This document shows positions 1 to 64,000 of a DNA stretch of 64,000 nucleotides, piece after piece (the first letter of the stretch is position 1; the number at the start of each line of letters is the position of its first letter). The notes under the pieces were generated by a model, which saw only the letters and a program-made list of their open reading frames with translations, was not told the DNA's origin and did no database searches. Made by a program: the position numbers and the translations under genes. The stretch comes from Octopus bimaculoides. Its lineage: Eukaryota. Where the stretch lies: assembly GCF_001194135.2 (NCBI RefSeq), contig NC_068983.1:106315942-106379941 (forward strand). Direction: 5' to 3'.

Positions 1-289
1 AAGGCAAGGTGAATAAATTTTGATATTAATTCACACACACACACAAACACACAATGATGCATTTTAGTTCGTATATGCTACTAAACACACTATCATTGTA
101 AAAACCTCGTGTTTGTATCTAATGATATTGGCATAATGACTCTCCCTAGATTGTAAATACTGCTACCCAATTAACATTTATGTGCAGTGAAAAACTGAGT
201 CCATCTCATTCACATTATTGTCACTCTTTTGATTCAAACCACATGAAAGAAGTATATTCTTTGTTTATATATAACATGCAGTTATATAA

Positions 290-500
290 TTCAATATTGT
301 TACACACAAAATTAAAGTGAAGCAAAGCAGATTTCAAGATGTCAAAGAAATCAAAGTGAATGTGACGAGGCAGCTGCTGATTATCCCAGAAAACGAGTTC
401 TAGAAATGCTTCCATCAATGAAAACAGCACTGGATTAAGTGTGTGGCTTCCGAAGGGGACTACTTTGAAGGAGGTTAAATGTTAAATTGGTACGTGTTGT
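290..500 (+). mobile_element. Mariner 3' remnant
   Basis: Encodes HWIKCVASEGDYFEGG*, a mariner C-terminal motif; boundaries approximate. Confidence 0.7.
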
Positions 501-525
501 AGTTATGTTTTTATAGCATCAGTCT

Positions 526-569
<44 letters not shown>

Positions 570-574
570 GTATA

Positions 575-612
<38 letters not shown>

Positions 613-1406
613 NNNNNNNNNNNNNNNNNNNNNNNNNNNNNNNNNNNNNNNNNNNNNNNNNNNNNNNNNNNNNNNNNNNNNNNNNNNNNNNNNNNNNNNN
701 NNNNNNNNNNNNNNNNNNNNNNNNNNNNNNNNNNNNNNNNNNNNNNNNNNNNNNNNNNNNNNNNNNNNNNNNNNNNNNNNNNNNNNNNNNNNNNNNNNNN
801 NNNNNNNNNNNNNNNNNNNNNNNNNNNNNNNNNNNNNNNNNNNNNNNNNNNNNNNNNNNNNNNNNNNNNNNNNNNNNNNNNNNNNNNNNNNNNNNNNNNN
901 NNNNNNNNNNNNNNNNNNNNNNNNNNNNNNNNNNNNNNNNNNNNNNNNNNNNNNNNNNNNNNNNNNNNNNNNNNNNNNNNNNNNNNNNNNNNNNNNNNNN
1001 NNNNNNNNNNNNNNNNNNNNNNNNNNNNNNNNNNNNNNNNNNNNNNNNNNNNNNNNNNNNNNNNNNNNNNNNNNNNNNNNNNNNNNNNNNNNNNNNNNNN
1101 NNNNNNNNNNNNNNNNNNNNNNNNNNNNNNNNNNNNNNNNNNNNNNNNNNNNNNNNNNNNNNNNNNNNNNNNNNNNNNNNNNNNNNNNNNNNNNNNNNNN
1201 NNNNNNNNNNNNNNNNNNNNNNNNNNNNNNNNNNNNNNNNNNNNNNNNNNNNNNNNNNNNNNNNNNNNNNNNNNNNNNNNNNNNNNNNNNNNNNNNNNNN
1301 NNNNNNNNNNNNNNNNNNNNNNNNNNNNNNNNNNNNNNNNNNNNNNNNNNNNNNNNNNNNNNNNNNNNNNNNNNNNNNNNNNNNNNNNNNNNNNNNNNNN
1401 NNNNNA
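613..1406. other. Assembly gap (first of eight)
   Basis: N runs at 613-1406, 2487-2998, about 22966-23373, 37194-37203, 44662-45343, 52012-52111, 55470-55486 and 60072-60519. Confidence 1.
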
Positions 1407-2453
1407 TATATATATATATATATATATATAAGCCTTGTGAGTGGATTTCGAAGTGCAGGCATGGCTGTGTAGTAAGAAGCTTGCTTCCCAACCACATGAC
1501 TCCAGGTTCAGTCCCACTGTATGGCACCTTGGGCAAGTAGCTTCTACTATAGCCTCAGGATGACCAAAGACTTATGAATGGATTTGGTAAGCAGAAACTG
1601 AAAGAAGCCCATCATATATATATATATATATGTAAATAGTAAGGGATTACTCCAAACATTTACCAGTTTGCCCACGGTTAGGTATTTAAAATAGGTTATT
1701 TAACAGTTAATAATAGATTTATATCTAGCAATATTCTTATAAGATAAGAATTTTGAGATATATTACGTTGGATAATTCTGAATACTATGCCACCTTGTAA
1801 TAATCCCTATTATCATTATACATATATTTATATATATATACACATAGACATATACAAAACAGGCTTATGCACAGTTGCTACCCAAGTTTCACAAGAGCTG
1901 ATCTAGTTTTGGAAGATACTAGTCCAATAAGCAAAAGATAATACAATGATGGTGCGTGGCTTAGTGGTTAGGAGTGTTGAGCTCACGATCATAAAGTCAT
2001 GGGTTCAATTCTAAGACTGAGTGGTGCATTGTGTCTGAGTGTGTCATTTCATTTCATGCTGTTGGAATTTATTCAGCTGAAATGAGTAACAATACATCTA
2101 TATTTGCTCCCCTTCTACATATATGTATAACACACACTAACACTGTTAGTGTAATGAATGGCCATTCAGCGAATTACAATTTTTGCAGAGTTTAACCTTC
2201 TAGCATTCAGATTAATCTGTCAAATATAATGTTTATTTATTCACATTGTTCATGCAATATCTTGTAGCTACAAGATTTTGATGACGTGATTGTTTATTTT
2301 TAGAATAACATGGTAGGGTAAGTGTGAGAAACTGGATCCCGCCAGTTTGAATAGAAAACAACATTTTGGCCAGATATAGCCAGTTTAATTGCTAAAGAGT
2401 CAATCAAATGTTTAATAACTTTCCCTTTTTAAAGTATTGCATTTATAGAATTA

Positions 2454-2486
<33 letters not shown>

Positions 2487-4471
2487 NNNNNNNNNNNNNN
2501 NNNNNNNNNNNNNNNNNNNNNNNNNNNNNNNNNNNNNNNNNNNNNNNNNNNNNNNNNNNNNNNNNNNNNNNNNNNNNNNNNNNNNNNNNNNNNNNNNNNN
2601 NNNNNNNNNNNNNNNNNNNNNNNNNNNNNNNNNNNNNNNNNNNNNNNNNNNNNNNNNNNNNNNNNNNNNNNNNNNNNNNNNNNNNNNNNNNNNNNNNNNN
2701 NNNNNNNNNNNNNNNNNNNNNNNNNNNNNNNNNNNNNNNNNNNNNNNNNNNNNNNNNNNNNNNNNNNNNNNNNNNNNNNNNNNNNNNNNNNNNNNNNNNN
2801 NNNNNNNNNNNNNNNNNNNNNNNNNNNNNNNNNNNNNNNNNNNNNNNNNNNNNNNNNNNNNNNNNNNNNNNNNNNNNNNNNNNNNNNNNNNNNNNNNNNN
2901 NNNNNNNNNNNNNNNNNNNNNNNNNNNNNNNNNNNNNNNNNNNNNNNNNNNNNNNNNNNNNNNNNNNNNNNNNNNNNNNNNNNNNNNNNNNNNNNNNNGG
3001 GGTATGTAAATTACATGAGTAGATCGTTTCCAGAATTATTTTACAAATCTCTTTTTGTTAAAAAATTACGTACAAATGTAAACTTTCGTACGGGAAGTTG
3101 ACTCATTAAATAGGTCTTTACAGAAAAAATATAATGAAGTTGACTTTTATTTATGCTAGACGGTATAATGCTTACTTTTTCTGTCTAAATTTACTAAAAC
3201 CATTAAATGATTAAATACTTGTTGAAGTTTGACGTTCATACTGGTAATCACGATCCGGGCCATATTTTACATTGCTTGGAGTTTCTACCTATCGCAATAG
3301 AGCCCAGTAATTTTCTTAAATAGATCAGTTTTTCTCCACTTAGAGAGTCTAGCTTGAGTTTGCACCAGTATTGCCGCTATCAGCTTTTACTGCATCTAAC
3401 GTCGACAATGACATCATCATAATTCATCCTTGTGCATGTAAACTCACTAAGTGAATATGACTTAGCATTCCTACAGAAACCTTCATTTACCTTATACAAT
3501 GTCTAATGTCGTTTCACATTCATGTTGAATTATGCAGCGATCTTATTCTCTTCATAGATCACTTGTAATGTATCACTTGTAATGTATGTATTATCAGTTC
3601 TTTTGGTATAGTAGACTTTTGCTATTCTTGCTTATGTCTCCTCACAGATGTGTATATTCTAACAAGTTGCTTCTTAAATTTTGCACCTCTTGTTCAGTAT
3701 AAACAGAGTTAAACTTGCAAAGCTGTTTATTTTCTCCTTTCGATTTTTAATGTTTATTTTAGCAGGTTACCAAAGGTTTTGACAAGAATAGGCAGAAAAT
3801 CAGAGCTTGAGACAAGAAGACACTTTTAACCAATCAGAATTCTGTTTACATAATCAGTTTGATCGGTCACCTTCCTCTTTTGGTTGAGTAAAGTGTCATC
3901 CAAGCTGATGTTTATTGGTAATTAAACTTATTTTGCAACACTTATGCATATTTATCAGCTTTGTTTTTGTTAAGAATTATCAACAACTTTTCCTGTGCTC
4001 GTGATTTGAGAAGACATACAGAAGTATGCTAAAGATCGGACATAATCTCTTGTGGGCAAGAAATGCAAAATAAAGTTTATTATAAACAACACAAACACTT
4101 CCTAATTTAATAGTTTTCAATGTAATACCTGTTAAATAGAAATTATTTTTATTTAATGAAAATTTAATAAAATTTAATCATAAGTAAGTGAAATTATGCT
4201 AAATACAACTAAATTGAAAACCTTTTCCCCTTGGCCATATCAGCAATTCTGAAAACTTTTGGGTGTGATTTTTACACAAATAGAAGCTTTTTTTAACAAT
4301 TTTTATCCCGAAAATCACCTGCGTAAATTGCACAGGTGCACAAATTACATTTGCTTTTATGGTAATCAAAAATTCACTGTTGAAGCAACTTTATATTTTG
4401 TTTTAATTAAAATTCTGAAAGAAATAAAGTTAGTAATGAGAAAAAGCAGAATGTGAAAGAAGATAACTAAC

Positions 4472-4571
4472 TTTCTGGAGTACAATCTGTAAAAAGATTT
4501 ACAAGTAAAGGCACATTGTCCACTTTTTCAAGATGGGGCCGAATATTTTCAATACCTCTTGGAAGTTGGGC
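4472..4571 (-). CDS. TMEM94: TMEM94 coding exon (AQLPRGIENIRPHLEKVDNVPLLVNLFTDCTPE)
   Basis: TCTAG| acceptor phase 0, A|GTTAGT donor phase 1, 100 nt; highly conserved LPRGI...DNVPLLV block. Confidence 0.95.
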
Positions 4572-7470
4572 CTAGAATAAAAAGAAATCTCAAATTAAAA
4601 AATAAAACCAAACAAACAGACAATATAATACTAAACAGTATAAAAGTAAACACCATTAAAAATATTAAAACAAAATAGATAAATGAAAAAAAACAACAAC
4701 TTAATATTGGTTTGGGGGTGCTTCTGGTGAGATATAAGATGTTGTAACACTGGTGTCTCAGAAACCCTTGGACTAATGAAGTAAATGTGTTATGAACACT
4801 TATTTGTCATGAAGGAGAAGCTGTTCTCTAGTGGCAAACACAACAATGATTAGCATATTCATTTTCAAATCTGTCAGAATACATTAAGAATGAATATGCC
4901 AGTTACTGTTCTGAATATTACTGTTTACTGTGTGTATGAGGATTTATTATTGGTTGGCAGATATCAGCATGGATTAGTGAACAGTTTGTTCATTGAAATT
5001 CAATTTAATATGTTAAAAAGAAACGAAACCTATCAAGTAGTTAAAATTGGTGTATTAAAATTTCTGAAATCCAAAAGCTCAAAAGGTTTAATTACTATAA
5101 TTAAATGAATAGCAAGAGAGCTGACAAAATCGTTAGCACATTGGACAAAATGATTCACAGTATTTTGTTAGTTTTTACGTTCTGAGTTTAAGTTTTGCCA
5201 AAGTCAATTTTGCCTTTCATCCTTTCAGAATCAATGAAATAAGCCCCAGTCAAGTACTGAGTTTGATGTAATCAACTAGCCTTAAAAATTTAAGGCCTTG
5301 TGCCTACAGAAGAAAATATTATAATCAGATGACAATATCTTATTCTAAAACAGCAATTAAAGATATTTTAGTTTTCCTTTGAAAAATGCTGAAACTTAAA
5401 ACAAAAAAAACTGCTATCATCATTTAATGTCTGTCTTTCACTTAATAGCTAATAGTAAGTTTTCACTTACAAGGTTTATGTTTTCTTCAAGTAGAACTAT
5501 TTGCTACATTCCGAATGCTTAAGGATATAATGGTTACCCTTACAGATTAAAGAGCCTATCCAATTCTGATAAATTATTTTAGTATTTAATACAGTCTTGA
5601 AATAATAGTAAATGACAAAAGCTAATGTAGTCATGTCACTTGTCAGAAATAACAGCCAAGTCTCACTCCAATCTCAAGAAAAGGGAAATACATTAGCTAA
5701 TGTTGTCCTAGATATACTTTGTATATCTTTGAACACAGAATACTGACATATTTGTCCTGAGAGAACTTCTCGTACAGCTGCACAGTGCTAAGAATAGACA
5801 TACACATATCATTAGCAGACAAGAATTGTCCAGTATAGGTGCCAGAACTGCTAGATCACATGATTTCAGCATACTGCACATCTTCAGTGATAGGTGTCCA
5901 CTTAAGCTTGATCAAGGTCAATCTGGGATTTAAACAACAAAATTAAATGCTATTCCATTTTCGTTTCTGTTCCATTATCTTGCTTTAGATAAAAATATGA
6001 AATTAAAATCAGATCAGCACCACTTGGGAAAATTGTAGAACAATCTTATTTTTAGAGAATATTCCACAAATTGCAGTAAATGAATATTTAAAAAAATATT
6101 TCTATTTTTTAAATATTTCACAAATGAGGGACAGATTGACAAAATCACTAATGCCAGTGGCATGGAAAAAAAAAGCATTCAGTACACTCTGTAAAGTGGT
6201 TAGCATTAGGAAGGGCATCTAGCCAAAGTTGACATTAGATCCAAATAAAATCTTGCAGCTCACTGGATCCTGTCAAATTCTTCAACTCATGTTGACATGG
6301 AAAGTGAATGTTAAGTGATGATGATATTAAATCTTTCCTTCGTTTCTCATATTTTATATAGATTATTCCTCATGATTCTAATACATAAATCATCATCATC
6401 GTTTAATGTTCTCCTTCCATGCTAGCATGGATGGGATGGCTTCACAAGAGCTGGCCAGGCAGAAGCCTGCACCAGACTTCAGTGACTGTTTTGGCAGGGT
6501 TTTTACAGCTGGATGCCCTTCCTAACACCAACATACAACTGCATTAAATAAAACAGCTTACAAACATTTCTTTCATAACAAACGTGTTCTTTCACTAATT
6601 AACAAGCAACATGCAAAAATGAAATGACCAGATTTGAAATAGCCACTACACAACAGACATAACAAGATTGTGCCATTTTCAGAAAGTGCTTGCAAGGAAT
6701 TAATTAAAGATTTTCAATATATTCTTTTTCCTTGATTTTGATGTCAGGATAATAGAACAGTAGTAATCTATCAATAAATGAATTGTCACACTCATGAAGA
6801 AAGTGCTATCATAGCAATAAACTTAAGCAATGTGTATCTAGTTTGTATTGTAATTCAGTATGTGTACATATATAGTTTACATAGAGGAGTTACAAAATTA
6901 TAAGTAGCAGAACATTTTAATTAATATATGGCTGAATATTAAATGTGAATGAACTCAATTTAGATGAACACAAAGGGATATCATATCTTCTATCTTTTAT
7001 CATTTATTTATGGCCATCCTGGGGCACTTCCTTGAATGGTTCTTTTTTATTATTATTTGAACAAATTAACCCCAGTACTTACCTTTTTCCCAAAACCTGG
7101 TACTTAGTCTATTGGTCTCTCTTCCCCAGATAGCTATGGTATGAGGACATAAACAAACCAACAGTGGTTGTCAAGTGGTTCAGGACAAACACAAAAACAC
7201 ACACATACATGTAGATATATACATGACAGGCTTCTTTCAGTTTTCATCTACTAAATCCACTCACTTGACTTTGGTTTGCCTGGGGCTATAGTGGAAAACA
7301 CCTGCCTAAGATGCTGTGCCAACAGTGTGACTGAACCTGGAACTATGTGGTTGGGAACAAACTTCTTACCATACAGTCATGCCTGTAGCTATTAATACAG
7401 TAGTCCAATTTTATTTTAGAATTCATGAAAAAAAAAAAAATGGCAAAAAAAAGAGAGAGGAAATACTTGC

Positions 7471-8046
7471 CCGGTTATCTAGAACTCCTGGCAAGCTGAA
7501 TTCTGTGTTATCAGTAACACAACTAGACGTTAGATGACTTTCAGAACAGTGGTCATCCTCACTATTATATTCGTCAGAAGATGTTGCACTGGTCTGTGAA
7601 GTCAACAGTTCACCTGAGTCATTTAAAGGGTCCCTGAGGAGACTATCTTTTTCAACATTTTCCATTTCTTTTTGAAATTCAGGATTAGTACAAAATGTGG
7701 TATCGCAGTTGGTTTGAATGGTAGAAGAACTATCATCAAATTTGACGAGGTACATGTCGAGGTTGATAACACTAGGTGCACTGAAACTTCGACCGTGCAT
7801 TCCACTGCCAAGATTTTGCTTGAAGGGCAAGTTCTGCTGTTGTTGGTAATGCTTTAGTTTAGTATTCAAACCATGAGAGTCCCGCCCTATTGTATCATTT
7901 GAGACTCGACTGGAATATTTTGATGTACGATGAGATAATTCTCCCTGAGATGTCCCTGGCATGAATATTTCCTCAGATTTTAGTGGTGATGCTAAAGAAA
8001 TATGACAATTCCAGCCAGCTTCTAAACCCATTTTCTCTGAAAATAC
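7471..8046 (-). CDS. TMEM94: TMEM94 long coding exon (VFSEKMGLEAGWNCHISL...GVLDNR)
   Basis: TTTCAG| acceptor, CGG|GCAAGT non-canonical donor, 576 nt = 192 codons; overlaps supplied ORF 7423..8031. Confidence 0.93.
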
Positions 8047-8451
8047 CTGAAATTAAAAGTTAAAAGGAAATGACAAACCAAAGAAAAATTCAAAGAGAAA
8101 TTTTGAAAAACAGAGAAAGATCCAAATTTTAGGCACTACTTTAGCAAAATAAGAGTTCTTTATTATTAATATCACGAGCTGATCGTGCGCCATCAAAAAT
8201 CATGGCTAAGTATTTTATATATAAAAAGGGGACAAGAAAATGAAAAAAAAAATCAAGCGGTGTTTCAACTGTGTGCACGCGCATGCATTTATATACATTT
8301 ATACATATGATAGCACAGTCTGTAACAGACGCAGTTTTCTATACTTTGTCACAGCCCGCTTCCTTCCTTTTAAGTGTGTCTGTTTATATATATAATATAT
8401 GTATGTGTAGATGTGAGTGTGTCTGTAATTCTATATCTATGTATCTTATTT

Positions 8452-8671
8452 CTTTATTGCCCATAAGGGGCTACACATAGAGGGGACAAACAAGGACAGA
8501 CAAAGGGAGTAAGTCGATTACATCGACCCCAGTGCGTAACTGGTACTTAATTTATCAACCCTGAAAGGATGAAAGGCAAAGTCGACCTCGGCAGAATTTG
8601 AACTCAGAACGTAGCGACGGGTGGAATACCGCTAAGCATTTCGCCCGGCGTGCTAACGTTTCTGCCGGCTC
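8452..8671 (-). mobile_element. SINE-like family B (GAGCTGGCAGAAWCGTTAGCA...GTCGACTTTGCCTTTCATCC), best-preserved copy
   Basis: Many copies in both orientations, approximately 5110, 9150, 9500, 9730, 12680, 17580, 19800, 20030, 29130, 34130, 35820, 42730, 56870, 57050 and 62340. Confidence 0.8.
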
Positions 8672-10159
8672 TATGTATCTTTCTATATAAACATATGCAA
8701 ACACATATATACTCACTCTAATATATATTTTACATAAACACATTCCTCCCTTTTACACGCACACACTTATACTCACATAGAGTTGAAGTGCTGTTTGATT
8801 TTTGTTTCACTGTTGACTTTTCACTATCCCACTTCCATTGGTGGATCACCCCTTCCTTTCTCATTCATGTTGTGACGGAGAAATATACAAGAGTATTATT
8901 ATAGTAGAAGATACACAATGCTCTCTTTGCCACTTCCTCTCTCTTATTGCTATTACTTTCTCTCACCCCCTCTCAGTCGTGGCTATTACTCTTACTACTT
9001 CTTCACCGAATTACTATTTTCTCTCCTCTCCTGTCACTCCTACTGTGCGATTTTGGACAAATATATATATATATATACATATATATACACACACAAAAAT
9101 ATATAAAAACACTGTGCTCATTATTATATGAGGAGATTCATAAAGTGACGCGGTGGCAGAATCATTAGCACACCAGATAAAATGCCTTAGTGGCATTTTG
9201 CCCAATTTTACATCTTGAGTTCAAATTCCACCACAGTTGACTTTGTTTTTTTATCCTTTCATGGTTGATGAAATAAATACCAGTTGAACACTGAGGTCAA
9301 TATAATCAACTAACTCTCTCCTGCAAGATTCCAGGCCTTGTGCCTAAAGTAGAAAGGATTATTGTTATTATTACTGTAACTAAATGCACAGGCGGCTATT
9401 TGGTCGAGTTGTTTGGGAACGGTATGGGATTGCTTCACAGAGTATTCCAACTCTACATTCTGAATTCAAATCCTGCTGAAGTAAATTCTTTAAAAAAGAT
9501 GGTAAACTAGCAGAATCATTAGCATGCTAGATAAAACGCTTAGTGGCATTTCTTCTGCCTTTACATTCAGAGTTCCAATACCACCAAGGTCAACTTGCCC
9601 TTCATCCTTCAAGGGTTAATAAAATAAGTACCAGTGAAGGACTGAGGTTGATATAATTGACTAGCTCCCACCTTAATTTCAGGTCTTGTGCCTTAAAGTA
9701 GAAAGTATGATTTTCATTATTATTATGCTGGGCAAAATGCTTAGTGGCATTTCATCTGTCTTTATGTTCTAAGTTCAAATTCCACTGGGGTCGACTTTGC
9801 TTTTCATCCTTTCGGGGGTCGATAAATTAAGTACCAGTCAAGTACTGGAGTCAATGTGATCGACTTTACCTATCCCCTAAAATTTCAGGCCCTGTGCCTA
9901 TAGTAAAAAGGATTATTATTATTATTATTATTAAAATGTTTATTTGGCAGGTGGGTTTGCAAACTCAGAGTATTTGTTTTGGCCCATTATGTTTTGAGTT
10001 CAAATCCTACCGAAGTCAACTTCACCTTTCATCTTTTCAGGGATGATAACGTAAAGTACCAGTTAAGTAATGGCATTGACTTAATCACCCACTCCCAAAT
10101 TCCCGACTTCATGCCTAAGTTAGAAACCTTCATTAAAATCTTTACTGATGGATACATAC

Positions 10160-10243
10160 CCTACTTCTGAGTTCATTTTCATTTGAAAAATGCACAAATC
10201 TTATGAACGCAGTTTCAAGTTTATCAATCATTTGCACAAACTC
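10160..10243 (-). CDS. TMEM94: TMEM94 coding exon (EFVQMIDKLETAFIRFVHFSNENELRSR)
   Basis: TTCCAG| acceptor, AGG|GTATGT donor, 84 nt; IRFVxFSxExELxS motif. Confidence 0.93.
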
Positions 10244-11632
10244 CTGGAAAAGACAAAATTTAGGTATGGTCAAACATTTATATATCAATATCATTATATC
10301 ACAAGTTATTTTCCTAATTGTTTTAGATTTGAAACTGAAATCATAGTCGTGGCTGATTCTGGTGTCATGTAACTGGCACCTGTGCTGGGGATATGTAAAA
10401 GCTCCTCTGCCCGTGGTATGTAAAAAGCACCTATTACACTCTTGGAGTGGTTGGTGTTAGGAAGGGCATCCAGCCATAGAAACCATGCCAAATCAGACTA
10501 GAACTTGGTGCAGTTCTCCAGCTTACCAGTTCCAGTCAAACTGTCTAATGCATGCCAGAATGGAAAGCAGACACTAAATGATGATGATTGATATACGTCA
10601 GACTGTTGATTCATCAGAAGCAACAAATTACAAGACCCAATACAATTGTAGAGAATTCTTTAATACATTATAACTGAAAGGCTCTGATTTCCAGTACTCA
10701 AAAGAAAACCAGGCTTGGTTTAGCAGTTGATGATCAGAAACAAGTAACTCTGAGAACTAAAAATTGGAGCCTTTCAGTTATAAGATATAAATTCTAAACT
10801 TGTTTATCTTCAGCCTTGTGCCAGACCAGTAAATTTTAAAATTGTATTGTAGTTCTGTAGAAATAAAACTGATTATTAGCAAAACATTAGTTAATTATTA
10901 GCACCTGAGTAATTTCAGTCTGTAAACATAGCTTTAACCCTTTACCTGTTCTGTATGTCATGTGATACACAAGACTTATTTCCCTCGCATCTATGCATTA
11001 TATATAATATACATTTCCAATCTTTTTTTCAACTACCAGAGTAACTTGGGACTTACAAAAAGAAAGGTTTATATTATTCAGGACATATAAAACAAGGGAT
11101 AACTAAAAGTCTGAAAACAAGTATGGATGTTTAGGACAAGCTCATGAAAATGCTTTGGACAGGCATCGGGTTTAGTTTCTGCCATATTCTAGTACTTTTT
11201 CAAGATTTTACTTTACTAAATTAGTAAAATATTAAATTAGTAAAGTAAACATAACCTTTACTAAATAGATTTGCAACAATATGCTGCTGCTGTCACTGTC
11301 ATCTGACTGACTTTTCTATGCTCACATGGGCTGGACAAAAATTACTAAAACAGTATTTTATGGTTGGATGCCCTTCCTGTCATCAGCTTTTACTTATTTT
11401 CCAAGTAGGGTAGTTTTATTCCACAGGCCTTCACACAACAAAACGATCAACATTGCTAAGGTAGAGGATGTAATATTTATGGAGAATAACAAAGCATCAC
11501 AACTGCTAAAATGCTTTCAAGTGGAGGACATGTGGAAACACATGCATATATGCATGCACACATCGACAGATCTGATGCTGTGGTGTTGTTTGAGAGAAAA
11601 TGTTTTCATTGACATGTGTTAAAAACAATATC

Positions 11633-12047
11633 ATCATCATCATCATCGTTTAACGTCCGCTTTCCATGCTAGCATGGGTTGGACGATTTGACTGAGGACT
11701 GGTGAAACCGGATGGCAACACCAGGCTCAAATCTAATTTGGCAGAGTTTCTACAGCTGGATGCCCTTCCTAACGCCAACCACTCAAAGAGTGTAGTGGGT
11801 GCTTTTACGTGTCACCCGCACGAAAATGGCCACGCTCGAAATGGTGTCTTTTATGTGCCACCCGCACAAGCCAGTCCAGGGGCACTGGCAACGATCTCAC
11901 TCGAAAATCCTACGGGAGCCAGTCAGGCGGTATTGGCAACAGCCACGCTCAAAATGGTGCATCTCATGTGCCACCCGCACAAGAGTAAGTCCAGGGGCAC
12001 TGGCAACGATCTTACTTGGCTTGCCGGGTCTTCTCACGCACAGCACA
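11633..12047 (-). mobile_element. SINE-like family C with (ATG)n tail, young copy with internal duplications
   Basis: Near-identical to 36778-37300 and 40490-40712 over about 190 bp; older copies at about 6390, 10355 (+), 14545, 52560 and 60720. Confidence 0.8.
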
Positions 12048-12327
12048 GGACAAATACTGACCCAGCAGTGAATCACAAGAACACCAGACATAAGTTTCAC
12101 CCTTCTTTGGGCTTGTCAATGATGTGTGTCCTGCAGTCACAGCATAGACAAAGTCTGTCACTGCAGATATATAGCGAATGTATTATCCATTGTTTGCTAT
12201 AAATTACTTCTCAAAGCCACGTAAATTTTTTTTTTAATCAATATAATGGAGAGACCCTACAAAGAATTACCCCTCTATCCTACATACCTTAAAAAGATTA
12301 CCAAAGCTTTACAAAATACAGACTTAC

Positions 12328-12508
12328 CATTCTAGCTTGATATTGCATGGCAACCATACCCATAAAAATTTGGCTGCACTGCATCTGGAAACAAGCTGGG
12401 ACATTATCTTGAGGGCTTGGTCCATCATCTGTTACTAGGGAGTCTGCACTAAAGCACCAATGCTGTTTTGTCAACTTACCACTGTCTAGTTTCAGACACT
12501 CATTTCTT
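12328..12508 (-). CDS. TMEM94: TMEM94 coding exon (..QCSQIFMGMVAMQYQARM)
   Basis: TTACAG| acceptor phase 2, ATG|GTAAGT donor, 181 nt; QIFMGMV..QYQAR motif. Confidence 0.94.
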
Positions 12509-13486
12509 CTGTAAAGAAGTAAACAAAACATAAACAAATGACTAGAAAAGAGTAAATAACTTTCAGAAAGGATTTATTTTTATATCAAGCTAGCATGAAG
12601 AATTATTTTCCATTTCATCAAAAAATTTATCTTACAAGTCTATTTTTGTTTCCGTAGATTATAGAAATAATAATAATCCTTTCTACTGTAGGCACAAAGT
12701 CTGAAATTTTGGGGGAGGGAGTAAGTGGATTACATTAACCCCAGTACTAAACTGGTATTTATTTTATCAACCACGAAAAGATGAAAGGCAAAGTCGACCC
12801 TGGTGGCATTTGAACTCAGAACATGGTGACAGATGAAATGCCACTAAGCATTTCGTCTGGCATGCTAATGATTCTGCCAGCTCACTGCCTTAAATAATAG
12901 TAGGCATCATAAATGCATTTGATTTGAATAGGTGCAGGTGTGTCTGTATAGTTAAGAAGCTTGCTTTCCAACCATGCAGTCTTGGGTTCAGTCTCACTGC
13001 ATGGTACATTGAGCAAATGTTTAACTATAGCCCTGGTCGAACAAAAGCCTTGTGAGTGGATTTGGTAGACTGAATTGTGTGCACGCACGTGTGTGTGTGT
13101 GTGTGTACACTCTTGTCTTGACATCATGTGATGGTGTAAATGATCATTAGTGATGTTAGCATGGAAGCAATAACATTCTCATGTCCATTAATGTTTTACA
13201 ACCTTTTCAGTGCCATCATCAGAATGACCTGGTGACAGTGGCTGGTTTTTACATTATGTTTTTGTTGGTAGCACCAAAGGAACTTGACAATAATGTAACT
13301 GATAAAAATCCTCATTGCTAGATTTAAGATTGTTTAATGGTTAATTTCATAGTGTACCATTTCATGTGCTGTACAAATGGTTATATCAATATTTATTTTA
13401 AGTAAAAAAAAAACACTCTTCAAAAAACCTTAACCAACAATTTGGTTAGAGTATTAAGAATAAGATACAAACCAATATTTTCATAC

Positions 13487-13651
13487 CTGGATGAAGGGTT
13501 TTGTATTTGGCACATAAAAGAAGAATCAGCAGGTAGTTCAATATACAGGTCTTTTAATGGTGATGTCAGTTGAGTAGTGAGTGGGCGATAAGAAAATGCT
13601 GTACAATATGAAGCTATGCTAGTTCGGTGGTAAAAATCCAACACCTTCTTT
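13487..13651 (-). CDS. TMEM94: TMEM94 coding exon (KKVLDFYHRTSIASYCTAFSYRP...)
   Basis: CCACAG| acceptor phase 2, AG|GTATGA donor phase 2, 165 nt; KKVLDFY...YCxAFxYxP motif. Confidence 0.94.
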
Positions 13652-15853
13652 CTGTGGAGAGAGAAACAAGAAAAAAAAGAAAAAAGGCAAGTTTATAAAT
13701 GGTATTTAGAAACTAACAATCATGATTTATAACACAAGCAGAAGGCTATGTGGAAGGGTGTAGTCCATTTAATTGATTCCAGGATTATTTTTTCATAGAC
13801 CTCTGTGAAGATGAAAAACAAAGTTGACCTTATTGAATAGAAACAAGATTAAAGATTTTACATAAAGGCATGAAACTAGATATTTACATTTTTTTTTTAT
13901 TGTAACAAGAAACTGTGTAAATTGCAAGGTTTCTCAAAAGATACTGAAATAATGCTAATGGTTACAGACTCAGGTTCATAAGAACTTATTGGTACCACAG
14001 TTTCATCTCTTACAATAATTATAATGGTTTTATTGTAACACATTTTAATTTTTTATTTTTTTGTTTAACCTTTTAACATTCATATTACTCCACCAAACGT
14101 AACGTCATTGTAGGGTTGGTGTGAGAAGCTAGATCTGGCCAGTTTGAACATAAAACTTGAAGAATATTTGGGTTGGATATGAATGGTTTAAATGCAAAAG
14201 ATTTAATGACTACTTTGGTTCTATCATTATGCAATAGCTTTTAATCCAATACATGATTTCAGATCAAAGCACTTGTGAAAGAAGTACAACTAACTTCATA
14301 CCAACCAACCCACCCAAGACTACCCTTACTTTGATGATACCAACTTCCTGTCTTAATGTGATCTGAATTAAAATTTTCCATCAAAATGTTTTGTTAATTC
14401 ATGTTCCAAAAACCAATTTAATGATGTTAAAGTTATTTTATTAAATTCCTCATTATTTTCAAAATTAATTGAAACAAAAGCAATATATCTCAACAGAAAT
14501 AAGTAACAAAAGAGTTAAAGGTATCAAAAAATTTTTATCAACTCTTTAATGATGATGATCATCATCGTCATCATTTAACATCTGCTGGCATGGATTAGAT
14601 GGTTTGACTGGAACTGGTAAGCTGGATAGCTGCACCAAGTTCCAGTCTGATTTGGCATGGTTTCTATGGCTGGATGCCCTTCCTAATGCCAACCACTCCA
14701 AGAGTGTAATGGGTGCTTTTTGCATGCCACTGGCAATGGCCATGACTACAATTTCACTTGGCTTGATAAGTCTTCTCAAGCACAACATATCACCAAAGGT
14801 CTCGGGTCACTTGTCACCTCCTTGAGGCCCAACATTTGAAGATCGTGCTTCAATGCCTCGTTCCTCACTTCTATGAGGCCCAACATTTGAACTCTTTAAT
14901 GATGAATGGTAAAAATAAACTTGGATCTAAATTTAACTGAAAACAGCTGTAAAGCTTCTTGTCCAGCTTGTAACTCATCTGCTTTAACTTTAGTTACAAA
15001 AACCAGAACAACAACGATTTCTAACATTGGCACAAGGCTGCAAACTTTGTGTGAGGGTATAGTTGACCCCAATACTTGACAGGTACTTACCTTATCAACC
15101 CCTGGGGAGTGAAAAGCAAAGCTGACCCTGGCAGAATTTGAACTTGGAACATAAAAGGATGTAACTAAATACAAGGTATTCAGTTCAGCACTACCATTGC
15201 TACCACTTCACAGACCTTCATATATAAATATTAAAAACAAAGAAAAACTCATTGTAGTTCAGTGTAGGAGGCTTTCAAATCTATAAACCATTCATTTTAT
15301 TTAAGGATTAATCCATTTCAGAAATCACTGCAGCATGTATCAACTGCTGGGACCTTCCAATTTAAAATTCTTATAATCTCAGCTGGGTTCAATAAATCTT
15401 TATATAAGATTTCTTTTAACAATGTATAAAGGCACAATATTTTTTTGTTTTAACCCTGTGCTAGATCTGATTAAGCAAATGTATAATTAAAAACATTCAA
15501 GTCATGACCATCCATCTTTTTAGGGCATTGTGCATCTAGAACTGCATTGTCCAATGCGTCTTTCTTTTTTTTTTTTGAGGTGCTAGGGTGTAAATTGAGA
15601 TTTGGTTGCTATTTCTAGCACAGGTCAAGAGACCATTTAGAGGATGCTACATTGGTCTGATAGACACTATATTTTTAGAGAGTTGAAAACAAGTTCTATT
15701 GCTTACAATCTTCGCAAAAAGAACAGGTAACATAAGTAAAGCGAAATAAAATTAAAAAATACAGGCATGAAATTGCTGTGAGTTTAGCTGACATTTTTTG
15801 GTGTTTTATACTTTTATGGAACAAACATGAAAATTAGAGACATGGAAACTTGC

Positions 15854-15956
15854 CTATCAGAATCAGTAAGAGTACACAAATCTTTTCCATTCCAGAAATC
15901 AGTGCAGCAGTCTAGTATCAAATCGGCTGTACCTTGACATAAAAGCTGGAACATAC
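15854..15956 (-). CDS. TMEM94: TMEM94 coding exon (MFQLLCQGTADLILDCCTDFWNGKDLCTLTDSDR)
   Basis: AATAG| acceptor phase 1, non-canonical AG|GCAAGT donor phase 2, 103 nt; GTAD...CTDFW motif. Confidence 0.93.
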
Positions 15957-16889
15957 CTATTAAAGAAAAATACAGCTCACATTTAGGAGAAACCAACTGT
16001 TTTTATTAAACAATATGAACAAGGAGTTTTTAATTATGTGGTTGGAACTTACAGTAGAGAATGTATTGGAAGAGAGAAAGAGAACAAGTTAGATGTTTGT
16101 ATATATGAGTGTGTGACTATCATCATCATTTAATGATCCCTCTCCATGCTTGTGTGAGTCAGACAAAATTTGTTGAGGCAAATTTTCTATGGCCGAATGC
16201 CCTCACTTATTTCCTAGCAAGGTAACATTTTCCCACAGCTATGGAAAACTGGAAATGAACGAGCTCAATTGTATGACAATGATGCTCATTTACAACTATT
16301 ATTACGTGATATCTAGACAAGTGTACACACACAAGCATATATGTGTGTGTGTGTGATATATTTCTTTCAGTTTCTGGGTATCATATCCATTCACATGGCT
16401 TTAATCGGCCTGGAGTTATAATAGAAAACACTTATCCGATATGCCATACAGTGGGGCTGAACCCGAGACCACATGATTGGAAAACAAGATTCTTAACCAC
16501 ACAACCATACCTGCACTTTGTGAATGGATGTGTGGTTAAGAAGTTTGTTTCATAATCCCACAGTGAAGCATCTTATACTGTCTTCTGCCAGTGCCTCAGA
16601 TTGATCCAAACCTTGTGAGTGAAAGACAGGGTAGATAGAAAGTATGTAGAAGCTTATCTGATAATCTATAATCTACTGTTTGAGGACCCAACATTGTCAC
16701 ATAGTTTCACACTGAGCTTGGCCAAGAAAGAACATTAATGACACAATTATGATGAGTAGGTAGTTATGTTGATTGAAAAACTGGAACACTAATTTATCAA
16801 AATCAAGTTCATCATCTACCATCATTACCTTAACAGACATTTGCAAATACATTTTATCTGTAGGAGAGCAAGAAAAAAAAAAAAATTAC

Positions 16890-16998
16890 CAGAATTTTTT
16901 TCTTTCACAACAATTGAGACCATATTTGGCATTGGAATTTTATGATGTACATTTGATCGAGCTCTCTGCAGCCTCTCTTTAGCAGCTCTCTCTTCAAG
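16890..16998 (-). CDS. TMEM94: TMEM94 coding exon (LEERAAKERL...PMPNMVSIVVKEKNSG)
   Basis: TTTCAG| acceptor, G|GTAATT donor phase 1, 109 nt, open frame. Confidence 0.87.
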
Positions 16999-17820
16999 CT
17001 GAAAATAAATTCCAAAGAAAATAGGAGTAACTTTATTCTGGCTTTTATTGTCATAGTGAATACAAATATCAATTTACAGGATTAAAAAAAATTGAATATG
17101 CACAAAACTTTTATAATTCGGATAATTAACAATTACTATGCGACAAAGAAAACAGTTAAGATTTTGATTTTTTTAAGGTTTAGCCTAGTAACATTCAAGA
17201 TCTTTGGCGTGTTTTTGAGACTGGTGAGATCAAATCGTTTTTTTTTTATTGATCATGAAGATCTATAGGTTAAAACCTGCAGGAAAAATGTGGGTGGGGA
17301 GAGAATTCTGAGGAGGAAGGGTCGGCTGAAGTGGTTACTATGGAGTTTAATAGCTGATACAGAGAGAAAGGATGTTGTGTGGGTCTGGGTGGAAGAGGTA
17401 AATAACAAGCTTGTTATTTATAATCATTAGTACCATGTTGGTCTCAGAGGGTTGTGAATGCTATGGGCACAGCCCTTTCTTCTTGACTAAACCATTAAAA
17501 AACAATGACTGCTGTGTTATTCAGATGTGTTTCTACTAGTCTCATCTAATGAGCATAATTAAAAATGGTAAATTAGGGTGAGCTGGCAGAATTGTTAGCA
17601 TACTGGGCAAAATGCTGCTAAACATTTTGCCCAACTTCATGTTCCGAGTTCAAATTTTGCTAAGGTTGACTTTGTCTTTCATCGTTTCGGGGTTGATAAA
17701 ATACCAGTTGAGCTCTGGGGTCAATGTAATCAATAAAATGGTAAACTGAGAAATGTAAGTTTGAATTAAATAACAGAGAATAGTAATTAAAATGGTTTAG
17801 AAGTAGGAAAAAATACTCAC

Positions 17821-17914
17821 CACCTGTCTATAGACACCAATAATCTGCTTTTTAGAAAATATATCAAGGGCATTGTTGGAGAACCCAATCTGTCTTGCTA
17901 ACTCACATAAGCAT
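17821..17914 (-). CDS. TMEM94: TMEM94 coding exon (CLCELARQIGFSNNALDIF...YRQV)
   Basis: AATAG| acceptor phase 2, GTG|GTGAGT donor, 94 nt; LCELARxIGF motif. Confidence 0.93.
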
Positions 17915-18321
17915 CTATTAAAAGAGGAAGTATTTAAAATAATACTGAATATGAAAACAATTTCATTCAATGAAGGAATTAGTAAACACCACCAAATCCC
18001 AACCTTCTTTCTGGTTTCTATACTGGTGCAGGCATGGCTGTGTGGTTAAGAACTTTGCAGAGACACGAGATTGCAGGTTTGATACCAAAACATGGTACTT
18101 TTTCACGAAATTCTATTAAACTCTCAAGTCAACTAATGACTTACAAAAGAAATTTATAGATGGAAAGTGTATCAAAACTGACTACACACGCACACTAGCA
18201 TGCTTTCTTGCATACTAACATGCAGAGTATTGTAGGAGCTTCACTTCAAATCTATTCATCCAAATGATGACCTGCCACTAGGTGGTTTTTCCTAGTGTAC
18301 ATCCTATACTAATTAAATATA

Positions 18322-18375
<54 letters not shown>

Positions 18376-19124
18376 AACAAACACATGTAAAAAGCACCCA
18401 TTACACTCTTAGAGTGGTTGGCATTAGGAAGGGCATCCAACCATAGAAACCATGCCAGATCAGACTGGAACCTGATGCATGGGTAGGAAGATATATATAT
18501 ACTCTACACATACACCTATCTTTAAGTAAGAATGATTCCTTAATCATCATTAACTACATTTAGTTAGTTGTTGTTACAAATTTATTTTTACTAAGTAACT
18601 CAGTATACTGCCAGAAAACAACTCTTACTTTCCACTTCATTCCTTCATTCTTATTGTCTTTATCTACTTAAAACACACTTGCTCTGACTGTTTTACTTTG
18701 TCTTCCCTTGGATAACTTTCCTCTCACTCTTTCACACACATACATATACACAAAGACAGCTTCTCTTTCTTACAAACTGTTTTATCAAGTGGAAAATGAA
18801 ATGCATGTGATAGAAGGGAACTGAGAGAGAAGTAGTCGAATTGATGTGCAGTGGAAGGAAGGGTTTGGAGTGTTGTAAGAGTTAACCAGTTGTTTTGCCT
18901 TTCAGAAAAGTTCAAGAACAAACAACAAATCATTTTAATAATATGAAATATACATGTGTACATCTTCTGTCATATATTTCACTGAAGAATGAAAGAATCA
19001 GTGATAAAAACTAGTACACTTTGAACACAGGCCTTTGCAATGTTATTCTGTGTTAAGTTATAGACACTCACTTGTCATTCTTGTTTTCATAAGTTAAATT
19101 AAACCAGTAAACCATTGCAAATCT

Positions 19125-19714
19125 GGGATCTTTCTTAAAACGGGGGCCACATTTTTCATTAACGAAACACTTTGAAACTTGGAACACTGGTAGAATGTGT
19201 CATATAAAACATCTTTTTCTCTTAGTCTTCTTAAAAAAAAAAAGAAATCCATAAATTATTCCATGTTAAAGTTGTCGTATTTCTGTAATTTCAACCAATC
19301 ACTGACGTCCATTCAGCCGATATACATTAAGTGCCGACTACATAAACAAACGATTCTTCGTTTTATTTGCTTTTTTCATATTAAATTTGCTTTAACCCTA
19401 ACCCTAACCCTAGGGTTCGGGTTAGGGTTAGAGTTAGGGTTAAAGCAAATTTAATATGAAAAAAGCAAATAAAACGAAGAATCGTTTGTTTATGTAGTCG
19501 GCACTTAATGTATATCGGCTGAATGGACGTCAGTGATTGGTTGAAATTATCGAAATAAGACAATTTTTTACATGAAATAAATTCGAATACAAAAATATTT
19601 TTCTGTTCTATAACACAAAATAGATAAGTATACGAAGTTTGAAAGTCTTTCGGTACCACAAACACTACGTAAAACATTAATGAAAAATGTGGCCCCCGTT
19701 TTAAAAAAGATCCC
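19125..19714. mobile_element. 590-bp MITE with 38-bp TIRs, 6-bp TSD and an internal palindrome centred on telomeric repeats
   Basis: TIR GGGATCTTTYTTAAAACGGGGGCCACATTTTTCATTAA with 1 mismatch; AAATCT on both flanks (19119-19124, 19715-19720); inner IR 19272-19563. Confidence 0.85.
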
Positions 19715-21124
19715 AAATCTGTAACTCAATGATATAAAATATATAAATTCATAATATACAAATATATCATTTAATATTGGTTTCACAATTTTGGCACAAG
19801 GCCAGCAAGTGTAACAGATAGGTAAGTTGATTACATTGACCCCAGTCCTCAACTGGTACTTATGTTATCAACCCTGAAAGGTTGAGAAGCAAAGTCAACC
19901 TCAGTGGAATTTGAACTCAGAATGTAAAGACAGATAAACTGCTGCCAAGCATCTGCCTAGTGGGCTAACAATTCGGCCAGCTTGTTACCTTAATATATCA
20001 TTTAATATTCGTAGATATTTTTTGTAAGGTAGCAAGCTCGTAGAATCATTACTGTGCCAGGCAAAATGCTTAGCAGCATTTCATCTGTCTTCATGTTTTG
20101 AGTTCAGATTCTGCTGAGACAGACTTTGCCTCTCATTCTTTTGACTTGATAAAATAAGTACCGGTTGAACATGGGAGTTGATGTAATCGACTTAGCCACT
20201 TCCCTGAAATTGCTGGCCTTGTGCCAAAATTTGAAACCAATATTAGTAGATATTTTGAGAAGCCACAATTTTATTAACCATATGGATTTTTAACCATATT
20301 AAACATGGTTTTTTTAGTTTTCACAAGTATTCAAAGTTGCTTAATCTCATGGCTCAGCCTTGATCAAGCAGAATGATGGTCAAAGTTATTGCAGCGATGA
20401 TGAACCAGTCACTTTATATCTAGTATTGCATTGGCCAATGAAACCTTTCAATTTTAAGATTTGTGAGTGATTTAGCCGATATTTCTATCAGGTCAAGCAA
20501 CTTTGTAGAAGTTCCCTCATTATTCACAGCTATCAGACTATTGTACCTGCAGCCATTGCATCACCATCAGCAGCATTATCATCATCGTCAGCATCATTAC
20601 CATCATTGTTGTTTTAGCATCCACTTTTTCATGTTTACATGGATCGGACAAATTGTTGAGGTAGATATTCCATGGCTGGATTATCTTTCCCGTCACCAAC
20701 CCTTATGTGTTTCTAACAAAAAAAGGTAAGATTTCCCTTTGGTCAGACATATATTCACGAAATATTGGAAACAAAGGACACCGTTTGCACAACGGTGATG
20801 CTTGCTTACAACTATCATATAATGGGGGAAAAAAAAAAAAAAAAAAAAAAGAAAAACAGACACAGACACACAACAGCTTTCTTTCAGTTTCCCCACCATA
20901 AAATCCACTCACAAGGCTTTGGTCAGTCAGTGACTATTGTAGAAGCACCAGCCCGAGGTCTGAACCCAAAACCATGTGGTTGGGAAGTAAACCACACAAC
21001 CATGAGCTGTACCTATGAGCAGTATATTCATTGTAAATACAGTTGCTATTGCATCTGAATAATGGATAAAATCTCTGCATGAAATTTATAAATAAACATT
21101 TATACGCTATTGATAATTGATTAA

Positions 21125-21334
21125 CCCTTTAGCATTCAGGTTACTGTCAAATATAATGCTTATTTATTCACATTGTTTTGATTTAATCTGCATTGTGTCA
21201 CATCTTTGAGATTTTGATGTGATTGTTTGTATGTGTAGAATGACATAGCAGGGAAGGTGTGAGAAGTGAGATCTGGCTGGTTTGAACATAAAACAATATT
21301 TTAGCCAGATATGGCCAGTTTAAATGCTAAAGGG
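21125..21334 (+). mobile_element. About 210-bp TTAA-targeting (piggyBac-type) MITE, multi-copy family
   Basis: TTAA|CCCTTTAGCATT ... AATGCTAAAGGG|TTAA. Related copies at about 2198-2400, 24445-24675, 26245-26460, 35281-35496, 40725-40930 and 43577-43796. Confidence 0.85.
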
Positions 21335-21359
21335 TTAATGAAGATTAAACAACACCTAC

Positions 21360-21481
21360 CTTCTATTTAGTACTGCAACAGTGCCCTCATTTTCCAGAGC
21401 AGCAGTTGCTACATGGTCAGTGAACTGAGAATACCAAGTAGCAATACTTGTATTACAGGTGTTAGCTAAGATATTTAATCC
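21360..21481 (-). CDS. TMEM94: TMEM94 coding exon (GLNILANTCN...QFTDHV...VLNRR)
   Basis: ATTAG| acceptor, AG|GTAGGT donor phase 2, 122 nt; GLNxLxNxC...FxDH motif. Confidence 0.9.
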
Positions 21482-21708
21482 CTAATAAGAGATCAATATG
21501 AAATAAGAAAAAAAATAAAATAAAATGAATAAATATTTCTTTAAATAATTACAGTAATTTTCAGGACAAAATAATTTTACATTTCTTAACCAGAACACTA
21601 ATATGAAATTTAATTCTATAAAGAATAGAAAGTTTAGAAAGGTATAACAATGCACTATAGAACAAAAAATGGACTATATACCTGTTGTAACTTGGTTATC
21701 TATAGTCC

Positions 21709-21744
21709 GATGATATTTCGGAATTACAATTCCTTCTTCAGATC
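21709..21744 (-). ncRNA. Minimal type I hammerhead ribozyme motif, mirror copy (sense to TMEM94 pre-mRNA)
   Basis: Exact reverse complement of 21800-21835 in the other palindrome arm. Confidence 0.8.
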
Positions 21745-21799
21745 TTATTTGCTGGAATCTCTGCTATAAACTGTTTATAGCAGAGACTCCAGCAAATAA

Positions 21800-21835
21800 G
21801 ATCTGAAGAAGGAATTGTAATTCCGAAATATCATC
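21800..21835 (+). ncRNA. Minimal type I hammerhead ribozyme motif (intact core)
   Basis: GAT-CTGAAGA-A-GGAAT[TGTA]ATTCC-GAAA-TA-T-C-ATC: stem I GAT/ATC, CUGANGA core, 5-bp stem II, GAAA, palindromic ATAT stem III, AUC cleavage triplet. Confidence 0.8.
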
Positions 21836-23373
21836 GGACTATAGATAACCAAGTTACAACAGGTATATAGTCCATTTTTTGTTCTATAGTGCATTGTTAT
21901 ACCTTTCTAAACTTTTTATTCTTTACAAACAATACACAATGCTTCAAGCGAACTACAATACTCTCTTAATTCTATAAACCATAAGGTCCTCTAGCATTTT
22001 CTAGCTCTTGGGTTGCTTGTGACCTTATCTCATATATGAAGTAAATGTTTAGAAGACTTCAGGATGTATTAATTTCATCACATAATACAGGGACAAATCT
22101 TTATAGGAGACAAGAGTAGGATATACTGAATGGATTTCAGGTAATTACTGACCAAAGGGATGTAAAGAAAAAAAAAAAACTTCATTGACAAGATTTGAAG
22201 CCTGAATAACAAGATTTCTGACTAGATACAGTAAAACATCACACAAACTATTCCATTACTTTGATCGTCCCTTTATTTCATTATTATTCTAAATATTAGT
22301 TGTCTTTATGTGACTTTGACACAAAAAACCCCAACAAAATTCATCAGGAATTTATGCTGATCAGCCACTTTTTTTATACATAGGTCCATAGCATTATGAC
22401 ATTGGCCGTTCTTTTTCTGGCTTTGCCCTTCAAACTAATGACAATAGCTTCTCTTACACATAGTCGAAATGAAGATACAGTAGTCATTCAATACCACCAA
22501 CATTTAAAGTTTGTTTATCTCACCCAAAATGATTGTTCTAGACATATTTTTAAACAAATTCTAAATTAAGAACTATTTCTTTCAAGATACTTATAAATAT
22601 TCAGAGCTATCTTTTTTCTAAGAATTTATACATTCATCACGAATAATAAATTTAAGATGTTACTTTCTTTTTAGAATTAAAAAGAAATTAATCTTGAACA
22701 ATGGTAGACAATTTACCACATTAACTTGAGAACAATGCAGTTTCAAAAACAATGTTAACCTCCTTTCCAATTTTCAATCTAAAAATCAGTAATATTTTAT
22801 CCTATTGTTTTTCTTTTACACTCAGAGATGAGTAGAGAACTGTGTACTGTTTAAGAGTATAATGCTATGGCTTTGGTAAAGTATGAGTTCCAGATCATAT
22901 AGGGAGTTGTACAACTATTTAACTGAACAGTGATTCTCAAAAAAAAAAAAAAAAAAAAAAAAAAAANNNNNNNNNNNNNNNNNNNNNNNNNNNNNNNNNN
23001 NNNNNNNNNNNNNNNNNNNNNNNNNNNNNNNNNNNNNNNNNNNNNNNNNNNNNNNNNNNNNNNNNNNNNNNNNNNNNNNNNNNNNNNNNNNNNNNNNNNN
23101 NNNNNNNNNNNNNNNNNNNNNNNNNNNNNNNNNNNNNNNNNNNNNNNNNNNNNNNNNNNNNNNNNNNNNNNNNNNNNNNNNNNNNNNNNNNNNNNNNNNN
23201 NNNNNNNNNNNNNNNNNNNNNNNNNNNNNNNNNNNNNNNNNNNNNNNNNNNNNNNNNNNNNNNNNNNNNNNNNNNNNNNNNNNNNNNNNNNNNNNNNNNN
23301 NNNNNNNNNNNNNNNNNNNNNNNNNNNNNNNNNNNNNNNNNNNNNNNNNNNNNNNNNNNNNNNNNNNNNNNNN

Positions 23374-23419
<46 letters not shown>

Positions 23420-24345
23420 CACATACATGCATTGATAAGCAGTATTTGCAATTCATGTGTAGAACAAAGAAAAAGTTGCTGGATAATTGGCTTGTCATTC
23501 TTAAATTTGTATTGTTTGTGCTTAATAACTCTCAACCATTCAATCTACATAATTAGAAATATGTACAATTCATATTTATAAAGGGTGGAGGCACTCTAAT
23601 AAATATTTTCAGCTCATTTTAGATCACATTTTGTAAACAATAACATTGCTGATTACAGGTTTTCAACAGACCAGTTACTGGTTCAATGCATTTACAATTC
23701 TAAAAGTAAACGGGGTGCATTTGTACAACTCAGGCAGACCCATAAGAATTTTGTTAGAAAGTGCTGGTTTATTGTTTTGTTTTTTTTTCTCACTCATGTT
23801 TACATCTCTCACCAATATACCTTAATGAAGTTTTTATTTACACACCCAAATATTGAACAGAGAGAATGAGTGCTCAACATCACACTGGTGAATAAATATT
23901 CTTTATTTGTGGGTTTTCATCCAAGATGGAGACAAGCACTAACATCCCACATGGCAGGCTTGATAATTGCTGAGATTACTTTTGGCATTAAACCATATAT
24001 ATATATATATATATAACAGTTTCACCCAAAAGGTGTTGACTAAGCAGAAGCACAAAGTGCTACACAGCGGAAGTGAATTTGAAGGTACATAGTTGTGAAA
24101 CAAACTTCTTAACTAAATAGCCATGTATGTATAACAACAATTATTTAGATAGTTTGCTTTACTGGACACATGGCCAACCACAAAAAACGACTGCGTGATA
24201 AGCATTGAGAAAATTGATAAAGTAGTATAGAGATTTGAAAAGAGAAAAATCCTGACTCCATATTGTACCTAAGCAATAAAAATATTTCTGAAAATAAAAA
24301 CTGAATTATTTATTAAAAAAAAAAAAAAATTCAACTGATATTTAC

Positions 24346-24398
24346 CTTTGAATCATGAGTTAAATCCAAAACTTCAACATGACAGCTGGTTTTAGGAA
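24346..24398 (-). CDS. TMEM94: TMEM94 coding exon 10 (VPKTSCHVEVLDLTHDSK)
   Basis: TTTCAG| acceptor phase 1, AAG|GTAAAT donor, 53 nt; similar to recalled HLEMLSLSQD. Confidence 0.8.
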
Positions 24399-25710
24399 CT
24401 GAAAAAGAAATTAACCATTATCATCACCACCACCAGCAGTTTAACCCTTTAGCATTCAGATTATTCTGTCAAATGCAATGCTTTCTCATTCACAATGTTT
24501 TTTTTTTCTTCTTTTAATTAATTATGTATTATCTCAGCTTTGAAATTTTGATGACATGATTGTATATTTTTTAGAAGGCACTGAGAGGTAGGTGTGATAG
24601 GCTGGATCTGGCTGGTTAGAAAATAAAACAGGTAGAATATTTGAGCTGGATATGACTGGTTTAAATGCTAAAGGGCTAATGTTCAATTTTGTTATAGTTA
24701 TGTGTTAGCTGATCTTTTGGTGTCCTGAGTTATTTAATCATGTAAAAGAGGTTAACTGGTAAGGAAGACTATACTGTTTTGGTCATCCTTAGTAAACAAG
24801 TGAAGACAAAGGATTAAGGAAAGTGTTTAATTTCCCTGTGGATGCCCTGCATAGAAATGCTCACTTAACAGTGTCAAGTGCGATGTTTAGTAACTTGAAA
24901 TTCATCACTGGACAGACACAAAAATAAAAAATTCAAAAAATCAATTTCAGTGGAGTTGGATATGGCCCGTCAGTTTGATCTGGATATTCAATACTCACAG
25001 AGAATAATGGATAAAAAAATTGTACAGTAATAACAGCATCGTCATCATCATTGTTTTATGTCTGTTTTGATATACTGCCATGAGTTGGATAGGGTTATTC
25101 TTGCAGTGTCTTATACTTATTGTGGTATTTTATTATCAAATATGCATAAGACAACATCACCCATGAATCTTTGCTGTTGCATCAGTAATACTTTTTAGCA
25201 TGTTTTTATGTTCTGTATAACAGAAACCATTTTATAGCACAGACTGGGATTATGACAATGTAAAAAACCCAGAACAGTCTCCCTTTAGCTCTATCTTTTG
25301 TTCCACTATATAAGAAAACATAGCCATCACATGGAAGCATATATAATTTGATAGCATGACACGTTTCCATTGATTTTAGGTGCCCATGTAGTCACAACCA
25401 AACACAGACACGATCTCACACTTGATGCAGCAGAACATCTAGGATGTAACAGTTGGAGGGAGAAAGGGTTGTATCAGTGCTGGGATGGCATTCATTTCAC
25501 CTGAGTAGAATGGAGCAACATGAAATGAAGTGACTTGTCTTACTCAAGGACACAATGTTCTACCTGGTCTAAGGATTTGAACCTATGACCTTATGACTGT
25601 GAGCCAAATACCTTAAACAACTAAGCTACAAAAAAAAAAACAAACAAAAAAAACAATTTACTTTGAAAGAATTCTACACGAGTAATAAAAATTATCAAAG
25701 TGTCACTGAC

Positions 25711-25936
25711 CATGAATTGGCTCTGTGGTATTTTCTTTATGAAAACATGTGCAGTCAGGTGTGCTGCCAGGGTCTGGTTGGTGTTGAGATCCTGTGAAGT
25801 CTTCAGAGTAAGAATATAAAGAATCATGGGGGCTGTTGTTCTCAGTTGATTGTTGAATATCAGAAAAGAAGAAGACTTTTTCAGCAGAAGGATTTGGCCA
25901 AGACAGAATGCCTTTCTTATCCACACAACATAGAGT
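25711..25936 (-). CDS. TMEM94: TMEM94 coding exon 9 (TLCCVDKKGILSWPNPSAEKVFFF...)
   Basis: TTTCAG| acceptor, G|GTCAGT donor phase 1, 226 nt; CCVDKxGILSWPNPS signature. Confidence 0.93.
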
Positions 25937-25986
25937 CTGAAAATAAAGTAAAAGAGCTGAAAACAAATGTAACTATTTCACAAGCA

Positions 25987-26020
<34 letters not shown>

Positions 26021-28843
26021 AAAAAAACCCAGTTAATATACATAAAAATATAACTGAAGAGCTATTTTATTTTTTTCTAAATAAACAGTAACCACTATTT
26101 TGTTCTCATTTCTTACAAATGGAAAAAATTTGGTTTTCCATTGATTTATTGAAGACTACACCAAGCACTAACCTAAAGCTGTTTACAATAATAAATATTA
26201 CAGAAGTTATAAAGAACCATTTCTTTCTTTGATAAGGTTTAGCTCTTTAGCATTTAAACTGGCCGTATTAGGCCCAAATATCCTATCTGTTTTATATTTA
26301 AACCGAACAGATTCAGTCTCTCACACCTACACTACACAAAGTCATCAAAAAATAAACAATCACATAATCAAAATCTTGAAGCTACAAGATAATTCACGAT
26401 TAATTCAAAACAATGTTAATCAATAAGCATCACATTTGATAAAGTAATCTGAATGCTAACTGATAAATATAGTCTATGTTGATTCAAGTATGTTCTGGCT
26501 TGCTCTTAAAAAGAGCATTTCTATCAACAGACAGTGTAAATGGTTCAAGTGTTTTGCTCATGTAATGCATGCTTATACAATGAATGATAGGCAAACAGAT
26601 GTGATGCGTACATATGTAATGGGAGTATACCAACTTATGTGAAGCATATATTTTAAGTATATACCAAATGCAAAATGTCTCATGAAGAATATACAACATG
26701 TACAATGAGTGATGCATGAAATGCAAGTTGGATGCAATAAGAGTGCAATGTGTGCATATACATGTGTTTGTGTAAGTATGGTAAATGGACACAATGTGAG
26801 GAGTGTTTGTGTCCTAATGCTATGTGAGTGGTATCAGAGTTTGTTTTATACATGTGTGGTTAAGCTGTCTGCTTCACAACCACATGGTTGTGGTTCAGGT
26901 GGTACTGTGTGGCACTTTGCACAAGCATATTCTGTTGCAGCCCTAGGCTGACTAATGCATTGTGAGAGAATTTAGTAAAGAGAAACAATATAAAGCTTGT
27001 TACATAAATATGACAAGACTGGGCTATAGTAGAAGACACTTGCTCACTGTGTGGCACCTTGGGCAAGTGTTTTCTCCCATAGCTTTGGGCTGACCAAAGC
27101 TGTGTGAGTGGATTTGGAAGACGAAAACTGAAAGAAGCTCACTGTGTGTATTTTTCCATTCTTCCCAAGTGTCAAACTAATACACTTGCTTGTTGTTCCC
27201 TTGCCTGTCTGTCTTTCATTTTCTGTACATTTGAACTATATATATATGTATATGTGTCTTTGTGTGTGTGTGTGTCTCCTTGTTTTGACATCATGTGATA
27301 GCTGTAGATGAGTGTTACTGTCATACAAGCAATATCAGTCATTTCCAATATAATCTGCGAGAAAATATCTGGCCATGGGGAAGTATTAGTTTGCTTGGAT
27401 ACAGGTGAAGATTGGTAACTGAAATAGCATCTTGTTAGCACAGATCTTTCTCAAATAAACTCTGTCTGACTCTTACAAGCATGTAAAATTGGATATTAAA
27501 TGATGATGACATATATAAAGGCGTGTGTGTGTGTGTGTGCTGCGTTGTGCATGTGTGTGTGTGCTGTACTGTGTTTGTGTGTGCACACACACAAAACACA
27601 CAGCATGCACACACACATACAACACAAAGCTCGCACACAGAGCACACAACACCGCGTGCACACACACACACACAACACAACACAGCACACGCATGCGCGC
27701 ACACACACAATTTGCACCACATGACAAGTGAGATGAAAACTCCCTGACTTGAAAAACAGTTATGAGTTAGCAAAATGAAGGGCATCCAGCTGTAAAAACA
27801 ATGCCTCAATGGTATGCATTCGTCTAATCCATACTAGCAAGGGAAAAAAAAAACACATAAAACTACTAAATGAATGCTCATAGAGAAGAGTTCTGTCATA
27901 AATGAGGTTGATTACTGAACTTGTTTGGACATCATTGTGAAGGCACTTGGCCTAGTGGTTAAGGTGTTGCACTCACAATTGCAAGATCCTGGTTTCGATT
28001 CACAGACCAGGCGGTGTGTTGTGTTCTTTTGCAAAACACTTTGACATTGTTCTGTGATCACTTTCATATCTGACACGTGGTACATCATGTACTTGTACAG
28101 GCAATGTCAACTTGATGGAAGGGGTGAGCTAATGTAAAACACAAACATTTGATCATTATAAAGAAATGAACTGTGCCGGTCTCATCTGTCATCTACAACA
28201 GGAAAATCTATGACAGAACATCAAAATACAATGAAAGCAGATGCAAAAACTGACCAAAGTAACAAGTCCAAATCCAACTATAAACAATCTGGTGTGCTTT
28301 TGCAGCAAAGCAGCATACAATATTTTTTTTTATCTCAATGAGGCATGACTGTGGTAAAAAGATTGCTTCTTAGCCACATGATTCTGAGTTTAATCCTACT
28401 GCGTGGCACCTTGGTTAAATGTCCAACTATAGCCTTGGGCCAAAACCAAAGCACTGAGTGGATTTAGTAGACAGAAACTGAAAGAAGCCCATCATGTGAG
28501 TGTGTGTGTGTCTGTTTGCACCCCACCACCACTTGACTACTGGTGTTGGTGTGTTTACTTCATTGTAACTTAGCAGTTCGGCAAAAAATCTGACAGACAA
28601 GGCTTAAAAAGAAAAATAAGTACTGGGGTAGATTAGTTTGACTAAAATACCTCAAGACAGTGCCCCAGCAGGGTCGCAGCCAAATGACTAAAACAAGTAA
28701 AAAAAAATAAGACATCAGTCATCTTTCCCTGTTGACAGGTTTTTTATATGAAAAGTTGCTAGATTTACAAATGGGGGGGAAAAAAAATCAAAGCAAAATA
28801 AATTTTTTTTTTCTAATAATACATGTGAAAACACAGTACTCAC

Positions 28844-29014
28844 AGTCACACTCCCTAATATATGCATGAGGTTGATATTATAGGTGGCAACAGGTGAATT
28901 ACCAGTTGCTATTACTTTCAACCAGTGTAGAACTCTCTTCAAAGGCAAATTAACTCGGGCTTCATCCTCTGATATGATACTGTCACTATCAAAACTCTCC
29001 TCAGAAACAGAAGG
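28844..29014 (-). CDS. TMEM94: TMEM94 coding exon 8 (PSVSEESFDSD...LMHILGSVT)
   Basis: TTACAG| acceptor, ACT|GTGAGT donor, 171 nt; ends LGSVT, the P-type pre-phosphorylation-site segment. Confidence 0.92.
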
Positions 29015-31439
29015 CTGTAAAAAAAAAAAAGAAAAGAAAAGAATAGCATATTGGAATAAGAACCAGTAGAAGTGGTGTGGTCTTTATGGAACTTACAGGA
29101 AAGTCTACTGAATAAAATAATAAACCTTTCTACTATAGGCACAAGGCCTGAAATTTGGGAGAGGGGGACTAGTCGATTACATCGACCACAATACTCAACT
29201 GGTACTTAATTTATCAACTCTGAAAGGATGAAAGGCAAAGTCAACCCTGGCAGAATTTGAACTCAGGAAAAATACTGCTAGGCATTTCGCCCAGCATGCT
29301 AACAATTCTGCCAGCTCACTGCCTTAAATAATAATATTGATAATAATGATAATAATAATAATAAAGGCAGTGGCTCTCATGACTTTTGATCTTAACTGAT
29401 TGGAAGTGTTATCATGTACATGTTTTATCTTGGTATAAATGATGAGCTACAACAAATATTCTGCTCAATACCACAGATTTGCTTGTCAGCTGCTTCACCT
29501 TAACCAGTTGAGCATGTCCCTTAGTGGCTGACAATATGTGCATCTCTGATCACAAGCAGAAATAGTGAGGGAGTGTCATAGCCATGTGTTGAGAGGAATT
29601 CTTTAGGATTTCAATAATTTACCTCTGGAAATATGGGTGTTTCATTCATCATCCTTAAACTTTATTCAGCGACCTTTTGAGCAGGATGGGCTACTTGACC
29701 TGAAGAAAATGCTAACTGGGCCCTACCTGCAAGGTCATGTGCTGTTTATGTTCATATGAGATCACTGTGACACACATATGGTTGTGATTAAGTGCCTGGT
29801 ATGCCTTTATCAGATGGGTAGTCATGATGGGTATATTGAGTTTTGTATATTTGTATCCCAGTGTCACTTTGATGGCATGTGCTGCTCTCTCAATCAATAA
29901 TTATAATAAATTCTTACATAGAAATAAAGCCAGAAAATTTTAGGGGGGTCAAATTTGTCTATTACAGAAGATTTCAGCACTTGACAGGTATGTATTTTAT
30001 TGACCCCAGAAGAATGAATAACAAAGTTGACTTCAGTAGGATTTGAATTGAGAACATGAAGGACCAAATCTAAATATTATAAGTCATTTTGTCCATAAAA
30101 TCCAGTTTTTGCTAACTATCATGATGATAGTAACAAAGGCACAAGACCACACTATTTTGTTAAAGGAACAATTTGTTAAATCAACTGATGGTTTATCATC
30201 TCCCAGAAAGATAAAAAAAAAAAAAAAGCTTTTTAGCAAGAGCACAATCTCCACTGAGTATCTTAATGGTAATTGGTACAAAATTATAATCTCAAAGAGA
30301 AGCATATTTTGCCTTTTAATTCAGCTTGTATTATTGGTTTTCCAATGACATTACTGCTAAGAGAAGCAGAAATGATAGTTTGACAAGATTAAATGCCTTG
30401 CATTATAATAGGAATTATTTTTATGGTATTAATGATAACAATGGCAACAAGAAAGAGAAACTTCATGCAGGAACAAGTTTGCTGATCTAAAAATGTATAT
30501 GATGGCTGTAAGCACAGATATTGCCGGAAAGAATCAATGAATTTATGAGAAGGATTGTAGAAGAGCCTGAAAGATGTTTCAATTGTCATGAGTTAACATG
30601 AGATGGCTAAGACTAAAGTGATGCCAAGGATTTATAAATACTGCAAACTGTCCAGACCACAGTCAGAATTTTAGTTTTGTAAATAGTAACTAAAAATTGC
30701 ATAAGTCATTCTAATATTGATGATAAAGTATTTATACAAAAAAAAATATGGGGATAAGATCAAATGCAGCAGCTGCAATGGTGATGATAGTGATTGCGAC
30801 ACTGGTAGTGGATGGCAGAAGAGAAATGGCAAGGGACAAAATCCTTTGTGTCCAAATCTGGACATGATCAACCTTACCTATTATCCTGGAAGAAGAGCAG
30901 AAGGGAATTGATAAAACTTGGGTGGATTTTATTAACTCCACTCTTCTCCTTTTTGTGGATATATGCTAATCTAAGAAATTTTTTTTTTATTATTGCATAA
31001 GAGTAATTATGTTATGAAATGACTGACTGGGACTTTACTGGTCATGGCAATGAGGGTTCCAGTTCATCTGATCAATGGAACAGCCTACTGTGGGTAGCTG
31101 AGCACTTCAAAGACATGCATATCCTTAAAGTAGTTCTCAGGAAGATTCAGCGTCATACAGACCCTGACAAGGCTGGCCCTTTGAAATACAGGTACAACTC
31201 ATTTTTGCCAGCTAAGTGAACTGAAGCAATGTAAAATAAAAGGTCTTGCTCAAGGATACAAAGCGCTGCTAGGTTTTGAACTCACGACTTTACGACTGTG
31301 AGCTGAATACCCTAAGTATTAAGCCATGCACTTTCATGAAGGATGTTATGAAACAAAATATTTAAAATGTCAATTTAAAGCAAAGTATTTAAAATAGTTT
31401 TTGCCATTCTGCCAACATGCAAATATATTCAATATTCAG

Positions 31440-31955
31440 TTCTATATTTAAGAGATGAGGAATTGTTTACATTATTTACATTTGACGGATATTTGTCCTC
31501 ATCTTGGCTGTTGTCAATGCAACATTGTGGCTAATATACCTTCCAGCCTTCATCAGGTGTCTTGAGCAAATTTCGAACCTGGGTTCTCATTCCTAAGGTA
31601 TTTTTCAATATTATTATCATTCAGGTCACTTCCTGGAATTGAACTTGGAACCTTGGGGTTAGTAGCCCGCGCTCTTAACCACTACATGGGCATATGGCAT
31701 AGTGGTTAAGCGTGTGGGCTACTATCCCCAAGATTCCGAGTTCGATTCCAGGCAATGACCTGAAGAAGAAGGTGAATGATGATGAAGATAATAATAGTGA
31801 TGATGATGATGACAATATCGAAAAATATCTTAGGAATGAGAACCCAGGTTTGGAATTTCCTCAAGACACCTGATGAAGGCTGGAGGGTATATCAGCTGAA
31901 ACGTGTTATCAACAAACAAGATGAAGACAAATATCTGTCAAATGTAAATAATGTA
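31440..31955. mobile_element. Palindromic element: back-to-back tRNA-like heads, each followed by a decayed hammerhead motif
   Basis: Inverted arms about CATATG (31691-31696); A-box TGGCATAGTGG and B-box GTTCGATTCC on +; CTGATGA...GAAAC motif at 31866-31907 (+) and its mirror at 31517-31560 (-). Confidence 0.65.
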
Positions 31956-32026
31956 TATTCAATGTTCCACAATATCTTTGTTTCTATGGTTGTAAATCTA
32001 CGATTAATGTAATATTTTTCACTCAC

Positions 32027-32140
32027 CTTAATTTCTTTGGAGACTTCATAGGCAACAAACAATCTTGCTTGCCCATAAAAGTTAATTAGTTTCCAAAATA
32101 ATGGAAACACCATGGGAACCAATGGAAGTACAGTGTGTAC
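32027..32140 (-). CDS. TMEM94: TMEM94 coding exon 7 (VHTVLPLVPMVFPLFWKLINFYGQARL...)
   Basis: CCCCAG| acceptor, AAG|GTGAGT donor, 114 nt; LPxxPxxFPxxW...GxAR motif. Confidence 0.92.
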
Positions 32141-32279
32141 CTGGGGAAAGAAATATGAGAAAACATGAAAATGTATGTTATTAATGTGACTTAGGTGTTT
32201 ATAGATGATACTGAAATATCACTAGTTATTTCATCCAAGTTCAAGCTATCTTTCTCTAATCAGTAATAAATAAGTAATA

Positions 32280-33400
32280 AATATTGGATTGTCATAAACT
32301 CATCTGTTTCTTTCTAATCTCGTTTCAATTAACACAAAAAGTATTTTCACCCTAGTATTTTAAGGATTGTTTGTAGTAGTATTCTTGCTCTACAACTTTT
32401 GCTTATCATTTTTGAAATTTGAATAAAATTTACCACTTTTCAGACGTATGACAATGTAGTGGCAAGTGGAAAAAAAAAATGTGCATTTTCAACACCAGCT
32501 ACTCTTTGCTTTTAATCAAGGCTGCCAAAGCTGTACAAGACATTTGTGCTGTGTAGAGAGAAGGCATTATTACTGAAAGAACTGCACAGAAATGGCTTTC
32601 ACACTTCATGAAAGAGAAATTTGATCTTACAGACTGTCTATGTTCCAGCCAACCTATTCAGTTCAATAAGAATTGATTTAATGAGCTCATCTATGAGGAT
32701 CTGCACCAGTCCACTAGGGCTCAGCAGATGGGATGCTCTCGTAATACTATTGCCTGTCACCTTCACTTGGTGGGTAAGGTTAAAAAAACTTGGCGCATGG
32801 GTGCCACACACCCTGAACAAAGAGACAAACTCCAGAGCTCCTCTATCAACACTAGCTTGCTCACTTGACACTAGGCTTCTCAAGGACACAAACAAATTTC
32901 TTTACTGCAATGTCACCAGCAATGAATCAGTATGAAGCAAAGAGAAGAATATTTGAGTCCTGCTAAGCAAGCAACACCTCGAGCCAAGCTAGGGCTGCAT
33001 CCATGCAAGTCTGTGTTTGGTGGGATTAAAAACAACCACATGGCTCATTAAAACTATCCAGCTGAAACGACCCAACCTGCGGCACAGCATGTCTCTTCAT
33101 AATGACAACACTGGCCCTCACATTGCTAATTAGAGCAAAAATGTTATTAAAAGCTTGAATAAGTTCTGCCACCCCCAACATATTCTCCTGATATAGCGCT
33201 TTCCAATTATCACCTTTATTGGTTGCTCCCCAATAGTCTGGGAGGTGCTTCATTCAACAACATGAAGCTGAAAACATGGCTCAATGAATTCTTTGTGTGA
33301 TTTCTGCTGTCAAGGCATTGACGTGTTATTGGAATGTAGGTAAAAGAGTGAACAATGGAGACAAATATATTATTGACTGATATGTTAAAATTATTGATGA
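32280..33400 (+). mobile_element. Decayed mariner transposon (different subfamily)
   Basis: Fragmentary motifs ERTAQKW, WVPHTL, HNDN, YSPDIALSNYHL; many stops and indels; boundaries approximate. Confidence 0.88.
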
Positions 33401-33420
33401 AACACAAGGATTATAGGCAT

Positions 33421-33790
33421 AGGAGTGGCTGTGTGTTAGGAAGCTTGCTTCCCAACCACATGGCTCTGGGTTCAGTCCTACTGTGTGGCACCTTGGGCAA
33501 GTGTCTATTATAACCTCAGGCTGACCAAAGCCTTGTGAGTGGATTTGGTAGAGGGAAACTGAAAGAAGCCCGTCGTATGTGTGTATTTGTGTGCCTGTAT
33601 TTGTCCCCCACCACCATCGGCTGACAACTGATGTTGGTGTGTCTACGTCCCCCGTAACTTAGCGGTTCAGTAAAAGAGACCAATAGAATAAGTACTAGGC
33701 TTACAAAGAATAAGTTCTGGGGTCATTTGTTCAACTAAAGGCGGTGCCCCAGCATGGCCACAGTCAAATGACTGAAACAAGTAAAAGAAT
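33421..33790 (+). mobile_element. SINE family A (GGCTGTGTGGTAAGAAGCTTGCTTCCCAACCAC head)
   Basis: Dispersed repeat, approximate coordinates: + at 1455, 12931, 28341, 62565; - at 7230, 16365, 20880, 50725, 51430, 53090; often ends at a (TG)/(TA) microsatellite. Confidence 0.8.
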
Positions 33791-34589
33791 AAAAATAACT
33801 GGATGAGGGGAGGGGCAAAAAACAAATGAATTTATCTGACAGCTCAGTAAATCGTTAATGAATAATATCATTGAATTCCAACTCACTGCTTGAAGTGTTA
33901 ACCATCACTATGTTCAAAAATTAAAGAAAGAAATATTGTTTCTTGTACAGGAGAGTGCATAGTTCTAGTTTTTGAATCAAAAATCAACAATACTATTTGA
34001 ATAACAGTTTCACATGATTTAGGATTTGATAACAACTGTAGACACTTGTGTAAGATGTTAAGAGTCAACAATGTAAATCTAAGTGGCTAAGTGGCTTGTA
34101 ATATATTAAGTTTTAAAAAAATGGCAGCAAGCTGACAGAATCATTAGCTCTACTGGTGAAAGGCTTAGAATGTGAACTTAGTGATATTTCATCACTAAGT
34201 TCAAATTCTGTTGAGGTTGACTTTGCTTTTCACCTTTACAGGTTTGATAAAATAAGTACCAGTTCAGTACTGGAGTTACAATAATCAACTTAGCTCCTCC
34301 CCCGAAATTGCAAGCCTTGTGCTAAAACTTGAATTTGAGATACATTAGGTTAAAAACCTCTTGGACAGAATATAAAGTCCAAAGGCTACCCACAGGACTT
34401 GAACCATGCATCTTTTGTAACCATGACAGACATGCCAACCAACTGCTTCAAAGTAACCTTTGGTCTCTCTCCCAGAGAAAGACTTTTAACCCAACATATT
34501 ACAAGCTACTATTTACATCTGTATTTGCTTTGAGCTACATTGTTACAAAATTTATTTTTAAAAAAACCCAGTATTTTGATATAACTTAC

Positions 34590-34676
34590 AGGCAAAACTA
34601 AGAACATCTCTGTCCAGTGTCCCATAAATCCTTTGATGTAGATGTATCGCAACACATTGGCAATGAGAACTCCAAT
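34590..34676 (-). CDS. TMEM94: TMEM94 coding exon 6 (IGVLIANVLRYIYIKGFMGHWTEMFLVLP)
   Basis: TTTCAG| acceptor, CCT|GTAAGT donor, 87 nt, phase 0-0; NxLR motif. Confidence 0.88.
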
Positions 34677-35610
34677 CTGAAATCAGAAAAAATTTCCTCA
34701 TAATAAGGAAAGGTAGAAAAGAGGAGAGATATAGTTGGGTGGGTAGGAAAAAGAAAAAGAAACTAAACGTAAAACAAATTCAGAATGTCAGAAATGATAT
34801 ACCAAATAAAGCATCAAATGTAATCTTTTCATTAGAATTCCAGCTATAAAATTGTACCCACCTGTAGTCTTTTAGACACTCAATATTAAGTATCATTCAC
34901 TGAAACTTATCAGCTTCAGAAAATAGTGGTTTAAATCTAGTTTTCCTGAAATTTAACCTTTACTTCCAAATTTGCTAAACATTAACCAAGCAGAATACAT
35001 TTTTGTTTTTAAAACTTTTAGAAAATTATCAAAGAAAAGACTAGAGTTGAGAATTATGGACTCTTTGATATAAGAACATTTAAAAAAAAAGAATTATTTA
35101 TTAGTTACGTAAATAAATATTTGATGATTTCAACAAGTCCAGTATCTTAGTCAAGAAATTCTGATCGTATAGATATGAGATACTTTGAGGTACTGTAAAC
35201 CCCTCCAAAAGTATCTCCATATAAGAAATGCACACTGTATTTCTTTAAACAGCATGAAGAGTTGTCAATATAAGCTTTAACCCTTTAGCACTTCACTAGC
35301 CATATCCAGCCCAAATATTTAACATGTTTTATTCAAACTGGTCAGATCTGTCCTCTCATAGCTATCCTACAATGTCACTCTAAAAATAAACAATCATATC
35401 ACTGAAACCTCACTGCTACAAGATAACGCATGACTAATTCAAAACAATGCGAATAAGTATTATATTTGATGGAGAAACTGAATGAATGCTAAAGGGTTAA
35501 AATAATAAAATAAAATATAAATATATTTAAAGCATTTGAGGAATTTTAAATGTCGTATAATGGTGCTGCAGTACAATAAATCAAGCGAAACAATAAAAAG
35601 CAAACTTTAC

Positions 35611-35716
35611 CAGAAGCACAGGAAGGACAGTCCTTTCCAAGATAACACTGTATATTTGGTACCGCATGGAATCAATGATGCTAGCAGGATGTCTTCTTGT
35701 TTTGTCTAACAAGATT
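35611..35716 (-). CDS. TMEM94: TMEM94 coding exon 5 (ILLDKTRRHPASIIDSMRYQI...VLPVLL)
   Basis: GACAG| acceptor phase 2, CTG|GTAAAG donor, 106 nt, open frame joining flanking exons. Confidence 0.85.
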
Positions 35717-37627
35717 CTGTCAGCAGAATAATTAGAATAAAAGAACTGTACAATGATTAATCAGTAAAATTAAAACAATGTATTTTTTTTAGTTTTTATA
35801 ATATATTCTTTCTTAATTTTAGCACAAGGTCAGCAATTTTGAGATGAGGGGGAAGTTGATTACATCAACTCAGTGCTCAATTGGTATTTGTTTTATTGAC
35901 TCCCAAAAGATGACAGGCAAAGTCGACTTTGGCAGTATTTGAACTCAGAATATAAAGAGCCAGAAGAAATGTCACAAAGCATCTCATCTAGAACACTAAT
36001 GATTCTGCCAGCTTGCCTTTTGTTGTTGTTTTTTTTTTATAATATATGTTATAGCATAAATGATGAAAAAAGTCAATATAAAAAAAAAATTTCATTTTTT
36101 TTAGTACAGTTTCAACATTAAATCACATATTTTAAGTAGTTTGGCTAACTTCATAACAGAAAACTAATAAGTCTTCAAATGTAATCTTATTACAATTTCA
36201 CCAATAAGATTGAATTCATCTATAATCATTTACATGTTATACAGTCAGCATAATTCATTGAAACATCAACTCCAGTAAATTGTAACTAAAATATATACTC
36301 TGCTGTCCAAATATTTTAACTTTAACTACAGTGTGTCATTCAGGGTTGGTTCCAACAAAATATTATACAAAGAAGTCAACCATTATTCAAGTGCTGACTT
36401 CAATTTCCATCTTTCCAGATGAAGTCATTTTTGCTTTTTGAGTCAAAACGACTTTGGTTCCATTTTCACATTAGAAATCAAATTAAAGAGCTAGAATTTA
36501 CTGAATCAGCATCAATTATTTCAATATAGCTATTCTTATATTATTTTATTTCAACTATACTAATGTAAAAATTTTCTAACTCAAATATTTACAGAAGGAT
36601 ATCAATTGTCTTTATTTTTCCCATTTACATTAAAGAAATAATAGGTGTGAATCGAAGATAATGTAGTTCCGATACATTATGTTATAAACATATATGAGAT
36701 GATTACAGACTTTGAGCATAGGACTGTTCAACCAGGACTGACCAGAGGCTACTAATCAAAAACTAAATCTTTCCAGATCATCATCATCATCATCATCATC
36801 ATCGTTGTTTAACGTCCACTTTCCATGCTAGCATGGGTTGGACGATTTGACTGAGGACTGGTGAAACTAGATGGCTGCACCAGGCTCCAATCTGATTTGG
36901 CAGAGTTTCTACAGCTGGATGCCCTTCCTAACGCCAACCACTCCGAGAGTGTAGTGGGTGCTTTTACGTGCCACCAGCACGAAGGCCAGTCAGGCGGTAC
37001 TGGCAACGGCCATGCTCAAAATGGTATATTTTATGTGCCACCCACACAAGAACCAGTCCAGGGGCACTGGCAATGATCTCGCTAGAAACTCCTTACACAT
37101 GCCGTGGGCACAAGTGCCAGAAAGGCGACGCTGGGCACAGGTGCCATCACGATTTCGCTTTCGCTTGCCCCAACAGGTCTTTGCAAGCTGAGTNNNNNNN
37201 NNNGCTTTCGCTTGCCCCAACAGGTCTTTGCAAGCTGAGTTTCGTGTCCAATGAAGGAGATGACGTTGGCATGGGTGCCAGTCGTCGAATTTAATTCGAT
37301 TTCGATCGAATGTAGTTAAAATATAGTAGCTAAGGACAGACAGTAATCAAAGAGCATTTACTTCTGCTAATATGAGGCATATGTAAGGAGTGTAATACTA
37401 TGGTAGTGAAACACAAAAATGAGTGCAGAAGACCAAATATGCTGAAGAGAAAGATACATTTTTGGACTATATTTGACAATAGAGAGGACAGATCTGAAAA
37501 CACTAAGATGATGCAAAATCAGATTGACTGGAGATTTGTTGTTTTGCAAACCCATCCAACATTTAAAAAATGAGGTGTTGAGACAATGATGGATAGAAAA
37601 CAAATAAGAAAAAAAGATGAATATTAC

Positions 37628-37788
37628 CTGAAGTTTTCAACAAAGGGTGTTTTTAGAACTGTGAATTTTTGGGGTTCCAGTGGTACACGGCCCTGAGGTA
37701 AGCCATACTGCTCCACAGGAGCTGCTTGATCAGGTGTATAACAATCTCCTTCAAAAAGAATTGCGCCTTCTTCACCACCATCATCAAT
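37628..37788 (-). CDS. TMEM94: TMEM94 coding exon 4 (IDDGGEEGAILFEGD...FTVLKTPFVENFR)
   Basis: TTAG| acceptor phase 0, AG|GTAATA donor phase 2, 161 nt, open frame; FxVLxTP motif. Confidence 0.88.
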
Positions 37789-38189
37789 CTAACAATAAAA
37801 TGGTACAAAACTTTTTCATTAGTCACTAGGTACATGAAAATGTAAACTGCTGGCTTTAGTAGTTAACCTTTTGCCTGTCTTGTGAAACATAACACAATTC
37901 CCTGGTGTCCATGCATTATATATGATGCACATTTCCCATTTTCTTTCAACCATCAGAGTAATTTTTGGACTTAGCTTTATATTACTTAGACCATATGAAA
38001 CAAGGGTTAACTAAAAGTCTAAATTCAAGCATGGACATTTAGGACAACTTTATAAAAATGCTTTGGACAGGCAAAAGGTTAAATTACTTTTAAATTTATG
38101 ATTGCAGTCATACATATTTTGTTATCTACAAGTATACAGTTATGAAAAACTACCTGCATCAACTTGCTATATAAGCAGGTAGTGATTTT

Positions 38190-39325
38190 ACCATGTCCTT
38201 ATTCTTAGTGCAAGTTTTGAAGAGTGCAGTTTGATTTTAACAGTTATTTTTTCAAAGCTATAATGGAAGTGACAAAGGAGCATATTTGGCATATTTTGCT
38301 TTATGCATGAAATAAAGGCAACAATGCAATGGAAAGTGTGAGGAATATTAATGCAACATATGGGGATTGGACAATAAGCATAAGCCAATGTCAACGGTGG
38401 TTCCAGAAATTTTGAGCCAGAAACTACAGCCTAGGAGACAAGCCTTGCCCTGGAAGATCTGTAGATCTCAAGGACATCCTGCAAACCCTGGTGGAACAAA
38501 ATCCCATTTTAACTATTGAGAAACTAGCAGAGAAGCTTGGATTTGGTCATTCAACTATTCATTAACACCTGTGTGCCATTGGAAAAGTCAGTAACTTCAG
38601 TCAGTGGGTTCCTCACAAACTTTCCATGTCTAATCGCATACGGAGAGTGAATGTGTGCTCTTCTTTGCTGTCACGTCTCACTATTCAGTCCTTTTGTGGA
38701 CTGAATAGTGACAGGTGATGAGAAATGGGTTCTCTATAAAAATGACAAGCATCAAAGACAGTGAGTAGGGAAAGAAGAAACACAGGCGCCCCAGGCTAAA
38801 GAAAGTCTTCACCCATGTAAGGTGTTGTTATCTGTTTGGTGGGATATGAAAGGTTTAGCCCACTTTGAACTTTTAAACCCAAATCAAATGATAAGAAAGG
38901 AGATCTACTGTGAGCAGCTTAAGTCAACACTAGAAGAAAAACAATCGTCTTTGGTTTCAGGATAATGCTCGGCCACATACAGCGAGGATGACATTCTAAA
39001 TACTGGAGTAGTTTGAATGGGAAATGATGCTGCACCCACCATATTTACTGGACATTGCCCCACCTGACTATCATTTATTCTGCAGTCTTCAAAATCATTT
39101 GGACGGAAAAAATATGAATTCTGTAGACAAGGTCAGAACAGTACTGGAGGAGTATCTTTCGTCACGGACAAATGAATTTTGGAAGAGGAGCTTTGCAAGT
39201 CTACCAGATAGATGAAAGAGCATTGTAGAAAATGAAGGAGAGTATATTTTAGAATAAAAAAGATTTTTGTTTATCTTAATTTTGAAAAATAAAAGTATTA
39301 AAAAAAACGCATTATTTATGGGATA
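38190..39325 (+). mobile_element. Decayed mariner (Tc1/mariner, DD34D type) transposon
   Basis: Broken frames from ATG 38263 to TAA 39257: MEVTKEHI.., QRWFQKF, WVPHKL, GDEKWVLY, DNARPH, DIAPPDYHLF; in-frame stops and frameshifts; boundaries approximate. Confidence 0.92.
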
Positions 39326-39344
39326 GATAGTTGACTACTACATT

Positions 39345-39503
39345 TATATTTTTTTTCTTCTTGTTTTTCTTTCTGTGTTCCTTTCAGTTGAAGAGCATAG
39401 CTTGAAACGTTAAAGACTTTCCCTATTCCTGAGCGTTAAACTAATACATCCATTTGCTGTTTACACCACTTGTCTTCGTCTGTTGTTTTTTTCGTAAATT
39501 CTC

Positions 39504-39545
<42 letters not shown>
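39345..39545 (+). repeat. Short repeat with a decayed hammerhead-like motif followed by (TA)n
   Basis: CTTT-CAGTTGA-A-GAGC[ATA]GCTT-GAAA-CG-T-T-AAAG at 39381-39415; boundaries approximate. Confidence 0.45.
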
Positions 39546-39551
<6 letters not shown>

Positions 39552-41017
39552 TTATTTAAAAAATTTCTTTGAGATATCCAAGTCTCATTTTATTTCTATA
39601 ATTTATTTCCATCTTACCAACATTAAAACTGAAACAAGATACCACCAATTAGTCCTACTATTTAAATGGAAAATACTTCAATAGTACAATCTCTTTGAAA
39701 TTTATATCTATTTTATGCTTTGGGATCTATTTCATGCTTTTGTATCCAATGAAACTAACAGTGGTAAAAATCTAATTAAAAGGTAAATGTCATCTGTAAT
39801 TCTGTGCCAACAAGTGTACATTTACTCGGCAATTATATCATCACAAATAAATACAGTGAAGTCTATGTTTTAAGGAAAAGGCCTAATAAGACTGAAAAAT
39901 GTCTAAAGTTGTCATCCATTTTTGCTAAAATATCAAAAGATATTAGTCATTGACTGATATGTTGTTTCTCCACCCCATCACCAGATTTATTACTAGTTAC
40001 TAAATATTCAGTACAAAAGCTACTAAATCTTTGCTGATGAGAAAGTGTATAATCTTGACATTTGACGTTTTGTTTGCTTTTAATGTACCATTTTGTATCC
40101 TGCTTCATAAAACTAAATTAAATATCTCGCTGTCTAGACATTTGTTGATAAGTTTGTTTAGCTGAATATATGTGTGTATGGCTTAACAGTGAAATATGAG
40201 AATCTTTGAAATTTATTCAAAACCTCTATAACGAGTAAAGATGAAGCCTAACCAACAAGGAAACAGTTACATTGCTGCTCAACATTATAGAAACAGCAAC
40301 CAAACTTCCTTCAAATCCTACTTAACTTCAAAAAGAAAAGTGACAGATACATTGAATAATATAGTCCTTAGTCCTACATCTGGAGGGGTTGGAAGAAAGA
40401 ATGATCAATGCTGGAATGGCTTCGATCATAAGAGTCTGTTCAATCAAGCTTGACCTGGTGCTTAACAACAACAAAATAAAGAACAAGAATCATCATCATC
40501 ATCGTCGTTTAACGTCCGCTTTCCATGCTAGCATGGGTTGGACGATTTGACTGAGGACTGGTGAAACCAGATGGCTACACCAGGCTCCAGTCTGATTTGG
40601 CAGAGTTTCTACAGCTGGATTCCCTTCCTAACGCCAACCACTCCGAGAGTGTAGTGGGTGCTTTTACGTGCCACCGGCACAAAGGCCAGTCAGGTGGTAC
40701 TGGCAACGGCCACATAAATCCTCTAGTATTCAGATTATTATCAAATATAATACTTATTTATTCACATAATGCATGATTAATTCAAAACTATCTCATAGCT
40801 GTGAGATATGTCATATGACTCTTTCGGAATGATATTGTAGGATAGGTGTGAGAGGCTGGATCTGACTCATTTGAACATAAAGGAGATAGAATATTTAAGC
40901 CAGACATGGTTAGTTTGAATGCTAAGTGTTAAAAGAACAACTCAATAAAAGTGAAAATATATTTAACACAGAAAATAAATAAATTAGAAGCTAATGAGAA
41001 AAATTTCTTTGTTTTAC

Positions 41018-41211
41018 CTTCAGCTCTTGGCACTGCACTGGAACAGTATGACCGGGTCTTAAAAGAATAACATCACCTTTGACCATCAAGATGATGGGTA
41101 AATCTACTAATACACCATCCCGGTATGTCCACTGTGTGGATATGCAGGGAGACTGGGGATTGTTCTTGTGTAAATAATCTTGAGAATCCCATATTCCATC
41201 CACTAAATTTT
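41018..41211 (-). CDS. TMEM94: TMEM94 coding exon 3 (..QWTYRDGVLVDLPIILMVKGDVILLRPG..)
   Basis: TGTAG| acceptor phase 1, AAG|GTAAAA donor, 194 nt; P-type ATPase actuator-like motif LxxGDxIxLxPG. Confidence 0.93.
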
Positions 41212-41341
41212 CTACAAAAGAGAATTGAAGTCACAACAGAAATTATAACAATTTTACATTTAAACATTCTCGTACAATTCTATATTTCTGAGATGAAAAA
41301 TTTATATTATGTATACTGCTTATATTAGCTGGGTTGGTGTC

Positions 41342-41803
41342 CTCATCTTGATTATCATTTTCACTACGTTTTGGCTGTTGTACTCTCTAGCTTTTTTCAG
41401 GTATCTTGTGTTGTAATTGATTGTTCTATCAGAATTTCAAACCTAACCTTTTCTTTGATCCACTGGGTTACATACACTGCTCTCATTCCACTCTGTGCAT
41501 TTCATGTTTTTTTTTTTTTTTTTTTTTTTCCTTTTCAGTTGAATTAAGTGAATTATCTACTTTGCTATACTCGCAGTAGATTAAGACATTGGTAAATGCA
41601 GTGCAGTCGTCTAGAGGTTCTGAGTTCAATCCCAGGCAAGACACTAAGGTAATTCACTTAATATTCAACTGAAGCAACAAAAAAACAAAAAAAAAAACAA
41701 CATAAAACGCCATTACGTTTGAAACTGAGTTCAATACAAGACACCCGATGAAAGCTAGAGTGTACAACAGCCGAAATGTAGTGAAAGTAACAACGAAGAT
41801 GAG
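41342..41803. mobile_element. Related older palindromic tRNA-head/hammerhead element
   Basis: Inverted outer arms with decayed hammerheads at 41741-41784 (+) and 41361-41404 (-); inner inverted segment; one B-box GTTCAATCC remains. Confidence 0.55.
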
Positions 41804-43053
41804 CACACGAGTCTGACGAATACACACAATACTCTCTTATCTTCTATTTTTAACATTATCACAGATTTTTATTTTGATTTCAGAGAACCAATCATTACCA
41901 CTATGAAAATGCTAACAAAGGAGTAATCTAGGCTTGAAATACAGATCAAACCTCCCTCAATTTACACAATCATTCTAGAAAAGGACACGCAGGATAGTGT
42001 TGGCCTGGGTAAACCATACCTGGTGAAAAGATATGATGGTCATAGCCGGGATGTCTTTGATCGTAGATTTGACCTGGGATAAACAACCTCCCAGTCAACT
42101 TTGGTCTTGGAATTGTTTCTACCAGGTGAAAGGCCAGAAAATTGAGAAGGAAGCTGATTGATTAAATCAACCCTACTAATTGTACTTTATTTGCAGAAAG
42201 ATGAACGGAAAACGTTTAAGTGTTGGAACAAATACTGCAAGGCAATTTTTCTGACACTCTACCAATTCTGCCAGTCTGCTACTTTCTAGGCTTTATGATA
42301 TAAAGGAAAAATATTAGTAGCAATGAATTATCGGCAGCTGACAGAGCTGAAGAAGCAGAGATTAAAATATATTAAGCTTTGATAAAATAGCTAACAGAAA
42401 AGTTGGTATTTTCTCAGCAATACATTATTTAGGCAATCTGTAGTGTCCTAATTGTTGTTAAGTCTCTAGTTGTCTCTGATTGAGATCAGAGGTATTCCTG
42501 CTGTGATCATCATGCCTTTTTAGATGTATGAGGAGTATGTTATACTGTACAGGGTGACCTTTTTTTTTTTACTTAAAACAGTAGGATGTGAGGGAATTGG
42601 CAGCTATTTCTAGCTGGTTGAGTGCTTGCATTGAAGCTCCTTTGCTGGTTTTATAGTACTGTAGTGGACTGTGGTGGTGATGAATTTAAGATAGAAAAAC
42701 CTATTTCATATTACTAACTTTAGAATAGTTTCCTTAGCACATCGGGTGAAATGCTTAGCAGTATTTCACCTGTTTTCACGTTCTGAGTTCAATTGCCACT
42801 GGGGTCAACTTTGCCTTTCATCCTTTTGAGAGTCAATGAAATAAGTACCAGTGAAACATTGGGGTTGATGTAAAAGACTAGTCCCCTCCCCAAAAATTTC
42901 AGGCCTTGTGCCAAAGCAGAAAGGATTATTATTATTAATACAATTATTAATTACTAGTTTTACTGTAGAAGAAATAAAATAGTAAATCTTACAACTAAAG
43001 AAATGAAAAGCATAAGATTATTGCAAAAATGATAAATAGGGATAACTGCTTAC

Positions 43054-43211
43054 CTCGTATCTTGAGCAGAGCTTCTTGAGCAAGCCGGATGGGCTCTCTT
43101 AACACTAAAGTTTGATTCCAGCATACTAAATAGCCATTGAAGATCAGGCTGAAGATTATTAAGATGGCCTCCACTAGCCACCAACGACTTTGATATACAG
43201 GTTTATCTCGG
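43054..43211 (-). CDS. TMEM94: TMEM94 coding exon 2 (RDKPVYQSRWWLVEAILIIFSLIFNGYLVCWNQTL...KIR)
   Basis: TATCAG| acceptor phase 2, G|GTAAGC donor phase 1, 158 nt; hydrophobic TM followed by N-G-x-L as in TMEM94 TM2. Confidence 0.85.
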
Positions 43212-44285
43212 CTGATATAAAACAATAAAAATACATAAACACTTAAGAGAAATAGCAGATAATGTTGAAGACAAAAGAATAAAACATGACATTCTAAAAT
43301 AAAAAAAGTTCTAATTCTAGTTTTTAGCTGTTTCATATTCTGACTGTTAATCAGGGTACAGAATTTCTGTTTACATGCTTGGAAGCTGAGTAGATGAAGA
43401 ATGGGCTCATAGGTGACAAAGACGATGATAGAATGAGGACATCAAAAACTGGGTGGGGAGGAGCCTGGCAAAGTGAATATCAGCAGTATGAGACTTGCAG
43501 TATGTGGTGAAGAGTAGTAATTGTGTTTTAAGCATTCAACCTTTACACAAGATGGGAAGAGTCATTCATTCATTAACTGTTTAGCATTCCAATTGCTTTG
43601 TGAAATGTGATGCTTATTTATTCACATTGTTTTGAATTGACCATGCAGTATCTCATAGCTTTGAGATTTTGATGATGTGACTGTTTATTTTTAAAATGGC
43701 ATTGTAGGGTAGGTGAGAGAGGCCAGATCTGGTTGATCTGAAGATAAAACAGGCAGAATATTTTGGCCAGATTTGGCTGGTTTAAATGCTAAAGGGTTAA
43801 TGTTAAGTTTAAGTTATTTACCCAAACCATATACCGTTGACTCACAGAATATTGGTACCCATGGGAAAAAAAGAAAAAGAAAGAAAAAAAGAGAACACCA
43901 TTACTATCCCAATTCCATAGGATTGCTCATTCTAAATACAGTAACCAAATTCTCACTCAAAATTACACTCCCACCTTAGAAAAAGGACTCTTTGAAATAA
44001 TGTTGCTTGGTTGCAGCATATCTTGGGGAAAAAGTTGGTCATAGCTGGAATCTTCTTAACCCTTTCGTTACTAACCCGGCCGTAGCCGGCCGAGCGTACC
44101 CATTGTTATTTAAATGTATATTTGAACCCAAATCTCGTTAGTACATTCGTTAAAACACCTGATTTCACTTTGCAAACAGTTGAATTATTGTCTCCAACAT
44201 TGTTTGGCGTGATATTTGAATTCAGTGAATTTTGGATGATTTTTTTCCACATTTTTTGCGGCGTTAATTTTTCTCAACTTTGAAG

Positions 44286-44660
44286 ATGGAGAGGAGTTTC
44301 ATGCTATCAAGCAGTGATTCCGAATTTGAAGGTTTTTCAACAGAAGATATGGAGATATCGAAGAAAAGAATGAATGAGCTACAAAAGCACGTGGTGAACG
44401 ATAATAAATTGGATATTTCTGTATCCGAAACTGAAATCAGTGATTCTGAAAGCAGCGACGGCGACAGCGAAGATGATTTTACACCAGAAAAATATTTTAA
44501 AAATATTTTTATTAACAATTTTTCTGAGGAAACAGGGTCTACCCATAGTCTTTCTCAGGAAGCGAAACCTTTAGACTTCTTTTCCATGCTTGTTTGAAAT
44601 GATTACTGCGGAAACAAACCGTTACGCAGAATATAAACAAACCGGAAAAAAAAGATAGCT
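44286..44660 (+). pseudogene. piggyBac transposase 5' fragment (frameshifted)
   Basis: Acidic Ser-rich N-terminus (SSSDSEFEGF...SDSESSDGDSEDD), then KPLDFFSML, and in a shifted frame MITAETNRYAE, typical of piggyBac N-termini. Confidence 0.8.
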
Positions 44661-45343
44661 TNNNNNNNNNNNNNNNNNNNNNNNNNNNNNNNNNNNNNNN
44701 NNNNNNNNNNNNNNNNNNNNNNNNNNNNNNNNNNNNNNNNNNNNNNNNNNNNNNNNNNNNNNNNNNNNNNNNNNNNNNNNNNNNNNNNNNNNNNNNNNNN
44801 NNNNNNNNNNNNNNNNNNNNNNNNNNNNNNNNNNNNNNNNNNNNNNNNNNNNNNNNNNNNNNNNNNNNNNNNNNNNNNNNNNNNNNNNNNNNNNNNNNNN
44901 NNNNNNNNNNNNNNNNNNNNNNNNNNNNNNNNNNNNNNNNNNNNNNNNNNNNNNNNNNNNNNNNNNNNNNNNNNNNNNNNNNNNNNNNNNNNNNNNNNNN
45001 NNNNNNNNNNNNNNNNNNNNNNNNNNNNNNNNNNNNNNNNNNNNNNNNNNNNNNNNNNNNNNNNNNNNNNNNNNNNNNNNNNNNNNNNNNNNNNNNNNNN
45101 NNNNNNNNNNNNNNNNNNNNNNNNNNNNNNNNNNNNNNNNNNNNNNNNNNNNNNNNNNNNNNNNNNNNNNNNNNNNNNNNNNNNNNNNNNNNNNNNNNNN
45201 NNNNNNNNNNNNNNNNNNNNNNNNNNNNNNNNNNNNNNNNNNNNNNNNNNNNNNNNNNNNNNNNNNNNNNNNNNNNNNNNNNNNNNNNNNNNNNNNNNNN
45301 NNNNNNNNNNNNNNNNNNNNNNNNNNNNNNNNNNNNNNNNNNN

Positions 45344-45457
45344 TTTTTTAAAGAAGACTAAGAGAAAAAGATGTTTTATATGACACATTCTACCAGTGTT
45401 CCAAGTTTCAAAGTGTTTCGTTAATGAAAAATGTGGCCCCCGTTTTAAAAAAGATCC
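45344..45457 (-). mobile_element. Second copy of the GGGATC-TIR MITE (one end; remainder in N gap)
   Basis: Near-identical reverse complement of about 19126-19240. Confidence 0.85.
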
Positions 45458-46657
45458 ATTTCCAGTATTATGAACGAGTACAATTTGTGAAGCTAAACCA
45501 ATATTTACATGTGAGAGACACTAGCAGTACCCCCCACCCCACCCAGTACGTGGAGAACTTAGAGACAAAAATTATGCAATAAAATTGATTAAGAACCCTT
45601 TCTTTAATTATGTTCCAAATACCACATTAATATGTTGATAAATAAAAAAGTTATAGGTGTTTAATGAGACTAGTCTAAATTCATGATTATTTTAGAATTT
45701 AATTGAAACTCATTAGGGGTGTATTTTGGTCAGAAATATAGTAACGAAAGGGTTAAACAACAAGTACAGTTGACTTGATTTTAATACTTCCTATGGAACT
45801 TCTAAAAAAATTAGTTTGTGCAAACACCTAACAAAGTGCTTAGCACTTAGTTGTTTGGAAGAAGTACTTGTATTTAGACATGGTTAAAGGGTAGAAACCC
45901 CCACCCCTTCGATCACGAATGACCATGGGATTGCACCTAGAAAGTTCCCCTCTGAGGCACAAGTCTGGTCAAGGTTGTTTATGGAAGATCAGCGGTTGCC
46001 AATGCATACCAGTCTACCTTCTCCATGCCACCGATGTTATCCAAGGGAAAGGCAAAGGCTGATACAGCTTGGCACCAGTGACATCACATCTCATTTCTAC
46101 AGCTGAGTGAACTGGAACAAATTGAAATAAAGTGTCTTGCTCAAGAACACAGCATACAACCCAGTCCAGGAATTGAACTCACTACCTTGTGATTGTGAGC
46201 CTAATGCTCTAGCTACTGACCATGCACCTTCAATGAGGTTATTCACCTAAATATTAACTTAGAATTTATGTTGCTTTAGCTTCCTTGATTTAAGGAGAAT
46301 TATGTAAAGGCATATAGTGGTTAGGGGTTGGGCTCATAATCATAAGTTCGATTCTTGGACTAGGCAGTACAGTGTGTCTTTGAGCAAAGCACTTCATTTT
46401 ACATTGCTCCAGTCTACACAGCCCAAAATGAGTACTGACTGAGTGCTAGTGCAGCCCTCTTCCCGCCCCCTGCTTGTCACATCTGGAATGTTCTGTAGGA
46501 TGAAATGTGGGGCAAAGACCTGTTAGAGTGTCTATGTCTGTTAGATAATTAAATTAAAATTAGATAATTAAAACACAGTGAAAGCATGGTCCATGCTACC
46601 AGGTCATGTTCATAAATGATGGCTATGTTTTTTTTTCTAAAACTATCAAAGAATTGT

Positions 46658-46773
46658 CACTTAATAGTAATAACTATTATGCACTTAATAGTGATAATTA
46701 TTATGCACTTAATAGTGATAATTATTATGCACTTAATAGTGATAATTATTATGCACTTATTAGTGATAATTAT
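46658..46773. repeat. 24-bp minisatellite, about 4.8 units
   Basis: CACTTAATAGTGATAATTATTATG repeated with few substitutions. Confidence 0.95.
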
Positions 46774-47283
46774 CTTAAAAAGCTTTGTAATGTGTTAGAA
46801 TTTCTCTGCAGGTGTCACAATGGTTGACAAATCTTTACTCACCATGACTGGTGAGATTGATATAACAAACAAGCTTCACATACTAACTGGGCCATTCGTC
46901 CTTCCAGAGAGAGTCAATAAAATAAGTACCAGTCAGTTACTGGTACTTATTTTATTCACACACACACACACACACACACATCATCTTAGATGTTTTACCA
47001 AACTCCTCACCTGCATTACTCAATTTTTTTTTGTTTTTGTTTTCAAACATTTATAAAATGTGTGTACATTGCAATACTTCAAACGAGTTACAATCACAAA
47101 CCTAATGTACTGCTTATTTTAATAACACTACCTGGTCCACAGATGTTTTTACCAGAGTTCATTCTATTGGAAGTAATTAGACTAGATCCCCAACATCACA
47201 GTCACATTATAATGACTAAAGCCAGTAAAAGAATATGCAGGCCAATGTCCAAAGGTAAGAAGAAGGCTGGGGGATCTGATCTG

Positions 47284-47495
47284 CGAGGGGGTGCTGAAAA
47301 GTTTCTGGCTTTAAGGGTGTCGTGAAAGGCCTGGTTGGAGGCCTAACCTTTTGAATTCTTTCACAGAACTTAGACAAAACTGAAGGACCACTGCAATAAG
47401 TGTGTGAATCTGAGAGGGGGAATATGTTGAATAAAATAACTGATCCACCTGTATTTTCTTTTACTCAAAGCCAGGAACTTTTCAGCAGCCCCTCA
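47284..47495 (+). mobile_element. Mariner-derived MITE
   Basis: TIR-like ends CGAGGGGGTGCTGAAAAGTTTCTGGCTTT and AAAGCCAGGAACTTTTCAGCAGCCCCTCA followed by TA; interior retains a KCVNL..GEYVE* C-terminal remnant. Confidence 0.75.
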
Positions 47496-50400
47496 TAAAT
47501 GCTTTTAAAAGAGTGAACTCTGATAAAAACATCCATGCATCAGGTGGTACTTTAAAACAAGCAGCATATTAGGCTCAATAAAATAAGTACTAGTAATTGA
47601 CTGGGACTTGTTTTACTGAGCCTCTCTTGAAGGATGAATGGCTAATATGTGAAGCTTGGCATTTGCTATACGAGCCTCACCAGACAAGGTAAAGACTATG
47701 GATTCTGTCTATTCTCCACTGATTGACTCATAAGAACAAGTCAAATCTGTTCTATGCTTTGTTTTAGCTGTAATTAGATTTCATAAATACAGAGAATGTT
47801 TTACTTCCAAAATGTATGAAGTATATGCAGGTATTTTGAAAATACCTCACAAAGTGATGATCATGCCCAGCACAGATTGCCCTTTGGCAAGGTAATAGCA
47901 CCCATTTAGCCACCCTGCCAGGGATGCGGTGAAGTCATAGGACTGCAGCATGGAGGATTGTGAAGAGGTAGTGGAAGAGCTCAACTGAGCCGATGGTGCT
48001 TCTTATGTTGTTGCTGAATGGAGGAATCCTAGAAGATCAAGCCTTCAGGATTACCAAGATCTATTAAGAGAGTAACTGCAACACATCCATAGGGGTGGTG
48101 TCCATGGCTGTATAATCAGCTAATGAAAGATTTGCTATAACTCAAGCTCCCAATTCAAATTCATTATAATGGAGTTGGATGGCAACAAAGAGTCATGGGA
48201 ATCTGCAAAAGCAGCACGACTGGAAAGAGATATGTATGTGAGATGTGAAAAATGAGTATATTTGGGTTAATTCCTTTTACTATTGCTATATTTGATGCTG
48301 TAGTTCTCTACTGCATAATAAATGAAATGAGAAATAGATAAACTTTAAAAACAAGTACTTCTCTAGTACATTGATTTCTCACAACAGAATGGGATTGAGT
48401 TATTGAACTCCAGCATTTGACTGGTAATTATTTTATTAATTCCAGATTAAAGGAAAGACAAAAAAAAAAAGGCTGACCAAGATTTGAAACCAGAATAAAA
48501 AATCATGTAATAACATGTTGCAAGACATCTAGCCTGGCATAACAGATTTCCCTGAACCACCCTTATTTCTCTAATATAGGAGATGTGGGAAAGTTCCCTA
48601 ACTGTATGTCCTGGATGAGCATTAGCAATCAGCCTGTTGAGTCAGTCGACAAAAAAAGGTTTCATGCTACCTATTAATGTTCAATTTGTGTTTCTAGGGC
48701 AGTGTCAGTTCAAGACAATAAGAATTCACAGTGAAGAATCTGCAGCAAAATATCAAAACATGAGGAATAATGAAATCCCTTATTTGAATAATAGTTAAGG
48801 GGTTGGCAACAAGAAGAGCATTCGATCATAAAACCTTTCCTCAAATTACACTCCTTTGAAACCCATGCTAACATAGGAAAACAGACATTAAACAAATGGA
48901 TGATCTACAAGAACCATTGTCAAACAAACTATCAGTTCTCTCACATGACTGGAATCATTTATGGTGTTTGTTATGCAATTCTCACAGAAAACCTGTACAT
49001 GCATCATGCTGATGCAAAGTTTTATCCCTGTATTTGCCTGATCTATTGCCCATATTACTTCGCCATGTTTCCCCAGAATGAAACTGAAGCTACACTGAAG
49101 GAGTAGATGAAATTCAAATGGAATTGCAGGCAGTATTAAATGGCTTTCAATAAAAGGATTTCTGTGATGCTTTGAGATGTGGAAGCTATGCTGGGATTGC
49201 AACACACATTCTCAAGAGGATTATTTCAAAGGAGACAATGTCCAAAATATAAATAATATATGAAATACATTATTTACTGGAGTATTGATGTATTTACCTT
49301 TAGGCCAGATTTGGAAACTTTCTGATACAATCTCATATTAATAATTGAATAGAATCCTATTAAGCCATTCCTGTAATCTTAAGGAAGGCCGAATTATATT
49401 AACAAAGCATTGTTAAAAAATCAAAAGCAACTCATTTCATTACAAGCTTTGTCATTAATAGTGTTAATAAATATAAGCAAAAATTGCTTTCACTATGTTG
49501 AATTAATCAACTAGTATTATCTTCTTGCAACAGTCACAGAAAGCAAAACTTGTTTATACGTGAATAAATGAAGCGCTTTGTCCTCTAAAAAGAAACCTTT
49601 CTTTTCCAATCTTATAAAGAGATTAATCAAATTATCAAGCTCCATTGTATGTGCTTTTATTTACATTTTGTTTTGGCTTATTTTCAAGTGCCATACATAC
49701 ATTTCCTTCAAGTGAGTCAGGAATAGTAGTCAGATCTCACCTATAACATCCTGCCATCTTGAAAAAAAAAACAAAAAAAAAAACACTAGATAATGTTGTC
49801 TAAGGTTACTAGATAAACTATGTCCAAAATTATAACAGGGTGGACAGCTAGAATGGTGGTGATCAAAGGGCTGCTCCATTAGAGCTGACCAGAGGTTAAA
49901 CAATGATAGCAACAACATTTCCCCAGGGATATGGTTGAACCCCCAGCAGATTACTGCTACTCACGATGTCAACCTCTGCTCCATGGGTATTTGTTACTTA
50001 TATCAATAAAGATAAACAAAGTGAACTAAAAATCATGAGTTTACTTATCAGGATACCATACAGATATATAGCTGCTTTTTATCATATTTATGTTTATTTT
50101 TCATGCCAGCATGCATTGGATGAATACTTATTAGCTAGGCATTGTTTTTAAAGCTGGATGCCCTTCCTGTCACTGACCCTCACCTGTTCTTCAAGGGATT
50201 TTAAAATTCCAGTTGTGTTCATTTAGTGCAGAGCTGGTGGATGATATGCTGACAATGAACAACATTGTCTATTGCTCAGTGCAGAACATAAACATTCACA
50301 CTTACACACATATAGACATATGCACATATATATATGTATATATACATACATACACACAGAGACATATGCACACACACACACATATATACATACATACATA

Positions 50401-51189
50401 CATACACAGACACATATGTATACATAAATACACATATACATGCATGCACACATACATATACACACACAAATACACATGCATACATATACACACACATACC
50501 ATCATTTTAACATTCACTTTTCCATGCTTGCATGGGTCGGGCAGATTTTCTATAACTGGATGCCCTTCCTGTTGCTAACCCTCATTTGTTTCCAGACATT
50601 TTCCCCCAGAATACTGGAAATGAAGGATGCTGCTCACATGTTGGTAACATTTGTTTATCACCATCATGAGATGTCTAGACATTGAGACAGTCACACACAC
50701 ACACATCTACACATATGGGTTTCTTTCAATTCCTGTCTATCAAATCTACTCACAAGGTTTTGATCAGCCCAGGGTTATAGTAGAATACACTTGTACAAGG
50801 TGCTATGCTGTGGGATTGAACATGAGATCTTCTGGTTGAGAATTAACCTTCTTACTACACAGCCATGCCTGCACACACACACACACACACACACATGGAT
50901 AGATAGATAGATAGATAGATAGATAGACAAATGCGTATATATAGATATATTTATACTAGACTACCTGTGACCTGTTGGGTCACTAGGAAACAGTTTCCCA
51001 GCAACAGAGTTTTGTTTCACGGGTTTTTTTTTCTTTTCCAGGTTATTTCTTCCCTTTCAGGATGAAGTTAAATTCGGAATATTTTCCCACTATGAACCAT
51101 TTTGGGTATTTATACCCCCAAACCCCGAATATCTCAATAATTGGATTTGGTTTGCAAGATTCTTTATGTGAGTTCGTATGTTGAAGCAT

Positions 51190-51250
51190 ATTTTAGGAAA
51201 ATAAAAATAAGGAATAATGAAAATTTTAGGAAAATAAAAATAAGGAATAA
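51190..51250. repeat. 33-bp-period tandem duplication
   Basis: ATTTTAGGAAAATAAAAATAAGGAATAA occurs twice, 33 nt apart. Confidence 0.9.
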
Positions 51251-53631
51251 GTGGAATTTTTACCTGTGAGTGTGTTAAATTATAAGGCACAAAAAGAAAA
51301 TGACTCTCCCCAGACACAACAGAATTAATTCATAGTTATTTTCCCATTATGCTTCAGTTTGACTGGGTAACATTGCAAGCAAGATTCAAGCTGACTTTTA
51401 ATATATTATAGATGACGAGCTCTGTAGAATTTCCATCTCCCAAATTCACTCAAAGAATTGGTCAACCCAGAGCTACAGTAGTATGCACTTGAGCAAAAAT
51501 GTCGCCAGGGGTACTGAATCCAAAATTATGACGTTCAGAAGTAAACTTCTTAACTACCCAGCCAAGCCTGCACATATAAGTGTGTGTGTGTGTGTGTGTG
51601 TGTGTGTATTTGTTAATTAAACACACACACACACACACTATATACTTGATCTTCACTTCAGCATCATCATCATCATCATCATTATTATTATTATTATCAT
51701 CGTTATTTATTATTATTATTGAAGTGTTCTTTGTCTAAGCTCTTTGACAGAACTTAGACAAAGGACACTAAAATAATAATAAAGCTGAAGTGAAGACCAA
51801 GTATTTTAGTGTGTATGCTTAACTGGCAAAAATATGACCAACCCCAAATACAATATCTGTTGCAATACACAATTTCAGTATCAGCAATCTTGCAAAACAA
51901 ATACATAAATGTGTGTGTGTGCTTGTGTGTGTGTATATATATATATCTGGCTCATGTGCGTGCGACACATGAAATCTTTCGAGCGGGATCATTGCCAGTG
52001 CCCCTGGACTGNNNNNNNNNNNNNNNNNNNNNNNNNNNNNNNNNNNNNNNNNNNNNNNNNNNNNNNNNNNNNNNNNNNNNNNNNNNNNNNNNNNNNNNNN
52101 NNNNNNNNNNNCAAATATAAATACATATGTATACATGTACATACATCTGTCTATACACACACAATTATAATGATTGAACTAGTGTCAATTTCATTATATG
52201 GAATTATCTATTCATTGAATTATAGTCAAAGTGAATGAATACTCCATTGATAGGTGTAACAATGACATGATTTTCAGGGGAGGGAGAAAGAGAGAGAAGA
52301 AGAGAGTCAAATACAAGTCTTCGAAACACTGGTCCAGTCCATTTGATAGGACTCCACATTCACAAGGTTTGGGTTAATCAGTGGATCACCCAAAGTACCA
52401 GTCAGTGGGATTGAACATATACTGTGATTACAAACCAAACTTCTATTTTAACTACTTGACCATGCACTGAAAGTTCATATGGCAAACATAATACACACTG
52501 TATTTTCCATTTTTTGTTGCTGTTTCTTTTTCTCTGATAAGGCATTCATGTAATGAACAGTATTATCATCAACATTTGACATCCATTCTCCATGCTGGTA
52601 TGGGTTGGACAGCTTAACAGAAACTGGTTCCATAGTCAGTTTTGGCTTGGTTTCTACAGCTTCATGCCCTGCTTAATGCCAACCACTTTACAGAGTGTAG
52701 AGGGTGCTTTTTGCATGGCACCAGCACCCACACCAATGTTTTATGTGAATCTGAATAATCTAGAACACTGACTGCACTTTTTCAGAAAGTGATCCGCAAA
52801 ATTCATGGAAACTTTATGGACATCCAAATGTATATTTCATTTTTTATCATAGACTTACTTTGGTCAATGAACTGTGGCCATACTGGGGAACCCCTTCAAA
52901 GGATTCAGATTAACAAATCGACCCCAATGCTACTCTTTTTTAAATTTTAAGTCTGGTACTTTTGCTATATGGCTCTTTTGCTGAACCGCTAAGTTATGGG
53001 GATGTACAACAAAGCAACACTGATTGTCAAGCAGTGGAATGAGGACAAACACAAACTTACACACACACACACACACACAATGGGCTTCCACACAGTTTCT
53101 GCCTACCAAATTCAATCACTAAGTATTGACTGGCTCAGTGCAACAGTAGAAAACACTCATCCAAGGTGTTACATGGAATTGAATCTGAAACCATGTGTTG
53201 CAAAATGAGCTTCTTAACGATGGCAGTACCTATTTAATTTTAATTGGTCTGTAACATATTAGGACATAAAACCTGCTGTGGATCACCAAAAGTTTGGTAT
53301 TGACATCTGCTGTATATGTCTAATCAAGAATACATTACAACTACCACCATTATCATCATTTTACATGTGCTTTCTATATGCTGGCATGAGTGAGACAGAT
53401 CCAAACCATGAGATAATATGAGAGATAAAAAGTATATGAATTAGGTATCTATAAATATAGCTATGGATAGGAGAGCTGAAATTCCAGAAACTACATAATA
53501 GAGTAAAATATTTTACCTCAGCACTAAGCCTAATAGTTTATTGGTAGTTTAGTGCTTGTAGCTGGATAAATGGCAATAAACCAGAAAACTAGAGACTAAA
53601 GTTTCTTTGCAGTATAAAGTTGTGGGGGGGG

Positions 53632-53680
<49 letters not shown>

Positions 53681-54865
53681 TAAAATAAATAGTTTTGCAT
53701 CAATTAATATTGGTTTATGCAATATCTATTAGTTCCAGAACATTCTAAGTTATGTTATTAATGTGCTGTTATTAAATAGATTACTTGAAATGTTCAAGGG
53801 AAATATCAAATTACTTCATCAATGGATTGGATATAAACTATCATTATCTCGACCATTACTGAAATAATGTTTTTCTTGTCTACAAAATGTTTTTTCTATT
53901 CCAGCATATAAGTAGGGTGCGAAAAATGATCTAGGAAATGCTGACCTTTTTGCATACTCTGAGGACAAATGTTTTTCACAGATATCCTTTTCTACCGTTA
54001 ACATGGCTCAACTATGAAGTGGAGATTGCACCCTTGTTCAGCTAAGCAGACTGAGATGGAAAACACGTACTTGCTTATGGACATGACACAAACATCGATT
54101 GATCACTTGGCTTTTAATTTTATCTTATAGTCAGGACAGAAGGTAGTACCCAGGGATTGTGGGAAGTGGGGAAGAAGATATCTTCAAACTAGAGAGCTGG
54201 TCTGAAAGTTTGCAACAGAGTGGACTTTGCTAAAGGTACCCAAGGTGCTAAGTCAGTGGTTCTCAACTATTGTCCATAGAAGATTTGTTAAAATTTATCT
54301 GCAATAAATTGGTTATCCTTCCACTATACACAAGATATTTTTTTTATACAATTCCTAATAATATTTAATTATAAAAATATAATAGGAGTTTTTAAACATT
54401 GAATGGCTAAGATGGTCCATTTGAATAAGACAGAAATTAAAAGGGTCCATAAGTAAATGGTTGAGAAACGCAGTGCTAGGTGATGGATTCAGTGTACCAC
54501 CTAAAGCAAATTTGAACTCAGAATGCAAAGAGCCGAAATAGATATTGCAAAATATCCAGTCCAACATTCTTACAATTCTGCCAACCATCCACATTGGATT
54601 TTTTTTTTTATCAATTCTGATAGAATGCTTAACCCTCTAACTGTGAAATTAAATTTCTTAGTTATTCTAGTAATGTTAAATATCTACTAAAAAATAAAAC
54701 TGGTATTTTCTGCGAATCACATTGTCTCAGTAAACTTGACAAGAAATAGTTTCCAATATAACATTCCTCAACAAATGATAATTTGCTATATAAAACCACT
54801 TTCTGCAGTTAAGTGTAATGAAATTTTGAGTGGATATCTCAAAATTCCACAGTATAAGAGTTAAT

Positions 54866-55468
54866 ATACAAGAATAAGGGCAGGGAATCGTCAATTAATA
54901 ATAGAATTACTAATTAACAATTTTGCCAAGTAGTTCAGTATGAAAAAACCTTTATCGGTAAAACCATTTATCATCATAAATATACAGGGATTAGCATTGA
55001 GTTGCTTCTCCAACATACTGAAAATTTAGAAATAGCAGTCAAAGAACTACTGATTCTAAACTACAAATTTTTCTCTAAATGGATGGCGATATTTATGGCA
55101 CACATAGAACAAAAAACCGGAGGGGAAAGCATAAACAAAACAAGTCTTTAGTTAATCGGATACGATCGTTTCATGGTTAAGAGAATGAAAAATCCCTATT
55201 CCAATCCTCAGTCCGATATTCTGATAAATTTGAAAGTGAGGATTGGAATAGGGACTTTTCATTCTCTTAACCATGAAACAATCGTATCCGATTAACTAAA
55301 GACTTGTTTTGTTTATGCTTTCCCCTCCGGTTTTTGTTCTATGTGTGCCATAAATATCGCCATCCATTTAGAGAAAAATTTGTAGTTCTTTGACTGCTAT
55401 TTCTAAATTTTCAGTATGTTGGAGAAGCAACTCAATGCTAATCCCTGTATATTTATGATGATAAAAGG
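54866..55468 (-). mobile_element. Fold-back element with hammerhead; probable non-autonomous Penelope-like element
   Basis: Inverted arms 54967-55210 and 55237-55465 with a 26-nt spacer. The 14-bp direct repeat GTATAAGAGTTAAT at 54852-54865 and 56094-56107 flanks the duplicated pair. Confidence 0.6.
55155..55217 (-). ncRNA. Type I hammerhead ribozyme motif (6-bp stem I, palindromic stem III)
   Basis: ATCGGA-CTGAGGA-T-TGG..(extended stem II)..CCA-T-GAAA-CGATCG-T-A-TCCGAT. The stem II closing pair is U-U, which is non-canonical. Confidence 0.7.
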
Positions 55469-55486
55469 GNNNNNNNNNNNNNNNNN

Positions 55487-56094
55487 TAATATACAAGAAT
55501 AAGGGCAGGGAATCGTCAATTAATAATAGAATTACTAATTAACAATTTTGCCAAGTAGTTCAGTATGAAAAAACCTTTATCGGTAAAACCATTTATCATC
55601 ATAAATATACAGGGATTAGCATTGAGTTGCTTCTCCAACATACTGAAAATTTAGAAATAGCAGTCAAAGAACTACTGATTCTAAACTACAAATTTTTCTC
55701 TAAATGGATGGCGATATTTATGGCACACATAGAACAAAAAACCGGAGGGGAAAGCATAAACAAAACAAGTCTTTAGTTAATCGGATACGATCGTTTCATG
55801 GTTAAGAGAATGAAAAATCCCTATTCCAATCCTCAGTCCGATATTCTGATAAATTTGAAAGTGAGGATTGGAATAGGGACTTTTCATTCTCTTAACCATG
55901 AAACAATCGTATCCGATTAACTAAAGACTTGTTTTGTTTATGCTTTCCCCTCCGGTTTTTGTTCTATGTGTGCCATAAATATCGCCATCCATTTAGAGAA
56001 AAATTTGTAGTTCTTTGACTGCTATTTCTAAATTTTCAGTATGTTGGAGAAGCAACTCAATGCTAATCCCTGTATATTTATGATGATAAAAGGG
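55487..56094. repeat. Tandem copy of 54862-55469
   Basis: Appears identical by eye, including arm asymmetries; offset 625 nt; separated by 17 N. Confidence 0.9.
55780..55842 (-). ncRNA. Hammerhead motif, duplicate of 55155-55217
   Basis: Same sequence offset by 625 nt in the tandemly duplicated unit; may be an assembly duplicate. Confidence 0.55.
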
Positions 56095-57550
56095 TATAAG
56101 AGTTAATGTAGAAAGAGAATTTATTCTCAAACTCCTGGCTGTTTTTAGAATAGAGACTATATGCTTTTGAAATTTCAACTTTCAGAACAACAGAACTCAC
56201 AAGTGATGATCAAAATATTCTTTTATGAGTTATCTCAACACAACAGATTTCCACAAACAGAAGTGATTGGGGCAATTGAAATATATAGAGCTGTAGCAAA
56301 GTTTGAACTCATAAACCAGAACTTCAGCACCATAATATCACAAGCAATATAAATTTGATTGTGCTTTTCAAATTTCATATCAATCATATTGAGAAACAAA
56401 TAAACAAATAGAAATAATATTTAACAACAAAAAAATACACCCTCCCCAAAAATAAACAAGCGAAACAAAATGGCAAACTAATAAATATATTTTCTGAACA
56501 AAGCACATGATTAGTAACTATGTTAATCAAATATTCAATATTATTTATTGCTTTATCTAGAATGCTGTAACTACTGGTTTATCATGAGGAAATATTCCTA
56601 ATGAAGTTACTGATATATGATTAAACGTACTGAGGAATACTTAAAAAGAATGGTAAAGTAGAACTAGCAATAGTACCCTTTAGATGGGAAGAGAAAGCAG
56701 TTTTTTTTTTTGTACAAAAATGTAATGATATCAAATTAAATGATTATGATGAAGAGAAAGAGTGGCCACTTCAGAACATCAAATGAAAGCAAAGTTAGTA
56801 CATTTTTGATGGTTGAGAAGAACTGTTCTAATAAATATCCTCAAGAGAAAATTAATTGTAATCAACCAATAAATTAGCCCCAGTGCTTGACTGGTACTTT
56901 ATTTTATTGACACTGGAAGGAGAAAAGGCAAAGCTGAGTTTCATGGTATTTGAACTCAATGTAAAGTGTTGGAATAAATGCAAGGTATTTTGTCCAACAT
57001 GTAGATGGTTATGTTAACCAACTGTCCTTGATAACTTGATATGTATTTTAGGCACAAGGCCTAAAATTTGGCGGAAGGGGTTAACTGATAAAAATCAAGC
57101 TCAGTACACAACTTGAGTCAATTTATTTTATTAACCCTAATGGGGAAAAAAAGCCAAGTTGGCCTTGATGGGAATTGAAGTCTGAATGTAAAGTACCAGA
57201 ACAAATACTGCAAGATATTTTGTTTGATGCTCTAACAATTCTGCCAAATTCACCATTCTAATAATTACTACATATGTACACAATTTTATAGAATGGAATA
57301 ACTGATTGAATCAGTAGCAGTGTTACCATTGTTTTAACATTCACTTTTCCATGCTCACATGAGTTGGATGGAATTTGTAGAGGTAGTAGTTCTACAGCCA
57401 GATGGTATTTAATCAATGGTAGAGGAATATGAACCCAGAAATAAAGTCTGATACTTCACCATTTCTGTCCATTCACTTTCCTTCTTTTTACTAAAATGGG
57501 CAAGAGTCCCAAAGCTACAAATGTGATTTTATATACTAATACAATAACAA

Positions 57551-57860
57551 GCGTGGAGGCGCAATGGCCCAGTGGTTAAGGCAGCGGACTCGCGATCATA
57601 GGATCGCGGTTTTGATTCCCAGACCGGGCGTTGTGAGTGTTTATTGATCGAAAACACCTAAAGCTCCACGAGGCTCCGGCAGGGGATGGTGGCGAACCCT
57701 GCTGTACTCTTTCACAACTTTCTCTCACTCTTACTTCCTGTTTCTGTTGTGCCTGTAATTCAAAGGGTCAGCCTTGTCACACTGTGTCACGCTGAATATC
57801 CCCGAGAACTACGTTAAGGGTACACGTGTCTGTGGAGTGCTCAGCCACTTGCACGTTAAT
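57551..57860 (+). mobile_element. Young tRNA-derived SINE
   Basis: A-box TGGCCCAGTGG, B-box-like GGTTTTGATTCC, many retained CpGs. Decayed relatives at about 1960-2090, 27945-28060, 46310-46440 (+) and 25490-25630, 31200-31330, 45900-46235 (-), some with a CORE-like AAGTGNCTTGCTCAAG block. Confidence 0.8.
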
Positions 57861-58503
57861 TGGTAGAGATTTATTTTTTCTATTTGTTAATCTGTAGAGG
57901 TGAGGTATTGTTCATAGTCATTTCTAGCCTTCCAATCCCAAGAAGACACCGATTTTAACTTGGGATGTCTGTGAAAAAGAAATTTTCAACAAAACCCCCA
58001 TTTTTTCAATTAAAGATAACTCCTCTATAAACAACTATCACTACCCTTGAAACTGTTCAAATAAAACCTCTTGATTATCTACTTAATTGAGATAATTCCA
58101 TTAAGTTATACTTGTCTATCTGTCTGATACATACACTGATTTCTGTTGTACCCAATTACCCTTTGAAAAATAATCCCTACTACAGTAATCTGCCAAAATT
58201 ATTAAACCCCAAACAAACAATACTTATTTATCTTCAGTTCTCAATCTCAAAGTTTGTTTATTTACTGATGACTGTTACGGCTAGATCAGCTTTTTTGTTA
58301 TATTGTAATATTCTTGGACAAAAAAGCACTTTAAAATATCATACATCAGTATGTTTAAACACTAAATAGATTGAAATTAAATTTGTTTCCTCCATTTTTG
58401 CAAATAAATACATTACTTTACAAGCTTCATAAATACTTTTTAAATTAAAAGAGAAATCATAAAGAGAAAACAAAAATAAAACAAACAAAAATCATTTACT
58501 TAC

Positions 58504-58805
58504 TCGTCTTGGTATCGGTACTCGTAAGCCAAAAGTAAGAAGATTGCGAGAATAAATAGGATCAGAAAACTTGTCCAATGCAAAACTGACTTCACATATT
58601 TATGGTTGAAACAGTGAAGTTGTTCTGAGATTTTCCGTGATCGAAGTGCATTTTCTGCAAACTGTACTTCATTTAGCAGTTCCTCATAGAATGTTAACAG
58701 AGCATGTTTTGTGGTGATCCCAACTTGTCCCTCTTGAGGCTTTTCACCACATTTAGAATGGTTGGAGCCCTCCTCTTTTGGAGAAACAGGGTCATGACTT
58801 GGCAT
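58504..58805 (-). CDS. TMEM94: TMEM94 coding exon 1 (MPSHDP...GITTKHAL...LHWTSFLILFILAIFLLL...YQD)
   Basis: Acceptor TGTAG|A at 58812, ATG at 58805, donor GA|GTAAGT (phase 2) matching the next exon. Resembles recalled N-terminal GLSTRKAL and HW+TM segment. Start codon choice is inferred. Confidence 0.75.
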
Positions 58806-59269
58806 GGCACATCTACAAGTAAAATAAAATGATATACAGAATAACAAGTACATTATAATTTTTTTCTTTTTTTTTTGGAACAGGAGATCTCAAAGCACAT
58901 AGAGCTTTGAATAGAAAAAAAAAGTTTCCCATAGGTAACCTTCAATTTTTCCCATCCAAAGGGTTTTTTTATTTAATGTTTTTCTGAAACTTATAAATTC
59001 TTATGATGTCAACAACATTAGAGATTAGAAATACTCAAACAAACAGAAACATTTTATTCATTTTTAAGTTGCTTTTAAAATCATTTTCATAAAATATCTC
59101 GTCTCTTTCAAATATATTCACAAAACCTGACATCTGAAATACTGGACATAAACCAACGATTTAAAGTGGAAGAACAAATGGAAAATAAGTGTGTTAATGT
59201 ATATTTAAACAAAGGATAGTATTTAAAAATAACAGCCTTATTTTAAAAATAGGGAAAACAGAAGAACAA

Positions 59270-59450
59270 AGTAAAGCAACTGGAGGGAAATTGGATAGGA
59301 CATGTGCTCACCAAGAGGTGGAGCTGCTTAGGGAAAGAATGAAATGAAAGTAGTCTGTAGGCAAGGAGCATGGAGGTTAACTTGAAACGACCAAAAAGTA
59401 GAGGTGAGCAAGGCTAGAGACAGGGAAATATAATACACATAAACAGTTAC
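59270..59450 (+). mobile_element. Possible LINE (RTE-like) 3' remnant
   Basis: Weak: NWIGHVL..RPK peptide remnant with stops. Confidence 0.3.
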
Positions 59451-59790
59451 TCTCAATCGATTGAAATATAAATGTACTAATACAAGATGTCTAGTTATAG
59501 AAGACAGGAGTGGGTAAATAGATAGGAATGATGTGTGAGGTATGTTAAATATCCTTCAGGCAATCAGCCAATTCGACCAAACATGCCAAAAAATAAATAC
59601 ACATAAAATAGTATTTATATTGGTTTGATTTACTCAAATAAAGAAGTCGAATAATCCAATGTTCATTTATAACAATATAATATACATACATATTTCATTT
59701 ATACTAAATATGAAGGCAACAAGAATATTTATAAAGAGGTTATATGAAAGGCTATAATAAATAAAAATGTCTAGAAAAACATATTTAGTG

Positions 59791-59856
<66 letters not shown>

Positions 59857-60519
59857 AAACATGAAAAAAAAAAAACACCAGTATAGAAATAATTTTTTAA
59901 ATGATTTATTGAAGATATGGTAGAGATGAAGATAAGTCTGTATTGCACCTGCTAGAAACTGACATAACTCAATAGACAGTTTATTGGAATTATTGAAGAT
60001 ACTAGCATTTAAATGGAACAGGTGTATTTGTGATTAGTATACAAACAGATTATACATACATAGGTATGCATNNNNNNNNNNNNNNNNNNNNNNNNNNNNN
60101 NNNNNNNNNNNNNNNNNNNNNNNNNNNNNNNNNNNNNNNNNNNNNNNNNNNNNNNNNNNNNNNNNNNNNNNNNNNNNNNNNNNNNNNNNNNNNNNNNNNN
60201 NNNNNNNNNNNNNNNNNNNNNNNNNNNNNNNNNNNNNNNNNNNNNNNNNNNNNNNNNNNNNNNNNNNNNNNNNNNNNNNNNNNNNNNNNNNNNNNNNNNN
60301 NNNNNNNNNNNNNNNNNNNNNNNNNNNNNNNNNNNNNNNNNNNNNNNNNNNNNNNNNNNNNNNNNNNNNNNNNNNNNNNNNNNNNNNNNNNNNNNNNNNN
60401 NNNNNNNNNNNNNNNNNNNNNNNNNNNNNNNNNNNNNNNNNNNNNNNNNNNNNNNNNNNNNNNNNNNNNNNNNNNNNNNNNNNNNNNNNNNNNNNNNNNN
60501 NNNNNNNNNNNNNNNNNNN

Positions 60520-60567
<48 letters not shown>

Positions 60568-60635
60568 AAGGGAGAGAGAGAAAGAGAGAGAAAGGGAGAG
60601 AGAGAAAGAGAGAGAAAGAGAGAAAAGGGAAGGAA
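60520..60635. repeat. (GA)n-rich microsatellite
   Basis: Direct inspection. Other microsatellites: (TA)n at 525-612, 18325-18360, 39507-39546, 61730-61765; (GA)n at 53635-53675; (CA/TG)-rich at 27520-27710 and 50295-50500; (GATA)n at about 50898-50925. Confidence 0.95.
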
Positions 60636-61729
60636 GAAGCAATAATAAATAGTTTAAAGTATTGTTGTTTAGTTTCAAATGTAATAGAACAATCTAAATG
60701 CCAAACAGCACAGTTGCAGTATCATCATCATTTAACGTCTGTTGTCCATGCTGGGTTGGGTTGGATGACTTGACCAAGGCTAGCAAGCTGGAAGGCTGTA
60801 CCAGACTCCAGTCTGTTTGGGCTGAATACCCTTCCTAATGCCAACCACTCAGAGTGTAATGGGTGCTTTTATGTGCCACTGGCATGGGTGCCATTTGTGC
60901 GACACCAGTATCTGCCATGACTACATTTTTACTTGGCTTGATGGGTCTTCTCAAGCATAACATAATGCCAAAAGTCTTGGTCATTGCCTCTGTGAGACCC
61001 AACATTCGAAAGGAGCTCCACCAATTTGCCTCCATGAGGTTCAATGCTTGAAAAGTGCTTTCTATGTGCCACCTGCACAGATTCTGGTTACATGACACTA
61101 GCATCAGCCATGACTGTGATTTCACTTGGCTTCATGGGTTTTCTCAAGTACAGCATATCGCCAAAGGTCTTGGATACTAGTTATTACGTCTGTGTGGCTC
61201 AAAGTTCGGAGATCATGCTTCACCACTTCATCCTATGTCTTCTGGGGTCTACCTCTACCATAGGTTCCCTCCACAGTTAGGGATCTTTACCAGGGCTGTG
61301 GGGTTGAAGTCACGGAGTCAGAGTTGGTAAAACTATACCAACTTTGACTCACAATATCTTTACTCTTTAATATAAACCAGTTATAACATATATGCTTACT
61401 CAAAGTACAAGCATAAGCATATGCTTTATGAGATATGTAGACCACAATCAATTACATAAAGAGGAGTTGTAGATACCAATAGTAGAGGAGTTGGAGTTTA
61501 AATCTTTTGTTTTGATTCCACAGCCCTGTTCTTTACACAGTTGTCCTCATCCATATGCACCACATGGCCATACCAACACATTTATCTCTCTTGCACACCA
61601 CATCTGATGCCTTTTATGCCTAACTTTTCTCTCAAGAATGTTGAACATACACACTGACATTGCACATCTCGTGTGCATGTTTTTGACATGCACATTGGAT
61701 GTGCAATGTCAGTATGCATGCTTGACAGA

Positions 61730-61775
<46 letters not shown>

Positions 61776-64000
61776 CATAACTAGCCAAGAGAGTTTCAAC
61801 ATAACAGCAGTGAAAAAATGAAATATCAAATATAAAAAAAAAAAGAAATCAAACTATGTTACAAATTTCACTTTAACTAGTTAGGTAACGAAAGTGGTGT
61901 CGCTGGAATATAGTGGGTATGTGAGCAAACATGCTCACATATCCACAAACATTCATTAATAAAAAAATAAATATAAATTACCATTTTGTAATGAATCAAA
62001 TTACTCAAGCAAACACCCAATAGAGCTTCGTATATCATTTATTTAAGACAGGTTTATTGGAAATATCATGGGTATTAAGATATGTCAAAATAAGCCATAT
62101 CAATAAATTTTAGGTGCAAAGAAAATAAATGAGGAAATATTTGCAAATATTTTGAATTCCTATGGAAAGTATCTTATACTCATTTTACCCATTCATTTAT
62201 TCACCACAGCAAGTTTGTAACTGCTTTTCAGTGCCTGATATGGGTTGGATGTGACTGCAATATGCTTTTGTTCCATGACTATCAATTTAGTACAGTGTAT
62301 TTTATAAGGCTTTTAGCTTAGGATTTTATGACCAGTTAACTTCAATATTGGTTTCAAATCGTGATACAAGGCCACAAGTTCAGGAAAGGAGGAAAGTTGG
62401 TTACATTGACCCCAGTGCTCAACTAGACTTATTTTATTGACCCCAAAAGGATGAAAGCCAAAGCAGACCTTGAACTTAGAATGTAAAGATGGACAAAATG
62501 TTGCTAAGTGTTTTGCCCTGTGTGTCAATATTGATTTCTACCAAAAGCACAAGACTTCAAACATAGGCCTGGCTGTGTGGTTCTAAGTTTGCTTCTCAAC
62601 CACATGGTTTTGGGTTCAGTCCTACTGCATCATGGCATCTAGGGCAAGCGTCATTTACGATAGCCTCAAACTGACCAAAGCCTTGTAAAAAGAGTTGGTT
62701 GACAGAAACTGAAAGAAGCCCATCATACACACAGGTTTGCATCTCCTTATCTTGGAACCACGTAATAGTTATAAATGGGCATCACTATATAAACAGTGAT
62801 GCTGGTTTCCAATCTTCTGTGAAAACATGTCAGGCCTTTGGGAAGTATCTTGCTTGGAAACAGAGATGAGAGTTGGTGACAGGAAGGGCATGCAGTCATA
62901 GAAAATATACCTCAACAAATACTGTTTGATCCAGGCAAGTATGGAGATGCAAACATTAAAACGATGATGATGATGATTAGATGATGATTATTATATACAT
63001 GCAAACCAATATCAAAGAAAATATCATGCCAGAAACATACAAAAATAAACTCGAGTGCTAGACTCAAACTATTACCCACTTTAAATGCCACCACTTGGTC
63101 ATTGAGTTGCTTTAGCAGGGCGCACTCTATTGTTTTTTGACCAAGTCATTCATACAATGTTTCTAGAATACTATTGTGGGAACTTTTTTTTTCTCTCCAC
63201 TATGCAGAAGTTCACGGACACCGTTCTTTTCCCTGTGACTAAGCCATATGAAAAATTTAATAATAAAAATAGAAATATCCTCAAATGTACAGTATTTAGC
63301 CCCAAGTCAAAACTGAACAAGCAAACTTATGATCAAAAGCATTCAAACTGTGAGCATCCCATCCCTTTTTTCAGACAAAATGTATTTAGAATTAAACTAT
63401 CTGCTCTAGCATGTCCAGCAACTGAATAGCAACACCCTCATTAGTTTGTTCAAATTATACAAATTACAACCATAATTTACTGTCATAAAATATTTCTTCT
63501 TTTGATTAAATTTTACTCAACATTTACACAATACATCAACTATAAGCCTAATGAAAGGCATTAAGAAGAATCGATCTTCAACCCTATCACATTTGAATGT
63601 TAAACTAATAGGTGTTGAAGGAAATAAACAATAGATGATAATGTCCATCTGCTATAAGAAGTGAATTCTCTGGTGGGAATACTCATGAAACTGTGCAATA
63701 AAAGTTAATGTTTAATCAATTTTGTAATAACTTGCACCATAGTAGTGACCTAGTTTGTTTCTGCATAAGTTTGAGAGGTCTTAATAACAGGTTTTTTTGG
63801 GGGTTTTTTTTTCTTCTTTTGCTTCTAGCCTCAAATAAATTAGTAAAGCAGTTTAATAAATAACTGAGATACAAACTTATAACTTCTATTCTTCTTAGTC
63901 ACTTGCTCAATTAGAAACAGCAGCCAATTCTTCCTCAAATCACACCTAACGGAGAAAATGTCCTTAATGTGCAAAAAGATGGGTTAGTCATAGCTGGAAT

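Follow-up and report, generated by a model that had tools for sequence, protein, structure and literature searches.

A palindromic, hammerhead-bearing insertion of probable Penelope-like origin in a TMEM94 intron of Octopus bimaculoides

This locus raises the question of how a long palindrome with a hammerhead ribozyme motif on each strand came to lie in an intron of a protein-coding gene, and whether the two ribozymes could act there. Within the 64-kb stretch of Octopus bimaculoides DNA analysed here (hereafter designated the window), base-by-base comparison of the arms revealed a near-perfect palindrome of 307 bp, composed of two 153-nt arms that are 99% complementary and a single unpaired T at the centre, with exactly two mismatches (21628/21916 and 21757/21787), both of which are transitions. 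These values agree with the original prediction, which had described a 307-bp palindrome with 153-bp arms, a 1-nt loop and about two mismatches, and the 8-bp hairpin that it had placed directly after the motif was also found, with a 22-nt loop. Complementarity ends at the arm ends. When the orientation of each copy is read from the strand of its hammerhead, the arms are two copies of one unit lying head-to-head, with their 5' ends at the centre, their 3' ends directed outward and the unpaired T at the junction of both. The positions of all features are collected in Table 1.

Table 1. Positions, strands and basis of assignment of the features at and beside the palindrome (window coordinates).
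Feature	Position	Strand	Basis or remark
Nearest TMEM94 exon, GLNILANTCNTSIATWYSQFTDHVATAALENEGTVAVL	21368-21481	-	tblastn, one of 14 colinear exons; acceptor AG at 21483-21482
Target-site duplication, left copy, TTAATTCTATAAA	21610-21622		Exact direct repeat, P~0.003
Left arm, inverted tail-less element copy	21619-21771	- (sense)	3' end at left edge, 5' end at centre
Hammerhead motif, minimal type I	21709-21744	- (TMEM94 pre-mRNA strand)	Descriptor match; identical to + copy
Central unpaired T	21772		Arm comparison
Right arm, direct element copy	21773-21925	+ (sense)	5' end at centre
Hammerhead motif, minimal type I	21800-21835	+	Direct reading and descriptor match
Hairpin of 8 bp, GGACTATA (21836-21843)/TATAGTCC (21866-21873)	21836-21873	+	22-nt loop; mirrored at 21671-21708 (-)
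Tail of 40 bp, CAAACAATACACAATGCTTCAAGCGAACTACAATACTCTC	21926-21965	+	Right copy only, AC-rich
Target-site duplication, right copy, TTAATTCTATAAA	21966-21978		Exact direct repeat

On each strand, the motif reads GAU-CUGAAGA-A-GGAAU(UGUA)AUUCC-GAAA-UAU-C/AUC (the slash marking the predicted cut), that is, GAU of helix I, CUGAAGA, an extra A, GGAAU-UGUA-AUUCC forming helix II, GAA, A15.1-U-A-U16.1, C17 (21832 on the + strand) and the closing AUC of helix I. All the conserved nucleotides of the hammerhead core (C3 U4 G5 A6 N7 G8 A9, G12 A13 A14, A15.1/U16.1 and H17) are present on both strands, and cleavage is predicted from the sequence to occur 3' of C21832 (+) and 3' of nucleotide 21712 (-). 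Helix II consists of 5 bp closed by G10.1-C11.1, with one extra nucleotide after A9, and the palindromic positions 15.2/16.2 are provided by the self-complementary AUAU, which would permit a dimeric helix III. Helix I (GAU/AUC) has 3 bp only, the same count as is obtained under the same descriptor for the hammerhead of PAc, a Penelope-like element (PLE) of Anolis.

The specificity of the motif was assessed with a descriptor for minimal hammerhead ribozymes (min-HHRs), in which helix I must have 3 bp or more and helix II, with G-C closure, 4 bp or more, the other required elements being CUGANGA, 0-1 extra nucleotide, GAAA, palindromic 15.2/16.2 positions and U-H; it was composed after the motif had been seen but modelled on the published min-HHR definition. 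It matched twice in the window, at the two palindrome copies, which derive from one event and count as one independent occurrence, and it gave no match in 20 Mb × 2 strands (40 Mb) of first-order Markov sequence of the window's composition, the chance expectation being less than about 0.01 per window. The CTGANGA...GAAA boxes alone occur at chance level (5 seen versus 3.95 expected in the window). As controls, the descriptor recovered the Anolis PAc hammerhead, with its extra nucleotide, 6-bp helix II and 3-bp helix I, and a metagenomic min-HHR (hereafter L001), with no further match in 40 kb of fetched loci. These results bear out the original claim of an intact hammerhead motif on each strand, with its sequence and cut sites as described.

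L001, which reads AGCC-CUGAUGA-U-GGAAU(GAAU)AUUCC-GAAA-UAU-U/GGCU, was the one independent min-HHR obtained when a metagenome collection was scanned with a degenerate core pattern; the two sides of its helix I pair, even though the search did not ask for that helix, and it likewise sits in a head-to-head inverted pair. Outside the core, its likeness to the octopus element is marginal (a shared 11-mer, CAAACAATACA; P~0.045) and carries no weight in our conclusions. A second CAAACAATACA in the window, at 23518 (-) beside a gap, was set aside, the surrounding sequence being unrelated. The viral collection gave no match to the degenerate core pattern, and a match within a Metabacillus coding sequence from the bacterial genome scan lacks helix I and was discarded as a chance match.

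The original prediction had also proposed an Infernal hammerhead search. This was run with the Rfam hammerhead covariance models and gave no hammerhead match, whether the whole window was searched at the gathering score or, at E<=10, a 551-nt segment and the 61-nt motif on its own, probably because helix III is missing and an extra nucleotide is present. Matches to miRNA-precursor models of Rfam, which appeared at permissive thresholds, reflect the long hairpin only and were rejected. The exact ribozyme string was absent from the searchable literature, the two matches returned being unrelated. Collectively, the motif qualifies, on its sequence, as a PLE-type minimal hammerhead by the descriptor, not by Rfam.

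We found that the palindrome is not the whole of the inserted DNA. An exact 13-nt direct repeat, TTAATTCTATAAA, straddles the left palindrome edge with its left copy and lies 40 bp past the right edge with its right copy; a direct repeat of at least 13 nt is expected by chance with P~0.003 when the same geometry is sampled 18,191 times from the real window. Bounded by this duplication, the insertion measures 343 bp (21623-21965), rather than the 307 bp originally assumed, and consists of the palindrome plus a one-sided 40-bp extension. The target-site duplication is AT-rich and includes ATT, and the tail is 72% A+C. The last four nucleotides (TAAA) of the left duplication, 4 of its 13 nt, overlap the palindrome and pair with its far end, and this overlap may represent a priming microhomology. 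The target-site duplication, the one-sided tail and the head-to-head layout are features that the original prediction did not contain.

These boundaries bear on two rival explanations. The first is an assembly artefact, arising either from a fold-back chimera or from a repeat that was collapsed or mis-joined. The window, part of a gappy, AT-rich draft (33% GC), contains 8 N-runs, of which that at 22967-23373 is nearest, and short-read assemblies are known to have difficulty with inverted PLE structures (PMC8557442). Nevertheless, such an artefact would not yield a target-site duplication together with a one-sided tail; moreover, the arms differ at two positions, the flanks are unique and not mutual reverse complements (25-33% identity), and the left flank runs into a correctly ordered TMEM94 exon, so that we regard an artefact as highly improbable. 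The second is a fold-back or MITE DNA transposon in which the hammerhead-like string is coincidental. Such an element would match a near-perfect palindrome without an ORF, TA is readable at either edge once 2 nt are removed on each side, and other short inverted-repeat elements occur in the window; however, the symmetric edges are abutted by this TA dinucleotide at most, with no duplication of more than 2 bp, and a 13-bp duplication offset by a 40-bp one-sided tail is unexpected for a cut-and-paste element. Given also the low chance expectation for the descriptor and the finding of no other copies in the 64 kb, a DNA transposon is, in our view, a very improbable source of the locus.

The coding content of the insertion is negligible. 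Stops interrupt all sense frames, the arms hold only 39-aa ORFs, and exact look-ups of a 39-aa arm ORF and of a 57-aa ORF across the junction matched no record. The 343-bp insertion contains no RT/GIY-YIG ORF of the kind expected of an autonomous PLE; lacking a coding ORF, it is therefore not an autonomous PLE. Within the 64-kb window there is no second copy of the element unit and no direct repeat of it.

PLE insertions characteristically carry an inverted, 5'-truncated copy adjoining the 5' end, an optional tail of 30-40 bp at one end and a target-site duplication of 8-10 bp (PMC8557442, PMC3846280). We consider it probable, at roughly 70%, that the locus is a dead-on-arrival, ORF-less insertion made by the PLE integration machinery, the template having been a PLE with severe 5' truncation or, alternatively, a non-coding element that PLEs mobilise. 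The 13-bp target-site duplication, the AC-rich tail at one end, the head-to-head copies and the distance from cut site to copy end all support the original view of an ORF-less PLE-type insertion with minimal type I hammerheads. Its further description as non-autonomous agrees with the missing ORF, but a severely 5'-truncated autonomous element fits equally well, and its description as very recent has one basis, the 1.3% divergence between the arms.

A possible route to this structure is suggested by biochemical work on Anolis, in which a purified PLE protein cuts and extends both DNA strands and favours AT-rich/ATT targets, and in which RT of PAc starts at two internal sites in an AC-rich stem-loop, the tail being the sequence between these sites (PMC11167929). 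In this reading, the PLE endonuclease would have made staggered cuts, 13 bp apart, in the two strands of the AT-rich TTAATTCTATAAA, and both target 3' ends would have primed RT of the 3'-terminal, hammerhead-bearing region of the element RNA. The top-strand end would have started at the proximal RT site, giving the tail-less left copy, and the bottom-strand end some 40 nt further 3' in the AC-rich stretch, giving the right copy with its tail. Next, one cDNA would have been linked to the other, head-to-head and at a template position common to both, either by annealing or self-priming at a short template palindrome, as has been proposed for rotifer elements (PMC3846280), or because both had run to the same 5' end of the RNA. 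In this scheme, the hammerhead motifs were presumably carried in as part of the element, and the site before insertion would be expected to read ...GAAATTTAATTCTATAAACCATAAGG... If both strands of a staggered break were extended, the 3' ends of the two copies would be expected to point outward, as they do here. More specifically, and only tentatively, the locus might be a minimal natural record of a single PLE integration, in which both strands were extended, each from a different RT start site, and the cDNAs were joined at an identical template position.

Several properties of the locus do not follow readily from a PLE origin. Two independent primings do not automatically lead to copies that are exactly symmetrical, and this symmetry calls for a further assumption. 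At 13 bp, the duplication exceeds the 8-10 bp found in rotifers, and it partly overlaps the palindrome; the window holds no further copy of the unit. The unit showed no detectable sequence similarity to PAc, the single PLE fragment compared, and no match to the Rfam hammerhead models was obtained.

The symmetry of the arms also invites a two-step history, in which a single PLE-type copy (21773-21965) was inserted first, with its target-site duplication, and the left arm arose later by local inverted duplication through template switching or fold-back repair. Equal arms of 153 nt around a 1-nt centre are typical of such events, and the TAAA overlap with the left duplication could then be a repair microhomology. 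The later segment, however, would have to fill exactly the gap between the 5' end of the copy and the left target-site copy, and would also have to stop exactly where tail-less PLE copies end, whereas a head-to-head pair with one tail is a documented primary product of PLE integration (PMC8557442, PMC11167929, PMC3846280). A later inverted duplication is less parsimonious than direct integration, and we judge it unlikely.

The other part of the question concerns the ribozymes in their host gene. TMEM94 was placed on the - strand by 14 colinear tblastn exon matches running from 41191 down to 4470; the query was a human TMEM94 sequence, which served as a lead only. The concatenated exon peptide retrieved proteins named TMEM94 in Bulinus, Eumeta and Mantella, with a best match of about 80% over 83 aa, and protein homology searches with single exons found nothing. 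The palindrome is intronic and lies 137 nt upstream of the TMEM94 3' splice site (exon start 21481), close to the distance of about 140 nt from an exon that had been predicted, and the - strand hammerhead sits on the strand of the TMEM94 pre-mRNA.

In predicted folds, the transcript of either strand forms a 153-bp hairpin of -250 kcal/mol, which is about 80 times more stable than the hammerhead fold of the monomer (-3.1 kcal/mol). When two hammerhead units were cofolded, pairing was predicted through their near-palindromic helix II (GGAAUUGUAAUUCC) in preference to the AUAU helix III, for which the AUAU/AUAU duplex is predicted at only -1.4 kcal/mol; the 8-bp hairpin, for its part, appears in the predicted fold of a single 193-nt unit. 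Each strand carries one sense hammerhead with no tandem partner on the same strand, so that a tandem dimer cannot form, and transcription of the pre-mRNA reaches the complement of the hammerhead first and the hammerhead only afterwards. Published min-HHRs are inactive as monomers and only weakly active as dimers (PMC4209133), and in Anolis no reads were found to end at the hammerhead site (PMC11167929). On the strength of these models, both hammerheads are probably catalytically silent at this locus, as relics of the element's own RNA. The activity implied in the original prediction is disfavoured by the predicted hairpin, the lack of a same-strand tandem partner and a helix III of 4 bp, all of them A/U.

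The contrary view is that the hammerheads are active and affect host expression by cutting the TMEM94 pre-mRNA or an antisense transcript. It can appeal to a core in which every nucleotide is intact on the pre-mRNA strand, to the proximity of the 3' splice site and to the ability of PLE hammerheads to cleave as dimers or with the help of protein (PMC4209133, PMC11167929). When these points are set against the much higher predicted stability of the full hairpin, the earlier transcription of the complement, the absence of a second sense copy on the strand, the AUAU helix III with dimers that would mispair through helix II, and the published behaviour of min-HHRs and of the Anolis transcripts, activity at this locus appears very unlikely. 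A secondary possibility is that the 153-bp intronic hairpin is processed, by RNA editing or into small RNAs, and affects TMEM94 in that way. Irrespective of catalysis, so long and nearly perfect a palindrome could act as a fragile site and could give rise to intronic double-stranded RNA.

The significance of the locus lies in its legibility. As a clean and short PLE-type insertion, it displays, at single-nucleotide resolution, the duplicated target site, the tail at one end, the junction between the head-to-head copies and the hammerhead, and it fits the in vitro findings of 2024 on cleavage and extension of both strands and on two RT start sites (PMC11167929). If it is indeed a natural record of one integration, PLE inverted repeats would be made by a symmetric (dimeric) PLE complex or by annealing of one cDNA to the other at a template palindrome. 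The ribozyme and the element are both of a known kind, and no new type is revealed. Minimal hammerheads have been recorded by the thousand from animals, often within introns, and intronic location is common for elements of this type.

Several known systems share features with the locus. In the twin priming of LINE-1 described by Ostertag & Kazazian (2001), both ends of a staggered break reportedly prime RT and leave an inverted segment within an insertion flanked by a target-site duplication. Priming from both ends, an inverted segment and a target-site duplication would thus be common to both systems; the LINE-1 cDNAs, however, copy different parts of the RNA and yield an inversion, whereas here the same 3' region would have been copied to the same endpoint, yielding a palindrome. 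Animal non-LTR retrozymes are likewise short and non-coding and carry a type I hammerhead (Cervera & de la Pena 2020, PMC7229834; Li et al. 2026 preprint). They are thought to be mobilised by PLEs, their solo copies are common, and about 43% of the Xenopus copies are intronic (PMC7229834; Li et al. 2026 preprint). Their defining arrangement is a tandem direct repeat with a hammerhead in each unit, in contrast to the inverted pair without direct repeat found here.

With the min-HHRs of PLEs, the octopus motif has in common all three hallmarks, namely, the extra nucleotide lying after position 9 and before 10.1, the G10.1-C11.1 pair and the palindromic 15.2/16.2 positions (PMC4209133, Cervera & de la Pena 2014), as well as the type I core CUGANGA...GAAA...UH, the absence of a real helix III and the shortness of helix I. 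Its helices are at the short end: helix II is 5 bp long where 6-8 bp is typical, and helix I has 3 bp rather than 4-5 bp, a shortness shared by the motifs of PAc and D. virilis (2-3 bp). In Schistosoma, too, min-HHRs are known to occur pairwise on opposite strands, 100-700 bp apart (PMC4209133), whereas the two motifs here are separated by only 55 bp (21745-21799) and lie in a near-perfect palindrome.

Compared with a canonical PLE insertion, the locus has no RT/GIY-YIG ORF and no direct pLTR pair and comprises only two terminal fragments, one of 153 bp and one of 193 bp; the internal endpoint is identical in both copies, and the duplication of 13 bp exceeds the 8-10 bp of rotifer insertions. 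What it shares with the Penelope/Poseidon elements and the Pen elements of Adineta vaga (PMC3846280, PMC8557442) is the inverted copy in head-to-head orientation, a tail of the 30-40 bp class at one end and a short target-site duplication. The likeness extends to the in vitro PAc system (PMC11167929), with which the locus has in common an AT-rich target and an AC-rich region at the RT start; the tail-less copy ends 89-93 nt after the predicted cut site, and RT of PAc starts 82-89 nt after the cut.

The 20-nt inverted repeat AATGCTAAAGGGTTAATGAA (95%) lies directly downstream of the TMEM94 exon at 21368–21481, and its ends recur elsewhere. Since this terminal sequence is found at several sites in the window, the AATGCTAAAGGGTTAATGAA terminal repeats appear to constitute a MITE-like family having no relation to the palindrome. 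At least three copies of another repeat, with ...SPGALA(T/M)ISLE... in its translation, are present in the window; the host genome probably carries it as a dispersed, SINE-like repeat. The short matches flanking a 17-N gap suggest that the sequence around the gap was duplicated, either locally in the genome or in the assembly.

A string resembling a hammerhead (CTGATGA-A-GGCTGG...TCAGCT-GAAAC-GT-G) is located about 150 nt away from the TMEM94 exon at 32057–32143. It departs from the hammerhead in that position 17 is G, helix I is absent, and a G-U pair replaces G10.1-C11.1; this string could be a chance match or a decayed PLE hammerhead.

The long TMEM94 exon (about 200 aa) starts with the conserved MGLEAGWNCHISL, followed by a low-complexity, poorly conserved stretch, for which a search with the stretch alone gave no homologues. 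On the strand opposite to TMEM94, a 105-aa ORF, acidic and serine-rich (…SSDSEFEGFSTEDMEISKKRMNEL…), may represent the putative 5' part of a transposase-like gene interrupted by the adjoining gap.

Coordinates of features in the window and of the inverted pair in the metagenome locus L001
Feature	Position	Strand	Remarks
AATGCTAAAGGGTTAATGAA inverted repeat	21117–21136 / 21323–21342		encloses 186 nt
Recurrences of its ends	43763–43802, 24649–24681, 26239–26268, 35277–35306		similar over ~30–40 nt
Hammerhead-like string	31864–31911	+	
Probable SINE-like repeat	11702–12202, 36968–37294, 51819–52160		
Short matches	55101–55345, 55726–55970		625-bp spacing; gap 55470–55486
Long TMEM94 exon	7423–8031	−	
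105-aa ORF	44280–44597	+	gap 44662–45343
L001 copy 1	320–500	−	has hammerhead and A-rich block
L001 copy 2	636–765		without ~59-nt A-rich block of copy 1

A head-to-head inverted pair is also present at L001:320–765 (metagenome contig Ga0184641_1241789), where the element bearing a minimal type I hammerhead motif is unrelated to that of the window. In L001, an AC-rich block, CCAAACAATACAAC, is situated 3' of the hammerhead; an 11-mer in this block also occurs in the tail of the element in the window (P ~0.045).
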